44,109 nucleotides of DNA from contig JALHMU010000003.1 in assembly GCA_022843885.1 (NCBI GenBank), forward strand, positions 1 to 44,109. The letters run 5' to 3'. A program made the translations under genes and the position numbers. The stretch comes from Candidatus Peribacteraceae bacterium. GTDB taxonomy: Bacteria > Patescibacteriota > Gracilibacteria > Peribacterales > Peribacteraceae. Below, one piece after another: positions 1 to 44,109 of this stretch (position 1 is its first letter; the number at the start of each line of letters is the position of its first letter). The notes beneath the pieces were generated by a model. It was not told the DNA's origin. It ran no database searches and saw only the letters and a program-made list of their open reading frames with translations.

Positions 1-1230
1 CACGAGGTTATCACCGGAACCGGACGCAAGTGTGAACAAGGTGCTCTTGTATTCCTCCAATGGAGCAGATGCCTCTTCCGTTTCACCTTCATTTAGAAGT
101 GCCAAGGCCTCGCTGAGACGCGTGTCTGCTTGCTGGATACGCTTCTCGACTTTGGCTTCCTGACCGACGGTAAACAGTACATCAACTTCCTCGGCTACAC
201 GCTTTACCGGATATAAAAGAGATGTAGGCAAAATACCTGCACTCTTCTCGCGGCGTTCACGATGTAGGGCAACGAGTCTTTCGCGATGTGCGTTGTCACG
301 ATTGGTATTCTCGGCAATCCATGAATCACGTAGATCATGTTTGGAAATTTCTCCCGGAACGTACTGTCCCGAGCTGAGTGTCAGTATTTCATTCGTGACG
401 AGGTACAATTTTTCCGGACCGTTTTGAACAAGTGCACGATGATCGAGCATCGCGATGGACACACCGTGTTGGAGATCGATACTTAGACTGCCCTCATTCA
501 ATGCGACCGTATCTGCATTTGGAAGTTCGATGATGAAGCTATCCACGGTTGGCGGCAACAAGCCGAGAACCCACGCCTTGCCTTTGATCATACTAAGCGT
601 GCTTGGGAGTGATGGCTCGGGTCGGTCTGCGAGATCATGCAAACGAATACTCGTGTGTGGTGCCAAACGAACAACAGCATCGTCATGTAAGACGAGTGTT
701 GCACCTTGCTCACCGGTCGTGATCAATGCGGCGTTACTCAGTGTGTAGGGAGCGGTAACTGGAACGACAATTCCTCCGATCGAAACATCGACCGTGCCAC
801 CTTCTGGAATGATCTCTACTTTGCTTTGCGCCTGCGTAGACGGTGCGAGCAATGCGAGTGGCATCAATCGAACGATCAAGACGAAGATGGCAAATGCAGC
901 CGTCCACTTCAGCCCTCCGCTGACAAATGTGACTCGAACTGGGGCCAAACGTCCGCTCATTGCCTGCCAGATTGCATTGCTTTGACCGTGGCTTGGGGAC
1001 AAAGAATCTTTGAACGACGGCAAGACGCCTGCTGCCGGTGAGGAGATTCTATCGAGGAGTCGTGCTTTCACTTTTTGGCCAAAAGAAGCGGTTGGATGCG
1101 TTTTGGCGACCGCAGCTTTGAGATCGTGGGAGTCGATTCGCTTCAAAACACGTGCTTTCATCCGTTCCGAAGCCGTTTGAGAGGGCTTCAGGTTCTTCGC
1201 GAGCCGTGAGAGAAGGTCATCGAGATGCAT
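1..1230 (-). CDS. Membrane-anchored FecR-like / DUF5667-like protein, putative anti-sigma factor (3' end runs off the window)
   Basis: Hand translation from ATG at 1230 (MHLDDLLSRLAKNLKPSQ...). It has one TM segment (KWTAAFAIFVLIVRLMPLALLA), a FecR-like TGEQGATLVLHDDAVVRLAPHTSIRL segment and a later AGILPTSLLYPVKRVAEEV (DUF5667-like). Lies directly downstream of the ECF sigma gene. Absent from the ORF track because it has no stop in the window. Confidence 0.7.
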   Translation of the reverse strand, partial: MHLDDLLSRLAKNLKPSQTASERMKARVLKRIDSHDLKAAVAKTHPTASFGQKVKARLLDRISSPAAGVLPSFKDSLSPSHGQSNAIWQAMSGRLAPVRVTFVSGGLKWTAAFAIFVLIVRLMPLALLAPSTQAQSKVEIIPEGGTVDVSIGGIVVPVTAPYTLSNAALITTGEQGATLVLHDDAVVRLAPHTSIRLHDLADRPEPSLPSTLSMIKGKAWVLGLLPPTVDSFIIELPNADTVALNEGSLSIDLQHGVSIAMLDHRALVQNGPEKLYLVTNEILTLSSGQYVPGEISKHDLRDSWIAENTNRDNAHRERLVALHRERREKSAGILPTSLLYPVKRVAEEVDVLFTVGQEAKVEKRIQQADTRLSEALALLNEGETEEASAPLEEYKSTLFTLASGSGDNLV

Positions 1231-1270
1231 AGAGTTTGTCAGTCGTTAAAACGCAGGATTAGGGCTTTTG

Positions 1271-1840
1271 TTACACAGAATCTTTGATTGTGGAGGGTAA
1301 ATACGATTCGAGCTTTTTGAGCGCTCGGAACTTCAAAATTCTGACCGTTCCTTCGCGGATGCCCATCGCTTTGGCAATTTCTGCATGGGTAAGGTCGCTG
1401 ACGTAACTGAGGAGCAATGTTTCACGATATCGTCGTGGTAGTTCATTCATCGCTTTTCGGACCGTCGAAATAGTCATGCCCCGTTCCGTGCGACGCTTTG
1501 GATCGCTTGATGTGTTCTCATCCTGCACATTTTCTGAGAGTTCATCGAAACCACGATGTCTACGGTACGCATCGATCACAACGTGACGCGCAATACGGAA
1601 CAACCATGCCGCAAATGGGACATTCTTTTGCGCTTTATAGGTGTGCAACTTTTCCCATGCTTTCACGAAAATATCGGCAACAAGATCTTCCGCGAGTTCT
1701 TCCGGAAAACGAAAAGCGACATAGCGATACACCGGCGTGAGATACGCATCATAGATTGCACCGAACGCTTCGGTATCGCCTTCTTGAGCTGCACGAACGA
1801 GTGTGAAGAGCTCTTCCTGAGAGAGTGGATTCTGTTGCAT
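1271..1840 (-). CDS. ECF-family RNA polymerase sigma-70 factor
   Basis: 189 aa; region 2 (AEDLVADIFVKAW, FAAWLFRIARHVVID) and region 4 (LPRRYRETLLL...HAEIAKAMGIREGTVR). Confidence 0.95.
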   Translation of the reverse strand: MQQNPLSQEELFTLVRAAQEGDTEAFGAIYDAYLTPVYRYVAFRFPEELAEDLVADIFVKAWEKLHTYKAQKNVPFAAWLFRIARHVVIDAYRRHRGFDELSENVQDENTSSDPKRRTERGMTISTVRKAMNELPRRYRETLLLSYVSDLTHAEIAKAMGIREGTVRILKFRALKKLESYLPSTIKDSV

Positions 1841-1894
1841 GCGAGCACGCAGTATAGAGGAAATACGACGATGAAAGCGAAAAGTAACGATGGA

Positions 1895-3676
1895 TTACTC
1901 CCATTCAATCGTTCCTGGTGGCTTGGTCGTCATGTCGAGGAGCACCGTATCAATACCCGGAATTGCGAGGAGTCCTTTGGTCATTGCAGCGAGTACGGAT
2001 GCGGGAATCGTGCCCATTCCTGCCGTCATTGCATCGGTAGATTCCACGGGGCGTAGCACAATCGTTTGTCCGCCCGGTGTCGATCCAGCTGGCAAGAGAA
2101 CGACAGGAAATTGCCAAATAGACTGATACAAATTCTCCGAACGCATGATGCGATCGACCAAGTTGTCTGCATCACGCAAAAGATCTGCTCGCTCACGTGT
2201 AATCGACAGTGGTGTGAATGAAAATTCAAATGGATCGGCATGCGACAGACACACGAGCACGCGATTGATATCGCGGCTTTGATTCGGAATGGATGTTGCG
2301 AGCGGGATCATCGCATCGATATCGCCTTCTTTCTCTTTCGAGAAGAGAACGAGCGCATGTCGGTACGTGCGATTGTCGCCCTGAACTCCCACCGAACGAA
2401 TCGGAAGAATGGCTGATGGATGCGAAATATCGAGCTTTGGCGTTTCAATGGTATCCGGTTTGTCAGCGCAGAGAATACGCACGCCGAGTCCCGGACCTGG
2501 GAATGGATGTCGCCACACCAAATCGTGCGGTAGTCCGAGTTCTTCACCGAGAATTCTGACTTCATCTTTGTACAATTCTTTCAGTGGTTCGATCACGAGA
2601 CCTTGATCGATCATTTTCTGAATCGCATCGACACGGTTGTGATGTGTTTTAATTTTGTCAGCGTGTTTTGTACCGCCGGTTTCGATCGTGTCTGGATAAA
2701 TTGTGCCTTGTCCGAGCATCCATTTTCCATTTTCAAGTTGCATCGATTCACTGACGCGTTTTTGTACGGCAAGAAATGTGTCACCAATGATTTGTCGCTT
2801 CTTCTCTGGCTCCGTGACACCTTTGAGATTCGACAAAAACTCTTCAGATGCATCTTCAACGTGGAGATTTTTAATGCCGAGAACATCAAAGGCCTGCTTG
2901 ATCAGCGTCACTTCGTCTTTGCGCATCAGTCCTGTATCAACGAGAAGACCCACGACGCGATCCGCACCCAACACTTGATTGAGTAATGTGAATGCGACGG
3001 TCGAATCGACGCCACCTGAGACGAGCATGAAGACATTTTTTTCACCGACTTCTTTTGTAATATCGTCACCAATTTTTTTCGCAAAACTTTCGACGGACCA
3101 AGGTGCAGCTTTGCTCACATCAACGAAACGTTTGAGCATATCGATCCCATGTTCGCTGTGCATGACTTCTGGATGAAACTGCAGTGCGAAAAATTTGCGA
3201 GTCTCATCTGCAAAGGCCGTATTCTTGCACGTATCCGATGTTGCGATGAGTTTGAAACCTTCCGGGAGTTTCACGGCTTCATCACCGTGGCTCATCCAGA
3301 CCGTGCAACTGTCGCCACAATCTTGCAGCAACGTATCGCCATCGACGATCGTAATTTTCGTGCGACCATATTCTTTCACATGTCCCGGCTTCACTTCTCC
3401 GCCGAGCGTTTGTGTCATCCAATGTAAACCGTAACAAAGTCCGAGTACGGGCTTTCCGAGTTCCAGAATTTTTTTGTCAGCCTGCGGACTACCTGCGTCA
3501 TACACACTTTGCGGTCCACCCGACAAAATGATTGCTGCGGCATCTTTCAAATCTTCCGCCGGCGTCTCGGGTGGAAGGATCTCCGAATAGGCTCCAAGCC
3601 TGCGAATCCTGTTTCCAATCAGGTGCGTGTATTGGCTCCCGAAGTCCAAAATGACGATGCTGCCTGGATGTACCAT
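1895..3676 (-). CDS. guaA: GMP synthase (glutamine-hydrolysing), long form
   Basis: LDFGSQY, GLCYG, QFHPEV (GATase); SGGVDS PP-loop; IKTHHN; HPFPGPGL; C-terminal KPPGTIEWE. Confidence 0.97.
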   Translation of the reverse strand: MVHPGSIVILDFGSQYTHLIGNRIRRLGAYSEILPPETPAEDLKDAAAIILSGGPQSVYDAGSPQADKKILELGKPVLGLCYGLHWMTQTLGGEVKPGHVKEYGRTKITIVDGDTLLQDCGDSCTVWMSHGDEAVKLPEGFKLIATSDTCKNTAFADETRKFFALQFHPEVMHSEHGIDMLKRFVDVSKAAPWSVESFAKKIGDDITKEVGEKNVFMLVSGGVDSTVAFTLLNQVLGADRVVGLLVDTGLMRKDEVTLIKQAFDVLGIKNLHVEDASEEFLSNLKGVTEPEKKRQIIGDTFLAVQKRVSESMQLENGKWMLGQGTIYPDTIETGGTKHADKIKTHHNRVDAIQKMIDQGLVIEPLKELYKDEVRILGEELGLPHDLVWRHPFPGPGLGVRILCADKPDTIETPKLDISHPSAILPIRSVGVQGDNRTYRHALVLFSKEKEGDIDAMIPLATSIPNQSRDINRVLVCLSHADPFEFSFTPLSITRERADLLRDADNLVDRIMRSENLYQSIWQFPVVLLPAGSTPGGQTIVLRPVESTDAMTAGMGTIPASVLAAMTKGLLAIPGIDTVLLDMTTKPPGTIEWE

Positions 3677-3715
3677 GTGTGGAGTGTACTAGAAAACGGC
3701 TTGTGTGTGCAGAAC

Positions 3716-3743
3716 TTGACAAATAATTATTCCAGAGTATAAA
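3716..3743 (+). promoter_or_regulatory. Sigma70-type promoter of the 3750 ORF
   Basis: TTGACA (3716-3721), 16-nt spacer, TATAAA (3738-3743), 6 nt before ATG 3750. Confidence 0.6.
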
Positions 3744-3749
3744 TATGGC

Positions 3750-4403
3750 ATGCCTCAGGAAACACGGGATCTACTTGGTTGGCATCAACGAGAAACGGAG
3801 AATATCCACATGGCGCTCGAAGGGCCCGGACTTGAATTGGATGAAAACGCAGAAAGAATTCGAGCACATCTTCAACAGCGTTTTCGTTCGTTAGTACAGG
3901 TCGTCATTGGTTCTAAGGAAAGATTTCCAAAAGAATCAGTGGGTGCATTTATCTATATGATGGTCGAACCTGCGGATGAACGAGAAATCAAACATGAGAT
4001 CTTAGAAAAGAAAGGATTACTACATCATTGGAGTCCACATCTGGCAGAAGATTTGATTCGCGAAGGCGCTGATCCGAACGAGGCCACGCATATTCAACAA
4101 GTCACGGGCGCAGCCCGAATGCCTGAAATAGCAGCTGTCACACCAGAAGAACATGTTTTCCTGAATGCGCTTACAACTGCAGAGCGAACACGACGTTATC
4201 TCGATGCTCTGTTATCAGATGCACATTTTGTACATATTCCTGCCGCACAAAAAGAAATAGAACGTGAAACAACATTGGAATTACCTGAAACAAGTGAACA
4301 TCATTCCGGTCCGCGTCAGCATCTAGAAGTGGTTCCGATTGATGAAATCTTCCCTACTGGTGTTTCTCCGACTGAGAAACCGAAGTTAGAAAAGCGGCGC
4401 TAA
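3750..4403 (+). CDS. Hypothetical protein (217 aa, acidic)
   Basis: Fills the gap between guaA and the next gene and has its own promoter; no recognisable motif; 3' end overlaps the convergent gene by 50 nt. Confidence 0.65.
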   Translation: MPQETRDLLGWHQRETENIHMALEGPGLELDENAERIRAHLQQRFRSLVQVVIGSKERFPKESVGAFIYMMVEPADEREIKHEILEKKGLLHHWSPHLAEDLIREGADPNEATHIQQVTGAARMPEIAAVTPEEHVFLNALTTAERTRRYLDALLSDAHFVHIPAAQKEIERETTLELPETSEHHSGPRQHLEVVPIDEIFPTGVSPTEKPKLEKRR

Positions 4404-5718
4404 GCAACCACATGGAATAGGTGATCGCGCCATCTTCCCATGCATGAAGGAAGAGTGCAGCGATAGACACTCCCAAGAATGCAGAGAAGAGTGCGACATT
4501 CTTTCGAAGTTTCAAAAGCATCGTCAGTGTCAGTGCGAGGAAGAAAACGAATCCGATCCAACCGAGTTCTACGCCGATTTGCAGATACCAGTTCTCCGGC
4601 AAAAAAGGGCAGGAACATGGCTCTGTAGGCTGTACCTGCGCACTATCCACGAACACGCATAACTCCGGACGATCCGTTGCCCACGAAGGATCAGCACCCG
4701 CTTCTAAGAAGACACATGTATCACTAATGCGATTGGAGGCAGGACCAGCAGTGCCGAGTCCCTGACCAAACGGATATGCAATCATTTTTTGCATCGCTTC
4801 GATCGGTCGCGTGAGATGATGACGAGTAGAAAGTGTGCGGAACAAAATATCGCGACCAACATATCCACCAAGAGACACAAGAATCAAAAGAACAATGCCG
4901 ATCGAAAGAAGACGTTTTTTGGAAAGTCTGATCTTTCGTTCTCGCACAAACAGAATCGCAACCAGCACAAAAATCACGCTCGCAGCAATCCATGCGGAAC
5001 GTGAAAATGTGAGGAAGAGCGAAAGATCGATCAGCGCGAGGAGAAGCCATAAACCGATCGACTTTGGTGTCTGTAACAGCTTCGAAAGAACGATGCTCCA
5101 TGGCAGAAGCAACCAGATGCCGAGTTGATTCGGACCACTCAATGTACTTTGCAAGCGTCGGAGTCCATTCGGCAAATATTGGAATGCTGCAATCGGACCA
5201 TCCGCAACATACAAGGAATGGAGATCGGAATATCCAAGCCACGTGAAAAATGTTTGCGGCACAAAATATGTTGTAAGTCCAAATGCAATGATAAGAATCG
5301 TCACGCTGAGGATTGCAGTAATACTTTTTCTCAGAAAATCTACAGACCAATCTGCACGACGCAGTACAAGAAACGCGAGGAGTGCTGTAAAGTCATATTT
5401 GGCTCCATACAGCGCTTGCGTGAGATCTGTACCAATGACAAATGTCACAATCACCGCAAGAACAATGAGTGCCACGATCAGCATATCGATCAGATCGAAT
5501 CTGAACGCACGTGTGAGAAGCGATCGATTGGAAAAAATTTCCAATAGTGCGATGAACACAATCAACACGAGTACGCATTCTTTCCAGAGTGCGAGTGACA
5601 CGATCGGTGCCTGATTCGGACCCGAAAGGAATCGTGTAGCAACGGTGATCAGAAATGCATGCAACGGAAGCAACGCGAGAAGCCCGATACTCAAGCCTTC
5701 GCGGATCTTTTGCAGCAT
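4354..5718 (-). CDS. O-antigen ligase-like (Wzy_C/WaaL-type) polytopic membrane protein
   Basis: Many TM helices; RLQSTLSGPNQLG, LTFSRSAW, PFGQGLG and ENWYLQIGVELGWIG segments typical of the O-antigen ligase family; 2 nt downstream of wecB. Confidence 0.85.
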   Translation of the reverse strand: MLQKIREGLSIGLLALLPLHAFLITVATRFLSGPNQAPIVSLALWKECVLVLIVFIALLEIFSNRSLLTRAFRFDLIDMLIVALIVLAVIVTFVIGTDLTQALYGAKYDFTALLAFLVLRRADWSVDFLRKSITAILSVTILIIAFGLTTYFVPQTFFTWLGYSDLHSLYVADGPIAAFQYLPNGLRRLQSTLSGPNQLGIWLLLPWSIVLSKLLQTPKSIGLWLLLALIDLSLFLTFSRSAWIAASVIFVLVAILFVRERKIRLSKKRLLSIGIVLLILVSLGGYVGRDILFRTLSTRHHLTRPIEAMQKMIAYPFGQGLGTAGPASNRISDTCVFLEAGADPSWATDRPELCVFVDSAQVQPTEPCSCPFLPENWYLQIGVELGWIGFVFFLALTLTMLLKLRKNVALFSAFLGVSIAALFLHAWEDGAITYSMWLLSAAFLTSVSQSEKHQ

Positions 5719-5720
5719 AG

Positions 5721-7061
5721 TTATGCCAAGAAACCGATACGACGTTCATCTGTGCGCGCAATGTCATCATCCAGTGCGAGCACGCGTTCAACGGCATCGA
5801 TGCACTGCTTGCTCACACTCTCGCCGTACAACTTCGGCGCTGCTTTCATCTCTGCATTATTCCATGCGAATTCAATCGCAGATTTCACGATGCTCGGATT
5901 GATCGGTGGTGCGAGAACATTGCCGCCGGACATAAGTGATTCACTGCGATCAGAACCAAAACGTAACGTGACACACGGCACACCGAGGACATTCATTTCT
6001 TCCTGCATCGAACCGGAATCCGTCGCACAGACAGCGGCTTTTGCCATGGCGGCAATCACATCGCCGTATTCAGGCCACACGGGTGAATAGATGAAATTCG
6101 GGAGTTTCGCGAGCTCTTCGACTTCTTTGCGCAAATTAAAACGATCAAACGCAGCTTCGGTTTGGAACATCGAAATCAGCAGCACATTCTTGCCGCTTTG
6201 AATCATGTCTTTCATTGCAGTGAAGATCGCTTTGAATCGAACTTCCGATAAACAGTTCTCGCGACGGTGAATACAGAAGCGAACGAAGTTACCATCTTTC
6301 AAGAGTGGATACTTTTCAAAAATTTTCGAATCCTTCGCAACTTTCAATGCAGTTTTGGTCGCGTCAGAGACAGAGTTTCCAACGACGAAAATACGATCTG
6401 TGGCATACCCTTCTGCAAGCAAGAACTCTTGATCCAGCGCGACGGGTGCCAAGTGAATGCCGCTCGCAGCCTCGCTTGCGCGTGTGTTGAACTGCTCCGG
6501 ATACGGCTCTTGGCTGCCACGCTCATAGTTCTTACGATCCATCAAAAACCCTCTCCACTTCGCCATGTCCATGGTCGTTGTCGACAATTTAAATGTCGGA
6601 TCAAATTCAAAGTACTTCGGTGTGAGCGTGCGAATACCAGCTTCGACGTGCACCGATGGGAAGCCGTGGCAGAAAGCCGCATTGCTGGCTGCCATCGCAG
6701 TGGTTGTATCACCGTGCACATACGGGATGACAATCTTCCCGAGCGACTTCATGTGTCCGATCACCTCTCCGAGTCGTGCGATAATTTGAGAGACGACTTC
6801 ATGCATCTCTCCTCGAACATTTAAGTTGAAATCCGGAACAACACCGAATTCTTTTAGCATTCCCCCGCTCAAATTTTCATCGTAATGCTGACCAGTGTGA
6901 CCCAAAATGACTTCATGTGAACGGTCCTTCAGCTCTTTGTAGAGCGGAATCTGTTTAATGATGTCAGGTTTCGTGGCAATCAGAATCAAGTGAACCTGGC
7001 GGTAAGGCCGTGATTCAATTTCTTCGTAGAAACGATCTGATGCAAAGGTGATGTCAGACAT
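5721..7061 (-). CDS. wecB: UDP-N-acetylglucosamine 2-epimerase (non-hydrolysing)
   Basis: ATKPDIIK, HTGQHYD, VHGDTTT, HVEAGIRT, HRREN and TDSGSMQEE motifs. Confidence 0.93.
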   Translation of the reverse strand: MSDITFASDRFYEEIESRPYRQVHLILIATKPDIIKQIPLYKELKDRSHEVILGHTGQHYDENLSGGMLKEFGVVPDFNLNVRGEMHEVVSQIIARLGEVIGHMKSLGKIVIPYVHGDTTTAMAASNAAFCHGFPSVHVEAGIRTLTPKYFEFDPTFKLSTTTMDMAKWRGFLMDRKNYERGSQEPYPEQFNTRASEAASGIHLAPVALDQEFLLAEGYATDRIFVVGNSVSDATKTALKVAKDSKIFEKYPLLKDGNFVRFCIHRRENCLSEVRFKAIFTAMKDMIQSGKNVLLISMFQTEAAFDRFNLRKEVEELAKLPNFIYSPVWPEYGDVIAAMAKAAVCATDSGSMQEEMNVLGVPCVTLRFGSDRSESLMSGGNVLAPPINPSIVKSAIEFAWNNAEMKAAPKLYGESVSKQCIDAVERVLALDDDIARTDERRIGFLA

Positions 7062-7099
7062 GCCAAAAGAGAGTATCCGATTTTCCCGAAAAGCGGAAT

Positions 7100-7768
7100 C
7101 TAGATACGACCGGTTTCGACCTTCTTCTCGGTCAATGATGCGCCTTGCGTGATGATGCCAGGCACTTCACGGATCTCTTTGTTCGTCATCTTGTCACCGT
7201 CAAAGGTGTAAATGTACGGCGTGCAGAGTCCGATCTCGAGTGAACCAGTTGTGTCATCGTCGAGGTTTTCCAAGTACCTCATGATCGGGCGGAGGCTGTT
7301 GCCGTGTGCCGCGATGATGACGTTCTTGCCAGCTTTAATGTGCGGCATCACGTACTGCATAAAGTATGGCGTCGTGCGACGAACACAGTCTTCGATGCTT
7401 TCACCGTTTGGTGGTCGGCCACTGAAACTTCGGCGCCACTCTTGTACTTTTTCTTTTCCGAACTTCTCTGTCGTTTCAGCTTTATTCAAACCTTGAAGAT
7501 CGCCGTAGTGACGTTCGTTCAATGCTGAATCGTATTCTTTCGGAATCTCTTTGTGACCCATCGATTTCAGGACCGTATCCAACGTGCGGTTCGCACGGAT
7601 CAAACGGGACGAAAACGCGAGGTCAAAACTCAAACCTTTGAGTGCTTCGCCGGTCTTTCCGGCATCTTTTTCACCTTGTTCGGTGAGGGGGACATCAGAC
7701 CAGCCTGTGAAGCGGTTTTCGAGGTTCCACTGGGACTGACCGTGTCGGAGAAGGACGAGAGTAGCCAT
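7100..7768 (-). CDS. gpmA: 2,3-bisphosphoglycerate-dependent phosphoglycerate mutase
   Basis: LLRHGQSQWNLENRFTGW, LNERHYGDLQG, AAHGNSLR. Start set to ATG 7768 (MATLVLLRHG), 8 nt after a TACAGT -10 box. Confidence 0.95.
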   Translation of the reverse strand: MATLVLLRHGQSQWNLENRFTGWSDVPLTEQGEKDAGKTGEALKGLSFDLAFSSRLIRANRTLDTVLKSMGHKEIPKEYDSALNERHYGDLQGLNKAETTEKFGKEKVQEWRRSFSGRPPNGESIEDCVRRTTPYFMQYVMPHIKAGKNVIIAAHGNSLRPIMRYLENLDDDTTGSLEIGLCTPYIYTFDGDKMTNKEIREVPGIITQGASLTEKKVETGRI

Positions 7769-7825
7769 AGGCGCGCACTGTAGCAGCCGCTGGCCATGAA
7801 GCCAAATTTTTGCTATAATGGTCTG

Positions 7826-8176
7826 ATGGATATCGAAAAACTCACACACAGAAACTATCGCATGAACGTGCTTGTCGCGGTCATCCTCTCAGGCGTCGTC
7901 GTGACGGCTGCATCCTTGCTCGGACGTGGTGTCCTGCAGATCAAAGGTGCACTCCTTACGGACAAGCCAACTGACCTCACCGTTGCGATCCTTTTGGAAC
8001 CATACGATCTCGTTCCACGCGATGTGTACGAACTTCCGAAGCGTGAAGATAAGAACTTCCACTATTCCGTCGAAACACAAAGTGGTGCGATCTACTTCCT
8101 CACGATTGATAAGAACGGTCCACCATGGAAACTCAAAAGTAAGCCGGAGAAGCTTCACGCGAGTGGCCGTCTTTAA
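7826..8176 (+). CDS. Hypothetical protein with N-terminal TM/signal helix
   Basis: TATAAT 6 nt before ATG 7826; hydrophobic VLVAVILSGVVVTAASLL; stop overlaps the convergent WecG-like gene stop. Confidence 0.7.
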   Translation: MDIEKLTHRNYRMNVLVAVILSGVVVTAASLLGRGVLQIKGALLTDKPTDLTVAILLEPYDLVPRDVYELPKREDKNFHYSVETQSGAIYFLTIDKNGPPWKLKSKPEKLHASGRL

Positions 8177-8889
8177 TCAAATCTGAGAACGAGATACGGA
8201 AACACAACGACTGCATTGAGAATGCGCTTGTAGCGTTTTGGTTCGCGGAACAATCGCCAAAGCCACTCGAGTCCGGCTTTACGCATCCATTCCGGTGCAC
8301 GCTTTTGTTTGCCTGCGATGAAGTCGAATGCGCCACCGACGCCCATCGCGACTTTGACGTGTGTGAGCTTAGGCAACACACGATCGATCCAGATGTCCTG
8401 CATCGGCGCACCGTACGCAACAAAGAGAATCTTCGCGCCTGATGCATTGATACGTTCGACGATCTCATCTTCTTCTCCGCGAACGGGTGTACCGGAAAAT
8501 GTACCGACAACTTTGAGATTCGGATTCTTCTCACGCAAGCGATGCTTCGCAGTATCAGCAACGCCTGGTGCAGCTCCTAAGAAAAACATCGATGCCTCGG
8601 ATTGTTTCGACAACGCGATAAGCATGTCCGTGCCCGTCACACGTTCGCGCAGCGGTTGTTTTTTTCTACGTGCGGCCCAGAGAAGTCCCGTGCCATCCGG
8701 AAGATTGAGTGCTGTTTTATTGAGCAACGCATGAAAAGAGGAATCGCGGTGCGCCGCGACAAGCATCTCAGGATTCGGCGTCATGATGTGATGTCGTGTC
8801 TCACCTCGTGCAAGTGTGAGGATCTGAGAAAAGGCTTCCTCTTGCGTCAAATCGTCGATTGGAACGCCAAGGATGGGAACGCGTTTCAT
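8173..8889 (-). CDS. WecB/TagA/CpsF (WecG-like, GT26) glycosyltransferase
   Basis: TPNPEM, LPDGTG, RVTGTDM, VAYGAPMQD, GVGGAFDF and GLEWLWRL motifs. Confidence 0.93.
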   Translation of the reverse strand: MKRVPILGVPIDDLTQEEAFSQILTLARGETRHHIMTPNPEMLVAAHRDSSFHALLNKTALNLPDGTGLLWAARRKKQPLRERVTGTDMLIALSKQSEASMFFLGAAPGVADTAKHRLREKNPNLKVVGTFSGTPVRGEEDEIVERINASGAKILFVAYGAPMQDIWIDRVLPKLTHVKVAMGVGGAFDFIAGKQKRAPEWMRKAGLEWLWRLFREPKRYKRILNAVVVFPYLVLRFD

Positions 8890-8936
8890 CAAAGACACTC
8901 TACAGCATGTTCAGTGATTTCGAGGAAAAATGAAGG

Positions 8937-9314
8937 TTGCGCGACGGGAAAAAAACGCTCACAATTCTTTTCGTGAATCAAAAGAGCGCACTCACAACCG
9001 GCATCGTTCTCGCATTTCTTTTTGGAGTCGGTTGTACGTTCCTGTTTTTCCAATCAGTTTTCGTCAATTCATTGCAAGGTTCGATCGTCGAAACACAAAC
9101 GAGTTCGGAGCAAACGCAAATCGTCACGGGCTGCACCGTTCATGAAGAATGCCCAATCGGATCGCTTTGTAAAACTGGTGAGTGTGTGAAAGCTGAGAAG
9201 AGTTATTGCAGCCAACCATTCATGCTCGCAGAATCCGCCGAAGGTCGTTTCATCCGTTACACAGAGTGCTCAAATCGCTGTGTCGTGAGCGGTGAAACCG
9301 CTTTCTGCCAATAA
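8937..9314 (+). CDS. Small membrane-anchored cysteine-rich protein (start uncertain; GTG 8973 possible)
   Basis: N-terminal TM helix followed by 8 Cys, including a Cx5Cx5Cx4C module (CTVHEECPIGSLCKTGEC). Confidence 0.7.
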   Translation: MRDGKKTLTILFVNQKSALTTGIVLAFLFGVGCTFLFFQSVFVNSLQGSIVETQTSSEQTQIVTGCTVHEECPIGSLCKTGECVKAEKSYCSQPFMLAESAEGRFIRYTECSNRCVVSGETAFCQ

Positions 9315-9344
9315 GAGATCTCTCTTCTTGTATACTAGGACGCG

Positions 9345-10256
9345 ATGCAACTCAAAGATGCGATCCACGATTTCCTGACGCACTGCGAAGTGGGCAAATA
9401 TCAAAGTAAGAAAACGATTGAAAACTACAATCATTATTTGAAGCGCTTTGAAAAATTTGCGAAAGAAACGCGCGATGTGGAAAGCATTCATAAAGGAATC
9501 ATTCAGGACTATCGATTACATTTACATAACTATAAAACACCAACCGGAGAAAACTTAGATATTAAAACGCAGCAGTATCATTTGATCGCCCTGCGCGCAT
9601 TCTTAAAGTATCTCGCCAAGAACGACATCAAAACGTATGCACCAGAAAAGATCGAATTGCCGAAAGTGCCGCAACGACAAGTAGAAGCCCTTTCTCGGGA
9701 AGAACTGGCCGATCTGTATAACGCGATTGATGTGACAAAACGAAACGGCCTGAGAGACCTCGCGATGCTTCACATGCTGTACTCAACCGGACTGCGCGTC
9801 AGTGAACTTTCGAATTTAAATCGTGAGCAAGTGAATATGAAAAAAGGTGAATTCCAAGTACGAGGAAAAGGTCGAAAGCTGCGCATTGTGTTTCTTTCCA
9901 CGGAATGCACGGAACATCTCGGTCGATATCTGGAGACGAGAAATGACAATTACAAACCTCTCTTCTTGAGTAATTCGAATCGATCAAAATCAGATATCGG
10001 TGAAGGTGAGAATCGAAGAATGCAGCCACAGGCAATCGAACGCATCGTCCGTGAAGCGGCCTTGAGAGCCAACATCATCAAGAAAGTGACCCCACACGTT
10101 CTTCGTCATACGTTTGCAACAGAGCTGCTACGCAATGGTGCGGACATCCGTTCCGTGCAGGAAATGCTGGGTCATGCATCTATTACAACAACGCAGATCT
10201 ATACGCATCTCACCAATAAGCGCCTCAAGGAGGTGCATGAGAAGTTCCATAAATAA
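9345..10256 (+). CDS. Tyrosine recombinase, XerC/XerD family
   Basis: N-terminal SAM-like domain; LYSTGLRVSEL, VRGKGRKLR, TPHVLRHTFATELL, VQEMLGHASITTTQIYTH (full R-K-H-R-H-Y catalytic set). Confidence 0.95.
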   Translation: MQLKDAIHDFLTHCEVGKYQSKKTIENYNHYLKRFEKFAKETRDVESIHKGIIQDYRLHLHNYKTPTGENLDIKTQQYHLIALRAFLKYLAKNDIKTYAPEKIELPKVPQRQVEALSREELADLYNAIDVTKRNGLRDLAMLHMLYSTGLRVSELSNLNREQVNMKKGEFQVRGKGRKLRIVFLSTECTEHLGRYLETRNDNYKPLFLSNSNRSKSDIGEGENRRMQPQAIERIVREAALRANIIKKVTPHVLRHTFATELLRNGADIRSVQEMLGHASITTTQIYTHLTNKRLKEVHEKFHK

Positions 10257-10284
10257 TTGACATAATCATAAAAAGAGGTAAAAT
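10254..10284 (+). promoter_or_regulatory. Sigma70-type promoter, copy 1 of a duplicated module
   Basis: TTGACA (10257-10262), 16-nt spacer, TAAAAT (10279-10284). Confidence 0.65.
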
Positions 10285-10328
10285 GAGATAAGGTCATTTT
10301 CCCAACGGACATACCTAGGAGAGTTCCC

Positions 10329-10649
10329 GTGAAAGACGAACTTTTGATTGCGTATTCTATCATGTACTTCGCCTTGGTGGTTGTTCCACCCATCTACATG
10401 ATACGAGGAATGTTTTTGCTCTTTGAGTACTTCGGCAAACCTCTCTGGACGACGTCGATCGTTACGCTTTTCTTGGCACTACTAGGAATTCATTGGTGGA
10501 AGCCAGAAGGGGCTCGGCATTACGGAATTTTGATCGTATGCATTCCTCTTCTCTGCCTTCTATGGAAACTGCGCGAGTATAAGTTTACTCCGCCAGTTCC
10601 AGTTCCTGGCCCCATCAGCCCTCGCGCTGATATACCCCCAGCTTCATAG
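10329..10649 (+). CDS. Hypothetical small membrane protein (about 3 TM, Pro-rich tail)
   Basis: GTG start preceded by an AGGAGAG SD; hydrophobic helices; own promoter. Confidence 0.7.
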   Translation: MKDELLIAYSIMYFALVVVPPIYMIRGMFLLFEYFGKPLWTTSIVTLFLALLGIHWWKPEGARHYGILIVCIPLLCLLWKLREYKFTPPVPVPGPISPRADIPPAS

Positions 10650-10696
10650 CTGGGGATTTTAAAATACATATTAGAGCCCTCAGAAGACCGTTTCAG

Positions 10697-10727
10697 TAAT
10701 TGACACAATAATAATATGTAATAAAAT
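10697..10727 (+). promoter_or_regulatory. Sigma70-type promoter, copy 2 of a duplicated module
   Basis: TTGACA (10700-10705), 16-nt spacer, TAAAAT (10722-10727); 24/31 identical to 10254-10284. Confidence 0.65.
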
Positions 10728-10765
10728 ATATAATGTTCTTTCGATTCCATTGGTGAGGAGAAATC

Positions 10766-11107
10766 ATGAACCCGATGCATTGGACTACGTGGGTTATAGT
10801 TGGTAACTTCGCTGTCATTTTTTGCTTCCCGATACTCGCGTTTGTGCGACGCCATCACTGGCGCAAACAAATTGCGAATCGTGAAAAAGATTGGCGACCG
10901 CTCGTTGAGCAGTTTCGACAACGCAGAAAGAGTCTGCAGTTTAAGAAACGATTCGCCATGGGCGAAGTGCCTCCTGAACCGATGATCTGGGATGAAGAGC
11001 TTTCAAACATGCTAAGCAAAGAAAGCTTTTGGACAAGCGCTTTCATGGGCATGCTCATGATGACGTGTGTCGGCATTCTCATTCTCGTCAGCTGGGCCAC
11101 CAGCTAA
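10766..11107 (+). CDS. Hypothetical small membrane protein (2 TM flanking a basic loop)
   Basis: GAGGAG SD before ATG; N- and C-terminal hydrophobic helices with an R/K-rich loop between them. Confidence 0.7.
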   Translation: MNPMHWTTWVIVGNFAVIFCFPILAFVRRHHWRKQIANREKDWRPLVEQFRQRRKSLQFKKRFAMGEVPPEPMIWDEELSNMLSKESFWTSAFMGMLMMTCVGILILVSWATS

Positions 11108-11153
11108 AGAACGTGTTCCATGAACCCGAAAAGGTTCCTGGAAATAACCCGGC

Positions 11154-11390
11154 TTAGGTCGGGTTTTTCTGTATACGTAAGATTTTCTTAGAGTTGGTTT
11201 GCCCAGAAAGAATTTCAATATCTGATTTTGCCACATCAAATTCTTTTGCCAAAAATCGAATCAATTCGAGATTGGCTTTATTGTCTTCTGGCACAGCCGC
11301 AACATCGATTTTATATGTACCGTCAGCCATGATTCCCTTGATGTGCGTTTTGGGTGCGCCGACTCGAACTTTGACTGCAATCGTTTTCAT
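11154..11390 (-). CDS. DUF167 (YggU-like) protein
   Basis: VKVRVGA...KIDVAAVPEDNKANLELIRFLAK...IEILSGQTNSKK; ATG 11390 overlaps the trmD stop (TAATG). Confidence 0.9.
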   Translation of the reverse strand: MKTIAVKVRVGAPKTHIKGIMADGTYKIDVAAVPEDNKANLELIRFLAKEFDVAKSDIEILSGQTNSKKILRIQKNPT

Positions 11391-12052
11391 TATTGAAGAT
11401 TTTCTTTGCGCCACTTTTCAATCTCACCATGATTTCCGGACAGGAGAACATCGGGCACTTTCATCTCTCGAAAAATCTCGGGACGCGTGTAATGCGGATG
11501 TTCTTTTTTTCGATCAAGTGCTTCCGAAAAACTTTCTTCATGTGAGGAAAGATCATCACCGAGCACACCCGGAATATGGCGAGCTACTGCGTCAATCAGC
11601 ACCATGGCCGGAATCTCTCCGCCGGTGAGAACATAATCCCCGATCGAGAGTTCTTCATCGATCCAACCGTCGATCACGCGCTGATCAATCCCTTCATAAT
11701 GTCCACAGATCAGGAGTAACCATTTCTTCTTCGCGATGGATTCTACTTTCTTCTGCTTCAATTTTTTCCCACGCGGCGAGAAATAGATGCGATGTGGCTT
11801 TCTCGCTTTACCGGATTTTCCCAATTCGGTGATCTTTTCGATCGCGTCTACAAGTGGCTCCGGACGCATCAGCATGCCCGCTCCTCCGCCATACGGCTTG
11901 TCATCGATCTGTTTATAATTGCCGATGCCGAATGAACGGAGATCGTGAAAATGAAGATCGAGCAGCTGATTGTCTCGCGCACGCGCGATGATGCTCTCGG
12001 TCAGAGGACCTTCGAACATTCCCGGAAATAAGGTAACGACATCGACTCGCAT
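11390..12052 (-). CDS. trmD: tRNA (guanine37-N1)-methyltransferase
   Basis: MRVDVVTLFP start at 12052; DDKPYGGGAGM, CGHYEGIDQR, SIGDYVLTGGEIPA, YTRP, LLSGNH. Confidence 0.97.
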   Translation of the reverse strand: MRVDVVTLFPGMFEGPLTESIIARARDNQLLDLHFHDLRSFGIGNYKQIDDKPYGGGAGMLMRPEPLVDAIEKITELGKSGKARKPHRIYFSPRGKKLKQKKVESIAKKKWLLLICGHYEGIDQRVIDGWIDEELSIGDYVLTGGEIPAMVLIDAVARHIPGVLGDDLSSHEESFSEALDRKKEHPHYTRPEIFREMKVPDVLLSGNHGEIEKWRKENLQ

Positions 12053-12070
12053 CTCCTTTAGTATAGCCGC
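12053..12070. promoter_or_regulatory. Bidirectional promoter with overlapping -10 hexamers
   Basis: 18-nt spacer ctcctttagtatagccgc: TAGTAT (+, 12059-12064) is 6 nt before ATG 12071; TATACT (-, 12065-12060) is 7 nt before the trmD ATG. Confidence 0.7.
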
Positions 12071-13027
12071 ATGTCCGGACAAATCGACGTTCTTATTCCG
12101 ACCTACGAGCCAAATGCCGAGTACCTCACCGAGGCGCTCAAAAATCTGCAAGCGCAGACCTATCCGCACTGGAAGGCTTTCATTCATGATGATGCTTCAA
12201 AAGTGGATGCAAAAGCCATCGTAGAGCCATTTTTGAGTGATCCTCGCATCACGTTTGAACGCAGCCCGGTCCGTCTGGGAATTGCCGGAAACTGGAACGC
12301 ATGCGCCCAAAAAACATCGAATGCCATTCTGCAATTCCTCTTTCAAGACGACCTTTGGTATCCGCAGTATTTGGAAAAAGCAGTCGAACCGTTCTCCGAT
12401 CCTTCGGTGGGCATCGTGTCCGTTGCCCATGAGTACCTCAATAAAGAAGGATTGAAACTGGAAGAATATGAAAACGTACAACTCGCACGAAAGAATGAAC
12501 TGCCATCCGGAAAAACGAACGGCATGCAATTCTTACGAAAGTGGATGCAGAGCGGCATGCATCCAAACATCGTCGGTGAACCTCCCTTCGTCATGTTTAC
12601 ACGTCAGATGTTTGAACGTGTGGGACCGTTCAATAAAGAACTGCCCCAGTCACTCGACGCTGAATATTGGATCAGAGTCTTGCAACATACCGATCTGTAT
12701 AACGTAACGGAATCAGTGGGTGCATTCCGCGTACATTCCGCAGGAACAAGCGCACAAAACCAACGTGAAGCGAAAGGAATGTTTGATCGTTTATTGATGT
12801 TCCAGCGCCTTATCAAGGAACTCAAAGGCGACGATAAAAAACTCGCGAAGAAATATACGATCATCCAATTCGGGCGCATGGTGGAGAAGTTTAAAAACCG
12901 TATGAAAGCAGAAGCCGATGCTCCAGTTGGACCGAGTAAGAAAAAAGCTCTGATGAAATTCTTCTTCAAGCATCCACTCTTCATGAGTTGGTGCGGACTC
13001 AATTACGTATTGAAAAACCCTCGTTAG
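12071..13027 (+). CDS. Glycosyltransferase family 2
   Basis: VLIPTYE, IHDDAS, LGIAGNWN, FLFQDD, IVGEP, DAEYWIR. Confidence 0.92.
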   Translation: MSGQIDVLIPTYEPNAEYLTEALKNLQAQTYPHWKAFIHDDASKVDAKAIVEPFLSDPRITFERSPVRLGIAGNWNACAQKTSNAILQFLFQDDLWYPQYLEKAVEPFSDPSVGIVSVAHEYLNKEGLKLEEYENVQLARKNELPSGKTNGMQFLRKWMQSGMHPNIVGEPPFVMFTRQMFERVGPFNKELPQSLDAEYWIRVLQHTDLYNVTESVGAFRVHSAGTSAQNQREAKGMFDRLLMFQRLIKELKGDDKKLAKKYTIIQFGRMVEKFKNRMKAEADAPVGPSKKKALMKFFFKHPLFMSWCGLNYVLKNPR

Positions 13028-13046
13028 TTTTCTACCCTCCCATCAT

Positions 13047-14006
13047 ATGAAACTCCAAAAACTCTTTGAAGCAGCCATCGAAATCGGCATTGATGCCGAC
13101 CCACGCGGTCGAAAAATGATCGAAAAGAAATTGAAGAAAACAGCTGAACAAGCGAAAAAACTCGAAGGTCGAGAAAAAGAATATTTCGATCAGGAACGCA
13201 CCTGGAACCCATACAGCGACAGCCGCATTATCAATGGCAGTGGCGATGAAGAGATTCACACCGTTGCCGTCGGTGTTGATATTGAGACACCAGAAATGCT
13301 GTTGATCGATCGTTTGCGTGAGAACGGAATGAAGATCGACGCTGCATTCATTCACCACCCGGAAGGTCGTGCACTGGCAGATCTTGAGAAGGTCATGCCG
13401 ATGCAGGTTGATATTATGATGCTGACAGGCGTTCCCGTGAACCACGCAGAAGCACTCATTCGTCCACGTATGGACCGCATTTGGCGTTCCATTCACGCTG
13501 ATAACCTCTTCCGCACAGAGCGCGCTGCCGAGCTGCTGAAAATCCCTGCATTCTGCTGCCACACACCGACTGATAACTTGGTCTGGGGCTTCATGGAGAA
13601 GAACATCTGCAAGAAAGAATACGACGATCTTGGAGAGATCTTGAATGCCATCAGCGACATCCCGGAATACAAGCACTACGCCAAGAAGGGTAATCCGCCG
13701 ATCATCGTGAATGGCTCACGCGGAGGACGTCCGGGCAAAATCTTCGCAACAGAATTCACAGGCGGCACAAATGGTCCAGAAGACTTCATGGAGCTGCAGT
13801 CACGCGCTGGCGTCGGCACGATCCTTTCGATGCACGTTCCAGAGAAGATGGTTGAAGAAGCTAAGAAGCATAATGTAAACATGATCCAGTGCAGTCATAT
13901 GGCCTCCGACTCCCTCGGTATTAACCTGATGCTCGATAAGCTCGGCAAGCTCGAAAAGAAGCTCAACGTCGTCGAGATCTCTGGATTTATTCGAGTAAAA
14001 CGTTAG
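13047..14006 (+). CDS. NIF3 (NGG1p-interacting factor 3)-like dinuclear metal-centre protein
   Basis: VGVDI, FIHHPEG, CHTPTDN and SHMASDSLG metal-ligand motifs. Confidence 0.8.
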   Translation: MKLQKLFEAAIEIGIDADPRGRKMIEKKLKKTAEQAKKLEGREKEYFDQERTWNPYSDSRIINGSGDEEIHTVAVGVDIETPEMLLIDRLRENGMKIDAAFIHHPEGRALADLEKVMPMQVDIMMLTGVPVNHAEALIRPRMDRIWRSIHADNLFRTERAAELLKIPAFCCHTPTDNLVWGFMEKNICKKEYDDLGEILNAISDIPEYKHYAKKGNPPIIVNGSRGGRPGKIFATEFTGGTNGPEDFMELQSRAGVGTILSMHVPEKMVEEAKKHNVNMIQCSHMASDSLGINLMLDKLGKLEKKLNVVEISGFIRVKR

Positions 14007-14017
14007 TATTTCACACT

Positions 14018-14245
14018 ATGTCTCTCAAATCTCGCCAAGAAGAAGTACAGAATTTATCTGATGAGGATTTTATTGAAAAGCTTCAGCAGGAAGGCTTTGT
14101 CCCTCATGGGTTAGGGAAAATCTACGAAGCAAGAATAAAAATCCTTCAAGGAGAACAGTACGTACGTGCAATGCAAATCTTGCAAAACGCAAACAGAGAC
14201 TCTACTTCAGGTCGATACGGAAAGGATCCGGAGGAGACTGATTAA
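14018..14245 (+). CDS. Hypothetical small protein (75 aa)
   Basis: Fills the gap between NIF3-like and typA; AT-richer; stop overlaps the typA stop; no motif. Confidence 0.5.
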   Translation: MSLKSRQEEVQNLSDEDFIEKLQQEGFVPHGLGKIYEARIKILQGEQYVRAMQILQNANRDSTSGRYGKDPEETD

Positions 14246-16044
14246 CGTCCTGCACGCTTGCGATCGACTTCACTGAGGAGTTTCTTGCGAAGACGGATGG
14301 ATGTCGGCGTGACTTCCACGAGCTCATCATCGGCGATGTATTCAAGTGCCTGTTCAAGTGTCATTGGATTGATTGGCGTCAGCGTCATAGCTTCGTCCGT
14401 ACCGGAAGCACGCACGTTCGTGAGCTTCTTGTTCTTTGTCACGTTCACGACCATGTCGTCGCTCTTGGCGCTCTCTCCGACGATCATCCCTTCGTAAATC
14501 TTGGTCTGTGGGAGGATGAAAAGCATGCCGCGTTCCTGGAGTTTCCAGAGGGAGTACGCCATCGATTCACCGTTTTCCATCGAGATCATCGCACCACGAG
14601 AGCGGCCTGGAAGATCACCTTTATATGCTTCATACGCGATGAACGAGTGCGCAAGAATACCTTCACCTTTTGTTTCGATGATGAAGTCACCACGGAAACC
14701 GAGGAGTCCGCGCGTTGGCACTTTGAATTCAAGACGAGTGTGTCCGTTTTCCGTACGCATATCGACGAGTTCACCTTTGCGACGAGCAAGCATTTCGATG
14801 ATCGTACCGGTGTCTGATTCTGGAACGTCGATGATCGCCTGTTCCATTGGCTCTTCCTTGCCATTTGGACCGTCACGCATGATCACTTCCGGACGAGAGA
14901 CTTGGAGCTCAAATCCTTCGCGACGCATCGCTTCGATCAACACAGACAAGTGCAATTCACCACGACCGGACACTTTATAAGAGTCCGTTCCTGGAACATC
15001 TTCGACCATAAGTCCGACGTTCGTTTCACCTTCTTTATCAAGACGAGCTTTGATGTGACGTGTCGTCACGAACTTTCCTTCCTTCCCTGCAAACGGAGAG
15101 TTGTTCACGAGGAACAACATCGAAATCGTTGGCGGGTCGATAGCAATAGCTGGCAGTGGTTCCGCATTTGGATCCGTCGTGATCGTTTCACCGACGTAAA
15201 TATCAGGGATACCGGCAATAATGACGAGTTCTCCTGCTGGTGCCTCCTGCACTTCTACGCGGTTTAGGCCTTCATTTACGAAGATCTTTGTAGCCTTACC
15301 CGTACGGCTTGAACCATCTGGTTTCTTGACCGTCACGTTCTCACCAACTTTGAGCACTCCGGAATACACACGTCCGATACCGAGGCGTCCGACGTAATTG
15401 TCGTATCCAAGTGAACTTGGTTGCATCATGAATGGACCGTCCAATTTCTGTTCAGCCTTTGGCACTTTTTCCATGATCAGATCAAACAATGGTGTGAGAT
15501 CTTTGGAATCTTGATCCAATGTTTTCTTTGCAATACCTTCACGAGCGATCGCGAAGATATACGGGAAGTCGAGTTGTTCATCCGTCGCACCGAGTGTGAC
15601 GAAGAGATCGAAGACCATATCGACAACTGCTTGTGGGCGAGCTGCTGGCTTATCGATTTTGTTGATGACGACAATCGGTTTGAGGCCCAGCTGTAGCGAT
15701 TTCTTGAGCACGAACTTCGTCTGTGGCATCGGACCTTCTTGCGCATCCACAACGAGCAACACGGAGTCGATGGTACGAAGAATACGTTCTACTTCGGATC
15801 CGAAGTCAGCGTGTCCTGGTGTATCAACGATGTTGATCTTGCAGTCTTTGTAATGGACCGATGTGTTCTTGGCGTAAATGGTGATACCGCGCTCACGCTC
15901 CTGATCGTTGCTGTCCATGATCAGCTCCTGCTCGTTCTCTTCTTGGTGCGCCTTAAATGCGCCACCCTGTTTCAAAAGGGCATCCACAAGCGTTGTTTTG
16001 CCGTGGTCGACGTGCGCGATGATAGCGATGTTACGAATGTCCAT
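14242..16044 (-). CDS. typA: Translational GTPase TypA/BipA
   Basis: [55 protein letters not shown]. Confidence 0.98.
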
Positions 16045-16151
16045 ACGAAGCTGCCTTCCGAAAAGAAAGCCCGGATAGGCTACGCTCTTTTTGGCCTAAA
16101 TCCAAGGGATTATGGCTACGGGAACCCATGAAGATCCGCTACAGTACGCGC

Positions 16152-17024
16152 ATGGGAAAATCATCCACATGGGGTTTAGTCTTGTCCGGCGGTGCTGCGT
16201 GGGGCATTGCGAATGCAGGCGTGATCGAAGTGCTTGAAAAAGAAGGCCTGGAGCCAGATTTCGTGGCAGGCAGCAGCATGGGCTCCATCGTTGCGGCACT
16301 GTATGCGCTGGGACTTCGCAGTAAGGAAATGAAAGAAATTTTGGAGAAGATGAAGGTGTATAAAATTGCCGCGCTCAGTGAAACACCATTCAAAGATGGA
16401 CTGCACGGCGGATTATTCCGACAACAAGTCGAAGATCTTCTCGCGCCAATCCTTGGCGATAGCGTGATTGGAAATTGTCAGATTCCCTTCGTCTGCGTTG
16501 CAGGAAAAGTACACAAACCGATCCGCTGGGAACGCATCGTTCTTCCAACATTTGTGAAAGAATTGGAGGACATCGTGGAACCTGTGACGTTCGGAAAAGA
16601 TGTTCGTATCATCGACGCGATCTTGGCTTCCAGCGCCATTCCGGTGCTCTTCTCTCCGTATCGCATCGATGGTGAAGAATACATCGATCTGTGTAACTTC
16701 GGAGCGATCCCCGCTCGATCACTCAAAGCACGATATCATCCGAATCGGATCATCGCAGTGGATACAGCATTCCGTCATGAGAGTTTGAAAAAAATTCTCC
16801 CGCACGGCTGGAGAAAGTTTTTGGAAGCGAGTAATAAAAATATTGAGGAGTCACGCGAAATTTGCGACTTCATTACCGAACCTGTGATTCCGTATGCATA
16901 TTATCGTTTCGATAAAGCAGCGGAGATCTACGAAGCCGGTAGAGCCGAAGCCGAAAAAGATCTTCCTGAAATTGTGAAGATCGTTCGGAAAGACGCGATG
17001 CATGAAAACGAACCTATTCTGTAA
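16152..17024 (+). CDS. Patatin-like phospholipase
   Basis: LSGGAAWG, GSSMG nucleophile motif, ASSAIP; the DGG motif is altered to DLC. Start set at ATG 16152, 6 nt after TACAGT. Confidence 0.9.
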   Translation: MGKSSTWGLVLSGGAAWGIANAGVIEVLEKEGLEPDFVAGSSMGSIVAALYALGLRSKEMKEILEKMKVYKIAALSETPFKDGLHGGLFRQQVEDLLAPILGDSVIGNCQIPFVCVAGKVHKPIRWERIVLPTFVKELEDIVEPVTFGKDVRIIDAILASSAIPVLFSPYRIDGEEYIDLCNFGAIPARSLKARYHPNRIIAVDTAFRHESLKKILPHGWRKFLEASNKNIEESREICDFITEPVIPYAYYRFDKAAEIYEAGRAEAEKDLPEIVKIVRKDAMHENEPIL

Positions 17025-17047
17025 AATAGAGCAACATCGCGTGAATG

Positions 17048-17392
17048 TTAGGCCATGATTTCCTTCACAAGCTTCTCGAATGTCGCTGGTTCGTTGATTG
17101 CGAGTTCGGAGAGCACTTTGCGGTCGAGCGTGACCTTCTTCTTGTTGAGCTGATTGATGAAACGCGAGTATGACACACCATGAGTGCGAACAGCTGCATT
17201 CAAGCGGATGATCCAGAGTGAACGGAAATCACGCTTCTTGAGGCGACGGTTGCGATACGCATTTTGACCAGCTTTGATGAGTGCTTCCTTTCCTTTCTTC
17301 ACCGTCGTCGAACGCATACCGCGGTATCCCTTCGTCAACGCACGAAGCTTCTTGATTCTGCGATGCCGATGAATTCCACGTTTGACGCGCAT
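17048..17392 (-). CDS. rplT: 50S ribosomal protein L20
   Basis: MRVKRG, KGYRG, KKRDFRSLWIIRLNAA, LDRKVLSELA. Confidence 0.98.
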   Translation of the reverse strand: MRVKRGIHRHRRIKKLRALTKGYRGMRSTTVKKGKEALIKAGQNAYRNRRLKKRDFRSLWIIRLNAAVRTHGVSYSRFINQLNKKKVTLDRKVLSELAINEPATFEKLVKEIMA

Positions 17393-17395
17393 GGT

Positions 17396-17590
17396 TTACA
17401 GGTGAGGGACGAGGTGACTGAGTGCATGTTCGTTCGTTTCGTGAACGAGAATGGTGCGACCGAGTCTCTTCTGACGCTTACTTTTCTGCATCAGGAGGTG
17501 ATTGCGGCTGTGTCGCTTCATAGCGAGTTTACCGGAGCCGGTTTTGCGGACACGCTTCTTCGCGCCGCTGTGAGACTTGAGTTTAGGCAT
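17396..17590 (-). CDS. rpmI: 50S ribosomal protein L35
   Basis: [21 protein letters not shown]; adjacent to rplT. Confidence 0.97.
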
Positions 17591-17645
17591 AGGGACGCGA
17601 AAGTATAGACAGATTTACAGGAAAAGCAAAGAGCAAATCCAATAA

Positions 17646-18260
17646 TCATCCCTGCAGAATATCCTGTATCTGCTTGGCTGAATCTACACAATAATCCGGT
17701 TCTACCTTCTTGAGAATATGTAGAGGGCTGGTGCCCCAACCGACAGCAATTGACCGGATTCCCGCCATTTTGGCGGCAACAATATCCCGTTCTTCATCTC
17801 CCACGTAATACGTTTCATCTTTGGAAAGATCATGTTGCTGCACGATATCTTCTAAAACTTCATTCTTACCCGAAAGTGCACCTGCACGAAGAACAGAAAA
17901 TAACTGAATACGCTCGCCCAGCATTTTCTCCACATTCATAGGAGTATTGGACGTCACAATACCCGTCAGAGAACCTGCTTTCGCAGCTTGAAGAAATACT
18001 TCTTCCATACCAGGAACCAGATGAATATTCGCGCGTGTTTGCGCGACCGCATCGCAAATGTATCGAACAACATCTGGAAGTTCGCTCTCAGAAAATTTCA
18101 AATGAAGCAGAAATTTTTTCCAGCCCAATTCTGCCAATTGTTCACGCACGTGCGTAGGTGAAAAAGGTTTTCCTACAGAAAGAATGCGGACTTCCTGTAA
18201 AAGTGCCTCCGTTGTATCAACAATCGTGCCATCAAAATCCGAGAGAACTGCTTTCTTCAT
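17646..18260 (-). CDS. HAD-superfamily hydrolase (phosphoglycolate phosphatase-like)
   Basis: DFDGTIVDT, IVTSN, YVGDEERDIVAA, AVGWG. Confidence 0.92.
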   Translation of the reverse strand: MKKAVLSDFDGTIVDTTEALLQEVRILSVGKPFSPTHVREQLAELGWKKFLLHLKFSESELPDVVRYICDAVAQTRANIHLVPGMEEVFLQAAKAGSLTGIVTSNTPMNVEKMLGERIQLFSVLRAGALSGKNEVLEDIVQQHDLSKDETYYVGDEERDIVAAKMAGIRSIAVGWGTSPLHILKKVEPDYCVDSAKQIQDILQG

Positions 18261-18299
18261 ATGTATATTAAATAATTCCTTTTACTATTAGTCAATCTC

Positions 18300-18851
18300 C
18301 TACCGTTTGGGCTTCAGGATGACAATGAATTGATTCCCCTGCTTCTTGATCGGCTGTTCGACTTCTGCGGCATCCATGAGGCTTTCGATGAACTTCTTCA
18401 GTTTATCGATCGCATAATCTTTATTGGTGAATTCACGACCACGCAGGATGATGCCCACTTTCACGAGGTGATTCTCCGCAAGGAATTCGCGTGAGCGAGC
18501 GGCCTGACGTTCGATATCACCGGTATCCGTGCGGAATCCGAAGCGAATTGTTTTTACTTCCGACTGTTTGCTGTGCGCCTTCTGGCGCTTCTCCTTCTTA
18601 CGCATCTGATACAAGTAACTTCCGAAGTCTCCGATCTTCACGACCGGCGGAACTGCTTTCGGAGAAACTTCGATCAAATCGAGTTCTTCTGCTTTCGCAC
18701 GTGCGATGGCATCTGCGATCGGCAAACGTTCAGCTTCACCACCATCGGAAATCATGAGCACCTCCGGCGCTCTGATCTGTTCGTTAATTCTTGGGCGGCG
18801 CTCCTGCGACTGAGGACCTCGGCGATTGGAACTGGAATGACGCTGACGCAA
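18300..18851 (-). CDS. infC: Translation initiation factor IF-3 (non-AUG start, probably TTG at 18851)
   Basis: RINEQIRAPEV, LDLIEVSP, PPVVKIGDFG, RGRE; no in-frame ATG upstream of the conserved N-domain. Confidence 0.95.
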   Translation of the reverse strand: MRQRHSSSNRRGPQSQERRPRINEQIRAPEVLMISDGGEAERLPIADAIARAKAEELDLIEVSPKAVPPVVKIGDFGSYLYQMRKKEKRQKAHSKQSEVKTIRFGFRTDTGDIERQAARSREFLAENHLVKVGIILRGREFTNKDYAIDKLKKFIESLMDAAEVEQPIKKQGNQFIVILKPKR

Positions 18852-18921
18852 ATGAGAAAGGTAAAAGAAAAGGGAACCGCTCAATTGTTGAAGAAAGCAG
18901 CGTCTACGTCAAGCTCTTCGG

Positions 18922-19764
18922 CTATTTCGCGGGTGTCGGCTGCGTAAAAAACGTCAGTCGAACGGTGCCTTTTCCAGCTTCAAAGGAAAGCTGTTCGATC
19001 GAAAGCAGTGGGAGCGGCCACGCCTGCTGTGAGCGTAGAAGTGGCGCAATGGTTTTCAAAGAAGAACGCACATCCGCCAGTCCCGCTTCTAAGAGAAGCT
19101 GCTTCACATCGGTTGCGACATTACTTGGGAGATCTTGGAATGCGTCTTCTTCGGCTTGATCGGGGCGGCTGGCATACGCGAGCAGATCCATGCGCAGGAA
19201 TTCTTCTGCTGCAGGAAGTGCTAACGGCTGCTCTGCTTGAATGCGTTTCAAGAATGTCTCAGCTTGACCACGGACGATGTCATGCACTGTGAATGTTCCA
19301 GACCAGCGGAGAATGCCGATGAAATCAGAGACACCTTGTTCAGAGCCTGATAGCACCATCTCACTGGGGATGAACACGAGTGCGCCAGATTGTGTTGAAC
19401 CACCAAACGTAAAGCGATCGATCGTGATGGGGTTCGTTTCGGATACAGCATCAACAATGCGTTGGAACAGACGACGAATACGTTCCTGGTCGAGTGTCAC
19501 AGGCAACACATAGGCTGCAGCTTGTTCTTCTAACGCCGCTTTTCCGACTTGTCCGTACAGACGCTCGGAATCGATATTGCCCTTCAGAATCGAATTTGAA
19601 GAACGCAGTTCTGGCAGTTCTTTCGCCATCGAGATGGCTGTGTCACGCATCTCTGAAATGCGGAAAGATTCCACAACGCAGAGTGCAATTGCACCGACAA
19701 TCAACACAACTCCACATGGGTATGCGATTTTCTGAAAGCCGTGACTGGCGAGCATTTTCTTCAT
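18922..19764 (-). CDS. PilO-like type IV pilus assembly protein (tentative)
   Basis: N-terminal TM, coiled coil, then a ferredoxin-like pattern (IPSEMVLSGSEQGVSDFIGIL...LLSIEQLSF...TVRLTFF); ATGA-coupled to the PilN-like gene. Confidence 0.55.
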   Translation of the reverse strand: MKKMLASHGFQKIAYPCGVVLIVGAIALCVVESFRISEMRDTAISMAKELPELRSSNSILKGNIDSERLYGQVGKAALEEQAAAYVLPVTLDQERIRRLFQRIVDAVSETNPITIDRFTFGGSTQSGALVFIPSEMVLSGSEQGVSDFIGILRWSGTFTVHDIVRGQAETFLKRIQAEQPLALPAAEEFLRMDLLAYASRPDQAEEDAFQDLPSNVATDVKQLLLEAGLADVRSSLKTIAPLLRSQQAWPLPLLSIEQLSFEAGKGTVRLTFFTQPTPAK

Positions 19765-20342
19765 GGCTGTTTCAATGTGATATTGATCGCGAAAGGTGCA
19801 ACGAGATGTCCATCTTGTGTACGCGTCTGTCGGTACTCTGGTTCACTGACGGACGTGAAAAATGGTGATTCGCGGAGTCGATCGACAAAGGATGCAAGCA
19901 ATGCAATCGATCGTCCTTGATCACTTCGGATCATGCCCGACACAGACAGAGCTGATGCGTGTACGCGAAGGAAATCGATCTGCAGAGCAGTGTCGAATGT
20001 GGCTGCAATATCGGAAAATTCCGCCGTTGCTGTCGCAACTTGCTGTGCTGCAAATGCACGTGATCCGTGAATCAGGTTCAACGTTGGCGTTGGCGTCAGT
20101 GATGCAATGCGTGATTGTTCATCCAAGAGTTTTGCCTGCTCAGCTCGCAATGCGTCTCGTTCAGCCGTGACATCTCCGAAGCGGACCATGCGCTCGCCGG
20201 TCTGAACAGGGAAGCGACTTGGTGTTAAAACGATGAGCAGAAGAACCGATCCGATGAACAGCGTGAAGGCAAACAGAAAGAAGGGCACACGCAGGAAATC
20301 TTTGAGTGCTTTCTTGGCCTGTGCGGATGAAATGTCAGACAT
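19761..20342 (-). CDS. PilN-like type IV pilus assembly protein (tentative)
   Basis: TM plus coiled coil plus LSVSGMI...LASFVDRLRESPFFTSVS...FAINITL, a PilN-type signature. Confidence 0.6.
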   Translation of the reverse strand: MSDISSAQAKKALKDFLRVPFFLFAFTLFIGSVLLLIVLTPSRFPVQTGERMVRFGDVTAERDALRAEQAKLLDEQSRIASLTPTPTLNLIHGSRAFAAQQVATATAEFSDIAATFDTALQIDFLRVHASALSVSGMIRSDQGRSIALLASFVDRLRESPFFTSVSEPEYRQTRTQDGHLVAPFAINITLKQP

Positions 20343-20427
20343 ACTGTTTTCCTCTCAGTATAGCACAAATCGAGCTTTCTTTCCACTGCCGAAAATGCTA
20401 AAATAAGAGAGATTTACCCCCTTCCGA

Positions 20428-21517
20428 ATGGACGAGCTTATCGCAAAAATCACCGACCTTTGCGCCGCTCTGAACACGGGGAAGGACTCTCTTTGAGGCC
20501 CGAAAACTTCCGGAACAAATCAAAGCACTCGAAAAGCAGACAGAAGGTGAAATTTGGGAAGACCAAAAACTCGCTACTCGTATTTTTGGCGAACTCCGAA
20601 TCCTCAAAAAGCTCTGGGAGCCGACAGTCGAAATGAACGATCAAGCCAAAGAACTGTTAGAACTGACAAAAGCATCCGATGAAAAAGATCTTCCTGATTT
20701 GGAGAAAGAATATGACAAGCTCTATACAGCATGGCTCGAATTGGAAAAATCTCTCTACTTAAGTGGGAAGTACGATGCGGGAAATACGTACTTGAGCATC
20801 ACAAGCGGCGCTGGCGGCACGGAAGCACAGGACTGGGCTGCGATGCTCATGCGCATGTATCTACGCTATGCAGAACGCAAAGGGTGGAAGACAGAAATGA
20901 TCGATAAAGCCGATGGTTCCGAAGCAGGAATCAAATCTGCGACGATTCATGTCTCGGGAGATTTTGCGTACGGATATTTGAAGAACGAACGAGGCACACA
21001 TCGTTTAGTTCGACTGTCCCCTTTCAATGCAAAAAGTTTACGACAGACATCATTCGCTCTTGTGGAAGTGTTGCCGGACATGGCCGAACATCATCATGAA
21101 ATTGTTTTGAAGCCGGAAGACTTGCGTGTCGATACCTTCCGTTCCGGTGGTGCCGGCGGACAACACGTGAACAAAACCGATTCAGCCGTGCGCATCACGC
21201 ACTTGCCAACGGGCATCGCAGTTGTGTGTCAGAACGAACGCAGCCAATTGCAAAATCGGGAACGCGCGATGGCACTCCTCAAAGGAAAGTTGCACCAGAA
21301 AGAATTGGAAGAGCAGAAGAAAGAGAAGGATAGCTTGAAGGGAGCAACCAAGAGCGCTGACTTCGGCAGTCAGATCCGTAGCTACGTGCTGCATCCGTAT
21401 CAGATGGTCAAAGACCTCCGTACACACGTAGAAACCAGCGATACGACGGGCGTGCTGGATGGTGACCTCGATGCATTCGTCGAAGCTGAACTGAAACGCT
21501 CAAGCAAAGAATTGTAA
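20428..21517 (+). CDS. prfB: Peptide chain release factor 2 with programmed +1 frameshift (about 362 aa)
   Basis: ORF0 from ATG 20428 ends CTT TGA (20491-20496); the +1 frame from 20495 is open into the 20633 ORF carrying GGTEAQDW, the SPF specificity motif and GGQ. Confidence 0.97.
20483..20497 (+). promoter_or_regulatory. prfB +1 ribosomal frameshift site
   Basis: AGGAC TCT CTT TGA G: SD-like purines just upstream of the CTT-TGA slip/stop. Confidence 0.9.
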
Positions 21518-21559
21518 GATTTTTCCGCAAAAAAAGCAGAGAATAGGTATACTTCATGA

Positions 21560-22033
21560 ATGACCAACCTGATCTTCAAAAGCAGGAAATGGTGGAAAAG
21601 TGATTGGGATTTGTATGCAGGAGAAAAAGTGATCGGTTCTTTCAGCATGAAGGGCTGGTCGTACACACGTGCCGCCGTACACATCGGAACAAAGCAGTTT
21701 GAAATTACGTACAAAGGATGGAGTGGAAATCGAACGCAACTGTGCGATGCATCGGGCAAAGAAATCGCAACGGCAGAGCCGATAAATTTTTGGGGGACGA
21801 GAGTAGAAATACGGCTTCATGGGAGAAAATACATTCTGACGACATCTGGATGGATGACACACTTCCTTGCAATGGACGAACAAGGTCATGAGCTCGTACG
21901 GCTTAAGGACCGTTGGTGGAGCAACACCTTCGATGTCACGATCAAAAATCCCGATGCAGAAGTGGAACTCCTTTTAGCATTCCTCCTCCTCTATCGAGGG
22001 ATCCAAATGAGAGCAGCGTCCTCTGGGACGTAG
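21560..22033 (+). CDS. Hypothetical Trp-rich beta-strand protein (possibly LURP-one/tubby-C-like)
   Basis: TATACT 6 nt before ATG; repeated beta-hairpin units (WW/GW motifs) and a terminal hydrophobic helix (ELLLAFLLLY). Confidence 0.7.
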   Translation: MTNLIFKSRKWWKSDWDLYAGEKVIGSFSMKGWSYTRAAVHIGTKQFEITYKGWSGNRTQLCDASGKEIATAEPINFWGTRVEIRLHGRKYILTTSGWMTHFLAMDEQGHELVRLKDRWWSNTFDVTIKNPDAEVELLLAFLLLYRGIQMRAASSGT

Positions 22034-22034
22034 T

Positions 22035-22096
22035 ATTCGACTCGTCTATAAATAGTTGGTGGCTTGCCATGAGCGAGCACGTAGTGCGAGTCGAAT
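22035..22096. repeat. About 62-bp element bounded by a perfect 10-bp inverted repeat, abutting the tRNA 3' end
   Basis: ATTCGACTCG (22035-22044) / CGAGTCGAAT (22087-22096); internal GCAC-GTA-GTGC hairpin. Confidence 0.55.
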
Positions 22097-22185
22097 GGCG
22101 GAGAGAGAGGGATTCGAACCCTCGATTCCCGTAAGGGAATACACGATTTCGAGTCGTGCGCTTTCGACCACTCAGCCATCTCTCC
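22096..22185 (-). tRNA. tRNA-Ser (anticodon CGA)
   Basis: Reverse complement GGAGAGATGGCTGAGTGGTCGAAAGCGCACGACT-CGA-AATCGTG, long variable arm, GGTTCGAATCCC T-arm, G discriminator, encoded CCA; 90 nt. Confidence 0.97.
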
Positions 22186-22230
22186 GTAAAGCCTGCAGAT
22201 TCTACACTGATCTATCGTGGAATGTGAGCC

Positions 22231-22276
22231 AAGAAAAGTGCCTCCTCCCATCAAAGAATATGATGAGAGGAAGCAC
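22231..22276 (-). terminator. Intrinsic terminator downstream of the 29-aa ORF
   Basis: Minus-strand GUGCUUCCUCUCAUCA-loop7-UGAUGGGAGGAGGCAC then UUUUCUU; the two non-Watson-Crick positions are G.U only on the minus strand. Confidence 0.8.
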
Positions 22277-22297
22277 AGGTGGGAAGATCAGGCGGAA

Positions 22298-22387
22298 TTA
22301 GGCACAGAGCCTTTTCGGAGACCGATTTTTTGGATAGCTGATTTTTTTCTTCGGTTTCGGATAGGCCAATTTCCTCGACTTTGCCAT
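22298..22387 (-). CDS. Small very basic protein, 29 aa (MAKSRKLAYPKPKKKISYPKNRSPKRLCA)
   Basis: GAAGGAGG SD 5 nt before ATG 22387; upstream promoter, downstream terminator; 11 K/R and no acidic residues. Confidence 0.6.
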   Translation of the reverse strand: MAKSRKLAYPKPKKKISYPKNRSPKRLCA

Positions 22388-22397
22388 GAGATCCTCC

Positions 22398-22463
22398 TTC
22401 CGCTCAGAGATGAGGTGAACCGATCCGATCGGTTCGTTTGTAGACCTCAGAAAAAGAGCGGAA
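22398..22463 (-). promoter_or_regulatory. Long nested stem-loop in the 5' leader of the 29-aa ORF
   Basis: UUCCGCUC/GAGCGGAA outer stem, UGAGGU/ACCUCA middle stem, GAACCGAU/AUCGGUUC inner stem; its 3' foot runs into the SD. Confidence 0.7.
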
Positions 22464-22478
22464 TACCAAAGTACGCCA

Positions 22479-22575
22479 GATTCTATATATGTGCAATGCG
22501 ACACAAAATTGATATTGTGCAACGAAGGGAAGGGGGTACCATAATGCAAATTGTTCTTTGCATCTTTCTAGAATC
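22479..22575. promoter_or_regulatory. Divergent promoter pair sharing TTGCA-N6-TAGAATC
   Basis: Minus copy at 22496-22479 and plus copy at 22558-22575; an ATGCAAA-N6-TTTGCAT palindrome overlaps the plus copy. Confidence 0.55.
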
Positions 22576-22599
22576 AGAAGGAATTGGAGGGAATTTTCT

Positions 22600-22674
22600 A
22601 TGAATTTCGTCCGCTTCTTTTTCAGCTGCAGGGTGCAGTTGGCAAGCATGGACACTAGCTTTAGGAGTGTGTAA
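22600..22674 (+). CDS. Putative 24-aa Phe-rich leader peptide/uORF (MNFVRFFFSCRVQLASMDTSFRSV)
   Basis: GGAGG at 22586-22590, ATG 22600; its TAA directly abuts the ATG of the 54-aa ORF (GTG TAA ATG). Confidence 0.4.
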   Translation: MNFVRFFFSCRVQLASMDTSFRSV

Positions 22675-22839
22675 ATGAGTGGTCACTATCAGAAGCAAGG
22701 TGGTGCGAAACGCAGTCGTAACTGGAAGAAACGCGTGGAACGCGGAAGGGCTGGTAATCGTACGGCCAAAGTGATCAAAGAGCAGCAAAAACTGCTCCTG
22801 CAGCAGAGGAAACAAGAAGCAATCGAGGCGGCTGCCTAG
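22675..22839 (+). CDS. Small basic protein, 54 aa (MSGHYQKQGGAKRSRNWKKRVERGRAGNRTAKVIKEQQKLLLQQRKQEAIEAAA)
   Basis: AGGAG SD 7 nt before ATG; 15 K/R; followed by a textbook terminator; below the ORF-track size cutoff. Confidence 0.7.
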   Translation: MSGHYQKQGGAKRSRNWKKRVERGRAGNRTAKVIKEQQKLLLQQRKQEAIEAAA

Positions 22840-22858
22840 TTTGGTAGCTATCTCGAAT

Positions 22859-22892
22859 CACGCCTGGGGTTTATCCCCGGGCGTGTTTTTTT
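22859..22892 (+). terminator. Intrinsic terminator downstream of the 54-aa ORF
   Basis: CACGCCTGGGG-TTTAT-CCCCGGGCGTG followed by T7. Confidence 0.9.
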
Positions 22893-22909
22893 GGCGTATA
22901 ATTTCTTCG

Positions 22910-24160
22910 ATGAAATCGAATGCTGAACATTCGGCAGATCTTACTATCGTCGGTGCCGGAGCAGCCGGGATCGAAGCCGCAAAAATCGCACAAGAAAATG
23001 GAGCACGTGTCATTCTGCTAGAGGGAAACGACCGACCGCATGGACGCATCAATACGGATAGTCATTTCGTCGAACATGGTGCGGAATTCCTTCATGGAGT
23101 ACAAAGTAAAACGTGGGAACACGTAAAAGAATACGGTCTGACAACCATCTCCGATGGAGACGTCAAAAATAGCTACGTCTATATGGAGGGGAAGGTGCAA
23201 AAGAACAATCAATGTGAAATTCTTATCGCCAAGATCCGTGAAAAAGCACGTGAACATCTATCAACGAAAGGCGAAACAAGTGCCGACCGTATTATCAAAC
23301 AAGTATTACATAATCTCGATATTCCTGAAGAATTGAAGAGCACCATCCGCGGAGCGATCGAAAGTGAATATGGTGCGAGACTCAGAAATTTAGGTCTGCC
23401 GGGATTACAGGAACCGTCGAGTTTTGAAGAAGAGAATTTTCGCTTAGAAGAGGGTTATTCCGCACTTTTACAACGCATGTCGGAAGGCCTCGATATACGC
23501 TTACATCAAAATGTGCAGCGTATCGATTGGGGAAACGATGTCGAGCTCACAACGGGAACAGGAGAAACATTTCGTTCCAAAGGAGTTATCAGTACCATCC
23601 CTGCTGGGATTCTCAAGCAGCAACCGGATCTCTTTATGAAACCATTGCCACCAGAAAAAATAGAAGCGTTCGGAAGAATAGGAGTTGGCGAAGTTTGGAA
23701 AATTATCGCGACATTCCGGAAGCGTATTTGGAAGGAAGATATGGCCGTGCTACGAACACCACTTCTGACACAGGTATGGTGGCCGGCACATTGGGGTCGC
23801 TCAAAACCTGCACCCATCCTCACAGCGCTCATCGGTGCAAATGGCGTGAAGAAATTTGGGCAGTCGGAAGATGAGGCATCACGAATTGCCTTTGAGGAAT
23901 TGAAGCTCATGTTCGGCGCATCAAAGGTAGAAAACGCATTAGAAAATATCGATGTTATTCCGTGGACACTCGATCCACATATTCGCACCGGCTATTCGTA
24001 TCTTCCGCCTCATGCGAATGGCATTCGAAAAACATTGGCTGAGCCTGTCGACGGCAAGCTTTTCTTTGCAGGAGAAGCAACCGATCCGGAAGCCGGGACC
24101 GTGCACGGTGCATTCAACAGCGGCGAACGCGCAGCGCTTGAATTCTTGCGATCAAGTTAA
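22910..24160 (+). CDS. Flavin-containing amine oxidoreductase (monoamine oxidase family)
   Basis: VGAGAAGIEAA dinucleotide-binding motif, EHGAEFLHG, LFFAGEAT, GTVHGAFNSGERAA. Start set at ATG 22910, 7 nt after TATAAT and after the terminator. Confidence 0.9.
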   Translation: MKSNAEHSADLTIVGAGAAGIEAAKIAQENGARVILLEGNDRPHGRINTDSHFVEHGAEFLHGVQSKTWEHVKEYGLTTISDGDVKNSYVYMEGKVQKNNQCEILIAKIREKAREHLSTKGETSADRIIKQVLHNLDIPEELKSTIRGAIESEYGARLRNLGLPGLQEPSSFEEENFRLEEGYSALLQRMSEGLDIRLHQNVQRIDWGNDVELTTGTGETFRSKGVISTIPAGILKQQPDLFMKPLPPEKIEAFGRIGVGEVWKIIATFRKRIWKEDMAVLRTPLLTQVWWPAHWGRSKPAPILTALIGANGVKKFGQSEDEASRIAFEELKLMFGASKVENALENIDVIPWTLDPHIRTGYSYLPPHANGIRKTLAEPVDGKLFFAGEATDPEAGTVHGAFNSGERAALEFLRSS

Positions 24161-25414
24161 TTACGTTCCTTCCTGCCAGCTTCCCAGATACTTCACCTGT
24201 TCAGGCGTGAGTTCGTCGATAGCCGTATCCATCGCGACAAGCTGAAGACCTGCGATGTAATCATCGATGTTCGGTGGAAGCGTAATGACTTCAGATGGAA
24301 GCTTGCCTTTATTATCGACCAAATATTTGCAGGAGAGTGCTTGTCCGCAGAACGAGAGACTCATCACTTCACTTGGGTGCCCTTCGGCAGAAGCGAGGTT
24401 CACGAGACGACCTTCACCAGCGATGTAAATCACGCGGCCTGACTTCATCAAGTATTCGTCCAAGTAATGACGTACACGACGCTTGCGGCTGGCCTTGCTT
24501 TCGAGTGTGTCGATATCGATTTCATGATTGAAGTGTCCAGAGTTTGCGAGGACTGCTGCATCTTTCATCTTTTCCATGTGTTCATAACGGATCACATGCA
24601 AGTTTCCAGACACCGTGATGAAGAGATCCCCGACCGATGCGGCATCTTCCATTTTCATGACACGGTGACCATCCATGAGTGCCTGCAATGCCGCAAAGTT
24701 ATCGACTTCTGTAACAATGACTTGAGCGCCAAGACCCTGCGCACGCATCGCAACGCCCTTTCCGCAGCTTCCGTAGCCGATCACCACAACGGTCTTTCCG
24801 GCGATGAGGAGGTTCGTAGAGCGGAGGATACCGTCGAAGGTCGACTGACCTGTGCCGTAGTAGTTATCCATCAAGTGTTTCGTCTTATTGTCGTTCACAG
24901 CGATCATCGGGATCTTCAAAACATTTTCTTTCTGCATCGCATGGAGACGAACGATACCGGTCGTCGTTTCCTCACATCCTCCGATCATCTCTGAAAGAAG
25001 TGCTGGGTGCTTCGTATGAATTTCCGTCACGAGATCGCAACCGTCATCAATGATGATGTGTGGCTTCGTGTCGATGACTGCATTCAAGAACTTGTAGTAA
25101 TCTTCACTGCTCTCACCTTTATATGCCCAAACCAATGTGTCCTTTTCTTCTGCAAGTGCTGCGACAATGTCGTCCTGCGTTGAGAGAGGGTTACAACCCG
25201 TGATCGCGACTTTCGCGCCACCTGCAACGAGCGTTCGAACCAAAATTCCTGTTTCTTTTGTGACATGCAGTGCCATTCCGATCGTGAGACCTGCAAATGG
25301 TTTTTCTTTTTCAAAAATTCCTTTCAAGTGCATGAGTGCGCCCATGCGTTTTTCGGCGATCTCCAAGTTGAGACGACCTTGTTCTGCGAGTGATGGATCT
25401 TTGACGTATGACAT
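24161..25414 (-). CDS. ahcY: Adenosylhomocysteinase (SAH hydrolase)
   Basis: CNPLSTQD, DDGCDL, EETTTG, KHLMDNYYGTGQS, GYGSCGKG, NSGHFN, EGRLVNLASAEGHP. Confidence 0.97.
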   Translation of the reverse strand: MSYVKDPSLAEQGRLNLEIAEKRMGALMHLKGIFEKEKPFAGLTIGMALHVTKETGILVRTLVAGGAKVAITGCNPLSTQDDIVAALAEEKDTLVWAYKGESSEDYYKFLNAVIDTKPHIIIDDGCDLVTEIHTKHPALLSEMIGGCEETTTGIVRLHAMQKENVLKIPMIAVNDNKTKHLMDNYYGTGQSTFDGILRSTNLLIAGKTVVVIGYGSCGKGVAMRAQGLGAQVIVTEVDNFAALQALMDGHRVMKMEDAASVGDLFITVSGNLHVIRYEHMEKMKDAAVLANSGHFNHEIDIDTLESKASRKRRVRHYLDEYLMKSGRVIYIAGEGRLVNLASAEGHPSEVMSLSFCGQALSCKYLVDNKGKLPSEVITLPPNIDDYIAGLQLVAMDTAIDELTPEQVKYLGSWQEGT

Positions 25415-25444
25415 AAGGCTCAGAGGGTACCGGAAGTTCGTTTC

Positions 25445-26389
25445 CTAGGAAAGCTTCGGCATCGGCTTGCCGTATGTCAGCTCGAAACGCTCCGCGATCT
25501 GCTTTATAGATAAATCCATCGCAAGCGTGCCCATACATTCGACGGCAAATGAACCCATAACGGCGCCCAATCGACCACTGTCCTCAAGACTCCAGCCTGC
25601 ACCCATGCCCGCCATCAAACCTGCACGCAGTGCATCACCGGCACCTGTTGGATTCGTAAACTTCGTCGGCTTGGCAGCAGCAATACCATGTTCCTGCAGC
25701 CGATCGGCGATGATGAGTCCTTCTTCACCGCGCGTCATCACAAGGAGGCCGCACGCTTCGACGATATCTTTTTGCGTCCATTCCGTTTTTTCCTGCGTGA
25801 TCCCCCATTCGAATTCATTCACGATTAAACCTTTGCTTGCTTTGATCGCACGTCGGAATTCATCTTTGCCAAATGCATGTGCGACTTGGCCCGGATCGAA
25901 AAAGTAGGGCACGCCGTCACGCTCGAGTCGTGATGCAAGATCCAAATTCAATTGCGGATTGCGCGGACTCACAATCGCATGGTGGAACATTCCCTTTTTG
26001 AAAGAGTCTGGCAATGTCCCTACGGCATCTGCGCCCGGATGGAAGAATGCGATTTGGCGTTCATGTGTATCAGTACCGATCATCGCGGTTGCCGTCACAG
26101 CATCTTGATTGCGATCAACAAATTTCACATCGACACCTGCTTTTTTGAGCATCGACAGATATTCGTCACCATCTTTTCCGACCGAACCGATGAGTGACAC
26201 ATCTTGTTTGAGAATGCGCAGATACCACGCGATGTTGGCTCCTGTGCCACCCGGGAACCGCTGATACCCCGGTGCATAGAAGGATACGGACAGCTTTTCC
26301 AGATCCGCAGCATGGATAACTTCGGCAAATGACCCATCATATTGCAAGAGGACGTCATAGGCGATGGAACCGTTTACGAGAAAGCGCAT
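25445..26389 (-). CDS. PfkB-family kinase, probable adenosine kinase
   Basis: GSIAYD, PGGTGANIA, FDPGQ, NEFE, PTGAGDALRAG; adjacent to ahcY, whose product is adenosine. Confidence 0.85.
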   Translation of the reverse strand: MRFLVNGSIAYDVLLQYDGSFAEVIHAADLEKLSVSFYAPGYQRFPGGTGANIAWYLRILKQDVSLIGSVGKDGDEYLSMLKKAGVDVKFVDRNQDAVTATAMIGTDTHERQIAFFHPGADAVGTLPDSFKKGMFHHAIVSPRNPQLNLDLASRLERDGVPYFFDPGQVAHAFGKDEFRRAIKASKGLIVNEFEWGITQEKTEWTQKDIVEACGLLVMTRGEEGLIIADRLQEHGIAAAKPTKFTNPTGAGDALRAGLMAGMGAGWSLEDSGRLGAVMGSFAVECMGTLAMDLSIKQIAERFELTYGKPMPKLS

Positions 26390-26444
26390 GGCTCCATGCT
26401 ACAAGCCGACTGACAGAAAGTGAAATCTTGGCTACACTCTTGGT

Positions 26445-27764
26445 ATGAAGATCGCCGTCGTCGGCACCGGCTATGTTGGGCTCGTTTCTGCGGCCTGCTT
26501 CGCGGAACTCGGACACGATGTCATTGGTATCGATATTGATGCAAAAAAAGTTGCGATGCTCCAAAGTGGAAAGAGTCCAATTTTCGAACCAGGACTTGAG
26601 GAATTGATTGTAAGAAATCTTCAATCGAAGCGTCTGACATTCACGACCGACCTTGTCTCGGCATTGTCGAATGTACAGATTGTATTTTCCGCGGTTGCCA
26701 CTCCTCCAGGGGAAGGGCATAAAGCTGATCTCCGAGCCGTGTTCACTGTTGCAGAAAGTGTTGCAACAAATGTTGATCATCCGATCATCTTTGTAAACAA
26801 GTCGACGGTTCCAGTCGGCACGGGAAAATTGTGCGAAGAGAAGATCCAAAAAATTCTGAAAGATCGCGGTGTTGCATTTGAAATCCCCGTCGTGAGTAAT
26901 CCGGAATTTTTGCGTGAAGGCATGGCCGTTCCAGACACCATGATGCCAGATCGCATCGTGGTGGGAGTGAATGGAGATGAGAATGCAAAGAAGCAAATGG
27001 AAGAACTCTATCGCCCGATTACGCGCATCGGGAAGCCACTTGTGTGGATGAGCCGTGAGAGCGCGGAGATCGTAAAATATGCATCGAATGCATTCCTCGC
27101 GACCAAGATTTCGTTCATCAACATGATCAGCGAGCTGAGTGAAAAAACCGGCGCGAATATTCGTGATATTGCAAAAGGCATGGGTCTTGATGACCGTATC
27201 GGCGGACGATTTTTGCATGCTGGTATCGGATACGGCGGAAGTTGTTTCCCGAAAGATGTGAAGGCACTCCTTGCAACCGGAAAAGAATATGACGTTGATA
27301 TGTCGATCATCGAAGCGACAGACAAGATCAACATGCGTCAGCGCAAACGCTTCTTCGATGCATTCCTCAAAGCACTCCCGAAGAATGCGAAGGTTGCCGT
27401 CTGGGGGCTCAGCTTTAAGCCAAAAACGGATGATATGCGTGAGGCGCCAAGCCTGGATTTGATCCCGGAACTTCTGAAAGCCGGTCACTCTGTGAAAGTC
27501 TTCGACCCAGCTGCAATGGAAGTATCAAAACCACTCCTTCCGAAAGAAACCGAATTCATGAATGATCATGTGTCTGCTGTGAAAGATGCCGACGCGTTGA
27601 TCGTCTTAACTGAATGGGATCTGTTCCGCGGTGTGAACTTGAAAGAAATCAAAGGACTGATGAAAGGCAGCCTCCTCTTCGATGGTCGTAACGTCTACGA
27701 ACCGAAAGAAGTAGAAGCAGTTGGACTTACGTATCGAGGTATCGGCATTCCTTCTTCTCTATGA
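26445..27764 (+). CDS. ugd: UDP-glucose 6-dehydrogenase
   Basis: GTGYVGL, KSTVPVGT, SNPEFLREG, KYASNAFLATKISF, GYGGSCFPKD, FKPKTDDMRE, FDGRN. Confidence 0.95.
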   Translation: MKIAVVGTGYVGLVSAACFAELGHDVIGIDIDAKKVAMLQSGKSPIFEPGLEELIVRNLQSKRLTFTTDLVSALSNVQIVFSAVATPPGEGHKADLRAVFTVAESVATNVDHPIIFVNKSTVPVGTGKLCEEKIQKILKDRGVAFEIPVVSNPEFLREGMAVPDTMMPDRIVVGVNGDENAKKQMEELYRPITRIGKPLVWMSRESAEIVKYASNAFLATKISFINMISELSEKTGANIRDIAKGMGLDDRIGGRFLHAGIGYGGSCFPKDVKALLATGKEYDVDMSIIEATDKINMRQRKRFFDAFLKALPKNAKVAVWGLSFKPKTDDMREAPSLDLIPELLKAGHSVKVFDPAAMEVSKPLLPKETEFMNDHVSAVKDADALIVLTEWDLFRGVNLKEIKGLMKGSLLFDGRNVYEPKEVEAVGLTYRGIGIPSSL

Positions 27765-28708
27765 AAATTCTTCTGACAGGTGCTGCCGGCTTTATCGGAT
27801 TTCACACCGCACAAGCACTCCTTGCACGCGGTGATGAGGTCATTGGCTTCGATAACGTCAGCCCGTATTACGATCCCAAGTTGAAAGAAGATCGTTTGAA
27901 ACTTTTGGAAGGCAAGAAAGGATTCACCTTCATCAAGGGTGACATTTTGGATCGTCCGGCTCTGGCGAAAGCAATGAAGGGTGTCGACCGTGTCTGCCAT
28001 CTCGCTGCACTCGCCGGTGTACGTTACGCACTCGAGCATCCGGAAGAATACGTCTCAACGAACATCCAAGGTTTCTTCAATGTCATCGACGAAGTCAAAG
28101 TGCAGGGCATTCCAGGGTTGATCTATGCATCGAGCAGCTCCGTCTACGGCTCCAATGAAAAATTTCCAGCGGAGGAAGCTGATAAAACCGAAAACCAGGT
28201 GTCGCTCTACGGTATGACAAAGAAAGATAACGAGCTGATGGCCTACACCTATCATCATTTACATAAGATCAACCTCACAGGACTGCGCTTCTTCACGGTG
28301 TATGGCCCGTATGGCCGTCCAGACATGGCGCTGTTTCTCTTCACTGATGCGATCCTCCGTGGAAATCCCATGCACATTTATGGTGAAGGAAAAATGCAGC
28401 GCGACTTCACGTATGTTGATGACATCGTGGCTGGCATCGTCGCATCCATTGATAAAAATTATCCGTACGAAATCTTCAACCTTGGGTGCGGACGAAAAGA
28501 AGAGTTGATGGATTTCATTACGATGATCGAAAAAACGTGCGGTAAAGAAGGCAAGAAAGAATTCATGGATATGCAACCTGGTGACGTGCGCGTGACGTCT
28601 GCAGATATTTCAAAGGCACAGAAAATGCTTGGATTTGAGCCAAAAACATTCATTGATAAAGGCATTCCGCAGTTCGTTGAATGGTTCCGCTCGTACTACA
28701 AACTTTAG
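27761..28708 (+). CDS. NAD-dependent epimerase, UDP-glucuronate 4-epimerase-like
   Basis: TGAAGFIG, HLAALAGVRY, YASSSSVYG, YGMTK, LRFFTVYGPYGRPDMA. Confidence 0.92.
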   Translation: MKILLTGAAGFIGFHTAQALLARGDEVIGFDNVSPYYDPKLKEDRLKLLEGKKGFTFIKGDILDRPALAKAMKGVDRVCHLAALAGVRYALEHPEEYVSTNIQGFFNVIDEVKVQGIPGLIYASSSSVYGSNEKFPAEEADKTENQVSLYGMTKKDNELMAYTYHHLHKINLTGLRFFTVYGPYGRPDMALFLFTDAILRGNPMHIYGEGKMQRDFTYVDDIVAGIVASIDKNYPYEIFNLGCGRKEELMDFITMIEKTCGKEGKKEFMDMQPGDVRVTSADISKAQKMLGFEPKTFIDKGIPQFVEWFRSYYKL

Positions 28709-29820
28709 CGTCGTCCTCGAAGCAATTCTTGGGAACATGTATCTAAGCAGACGATTGCGTCGTAACGATTCTTAAATGTTTCAGAGTATCGAAGGATGAC
28801 TGCATCACTATAGTATTGCCATTCATGTCCGAATGACCCGACCACGAGAATGTCTTTATGTGGAGCAAGATTTTGAAATGCCAACGTGTCACGCGCCGTA
28901 TTGGAGAGTGGAGCGAACGGCAAAAACTGAATCAGAATGAGCAATGTTTCAAATAATCCCCAACGTACAATGGGCGTGAGTAAAGGCAAAAACTCCTTCA
29001 TGCCGATGATGAAGAACGGAACGAAGAGAATTCCGTAATACTCTTGGAAAGAAAAGAAAACATAGACCGCGATCAATCCGAATGCGCACAATTCCGTCCA
29101 TTTTTTTGCGTAGGCTAATCCGATGATACCAAGTGTGGCAACCACTCCGCTGCCCGAAAGAAAGAAGAGTTGTAGGAAAAAAAATATCTTCACAAAGAAT
29201 GTGATCGACGCATCTTTTCCTGCAACATTCAGCATGCTCGCGAGTGCCAGTGGATTCGTCAGTGTATAGAGAATCAGCATGGCTACCGGCCCACCGACAT
29301 ACAAGCATTGCTTCCAGAGTGGCAGACGACTACGCCAAAAAATGACCAACACAAGCGGCAAAAGCAACGCTGCTTGATATGCAATGAAGAGTGATGCCAG
29401 CCAAAAGAGCGCAACGAGCATCAGTTGCCACTCCGTGAACGATAATCGACGTAACAGCCAAAGAAACACAACTGCGGAGAACGCTGTCAGCGGTGCCATC
29501 ATGATGCTGCCGGCCTGCAAAATGACACTACCCGAAAGCAGCCACGCTGCAGCAATCAGAAGATTCATCGCAGTACGCTTCTTATCCAGAAAGAACCAGA
29601 CCGCTTGGACAATCAATGTTGCAAAAAAGAGACGGAAGAAAAATTCCATCCATAACGGACTTGAAAATAACGACAGAAGATATCGCGCGAGTGGCGGGTG
29701 TGGATATGGAATATCAAGCAAGTATTTGGCTTCATCTGTGCGAATACCGATCGACCATTGATACAACGCCAGCATCAGCGCGTATCCTTCCAACCCGAGC
29801 AGAATGATTATTTTTCGCAC
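28705..29820 (-). CDS. Polytopic membrane protein, probable GT-C glycosyltransferase
   Basis: N-terminal TM then TDEAKY...YPHPPLA (DE and HPPL as in ArnT/PMT-like GT-C); many TM helices; GTG start overlaps the upstream ORF. Confidence 0.65.
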   Translation of the reverse strand: MRKIIILLGLEGYALMLALYQWSIGIRTDEAKYLLDIPYPHPPLARYLLSLFSSPLWMEFFFRLFFATLIVQAVWFFLDKKRTAMNLLIAAAWLLSGSVILQAGSIMMAPLTAFSAVVFLWLLRRLSFTEWQLMLVALFWLASLFIAYQAALLLPLVLVIFWRSRLPLWKQCLYVGGPVAMLILYTLTNPLALASMLNVAGKDASITFFVKIFFFLQLFFLSGSGVVATLGIIGLAYAKKWTELCAFGLIAVYVFFSFQEYYGILFVPFFIIGMKEFLPLLTPIVRWGLFETLLILIQFLPFAPLSNTARDTLAFQNLAPHKDILVVGSFGHEWQYYSDAVILRYSETFKNRYDAIVCLDTCSQELLRGRR

Positions 29821-30122
29821 GGCGTGAGGGAGGAATCAGCAAGCGCAATGTCATAACATGCACTGTCACGCACAACGCGGCCGTGATTGCGATGTATGAA
29901 TCGCACACTGTCATGTGTTACATGTTTTATGGAAAGATCGGACAAAATCCATCCACGTTCGTCTGCGAGAGCTGTAAGTTCATGTTGCACGTCCTGACGT
30001 AGTGCGGAAAAAAGATACAACGGCCACAAGCGAATCACTTTCGGAACGAGAACCAATGCAATCAAAAACAGTACGAAAAGGAAGATTTTCAGAGGCTGCC
30101 GTCGGATCTGCTCGAAAGTCAT
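29808..30122 (-). CDS. Hypothetical small membrane-anchored protein
   Basis: N-terminal TM, C-terminal Cys pair; TAGGCT 6 nt before ATG; overlaps the next gene start. Confidence 0.65.
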   Translation of the reverse strand: MTFEQIRRQPLKIFLFVLFLIALVLVPKVIRLWPLYLFSALRQDVQHELTALADERGWILSDLSIKHVTHDSVRFIHRNHGRVVRDSACYDIALADSSLTPCEK

Positions 30123-30170
30123 ACGAGAAGCCTATGTAAAAAGGTCATCTTTCGCTAGTATACGCGGGCT

Positions 30171-31082
30171 ATGAAAATCATGGTTACAGGATCATCGGGA
30201 ACGATTGGTACGCGCCTCACAGAAAAGCTGCTTGCACGCGGCGATGAGGTTGTAGCAGTCGACTGGGTGCCAAATAAGTGGAATGCCACAATCGACAAGA
30301 TGACGACCCTCGTCGACCTACGTGATCGCGAGAAAACGTTGGCACTGCCGAAAGTCGATCTCATCGTGCATTTGGCTGCGAACGCTCGTGTGTACGAATT
30401 GGTCGAAGATCCAACCCGCGCACGCGACAACTTTGAAACGCTTTTCAACACGTTGGAATACGCTCGCAAGAACGGTGTGAAGAAATTCATCTTCGCATCA
30501 TCGCGTGAAAGCTACGGTAACTTCCGTCGCGACAAATATACGGAAGATCTCGTCCGCGTCGAACACTGCGAAAGCCCCTACACTGCCAGCAAAGTCGGTG
30601 GCGAAGCATTGATTCACTCCTACATGAACTGCTACGGCATTGATGCCGTTATCTATCGCTTTAGCAACGTATACGGCATGTATGACGATTCTGAACGTGT
30701 CATCCCTCTCTTCATCCGACTCACGAAGAACAACGATCCGCTCACGGTCTTCGGAAAAGAAAAGTGTCTCGACTTCACCTACATCGACGATAACGTCAGC
30801 GGCATCATGCTTGGAATCGATACATTTGATGCAGTGAAAGGCGAAACCTTCAACCTAGGAAACGGTGAAGGTACGACGATTCTCGAGCTCGCAGAAACGA
30901 TCATCAAGATGCGTAACGGGAATTCCAAGGTGAACATCGGTGAATCGCGTATCGGTGAGGTACACCACTACATTGCAGATATCTCCAAAGCGAAGAAGCT
31001 CCTTGGCTACGATCCAAAAACACCGTTCAGCGAGGGTATCAAGCTGACGTTCGATTGGTATCAGAAGAACCTTAGCTGGTAG
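30171..31082 (+). CDS. NAD-dependent epimerase/dehydratase
   Basis: TGSSGTIG, HLAANA, FASSRE, YTASK, RFSNVYG, DFTYIDD. Confidence 0.92.
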   Translation: MKIMVTGSSGTIGTRLTEKLLARGDEVVAVDWVPNKWNATIDKMTTLVDLRDREKTLALPKVDLIVHLAANARVYELVEDPTRARDNFETLFNTLEYARKNGVKKFIFASSRESYGNFRRDKYTEDLVRVEHCESPYTASKVGGEALIHSYMNCYGIDAVIYRFSNVYGMYDDSERVIPLFIRLTKNNDPLTVFGKEKCLDFTYIDDNVSGIMLGIDTFDAVKGETFNLGNGEGTTILELAETIIKMRNGNSKVNIGESRIGEVHHYIADISKAKKLLGYDPKTPFSEGIKLTFDWYQKNLSW

Positions 31083-32520
31083 CCTGATCTTCCTCCGGAA
31101 TGTACCCGCGCTCGAAGTATTCTTTTTCGTTGCCGACTTCTTCTACATCACGACGCTTTCCGTCTAAGATGCTCTGCGCAGCCAAAATACCCATTTCGAG
31201 TGAATGGTCCTGATTGGTATAACGGAAACGTCCTGGGCGACCGATAACATAGAAGTTTTCAAAACCATCCAACCATTTCATCACCGTTTCGATGCGATTT
31301 TTGTATTCCAAATCGTAAATCGGATACACGTGCTGCTGTTTGAAATGATGAATACTGAGTACCTCTTCTTTTTTCAGGAATCCGAGTTGATCCAGATGCG
31401 TGATCGTGAGATCGAAGAGATCGCCTTTCGACATGTTCCAGATTTTGTCGCCTTCAAAACAGAAGTACTCGACGAAGAGTGATGTTTTCCCTGGGGGAGA
31501 CATCTGTTTGCTGAAATTTTTCATTTCGGAGATGCGTCCGAACGGAATATTTTTATTCGGGAAATAGACCCAGTTGTCTGGAGAAATTTGCTCCTTATTC
31601 ACCGTCAAAAACAGATAGACCTGGGCACGGAAACGCAAGCCGGAAACGGCTTCTACAAGCTCTTTCGGGGGTGCAGGATCCATCAATTTCACCGTCTGTG
31701 TGATCGGAATAGAACACACGTATGCAGGTGCTTCAAATGTCTTTTCGCCGTCCGGCGTTTTCACATCGACCGCTGTCACACGATTTCCTTGCCAGCGAAT
31801 ACGAGTCGGCTCGCTTGAAACGAGAACATCGCTACCTTTTTGGCGGATGCGTTCTGCAATTGCTTCGTAAATTGTGCCGCTTCCAAATTCCGGATAGTAA
31901 AAAGAGTCGACGAGTGATTTTGGTCCGGACTTTTTGAAGATCATTTTCTTCAGCGTCGACCATACGCTCAGTCCGCCGATACGCTGCAACGCCCAGTCGC
32001 GACTTATCTCGGAACACGGAATGCCCCAGATCTTCTCTGTGTAATTGAGCATGTTAAATTCCGCAAGCGTCCGCCCAAAAGTCGTCACTGCATAGTCTTC
32101 GAATGATCGAATTTCCTTCGGCCAAATACGACGGCGCAGACGGGCGAAGAGATAGTCGATCAATGCACGAACAGCGCGAATCGGACCCATCTGCGTGAGT
32201 ACGTTTCCCAGACGAACTGGATAGAAGTAAAACTTTCCATCGACGTAGAAACGTGTCAGTCGATTCACTTTGATCCACTTCTCTTTCAGAAGATCTTCGA
32301 TGAAATCATAGAGATATTTATTCTTACTGAAGAAACGATGTGGACCGATGTCGGTTCGGTACGTTCCCGACGTTTCTTGGAATTCAAACGTCTTCGCGAG
32401 TCCGCCAACCATCGATGCTTTTTCAATGATCGCTGTGCGCTTACCCTTGCGGGAAAGCTCCATAGCTGAGGCCATTCCGGCCGGACCTCCTCCTAAGATA
32501 ACGGCATCGTACTGGGTCAT
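31072..32520 (-). CDS. FAD-dependent oxidoreductase (UDP-galactopyranose mutase / HemY-like family of glycan loci)
   Basis: GGGPAG, VGGLA, DIGPHRFFSK, YTEKIWG, GRPGRFRYTNQDHS. Confidence 0.8.
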   Translation of the reverse strand: MTQYDAVILGGGPAGMASAMELSRKGKRTAIIEKASMVGGLAKTFEFQETSGTYRTDIGPHRFFSKNKYLYDFIEDLLKEKWIKVNRLTRFYVDGKFYFYPVRLGNVLTQMGPIRAVRALIDYLFARLRRRIWPKEIRSFEDYAVTTFGRTLAEFNMLNYTEKIWGIPCSEISRDWALQRIGGLSVWSTLKKMIFKKSGPKSLVDSFYYPEFGSGTIYEAIAERIRQKGSDVLVSSEPTRIRWQGNRVTAVDVKTPDGEKTFEAPAYVCSIPITQTVKLMDPAPPKELVEAVSGLRFRAQVYLFLTVNKEQISPDNWVYFPNKNIPFGRISEMKNFSKQMSPPGKTSLFVEYFCFEGDKIWNMSKGDLFDLTITHLDQLGFLKKEEVLSIHHFKQQHVYPIYDLEYKNRIETVMKWLDGFENFYVIGRPGRFRYTNQDHSLEMGILAAQSILDGKRRDVEEVGNEKEYFERGYIPEEDQATS

Positions 32521-32945
32521 TTTTGCTTAAAGATAAATGAATGCGAGAAGTAGTAATTCCACACTGCAATGATCAAAATGGCAGAGAGTTTTGCGATGAT
32601 GTATTGCAGACCAAACTGCAACAGCAGTGAGTACAGCGCAATATTCATTGCGAACGCCATGCTGTAGATAAGCATGAATTTTGCGATCTGCTTCGCAAAG
32701 GTGCGTTCGTGATTTCTGAAAGTGAAGAACTTATTCACCGTGAAGACAACTGTCACAGCAATGAGTGAAGACAGAATACCTCCGAGAAGTTCCGGAAAAC
32801 CGACATACTCGACAAAGAGTGTCAGTGCCGAAAGATCGATGAAGGAACCGATACCACCCGTCATGCCAAATTTCACCAACTGTTTGATGTGCTTTCGCAA
32901 CACTGGCGATTCGATTCTCAAAAATGTCAAAATGGGGTCAATCAT
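32517..32945 (-). CDS. GtrA-family flippase-like protein
   Basis: QLVKFGMTGG, FTVNKFFTF, WNYYFSHSFIF; 4 TM. Confidence 0.92.
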   Translation of the reverse strand: MIDPILTFLRIESPVLRKHIKQLVKFGMTGGIGSFIDLSALTLFVEYVGFPELLGGILSSLIAVTVVFTVNKFFTFRNHERTFAKQIAKFMLIYSMAFAMNIALYSLLLQFGLQYIIAKLSAILIIAVWNYYFSHSFIFKQK

Positions 32946-32957
32946 CGTTGCCCTACC

Positions 32958-33890
32958 TTAGCGCGAGACCTGCCACCAATCCACCGTTTCCTTCAGCCCT
33001 TTCTCCAGCGGGGTCCATTCGTATGACTTGAGAGATTCATGCATAGGGAGTCGCACAAAGCTGCGCTTCCCATCGGGTTTTGATGGATCGAATTTAATCG
33101 GGACTTTCGGATTGACCAGATCGCGGATTTTCTTCGCCAACAATCGAATTTCCACTGACGACGGCGGCACGATGTACTGAATACCCGTAGCATCACGCTC
33201 GATGAGTTTCATGACTGCGCCAATGAGATCCTCAACGTAGAGAAAGACACGATGCTGATGTCCGCTACCCCAGACATCGAGGTGCTCTTTCGCTTTCTGC
33301 GCTTTGACCATGAGCGACGGAATCACGTTCCCCTCTTCTGTGAAAGTATCGCGTGGACCGTAGGCGCCAATCGGACGAACAATGAGCAATGGGAACTTTC
33401 GCTGCTTGGATGCAGCAAACCACAATGTTTCACACAGCGCTTTTCCAAGAACATAGCCATCAAGCTTCTCATTTTGAACCAATGCAATGACATCGCTAGA
33501 TGGTGGAACATTCGCAGTGCTGAAAAATGTGACGGATGGAGTCGCACCTGCTTCTTTCATACCTTGAATGAGTGCAAGTGACATCTGCACGTTGCCGTTC
33601 ATCACATCGCTTGAGTACTTGGAATGAAAATCGGGATTTCGGCGATGTGAAGCCAAATGAAAGACATGATCGACACCACGCACGAGCTCAGTGCAGTACT
33701 CAGCTGTGCGAAGATCACCTTCAATCCACTCTACTTCATCACGACGCTCGGAGAGTGTACGAAAATTCTTTGTGCGAACAGGCACACGTACTTTTGCGCC
33801 GGCATCGAGGAGTGCTTCGACGAGGAAACTGCCGATGAATCCCGTACCGCCAGTGACAAGGACAGTCTTTCCTGACCAATTCGTCGTCAT
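32958..33890 (-). CDS. NAD-dependent epimerase/reductase (GDP-fucose synthase-like extended SDR)
   Basis: TGGTGFIGS, FHLAS, GYVLGK, YGPRD, VWGSG, FLYVED; start set at ATG 33890. Confidence 0.85.
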   Translation of the reverse strand: MTTNWSGKTVLVTGGTGFIGSFLVEALLDAGAKVRVPVRTKNFRTLSERRDEVEWIEGDLRTAEYCTELVRGVDHVFHLASHRRNPDFHSKYSSDVMNGNVQMSLALIQGMKEAGATPSVTFFSTANVPPSSDVIALVQNEKLDGYVLGKALCETLWFAASKQRKFPLLIVRPIGAYGPRDTFTEEGNVIPSLMVKAQKAKEHLDVWGSGHQHRVFLYVEDLIGAVMKLIERDATGIQYIVPPSSVEIRLLAKKIRDLVNPKVPIKFDPSKPDGKRSFVRLPMHESLKSYEWTPLEKGLKETVDWWQVSR

Positions 33891-33977
33891 ATGTTGCAAG
33901 CGTAGCAGGAGTTCCGAGCGGTTCAAATCAAGTTTTGGACCTACTCAGCGAGTCACTTTTTCCCTACACTGGGACCG

Positions 33978-35255
33978 ATGAATTCGACTCCTGTCATTTG
34001 TGTCGTGGGCCTTGGATACGTGGGATTGCCGCTTGCCGCTGCCTTCGGAAAATCCGGCTGGAAAACCTACGGCTTTGACGTGAATGCAAAACGCATCGAC
34101 ACATTGAAGAACGGCGAAGACTGGACGCATGAACTCTCGAGTGACGATTTGAAGAAAACGACGATCGAATACTCAAGTGATCCAAGCATCATCAAAAATG
34201 CAAATGTAGTGATCGTTGCCGTACCGACACCAGTCGATGCAAAGAATGTGCCGGATCTTTCCATCGTTGAATCTGCGAGCGAGTCCGTCGGGAAAAATCT
34301 TTCGAAAGGATCTGTCGTCGTGTTTGAATCAACCGTCTATCCGGGTGTCACAGAAGAACTTTGTGTGCCGATTTTAGAAAAACATTCTGGACTGACATGT
34401 GGCGCGGATTTCACGGTCGGATATTCACCGGAACGCATCAATCCGGGTGATAAAGAACACACGATTGATAAGATTACGAAGGTCGTTGCCGGGCAAGATG
34501 AAGCCACAACTGACCGTTTGGCTGAAGTGTATGGAAAGATCGTCACGGCCGGTGTCTATAAAGCTGCAAACATCAAAGCTGCGGAACTTGCGAAGGCACT
34601 GGAGAACACGCAACGCGATATCAACATCGCATTGATGAACGAAGTTGCACGGTTCTGCGACAAGCTTGGTATCCGCACAAAAGATGTGCTTGATGCGGCA
34701 GGAACAAAGTGGAATTTCTTAAAGTTTTCACCTGGACTCGTCGGCGGACACTGCATTGGCGTCGATCCGTATTATCTCGTACACAAAGCGAATGAACTCG
34801 GCATGCAAACCGATGTCATTTCTGCAGGAAGAAAAATCAACGATGCACAGCCTGCCTTCATCGCTGATCAAATCATGCGCGCATTATCAACTGCGAAGAT
34901 CGATCCAAAGAGCGTCAAAGTTCTCGTGCTCGGTCTCACATTTAAAGAGAATGTTCCTGATACGCGTAACGCGAAGATTCATGACCTAATGCACATTCTT
35001 TCGAAGAATGGCCTGACGGTTGCAGGACACGATCCATGGCTTCAGGAAGAGCACATCACAAAGTTAGGCTTTGCATCAGGAGCACTTACAAAGGAAACCT
35101 ACGATGTGATCATTTTGGGAGTCACACATCGTGAATATCTCGCCATGAAATCTGCGGACTTCATAAGTGCACTGAAAAATCCGGGTATTTTCTACGATGT
35201 GAAATCTGTGTGTGATCCGAAAGACTTTGCACATCGCACGTACCTCTCTCTATGA
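33978..35255 (+). CDS. UDP-N-acetyl-hexosamine 6-dehydrogenase (WbpO/TviB-like)
   Basis: GLGYVGLPLA, ESTVYPG, YSPERINPG, ENTQRDINIA, GLVGGHCIGVDPYYL, TFKENVPD. Confidence 0.93.
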   Translation: MNSTPVICVVGLGYVGLPLAAAFGKSGWKTYGFDVNAKRIDTLKNGEDWTHELSSDDLKKTTIEYSSDPSIIKNANVVIVAVPTPVDAKNVPDLSIVESASESVGKNLSKGSVVVFESTVYPGVTEELCVPILEKHSGLTCGADFTVGYSPERINPGDKEHTIDKITKVVAGQDEATTDRLAEVYGKIVTAGVYKAANIKAAELAKALENTQRDINIALMNEVARFCDKLGIRTKDVLDAAGTKWNFLKFSPGLVGGHCIGVDPYYLVHKANELGMQTDVISAGRKINDAQPAFIADQIMRALSTAKIDPKSVKVLVLGLTFKENVPDTRNAKIHDLMHILSKNGLTVAGHDPWLQEEHITKLGFASGALTKETYDVIILGVTHREYLAMKSADFISALKNPGIFYDVKSVCDPKDFAHRTYLSL

Positions 35256-36409
35256 CAAAGGATCTCATCATGAAGCAATGGCCGATTCTTTTTGTAGCTG
35301 CCGCGCTCATCATCGTGCTGACGGCAACGCTCACATACTACAAAGGCAGTCCGAGTGCGCTGTTTCATATCGACCGAACGATCACGGATGAGTATGAACT
35401 CCCAGAATATACGGTCGTCTTAAATAACATCGGGTACGACGGCATGCATTATTATCAAATCGCACGGAATGTACCGAAGCTCGTGCAACCCACATACTGG
35501 AATGAATTGAGCACGATCCCTCCAGGACCATACGCACATCAGCGCATCCTCTTGCCAGTCTTGGCGTATCTCATCGCTTTCGGACAAGACACGTTATTGC
35601 CGTATTCATTCTTGCTGATCAACATTCTCGCACTGCTGGGAACAGCATGGTTCATCATGCAAACCAAGAAACGTTCGTCGAACCTTTTTGCTGTTGCACT
35701 CGCACTTTGCCCCGCAGCAATGGTCGGTTTGCATTTCTCGCTCGCGGAACCGTTGACGCTCTTTTTGGTCACCGTCTTTTTGTTCCGTTTCACGCGTGGC
35801 GAAAAAATCGATGTGATCAACATCTTGTTGTTATCCGCGTTAGTCCTCTCACGCGAAGTGAATATTCTCTTTGCAGGTGCCACGGGTCTCTATCTCCTTG
35901 CAAAGATGCGCTGGAAAGACGCACTTCTGCTCTTCATTCCTGCGTTCGTCTTCCTTGGACTCCACTTCTTTATCTACCAAGTATTCGGAGAGATTCCGTT
36001 CCTGTGGAGTGCCGAGAAAAATGCACCGCCACTCTATGCAATTGCCGAACTCTTGTTTGGGCTCAAGGGCTATAACAAATTCACTCTGTCTTCGATCGCA
36101 CTCTTTACTGCATTCGTTCTGCCGGCGCTCATCTTGGTATCCATCCACCTCATCAAAAATCGAAAGATCGACTATGTCCCATTGATGCTCCTTACATTCC
36201 TGGGACTCATGCTCCTTATGCCAGATCACATCTGGGGTTCGATCACGAGTATTGGACGCGTTATTACGCCGGTGTACCCGCTCTACGCGTTCTTTGCGCT
36301 CACGCATGAGAATCGCGCGACGCGCACAGTTGGAGTCTGTATGCTGCTGCTCGGCCTAGGCGCGGCATTTGGCCTCGCCTTCATCCCACATCCGTTCATG
36401 TTCTCATGA
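35252..36409 (+). CDS. Polytopic membrane protein, probable GT-C glycosyltransferase
   Basis: First loop GYDGMHYYQIA...QRILLP, then AEPL and LSRE; many TM helices; ATGA-coupled on both sides. Confidence 0.65.
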   Translation: MTKDLIMKQWPILFVAAALIIVLTATLTYYKGSPSALFHIDRTITDEYELPEYTVVLNNIGYDGMHYYQIARNVPKLVQPTYWNELSTIPPGPYAHQRILLPVLAYLIAFGQDTLLPYSFLLINILALLGTAWFIMQTKKRSSNLFAVALALCPAAMVGLHFSLAEPLTLFLVTVFLFRFTRGEKIDVINILLLSALVLSREVNILFAGATGLYLLAKMRWKDALLLFIPAFVFLGLHFFIYQVFGEIPFLWSAEKNAPPLYAIAELLFGLKGYNKFTLSSIALFTAFVLPALILVSIHLIKNRKIDYVPLMLLTFLGLMLLMPDHIWGSITSIGRVITPVYPLYAFFALTHENRATRTVGVCMLLLGLGAAFGLAFIPHPFMFS

Positions 36410-37086
36410 AGTCCGAACTCACTATCCTCGTGCCGATCTATAACGAAGAGCGAACACTTGTGTCCATCATGGATGCGATCGTGGAAACGTGCCCAGATGC
36501 CCAAATCATTTACATTGATGACGGATCAAAAGACAAATCTCTGGAACTCCTAAAAAGTCGAGCTCGCCCGCAGGACCTTGTACTGACAAAACCAAATGGA
36601 GGAAAAGGATCTGCCATTCGTTTGGGCTTAGAACACGCAACGGGCATATACACCGTTATCCAAGATGCCGACTTGGAATATCACCCACGCCAAATCCCGA
36701 TGCTCTTAGATGAGGCGAAGAAACGCCCACATGTTGCAATCTTCGGTTCACGATTTCTAAAACCGAATCCAGCGCTCTATAAAAGATACTTAATGGGCAA
36801 CAAAGTGATGACAGGATTTTTGAATCTCTTCTTTGGATCGACACTGACGGATAGTTACACGTGCTACAAATTGTTCGAAACAGAACAGATGAAAACATTG
36901 CCGTTACAAGCGCGTGGGTTTGAATTGGAAGCAGAACTGTCAGCCTATCCGCTGAAACGGGGTATCATCATTCATGAAATTCCCGTCGAATATAAACCGC
37001 GTTCCTTGGAAGAAGGAAAAAAGATTCGCTTCAAAGATGCATGGAAAGGCATGCTGACGATCTTGAAGATCCGTTTTGGCAGCTAA
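36406..37086 (+). CDS. GT2, polyprenol-phosphate glycosyltransferase (DPM1-like)
   Basis: VPIYNEE, IDDGSKD, NGGKGSAI, IQDADLEY, FGSRF, TDSYTCYK, GFELE, EGKKI. Confidence 0.92.
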   Translation: MKSELTILVPIYNEERTLVSIMDAIVETCPDAQIIYIDDGSKDKSLELLKSRARPQDLVLTKPNGGKGSAIRLGLEHATGIYTVIQDADLEYHPRQIPMLLDEAKKRPHVAIFGSRFLKPNPALYKRYLMGNKVMTGFLNLFFGSTLTDSYTCYKLFETEQMKTLPLQARGFELEAELSAYPLKRGIIIHEIPVEYKPRSLEEGKKIRFKDAWKGMLTILKIRFGS

Positions 37087-37127
37087 ATCGCGTTGCGAAG
37101 CGCACGGGGAATCGATAGTCTGCCCGC

Positions 37128-37979
37128 ATGAAGTGGCAACCTGCCTTCGTTCACCCGGTTTCGCATGTCCCGCTTACGCGCGAGGCGGACAGCTTTAAAG
37201 ATGCACAAACTGGCGACGTATTTCCGGTCAAAAACGGTATTCCGATCTTTGTGCCGGAATCATTGCAGGAACATATGGATGGCGAACGCAAAGGACTTGA
37301 GAACACGTTGAAGACATTGCTGCGCAAGTCACCGCTGCTCTATCGTTTCTTAATCTTCATGATCAGTCCGGTATGTTTCACGGGACTATCAGCCAAGAGA
37401 TTTTTGAAACGTCTTGGTCCAGATACGACTGGTCTGAACGTGGGATCCGGTGTGCATAAATTCGGACCGAACATTTTGAACATCGATATTTTCTACTATG
37501 AAGGTGTCGACGTTGTCGCAAACGGTGAACAACTCCCCTTTGCTGATAACTCCGTCGATGCTGTCGTGTGTGAATCGCTCTTGGAACATGTACCAAAGCC
37601 GAAAGTCATCGTCGATGAAATGTTCCGCGTCTTGAAGAAAGGCGGACAGATGTACATCGTCATTCCATTCGTCTATCCGTTCCATGCGTGTCCGAACGAT
37701 TTCTATCGCTGGTCCAAAACGGGTCTGAACGAGATGCTAAAAGAAGGTGAGATCGTGAAAATCGGCGTCCGTGCCGGTGCCAGTTCCGCCTTGATGGGTC
37801 AGCTGACGACGTGGACGGCTATCATCCTCTCTTTTGGTCTCACGCCGCTCTATAACTTCTTTTCGATCGTTCTGCCACTCGTGTTCTTCCCGGTAAAATT
37901 CCTGGATCTGCTGTTTGGCTGGTATCCGACAGCTATCCATGGCGCCGGGCAATTTTACGCGGTCGTCAAAAAGCAGTGA
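37128..37979 (+). CDS. Class I SAM-dependent methyltransferase with Trm112-like N-terminus
   Basis: HPVSHVPL...FPVKNGIP (Trm112-like); LNVGSG, LPFADNSVD, LLEHV, RVLKKGG, PNDFYRW. Confidence 0.88.
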   Translation: MKWQPAFVHPVSHVPLTREADSFKDAQTGDVFPVKNGIPIFVPESLQEHMDGERKGLENTLKTLLRKSPLLYRFLIFMISPVCFTGLSAKRFLKRLGPDTTGLNVGSGVHKFGPNILNIDIFYYEGVDVVANGEQLPFADNSVDAVVCESLLEHVPKPKVIVDEMFRVLKKGGQMYIVIPFVYPFHACPNDFYRWSKTGLNEMLKEGEIVKIGVRAGASSALMGQLTTWTAIILSFGLTPLYNFFSIVLPLVFFPVKFLDLLFGWYPTAIHGAGQFYAVVKKQ

Positions 37980-38002
37980 TACCATAGGGGCATCGCATTC
38001 AG

Positions 38003-39007
38003 ATGACTTCCCACTCCTCCACTCACGGCAATTCCGAGGCTCATCGTATTTCCATCGTGATACCGGTGTATCAGGGTGAAACGACGTTGCCGGCATTGAT
38101 GAAAGAAATTGAACCGTTCACAAAAAATACCGTCTCTGGAAAACATGCGTTCATCGTGACGGAGGTTGTGCTTGTACATGACAATGGTCCCGATCGTTCA
38201 GATGTGACGATGCAAACATTGAGCGAACAGTATTCTTTCGTGCGTCCTGTGTGGCTGTCCCGAAATTTTGGACAGCATCCAGCAACACTCGCAGGTATGT
38301 CGTCTACAAGTGGTGACTGGGTCATTACAATGGACGAAGACGGACAGCAGGATCCAGCGGATATTGCAGAGATGCTCAAAACCGCGCTCGAGGAAGATGT
38401 ACAAATCGTCTACGGCTCACCAAAAAATCCTCCGCCACACGGATTCCTTCGCAATACATTGAGCAACTTTGCGAAATGGATCTCTGCACATCTGCTTGGG
38501 AACGGCACAATCGGTCGCTTCAATAGTTTCCGATTGGTCGACGGTGAAATCGCACGCAGCCTTGCGGCGTACTGTGGCCACAGCGTGTTCTTGGACGTCG
38601 CGTTGTTCTGGGTCGGATCACGTGCAGCGTACTGTCCTGTCACATTGCGTGAGGAAATGGGCAGACCATCGGGATATTCATTCAAACGCCTGATGCGTCA
38701 CTTCTGGCAGTTGATCCTAACATCTGGAACAAAGCCACTACGACTCATCACCTTCATGGGTATCGCATCCATCTTCCTCGGACTCGCACTCACTGCCTAC
38801 GCCCTCTACGTGAAATTCGGATTGAAGATTCCGGTGCAAGGCTGGGCCTCGATCGTGATCGTCGTGTCGTTCTTCTCGGGTTGTATTTTGTTCTCGCTCG
38901 GCATCATCGCGGAATATCTTGCTGTCGCATTGACGATCGTGATGGGCAAGCCGCTCTACTTGGTCGTCTCGAAGCCATCCAAGCGCCGAGATTCTACGAA
39001 CGCATGA
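38003..39007 (+). CDS. GT2, ArnC/GtrB-like undecaprenyl-phosphate glycosyltransferase
   Basis: VIPVYQGE, LSRNFGQHPA, TMDEDGQQDP; two C-terminal TM helices, LGIIAEYL. Confidence 0.92.
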   Translation: MTSHSSTHGNSEAHRISIVIPVYQGETTLPALMKEIEPFTKNTVSGKHAFIVTEVVLVHDNGPDRSDVTMQTLSEQYSFVRPVWLSRNFGQHPATLAGMSSTSGDWVITMDEDGQQDPADIAEMLKTALEEDVQIVYGSPKNPPPHGFLRNTLSNFAKWISAHLLGNGTIGRFNSFRLVDGEIARSLAAYCGHSVFLDVALFWVGSRAAYCPVTLREEMGRPSGYSFKRLMRHFWQLILTSGTKPLRLITFMGIASIFLGLALTAYALYVKFGLKIPVQGWASIVIVVSFFSGCILFSLGIIAEYLAVALTIVMGKPLYLVVSKPSKRRDSTNA

Positions 39008-39942
39008 CACACGCACTGGTGCTTGGACGGGGGCTCATCGGATCAGCACTGGAGAATGCACTCGCAGAGGTCGATGTGAAGGTTCATGCCGACTACCCTG
39101 CTCTTTCCTGGAACAATCCGGGAGTTCTCGAAGCAGAATTCGTAAAACTCTTCGAAGCATTCGCAAAGAAACTGACATCTGATGATACCTGGATGATTGC
39201 TTGGACTGCAGGAAAAGCTGTCATGAGCAGTCCGCAGGAAGTACTCGATACTGATAATCAGCTACTCTCTGTTTTTTTGAAAACACTCGAGCAATCTGCG
39301 CTGACGCAACCAGGCATTCTATTCTTAGCGAGTTCCGCCGGTGCCATTTACGCAGATGAAAAGGATCTCTGCACCGAAGAATCGTCGGCACATCCGTCGT
39401 CGTTGTACGGTCAAAATAAAATCAAGCAGGAAGAGTTGTTAACCGCATGGGCTGCAGATCAATCACACATCCGATTGTTGATCGGTCGCATTGCAACGGT
39501 GTTTGGTCCCAATCAAAACGAAAGAAAATCCCAAGGACTCATCTCACATATCTCACGTTCCATCATTCACCGTGCGCCGATCAATATTTTCGTCCCGCTC
39601 GATACCGTGCGTGATTATGTCTACAGCGATGATTGTGCCGCACACATCGCGTTGTGCCTAAAGAAAATGATGGAAGAAAAAACGGAAAAGATCGTCATGA
39701 AAATCTTCGCATCGGAACGCGTAACCACGGTCGCGCAAATCATCGGAGTGTTCCGAAGAATCTCCGCACAGCCACCTCAAATCGTTGCGTCAAACCATGT
39801 ATCTGGCGCTCTCTACAGCCATTACACGCGTTTTCGATCATTACGATGGCCGAAGGTGCGTCCAAAGAACGAACACAGTCTCGTCAGTGCAATCGCAACA
39901 GTACACAAAGCGGAATTACTCCGACATCAACGCGCAAACTGA
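39004..39942 (+). CDS. NAD-dependent epimerase/dehydratase
   Basis: Start ATG 39004 (ATGA overlap); LGRGLIGS, LASSAGAIY, YGQNK, RIATVFGP, RDYVY. Confidence 0.85.
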   Translation: MTHALVLGRGLIGSALENALAEVDVKVHADYPALSWNNPGVLEAEFVKLFEAFAKKLTSDDTWMIAWTAGKAVMSSPQEVLDTDNQLLSVFLKTLEQSALTQPGILFLASSAGAIYADEKDLCTEESSAHPSSLYGQNKIKQEELLTAWAADQSHIRLLIGRIATVFGPNQNERKSQGLISHISRSIIHRAPINIFVPLDTVRDYVYSDDCAAHIALCLKKMMEEKTEKIVMKIFASERVTTVAQIIGVFRRISAQPPQIVASNHVSGALYSHYTRFRSLRWPKVRPKNEHSLVSAIATVHKAELLRHQRAN

Positions 39943-41663
39943 ACGATGGAAATTCCATTTTGATTGTAGATCTCTTTTCCATGTGACTTCAGTGTTTGCC
40001 AATTCGCAGTATCGATATCTTTTGCTGTACGAATGATGAAATCGAGTGGATAGAGTGCGAGTTTTTCTTCGGTGGAGAGTTGTAGATACTCTTCGTAAGC
40101 TTCGATTTGCTGATCAATAATGTCATCAGGAATATTCTCGTATCCACCAGCAAATTCACGATAGTAAATGCTATACAAACGACTGCTCACGAACGCGCGC
40201 AAGTCAGTTGGGAAGCGCTCTGTAGCCTCAGCGAGCGACAGATCTTCTAACCACAATTCAAAGAACATTGCGTCCCTGGCTCGCGTGGTTGGTGTGAGGT
40301 ATCCATTCGCATTTCCGGCCATATACGCACTCAACGGCGTATATACCGTAATCAAATCACGTGCATGCGCATTTTCTTTGCTAATGAAAACGACTTGTCC
40401 TTTCGTTCCAATGGAAGACAGTTCCTCGAAGACAGGTGCGTAGATCTGATACGCATCCCATTCTGCTTCACTGGCGTTGTAGGCATGCATCTGTTGCATG
40501 TATCCAAAGCCGATTGTTCCAATACAGAGAATAATTCCGAGGAGCACCTGCACGTTTCGTGTTGTAAAGCGGGAGATGCCGAAGAAGATCAGGGTTAGAA
40601 TAAGGAGTGCTGCGAGCGGCTGAATGAAATACCAATGATAATGCTGAAAGACGATCGCAGTGCCGGTAATCAGTTGTTGATTCAGTGCAATCAAGCCTGC
40701 AATCGCAAGTGCTGGCACAAGCGGCCATGTGGCCGGAAGCATTTTCCTTGTCGGAAGAGACGCAACAATGAAAGCCACTGCATACGCACCGAAGACTGCG
40801 AAGCGTTTATGAATGAGACCTTGTCGCGCGGCTGTTTCCGCATACAACGGATGATGGGCCAATTCCCACATATTGATGAGATAGGGAATACCCAACAAAA
40901 AGAACCACGCAAAAATGATGCCAATATCGGAGATGCGCATCCATTCCCTTTTCCAGAAATACCAAAGAAACAACAATCCGAGGGTCGCTGCCAAATAGGA
41001 CCATGCATACACATACGAATAGAGCATCACAGCCATACAGATGCCGATCAAACTTGCTTTCCAGGTTGCACGCTGCTTGATCCAAGAAGCCAAGATCCAC
41101 AGCGCCAAGAAGAACCATGTCGCACTCCACTGCGGATTGATGGGGCGGGCGAAGCGAAGGAAATCACTTGAGAAAATGCCTGTTTCAAGAAATTTCAGAA
41201 TGTCCCACGGCGCATTCAATGCAGCATTCGCAAACAACAACGTACATACCGCGACAATGCTCAGCCACGGCTTCTTTGTGATGGACGTCCATGCTCCAAT
41301 CATGACAATCGTGAGCAGCACTCCAAAGAAAAACTTGGAAACCGTGAAGGATGTAAGCGCATTCAAACCAAACAAGCGTCCAATCCAATAGATCGTTGCT
41401 TCGGGAACTGCTGGCTGCAGATAGGGCTGATCTTTTGGCTCACTGTAGTACTGATTCGCAACAGGCCAGTCACCTTGTTCGACCGAAACCACTCTCCCGC
41501 CATAATAAAATTCTTGATCGGTGCCCATTATCACGATGCCATCGAATGAATCGTCGAATCTCTGAAGAATATTCGGCAGTACACATGCTGCCCCAAAGAA
41601 TGTGGCGATCAGAAGTGCCACGATCCATTGTGTGCGCGGGAAAGAAAAATCTGCTTTACGCAT
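39927..41663 (-). CDS. Large polytopic membrane protein, possible GT-C/oligosaccharyltransferase-like
   Basis: Start ATG 41663 overlapping the upstream GT2 stop; TDQEFYY in the first loop, many TM helices, soluble C-terminal domain. Confidence 0.65.
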   Translation of the reverse strand: MRKADFSFPRTQWIVALLIATFFGAACVLPNILQRFDDSFDGIVIMGTDQEFYYGGRVVSVEQGDWPVANQYYSEPKDQPYLQPAVPEATIYWIGRLFGLNALTSFTVSKFFFGVLLTIVMIGAWTSITKKPWLSIVAVCTLLFANAALNAPWDILKFLETGIFSSDFLRFARPINPQWSATWFFLALWILASWIKQRATWKASLIGICMAVMLYSYVYAWSYLAATLGLLFLWYFWKREWMRISDIGIIFAWFFLLGIPYLINMWELAHHPLYAETAARQGLIHKRFAVFGAYAVAFIVASLPTRKMLPATWPLVPALAIAGLIALNQQLITGTAIVFQHYHWYFIQPLAALLILTLIFFGISRFTTRNVQVLLGIILCIGTIGFGYMQQMHAYNASEAEWDAYQIYAPVFEELSSIGTKGQVVFISKENAHARDLITVYTPLSAYMAGNANGYLTPTTRARDAMFFELWLEDLSLAEATERFPTDLRAFVSSRLYSIYYREFAGGYENIPDDIIDQQIEAYEEYLQLSTEEKLALYPLDFIIRTAKDIDTANWQTLKSHGKEIYNQNGISIVQFAR

Positions 41664-42507
41664 GTGAGGATTTTCTGCTGCTGTAGGCCTGAAATCCCAT
41701 GCCGAACAAAACCCATGCAGCAAAGAATGAAGCAGCAGAGAGAGCAATCATGGCCGACATCCAGATCCAGAAGGAAAGTGTAAAGAGGAGGAGCGACGTG
41801 AAAAACGCGATGCCACTCAAAAGTAGATAGAGCTTGAGTGGATTGTACGTCGCCATTGCCTCGGTGATGTACTGCAATGTCATCAGTGAATCGCGGATGA
41901 TGCGCACCTTCGAACGCCCAACACGTTTGTGATACGCAATGGGAAGATACGTGACAAATTTTCCTGTGAGCATGTAGACGAGTGTGATCGTTGTGGTGAA
42001 ACTGAAGCCTTCGCAGAGGTCTGGGAAAAATTGCAACGCCGTACTCTTCTTAAACACGCGAAGTCCCGAATTGATGTCAGGAATACGCTTCCCGGTTGTG
42101 AATTCCACAAGAAACTTCAGCACAATACGTGCTGGCATCTTCAGAAATGAGCCACGATACGCTTTGCCACTGCGTGCTCCGACAACCATGTCGAATCCTT
42201 CATCCATTTTATCGAGAAGATCCTGAATGCGATCGATCGGATAGCTGCCATCAGCATCAGAAATAACAATCGTATCGTGTGTTGCCGCAAGAATGCCGTC
42301 TTTCAAAGATCGACCGTAGCCTGCATTCGTTGGATGCGTGACGACCGTAGCACCCTTCCCTTCTGCAACAGCAGCAGTGTTATCAGTCGATGCATCGTTG
42401 ACAACGATGATCTCAGCATGTGGCATTGCCTCACGTAATGCATCAAGCACATGCGCGATACCTTTTTCTTCGTTGTATGCCGGGATGATGATCGAACAGT
42501 GTTTCAT
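41656..42507 (-). CDS. GT2, polyprenol-phosphate glycosyltransferase-like
   Basis: IIPAYNEE, VNDASTD, NAGYG, SDADGSY, VVGAR, PDINSGLR; two C-terminal TMs. Confidence 0.92.
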   Translation of the reverse strand: MKHCSIIIPAYNEEKGIAHVLDALREAMPHAEIIVVNDASTDNTAAVAEGKGATVVTHPTNAGYGRSLKDGILAATHDTIVISDADGSYPIDRIQDLLDKMDEGFDMVVGARSGKAYRGSFLKMPARIVLKFLVEFTTGKRIPDINSGLRVFKKSTALQFFPDLCEGFSFTTTITLVYMLTGKFVTYLPIAYHKRVGRSKVRIIRDSLMTLQYITEAMATYNPLKLYLLLSGIAFFTSLLLFTLSFWIWMSAMIALSAASFFAAWVLFGMGFQAYSSRKSSHA

Positions 42508-43727
42508 CGCTTGAAGAGCCGTGCAAAACCGACGGCTGAGCAAAGAGCATAGCAGAAAAGCACCGGCATGAGGTATCGAGGCGTCGCATCAGTCAGGGTA
42601 AACAATGCGGTCGTATACAGCATCAAAAGCAGGAATGGCGCATACTCTCGCTTCCAAATCGTAGTGAGACTGAGAGCACATCCAATGTAGAGAAGAAGCA
42701 TGCCTAACGCTGCCAATGCATTGTAGACAAATGGCCATCCGCCACCGACATACGGAAAGTGCAATTCAGCGATATCCACGATGGAGAACCACACGTAATT
42801 CGGGAAATGGCCGAGAATTTTTGAAATTGATTCCTGCTTGATCTGCTCTTCATTGCCGAGCGGAAGATTGTCCGGCCATTGTGCATGAATCAATGCATTA
42901 AAAGAGCACGCATCCGATCGGCCTGTCCAATCACGTGATACATATTCAGCCCAAAGGCATTTTACCGGCTCCAAACCTGTAACCCGCTCTGCTTGCTCAC
43001 CGCGAACGTAGATCGACCAGACACTGCGGAACGATCCGGCAACGGACCATTGTCCAAACTGTTCATGATTGCGATACGCCCACGCACCTACGAAAAGATA
43101 TGGAACAAGAATGAGGATTGCGACGTGTTGTTTCTTCATCTTCCAGAAATAGGCGAGCGAAAGAAGGCCAATCGGGAAGAAGACAAATGGGTAATATGTG
43201 AGAAGAATGCAGCCAAGTACCAATCCTGAAAAAAGCGCAGAGGAAAGTGATGGAAGACGCTTGTAGTGCAACAAGAGCGTCATGAAAATCAGGAATAAAC
43301 TTAGTGCGAGAGATTCTCGATACACCGAGAACAGGATGCGAAACACGCTCGGTGTCAGGAGCAGGAAAAAGAACGTGATCTGTGCAATTCGATCAGATGA
43401 GACATGTTTCAATTCACGTACGAAGACAAAAACTGCGGTCAGATACAGTACCGCTTGGATGAGAAAGATTGCGGAGCGATTTTCGAGTCCGAATATGAGA
43501 TAGATAATCGCAAGAAAAACGCTGTACCCAGGTTCACGCTCCATCGTGGGAGTTTCTCCATCAAGTGAATACATCCCGTGCTGTACAAGTGACGCTGCCC
43601 CAGCGTTATATTCACCGGCATCATCTTGAAACGTAAATTCAGTGGGCAATGAGGAATACCAAAAAAATACACCGCTAAATACTAGGACAAAGAGTGTGAA
43701 GCCAATGAGAAGTGAAGAACGTTGCAT
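42504..43727 (-). CDS. GT-C glycosyltransferase (ArnT/PMT, GT83/GT39-like)
   Basis: DDAGEY, REPGYSVFLA, RESL, WAYRN, PRYLMP; many TMs; start 43727 (43754 possible). Confidence 0.8.
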   Translation of the reverse strand: MQRSSLLIGFTLFVLVFSGVFFWYSSLPTEFTFQDDAGEYNAGAASLVQHGMYSLDGETPTMEREPGYSVFLAIIYLIFGLENRSAIFLIQAVLYLTAVFVFVRELKHVSSDRIAQITFFFLLLTPSVFRILFSVYRESLALSLFLIFMTLLLHYKRLPSLSSALFSGLVLGCILLTYYPFVFFPIGLLSLAYFWKMKKQHVAILILVPYLFVGAWAYRNHEQFGQWSVAGSFRSVWSIYVRGEQAERVTGLEPVKCLWAEYVSRDWTGRSDACSFNALIHAQWPDNLPLGNEEQIKQESISKILGHFPNYVWFSIVDIAELHFPYVGGGWPFVYNALAALGMLLLYIGCALSLTTIWKREYAPFLLLMLYTTALFTLTDATPRYLMPVLFCYALCSAVGFARLFKR

Positions 43728-43732
43728 AGAAG

Positions 43733-44109
43733 TTATGTGTATTGTCGCATCCATTCATCAAGCCACAAAAGTGCCCAGACGTGGTCGGAATAATCCGTGC
43801 GACTCTTCTCGTACGTGGACAGGAATTGTGCGACACCTTTTTGTTCGAGAAACTGCCACAATGGCGAATCCGATGCACCGAGGCGGTCATGCACAAATGG
43901 CTTCAGATCGCCACGGAACCATGTATCGAGTGGCAAACGGAAACCAGTTTTTGGTCGACGCAATGTTTTCTCTGGAAGAAGATCTTTGAGAAGACGTTTT
44001 AAAAGAATTTTACGTTTGCGACCTTGGACTTTGTATCCGGCGGGAATGGTTGCCGTGAGTTCCAGGAGTTTGTGATCCAAAAATGGTGAACGTGCTTCGA
44101 GGCCATGGG
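43733..44109 (-). CDS. asnB: Asparagine synthase (glutamine-hydrolysing), C-terminal part
   Basis: HGLEARSPFLDHKL, KILLK, RPKTGFRLPLDTWF, VWALLWLDEW; the 5' part lies outside the window. Confidence 0.9.
   Translation of the reverse strand, partial: HGLEARSPFLDHKLLELTATIPAGYKVQGRKRKILLKRLLKDLLPEKTLRRPKTGFRLPLDTWFRGDLKPFVHDRLGASDSPLWQFLEQKGVAQFLSTYEKSRTDYSDHVWALLWLDEWMRQYT

Follow-up and report, generated by a model that had tools for sequence, protein, structure and literature searches.

Two predicted back-to-back mini transcription units, one with a putative orphan small gene, beside tRNA-Ser(CGA) in a Peribacteria-like CPR bacterium

The window analysed here is a stretch of 44,109 nucleotides from the genome of a Peribacteria-like CPR bacterium from groundwater. 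The assembly amounts to 0.86 Mb and is 90% coding (~780 kb coding and ~82 kb intergenic), and the best named matches of its prfB gene belong to 'Candidatus Peribacteria/Peribacteraceae', with 64-71% identity. Between a tRNA-Ser(CGA) gene and a gene encoding a flavin amine oxidase, ~660 bp without a credible gene holds two mini transcription units placed back to back. All the anatomical elements claimed in an earlier sequence-only reading of this DNA were found in their places. The features of the locus are the following:

22096-22185, minus strand: tRNA-Ser(CGA), the left edge of the locus (ARAGORN; Rfam tRNA, 63.6 bits)
22199-22228, minus strand: promoter-like site of tRNA-Ser, CTCACA-18-TAGAAT, with TAGAAT at 22199-22204 (consensus scan)
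22238-22276, minus strand: intrinsic terminator of the left unit, with a 16-bp stem, a 7-nt loop and a TTTTCTT tail (dG -27.1 kcal/mol)
22281-22288, minus strand: anti-SD-like GAUCUUCC, directly 3' of the ORF29 stop (predicted MFE and centroid folds)
22298-22387, minus strand: ORF29, 29 codons and TAA, reading MAKSRKLAYPKPKKKISYPKNRSPKRLCA (ORF list)
22393-22400, minus strand: Shine-Dalgarno (SD) site GAAGGAGG, with a 5-nt spacer to the ATG of ORF29 (sequence)
22399-22462, minus strand: leader hairpin of the left unit, with outer stem UUCCGCUC/GAGCGGAA and an inner 8-bp stem capped by CGG (predicted folds; palindrome I2)
22480-22485, minus strand: TAGAAT -10 hexamer of the left unit, with a poor -35 (sequence)
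22569-22574, plus strand: TAGAAT -10 hexamer of the right unit, with a poor -35 (sequence)
22600-22674, plus strand: uORF24, preceded by GGAGG at 22586-22590 with a 9-nt spacer (ORF list)
22613-22647, plus strand: 5' arm of a long-range helix (predicted MFE and centroid folds; inverted repeat I6)
22663-22667, plus strand: SD AGGAG, with a 7-nt spacer to the ATG of ORF54 (sequence)
22675-22839, plus strand: ORF54, 54 codons and TAG (ORF list; codon score)
22782-22820, plus strand: 3' arm of the long-range helix, within the 3' part of ORF54 (predicted MFE and centroid folds)
22859-22892, plus strand: intrinsic terminator of the right unit (hairpin 22859-22885), with an 11-bp stem of which 9 pairs are GC, a 5-nt loop and T7 (dG -22.7 kcal/mol)
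22910-24160, plus strand: flavin amine oxidase gene, the right edge of the locus (PF01593, E 1.1e-47)

No SD precedes the amine oxidase gene. Since a TATAAT (22897-22902) sits 7 nt 5' of its ATG, the sequence suggests that this gene has its own, possibly leaderless, promoter. The earlier statement that the gap holds no credible long ORF was justified only after testing, as mechanical ORFs of 128, 110 and 83 aa are in fact present; these have non-coding codon scores (-0.37, -0.25 and -0.19, respectively) and zero matches in Pfam.

The promoters proposed for the two units are recognizable only in part. TAGAAT is found in three copies within 22101-22950 (850 bp), all of them correctly oriented, against 0.17 expected (0.2 per kb genome-wide), an enrichment for which a Poisson estimate gives p ~7e-4. 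Since the scan with the sigma-70 consensus found no full promoter for either unit, both proposed promoters are read from these -10 hexamers; the only promoter found by the scan was that of the tRNA, and the number of sites (2) was close to the 2.5 expected. The promoters described in the sequence-only reading are therefore retained as -10 hexamers, neither of which passes the consensus scan.

The 3' end of the 16S rRNA, GGATCACCTCCT, was located in the assembly (G000:C40) and is complementary to the SDs of ORF29 and ORF54. Strong SDs had been described as rare in this DNA, which is roughly right: GGAGG or AGGAG followed by ATG occurs at 338 sites genome-wide, 88 of which open ORFs of at least 80 aa, compared with 808 crude gene calls. 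Small ORFs with an SD and an ATG number 22 in the ~82 kb of intergenic DNA and 106 in the ~780 kb of coding DNA, so that their density is only ~2x higher in the former.

The two terminators had been singled out as the only two clear intrinsic terminators in the window and this was borne out, a dG of -20 or lower being reached by just these 2 of the 7 window candidates; a third and weaker terminator-like hairpin found in the terminator scan (21998-21950, minus strand) has a dG of -18.5. When the whole assembly was scanned, the left terminator ranked first and the right one sixth among 190 candidates. The former separates the left unit from the tRNA promoter, and the latter begins 19 nt past the ORF54 stop and leaves 25 nt to the ATG of the oxidase. 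The stops of ORF29 and ORF54 are placed 21 and 19 nt ahead of the respective terminator stems. This layout resembles that of bona fide small genes of the host, both csrA copies having AAGGAGG and a terminator at 26 and 30 nt; real small genes of this genome are likewise recognizable by an SD and a terminator.

Only one of the three small frames of the locus, ORF54, passes the codon test. Its codon log-odds of 0.238 is to be compared with 0.231 +/- 0.135 for chunks of real genes and with -0.299 +/- 0.210 for the null; it exceeds the scores of the other five frames and is on par with prfB (0.29) and csrA1 (0.27). The same score was reached by 0.16% of 2533 off-frame or antisense ORFs (p 0.0016) and by 0.15% of 2000 stop-free dinucleotide shuffles (p 0.0015), and this test is one kind of evidence, obtained on 54 codons. 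The encoded peptide contains 15 K/R and 4 D/E, with a net charge of +10.6, a pI of 11.4 and a GRAVY of -1.38. AF2 run from the single sequence predicted one alpha-helix spanning residues 11-53 with a mean pLDDT of 87, although the confidence given to a lone helix is weak evidence. From its sequence, ORF54 is probably a real orphan gene.

The 24-codon frame upstream, uORF24, ends in a TAA that directly abuts the ATG of ORF54 in the same frame. It has a codon score of -0.407 (p 0.70 and 0.50) and shows no coding signal; its GRAVY is 0.44, with no long hydrophobic run. The RNA of the right unit is predicted to be unusually stable, with a fold z-score of -4.07 without the terminator and -7.53 with it, and none of 200 shuffles was as stable when the terminator was left out.

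Reads from four DNA runs (drinking water and groundwater, from two studies) assembled over the locus into pieces of only 169-233 nt, which carry no indels. The genus is present in runs X1-X4 at a depth of only 2-5. Two of these pieces have 0 changes and the piece 22702-22870 has 2. The A>G variant at 22769 in a run piece would, in our own reading of the ORF54 frame, turn K32 into R.

The left unit presents a different picture with regard to coding. ORF29 comprises 11 K/R and no D/E (pI 10.9, GRAVY -1.30, net charge ~+10.5), and its codon score of -0.118 gives no coding signal when set against off-frame and antisense ORFs (p 0.20) or against its own shuffles (p 0.80). This score is below that of every bona fide small gene tested, csrA2 and rubredoxin being at 0.037 or above. 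The proposal of a pair of microproteins is therefore not supported, since ORF54 behaves like a real coding frame and ORF29 and uORF24 do not.

The RNA of the left unit is, on the other hand, highly structured in prediction. The anti-SD-like GAUCUUCC pairs with the SD GGAGGAUC in the predicted minimum-energy fold, and ORF29 would therefore be enclosed by an 8-bp helix. As the inner stem of the leader hairpin is capped by CGG, a GGA motif is placed at the edge of the loop. The fold z-score is -3.31 without the terminator and -5.61 with it, and 0 of 200 shuffles without the terminator were as stable. The left unit may be a structured small RNA or encode a poorly translated peptide.

Neither peptide had been recognised in the sequence-only reading, and our searches agree in that no known family matches ORF29 or ORF54. 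ORF29 matched 0 families in Pfam-A, NCBIfam, PHROGs and PADLOC. ORF54 had no match in Pfam, NCBIfam or PADLOC at E up to 10, its matches in PHROGs being limited to phrog_12554 (E 8.3) and an Rz-like spanin (E 0.07). Searches of ORF54 against 5.8 billion protein clusters and, with full HMMER, against 1.84 billion representative proteins returned only the protein itself, and no related locus was found in metagenome contigs or viral contigs. In the ESM Atlas its recognition was 1490 and the nearest clusters were hypothetical proteins at 0.89-0.90. Among PDB sequences the best E for ORF54 was 0.36, chains of ribosome entries reaching only E 0.92 and 1.2, and ORF29 had none.

Within the family, a six-frame search of 200 genomes gave only matches at chance level (best E 0.0025 for ORF54 and 0.07 for ORF29), and the nine top ORF54 matches inspected were arginine-rich open frames of unrelated sequence, several of them without a start codon. 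The DNA between 22186 and 22909, searched against 41 and then 200 genomes, produced only matches of 18-55 nt (best E 0.0016), and seven of these that were inspected lie in unrelated sequence which is mostly coding. Conservation in relatives, the lack of which the sequence-only reading had named as refuting it, was thus not observed for either ORF, the stems or the DNA in the 199 other family genomes, in collections that hold no second genome of the same genus and so provide a weak test. Full-text searches of the literature listed nothing on small proteins of Peribacteria or on CPR orphans.

Among the models of Rfam 15, which include 6S, Csr/Rsm, riboswitches and leaders of r-proteins, the tRNA alone passes the cut-off in this locus. 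The scores below the cut-off (sX6 20.9 against 40, suhB 17.5 against 41 and ncr1175 17.5 against 60) all fall over the terminator. An identity as 6S RNA was considered and rejected because a better 6S candidate is found on another contig (C1:40641-40795).

The surroundings of tRNA-Ser(CGA) were compared at 29 loci of the family. The prfB gene adjoins the tRNA in 21 of them and the oxidase in 1, the flanks differ among genomes and the orientation of the tRNA relative to prfB varies. The genes nearby are sporadic: of 199 genomes of the family, 5 have hyp157 and 18 have the amine oxidase. For the oxidase, no related locus was found in metagenome contigs or genome contigs. The flanks of tRNA-Ser(CGA) are a variable spot with sporadic accessory genes. 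No match to ORF29 or ORF54 below E 0.07 was obtained at the 29 loci, and a conserved link of the units to tRNA-Ser or to the amine oxidase gene was not found. In the search for scars of inversion or insertion, only short repeats of chance size were seen.

The reading that we favour, giving it about an even chance of being correct, is that of two independent divergent mini-units, lineage-specific and located, with tRNA-Ser(CGA) on one side and an accessory oxidase gene on the other, at a variable spot; the right one of them would be an orphan gene. The right unit would be transcribed from its -10 box with a structured leader of ~95 nt and an SD from which ORF54 would be translated, its product being a 54-residue, strongly basic (+10.6) single long helix; the strong terminator would end transcription 25 nt ahead of the oxidase gene. 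Judging from its composition and shape the ORF54 protein may bind nucleic acid, be it RNA, the ribosome or DNA, and its C-terminal third, which is less charged, perhaps holds two helices together as a dimer. The left unit would give rise to a highly structured RNA of ~235 nt carrying a 29-codon basic ORF behind a perfect SD; as this SD is predicted to be masked by the anti-SD located after the stop, translation would be low and regulated, or nil. The very strong left terminator may shield the tRNA-Ser promoter from read-through.

Such an arrangement is similar to that of lineage-specific orphan small protein genes, which share with it the short ORF that stands by itself between an SD and a terminator of its own, the lack of homologues outside a narrow lineage, the variable intergenic spot and, for ORF54, the host-like codon usage. 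It differs from them in that two such units adjoin each other back to back, their terminators being exceptionally strong and their leaders heavily folded, and in that a coding signal is present in one of the two units only. Joint regulation of the two transcription units had also been suggested; both indeed look self-contained, but nothing links them, neither a shared repeat nor complementarity.

As for function, binding of nucleic acids or of the ribosome, proposed in the sequence-only reading, is a fair guess because both peptides are very basic (net charge ~+10.5); it comes from this composition, and no family, fold or partner backs it. Very small basic proteins of the ribosome or associated with it are well known (bS21, bTHX, bS22/SRA, bL34-bL36 and RMF), and the peptides described here are like them in being 29-54 aa long and extremely rich in K/R, with a predicted helix or disorder and with strong signals for translation. 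However, no Pfam or NCBIfam match places ORF29 or ORF54 with the small ribosomal proteins or hibernation factors (bS21, bTHX, bL34-36, RMF), the best PDB hit having an E of 0.36, and whereas a structural ribosomal protein would be conserved in the family, these two are not conserved even within it. A core ribosomal or dormancy role, which had been put forward earlier, is unlikely since the ORFs, the stems and the DNA were not found in the 199 other family genomes.

It is also conceivable, if unlikely, that both units are non-coding small RNAs in which the ORFs and the SD-like GGAGG motifs are there by chance or are bound by a protein, such as the two CsrA of this genome. In line with this explanation, the folds of both RNAs are unusually stable with or without their terminators, each RNA is closed by a long-range helix, the left SD lies in a predicted stem, a coding signal is lacking in ORF29 and uORF24, and neither ORF has a protein homologue. 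Moreover, the assembly has two csrA genes, and the left leader hairpin, with GGA at the edge of its loop and further GGA motifs in the SD, resembles the CACAUUGGAUGUG hairpin that lies beside csrA. Leaders controlled by CsrA classically have a two-site layout with a GGA hairpin ahead of a GGA-rich SD, and the left leader resembles them, and only resembles them, in having its GGA hairpin ~30 nt before such an SD. In contrast to Csr/Rsm systems, all but one or two of the GGA motifs are hidden and no Csr/Rsm family of Rfam is matched; GGA occurs ~7 times in 246 nt and 8 times in 318 nt, where ~4 and 5 are expected, an excess of only ~2x, and mostly in stems. Csr sponge RNAs are unlike such a modest and mostly stem-bound GGA content. 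A further difficulty is posed by ORF54, whose codon usage is at the level of real genes in two nulls (p ~0.0015), and by the optimal spacing of the SDs and the stops ~20 nt before the terminators, as in the real small genes of this genome. The Rfam scores within the units all stay below the cut-offs (sX6 scores highest, with 20.9 bits against 40), and conservation at the DNA level, too, is missing.

The units could alternatively act in cis, the right one as a leader-peptide/terminator attenuator of the oxidase and the left one as a leader or insulator of tRNA-Ser, which we regard as improbable. The orientation is suitable, each unit pointing the same way as the gene that follows it (the oxidase on the right and the tRNA on the left), and the short ORF, the terminator and its position just before an oxidase gene without SD fit such an attenuator. 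In addition, in one other genome (G004) an oxidase homologue with 40% identity is also parted from tRNA-Ser, by a 436-bp gap that contains a small basic ORF with GGAGG; this ORF has 51 aa and is on the strand opposite to the oxidase. Nevertheless, the sequences that precede the 18 oxidase homologues lack a recurrent small ORF, and 0 of these 18 genomes had a same-strand, SD-led basic ORF with a terminator in that position. The TATAAT before the oxidase ATG suggests a leaderless start, a leader peptide of 54 codons would be a long one, a promoter-like site belonging to the tRNA itself follows the left terminator, and the folds, judged by eye, contain no convincing antiterminator to the 11-bp stem.

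We give equally little credit to the explanation of the stretch as a remnant of rearrangements at a tRNA hotspot, decayed or neutral, with non-functional ORFs, SDs and hairpins. The variation of the tRNA flanks and of the orientation of tRNA and prfB between genomes would agree with it, as would the sporadic distribution of the adjoining genes, the lack of anything conserved in the stretch and the modest ~2x excess of small ORFs with SD and ATG in intergenic over coding DNA. Against this, a single 660-bp stretch contains 2 of the assembly's 6 strongest terminators, both pointing outward, TAGAAT is enriched and ORF54 has codon bias; 724 bp of junk would be unusual because the genome is 90% coding, and the short contigs from two studies keep the stretch with 0-2 changes and no indels.

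A toxin-antitoxin or toxin-antidote function of the two units as a pair, be it of type I or acting protein to protein, is very improbable: the divergent layout, the small ORFs, the strong terminators and the predicted 5'-3' long-range helices that hide or enclose the translation start would suit it, but neither peptide is hydrophobic (GRAVY -1.30 and -1.38; pI 10.9 and 11.4), neutralisation by pairing of the peptides is unlikely because both are basic, the duplex between the units has a z of 0.11 with 51% of shuffles as good, no direct repeat of at least 10 nt is shared by the units, and PADLOC, Pfam and PHROGs gave no match (best an Rz-like spanin, E 0.07). In the mRNAs of the type I toxins hok and aapA1, long-distance interactions between the 5' and 3' ends hide or enclose the translation start. 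The left unit is similar in its SD, for which masking by a distal anti-SD is predicted, and in its compact RNA with a strong terminator, and differs from them in that the peptides are hydrophilic instead of membrane-active and have no antisense partner. The toxin/antidote-like character suggested in the sequence-only reading was accordingly abandoned.

About half of the genes in CPR genomes are without any annotation. Within the favoured reading of two independent mini-units, ORF54, if it is expressed, would be a well-defined protein-coding orphan in such a genome, with promoter, SD, 54 codons and terminator, and its size and single-helix shape would make it easy to synthesise and to assay for binding to RNA, DNA or the ribosome. 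A bolder version, to which we attach only slight probability, would have ORF54 and perhaps ORF29 as newly arisen genus-specific microproteins coating RNA or the ribosome in an ultra-small CPR cell, their translation gated by masked SDs and the two CsrA, with the flank of tRNA-Ser(CGA) in Peribacteria serving as a cradle in which basic mini-genes come and go.

In this respect another related genome (G170) has, next to tRNA-Ser, an SD, a basic ORF of 55 aa and a terminator of -22.1 kcal/mol, the sole unit of this kind among the 29 loci. This ORF is unlike ORF54 (E 49) and has no homologue in the protein collection. With the basic ORF of G004 included, this tRNA flank is occupied in three related genomes by basic mini-ORFs that are unrelated to one another, which hints at a hotspot of small-gene gain and turnover.

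Between the tRNA-Ser(CGA) gene and a flavin amine oxidase gene there is a gap of 724 bp without a credible long gene. When the window was read for features from 21900 to 23200 and its ORFs were listed, all the elements described for this gap by the sequence-only reading were found where it had placed them, and its observation of two divergent mini transcription units, each with a tiny basic ORF, is confirmed.

Features of the locus and its neighbours (window positions, strand)
20633-21517, +: prfB, with PCRF and RF-1 domains
21560-22033, +: hyp157, a 157-aa ORF without annotation, between prfB and tRNA-Ser
22096-22185, -: tRNA-Ser(CGA)
22199, -: TAGAAT, about at the expected -10 position of tRNA-Ser
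21 nt past the ORF29 stop, -: left-unit terminator, 16-bp stem and TTTTCTT tail
ATG at 22387, -: ORF29, 29 codons, 11 K/R and no D/E
5 nt ahead of the ORF29 ATG, -: ORF29 SD, GAAGGAGG
22480, -: TAGAAT, about at the expected -10 position of the left unit
22569, +: TAGAAT, about at the expected -10 position of the right unit
22600-22674, +: uORF24, 24 codons, GGAGG at 9 nt
7 nt ahead of the ORF54 ATG, +: ORF54 SD, AGGAG
ATG at 22675, +: ORF54, 54 codons, 15 K/R
19 nt past the ORF54 stop, +: right-unit terminator, 11-bp stem (9 GC) and T7
22910-24160, +: flavin amine oxidase (PF01593, E 1.1e-47)

The TAA of uORF24 immediately adjoins the ATG of ORF54, and the two are in frame. The coding potential of these ORFs was scored with a codon log-odds table built from 344 long ORFs that the assembly contains; the null set were ATG-to-stop ORFs, 25-60 codons long, taken off-frame or from the antisense strand. 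ORF54 scored 0.238, compared with 0.231 +/- 0.135 for 54-codon pieces drawn at random, in frame, from real genes and -0.299 +/- 0.210 for the null ORFs, 0.16% of which reach its score (n=2533). Moreover, it was the top scorer among its own six frames and had z 2.55 and p 0.0015 against 2000 stop-free dinucleotide shuffles of itself, and comparable scores were obtained for prfB (0.29), the oxidase (0.21) and csrA1 (0.27). ORF29 scored -0.118 (p 0.20 and 0.80), csrA2 and rubredoxin being higher with 0.04 each, and uORF24 scored -0.407 (p 0.70 and 0.50). On these scores, therefore, ORF54 is probably coding, ORF29 is undecided but leaning to non-coding, and uORF24 is probably not a gene. The claim that the gap holds no credible long ORF also stood, the mechanical ORFs of 128, 110 and 83 aa scoring -0.37, -0.25 and -0.19 with no Pfam match. 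AlphaFold2, run on the single sequence of ORF54, predicts one helix over residues 11-53 (mean pLDDT 87), and this predicted helix fits, as weak evidence, a sequence that is basic in its N-terminal two-thirds and has a Q/L/A-rich tail.

A scan for hairpins followed by a T-run over the entire 861-kb assembly gave 190 terminator candidates, among which the left (-27.1) and right (-22.7) terminators of the locus rank 1st and 6th. Since 25 of the 190 have a dG of -20 or below, the organism uses intrinsic terminators, and the locus pair is among its best. Within the 44-kb window two of the seven candidates reach that dG, and these are the locus pair, which had indeed been described as the only clear intrinsic terminators noticed there. 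The SDs of both units match the 16S 3' end of the same assembly, GGATCACCTCCT. Strong SDs, which had been considered rare, are indeed in the minority, with 338 GGAGG/AGGAG+ATG sites and 88 opening ORFs of at least 80 aa versus 808 crude gene calls. Small ORFs behind an SD are in themselves nothing rare, their intergenic density being only about twice the coding density; it is the full set of SD, ORF and a strong terminator some 20 nt past the stop that bona fide small genes here show, both csrA copies among them.

TAGAAT occurs 171 times in the assembly on both strands (0.2 per kb) and three times in 22101-22950, so that both units have the hexamer about where a -10 box is expected, but a generic sigma-70 scan recognised the tRNA site alone and gave no more sites than shuffles (2 against 2.5 +/- 1.5), and the -35 regions are poor in both units. 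Between the two putative -10 boxes (22483-22565, +), (G/A)TGCAA is found at 22491, 22518 and 22545 with a spacing of exactly 27 nt, and directly ahead of the right -10 box there is a 7-bp palindrome, ATGCAAA-N6-TTTGCAT (22545-22564). These TGCAA repeats and the palindrome might be an operator, or due to chance.

The putative transcripts fold far more stably than their shuffles, with z -5.61 (left) and -7.53 (right) including the terminators and z -3.31 and -4.07 without them, where none of 200 shuffles was equally stable. From single-sequence folding, the left leader is predicted to form a 64-nt hairpin that ends right at the SD, and the SD core GGAGGAUC to pair with GAUCUUCC directly past the stop codon, an 8-bp SD/anti-SD-like helix that would thereby enclose ORF29. 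In the right unit, 22613-22647 is predicted, likewise from one sequence, to pair with 22782-22820 within the 3' part of ORF54. Rfam found only the tRNA over the locus. Elsewhere in the assembly (contig C1, 40641-40795, +) there is a full-length Rfam match to 6S RNA (35.3 bits, E 5e-6, under the cut-off of 46.4 bits), probably a divergent 6S RNA of the host CPR genome.

The host genome is 66% complete, and the collection has no other genome of its genus. The nearest named records to its prfB belong to Candidatus Peribacteria or Peribacteraceae (64-71% identity) and family genomes reach 84%, which makes the assumed CPR organism reasonable. Neither ORF29 nor ORF54 has a match in Pfam, NCBIfam, PHROGs or PADLOC, apart from a weak one to an Rz-like spanin (E 0.07), and no significant match was found among PDB sequences. 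A search for ORF54 in 5.8 billion protein clusters and 1.84 billion representatives returned only itself, and the ESM Atlas only clusters without names and with low recognition. In six-frame searches of 199 other family genomes, matches to both ORFs were at chance level. BLASTN of the 724-bp gap gave short matches, the seven inspected being unrelated, mostly coding sequence, and scans of metagenome and viral contigs gave nothing related. The stretch was seen in four DNA runs of two studies (drinking water, groundwater) and in no RNA run; the DNA scraps (depth 2-5, 0-2 substitutions, no indels) confirm that the assembly is not the only place where this sequence occurs.

All but one of 120 other family genomes have the tRNA-Ser(CGA) gene, and at 21 of the 29 loci compared prfB adjoins it, in either orientation. 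Here prfB (20430-21517, +) has a classical programmed +1 frameshift, the short frame running from ATG 20430 to ...TCT CTT TGA G (about 20488-20498) and the long RF2 frame, listed as the ORF from 20633, being its continuation. hyp157, also without a Pfam, NCBIfam, PHROGs or PADLOC match, matches none of the 21 loci with prfB beside the tRNA, and its distant homologues (25-28% identity) lie at other chromosomal places in 5 of 199 family genomes. Opposite its 3' end, about 100 nt 3' of tRNA-Ser, a terminator-like hairpin (21950-21998, -; -18.5 kcal/mol; TTTTTGAT) may be the tRNA's own terminator. Oxidase homologues exist in 18 of 199 family genomes, beside this tRNA only in G004 (40% identity). 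In the genome closest by prfB (84%) an unrelated 231-aa gene adjoins the tRNA and the flank has no terminator-like site. Small basic ORFs occupy the equivalent flank in two genomes of one other genus. In G170 (locus L044, 44-441, -) the tRNA is followed by an AT-rich stretch that resembles a promoter, then GGAGG, a 55-aa ORF without homologue in the protein collection and a terminator of -22.1 kcal/mol, the only such unit among the 29 loci; G004 (locus L045, 1065-1500) has a 51-aa basic ORF with GGAGG on the opposite strand. In a comparison made partly by eye, these two ORFs are like neither ORF54 nor one another. The locus is not a conserved module; in our reading the tRNA is conserved but its flank is variable, and short units specific to a lineage are gained and lost there. 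Small genes of this kind, restricted to one lineage and situated in a variable flank of a tRNA, are already known.

The interpretation of the sequence-only reading is supported in part. One probable orphan protein gene survives, ORF54, with a predicted basic single helix; the left unit is a structured unit of uncertain coding status. No evidence was found for coupling, toxicity or a conserved role. As a working guess, ORF54 is possibly a lineage-specific accessory nucleic-acid binder, binding being inferred. A TATAAT 7 nt ahead of the oxidase ATG speaks against the right unit being an attenuator of that gene, and so does the lack of an equivalent in relatives, none of the 18 oxidase homologues having a same-strand basic ORF with terminator upstream. 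For joint regulation there is no support other than proximity, and the two units have no direct repeats of at least 10 nt in common. Since ORF54 is absent from every other family genome, it is unlikely to serve the core ribosome or dormancy. An antisense relation or a toxin/antidote-like pair is disfavoured, the best inter-RNA duplex being no better than with shuffles (z 0.11) and both peptides being hydrophilic and basic.

The assembly encodes two CsrA proteins, and in the left leader a GGA hairpin lies about 30 nt upstream of the GGA-rich SD. This two-site geometry is usual for CsrA repression, and the layout of the left leader would resemble that of CsrA-repressed leaders. The csrA paralogues are in tandem on contig C15 (6400-7450, -; 7281..7087 and 6750..6532). 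Both have an AAGGAGG SD and a strong terminator, and the first has, in addition, a TTGACA promoter of canonical form and a leader with GGA hairpins. The approximately 100 nt between them, with a CACAUUGGAUGUG hairpin and an own terminator at the end (6927-6954), may be a CsrA-binding RNA. Four further small ORFs (30-60 aa), all led by a strong SD, were found on contigs C31 (5849-5965, +), C15 (8776-8868, -), C17 (10195-10323, +) and C11 (2139-2321, +). The terminator lies at most 30 nt from the stop in three of them (38, 42 and 60 aa) and about 160 nt downstream in the 30-aa ORF; two are basic, and one is rich in PKP repeats, as is ORF29.
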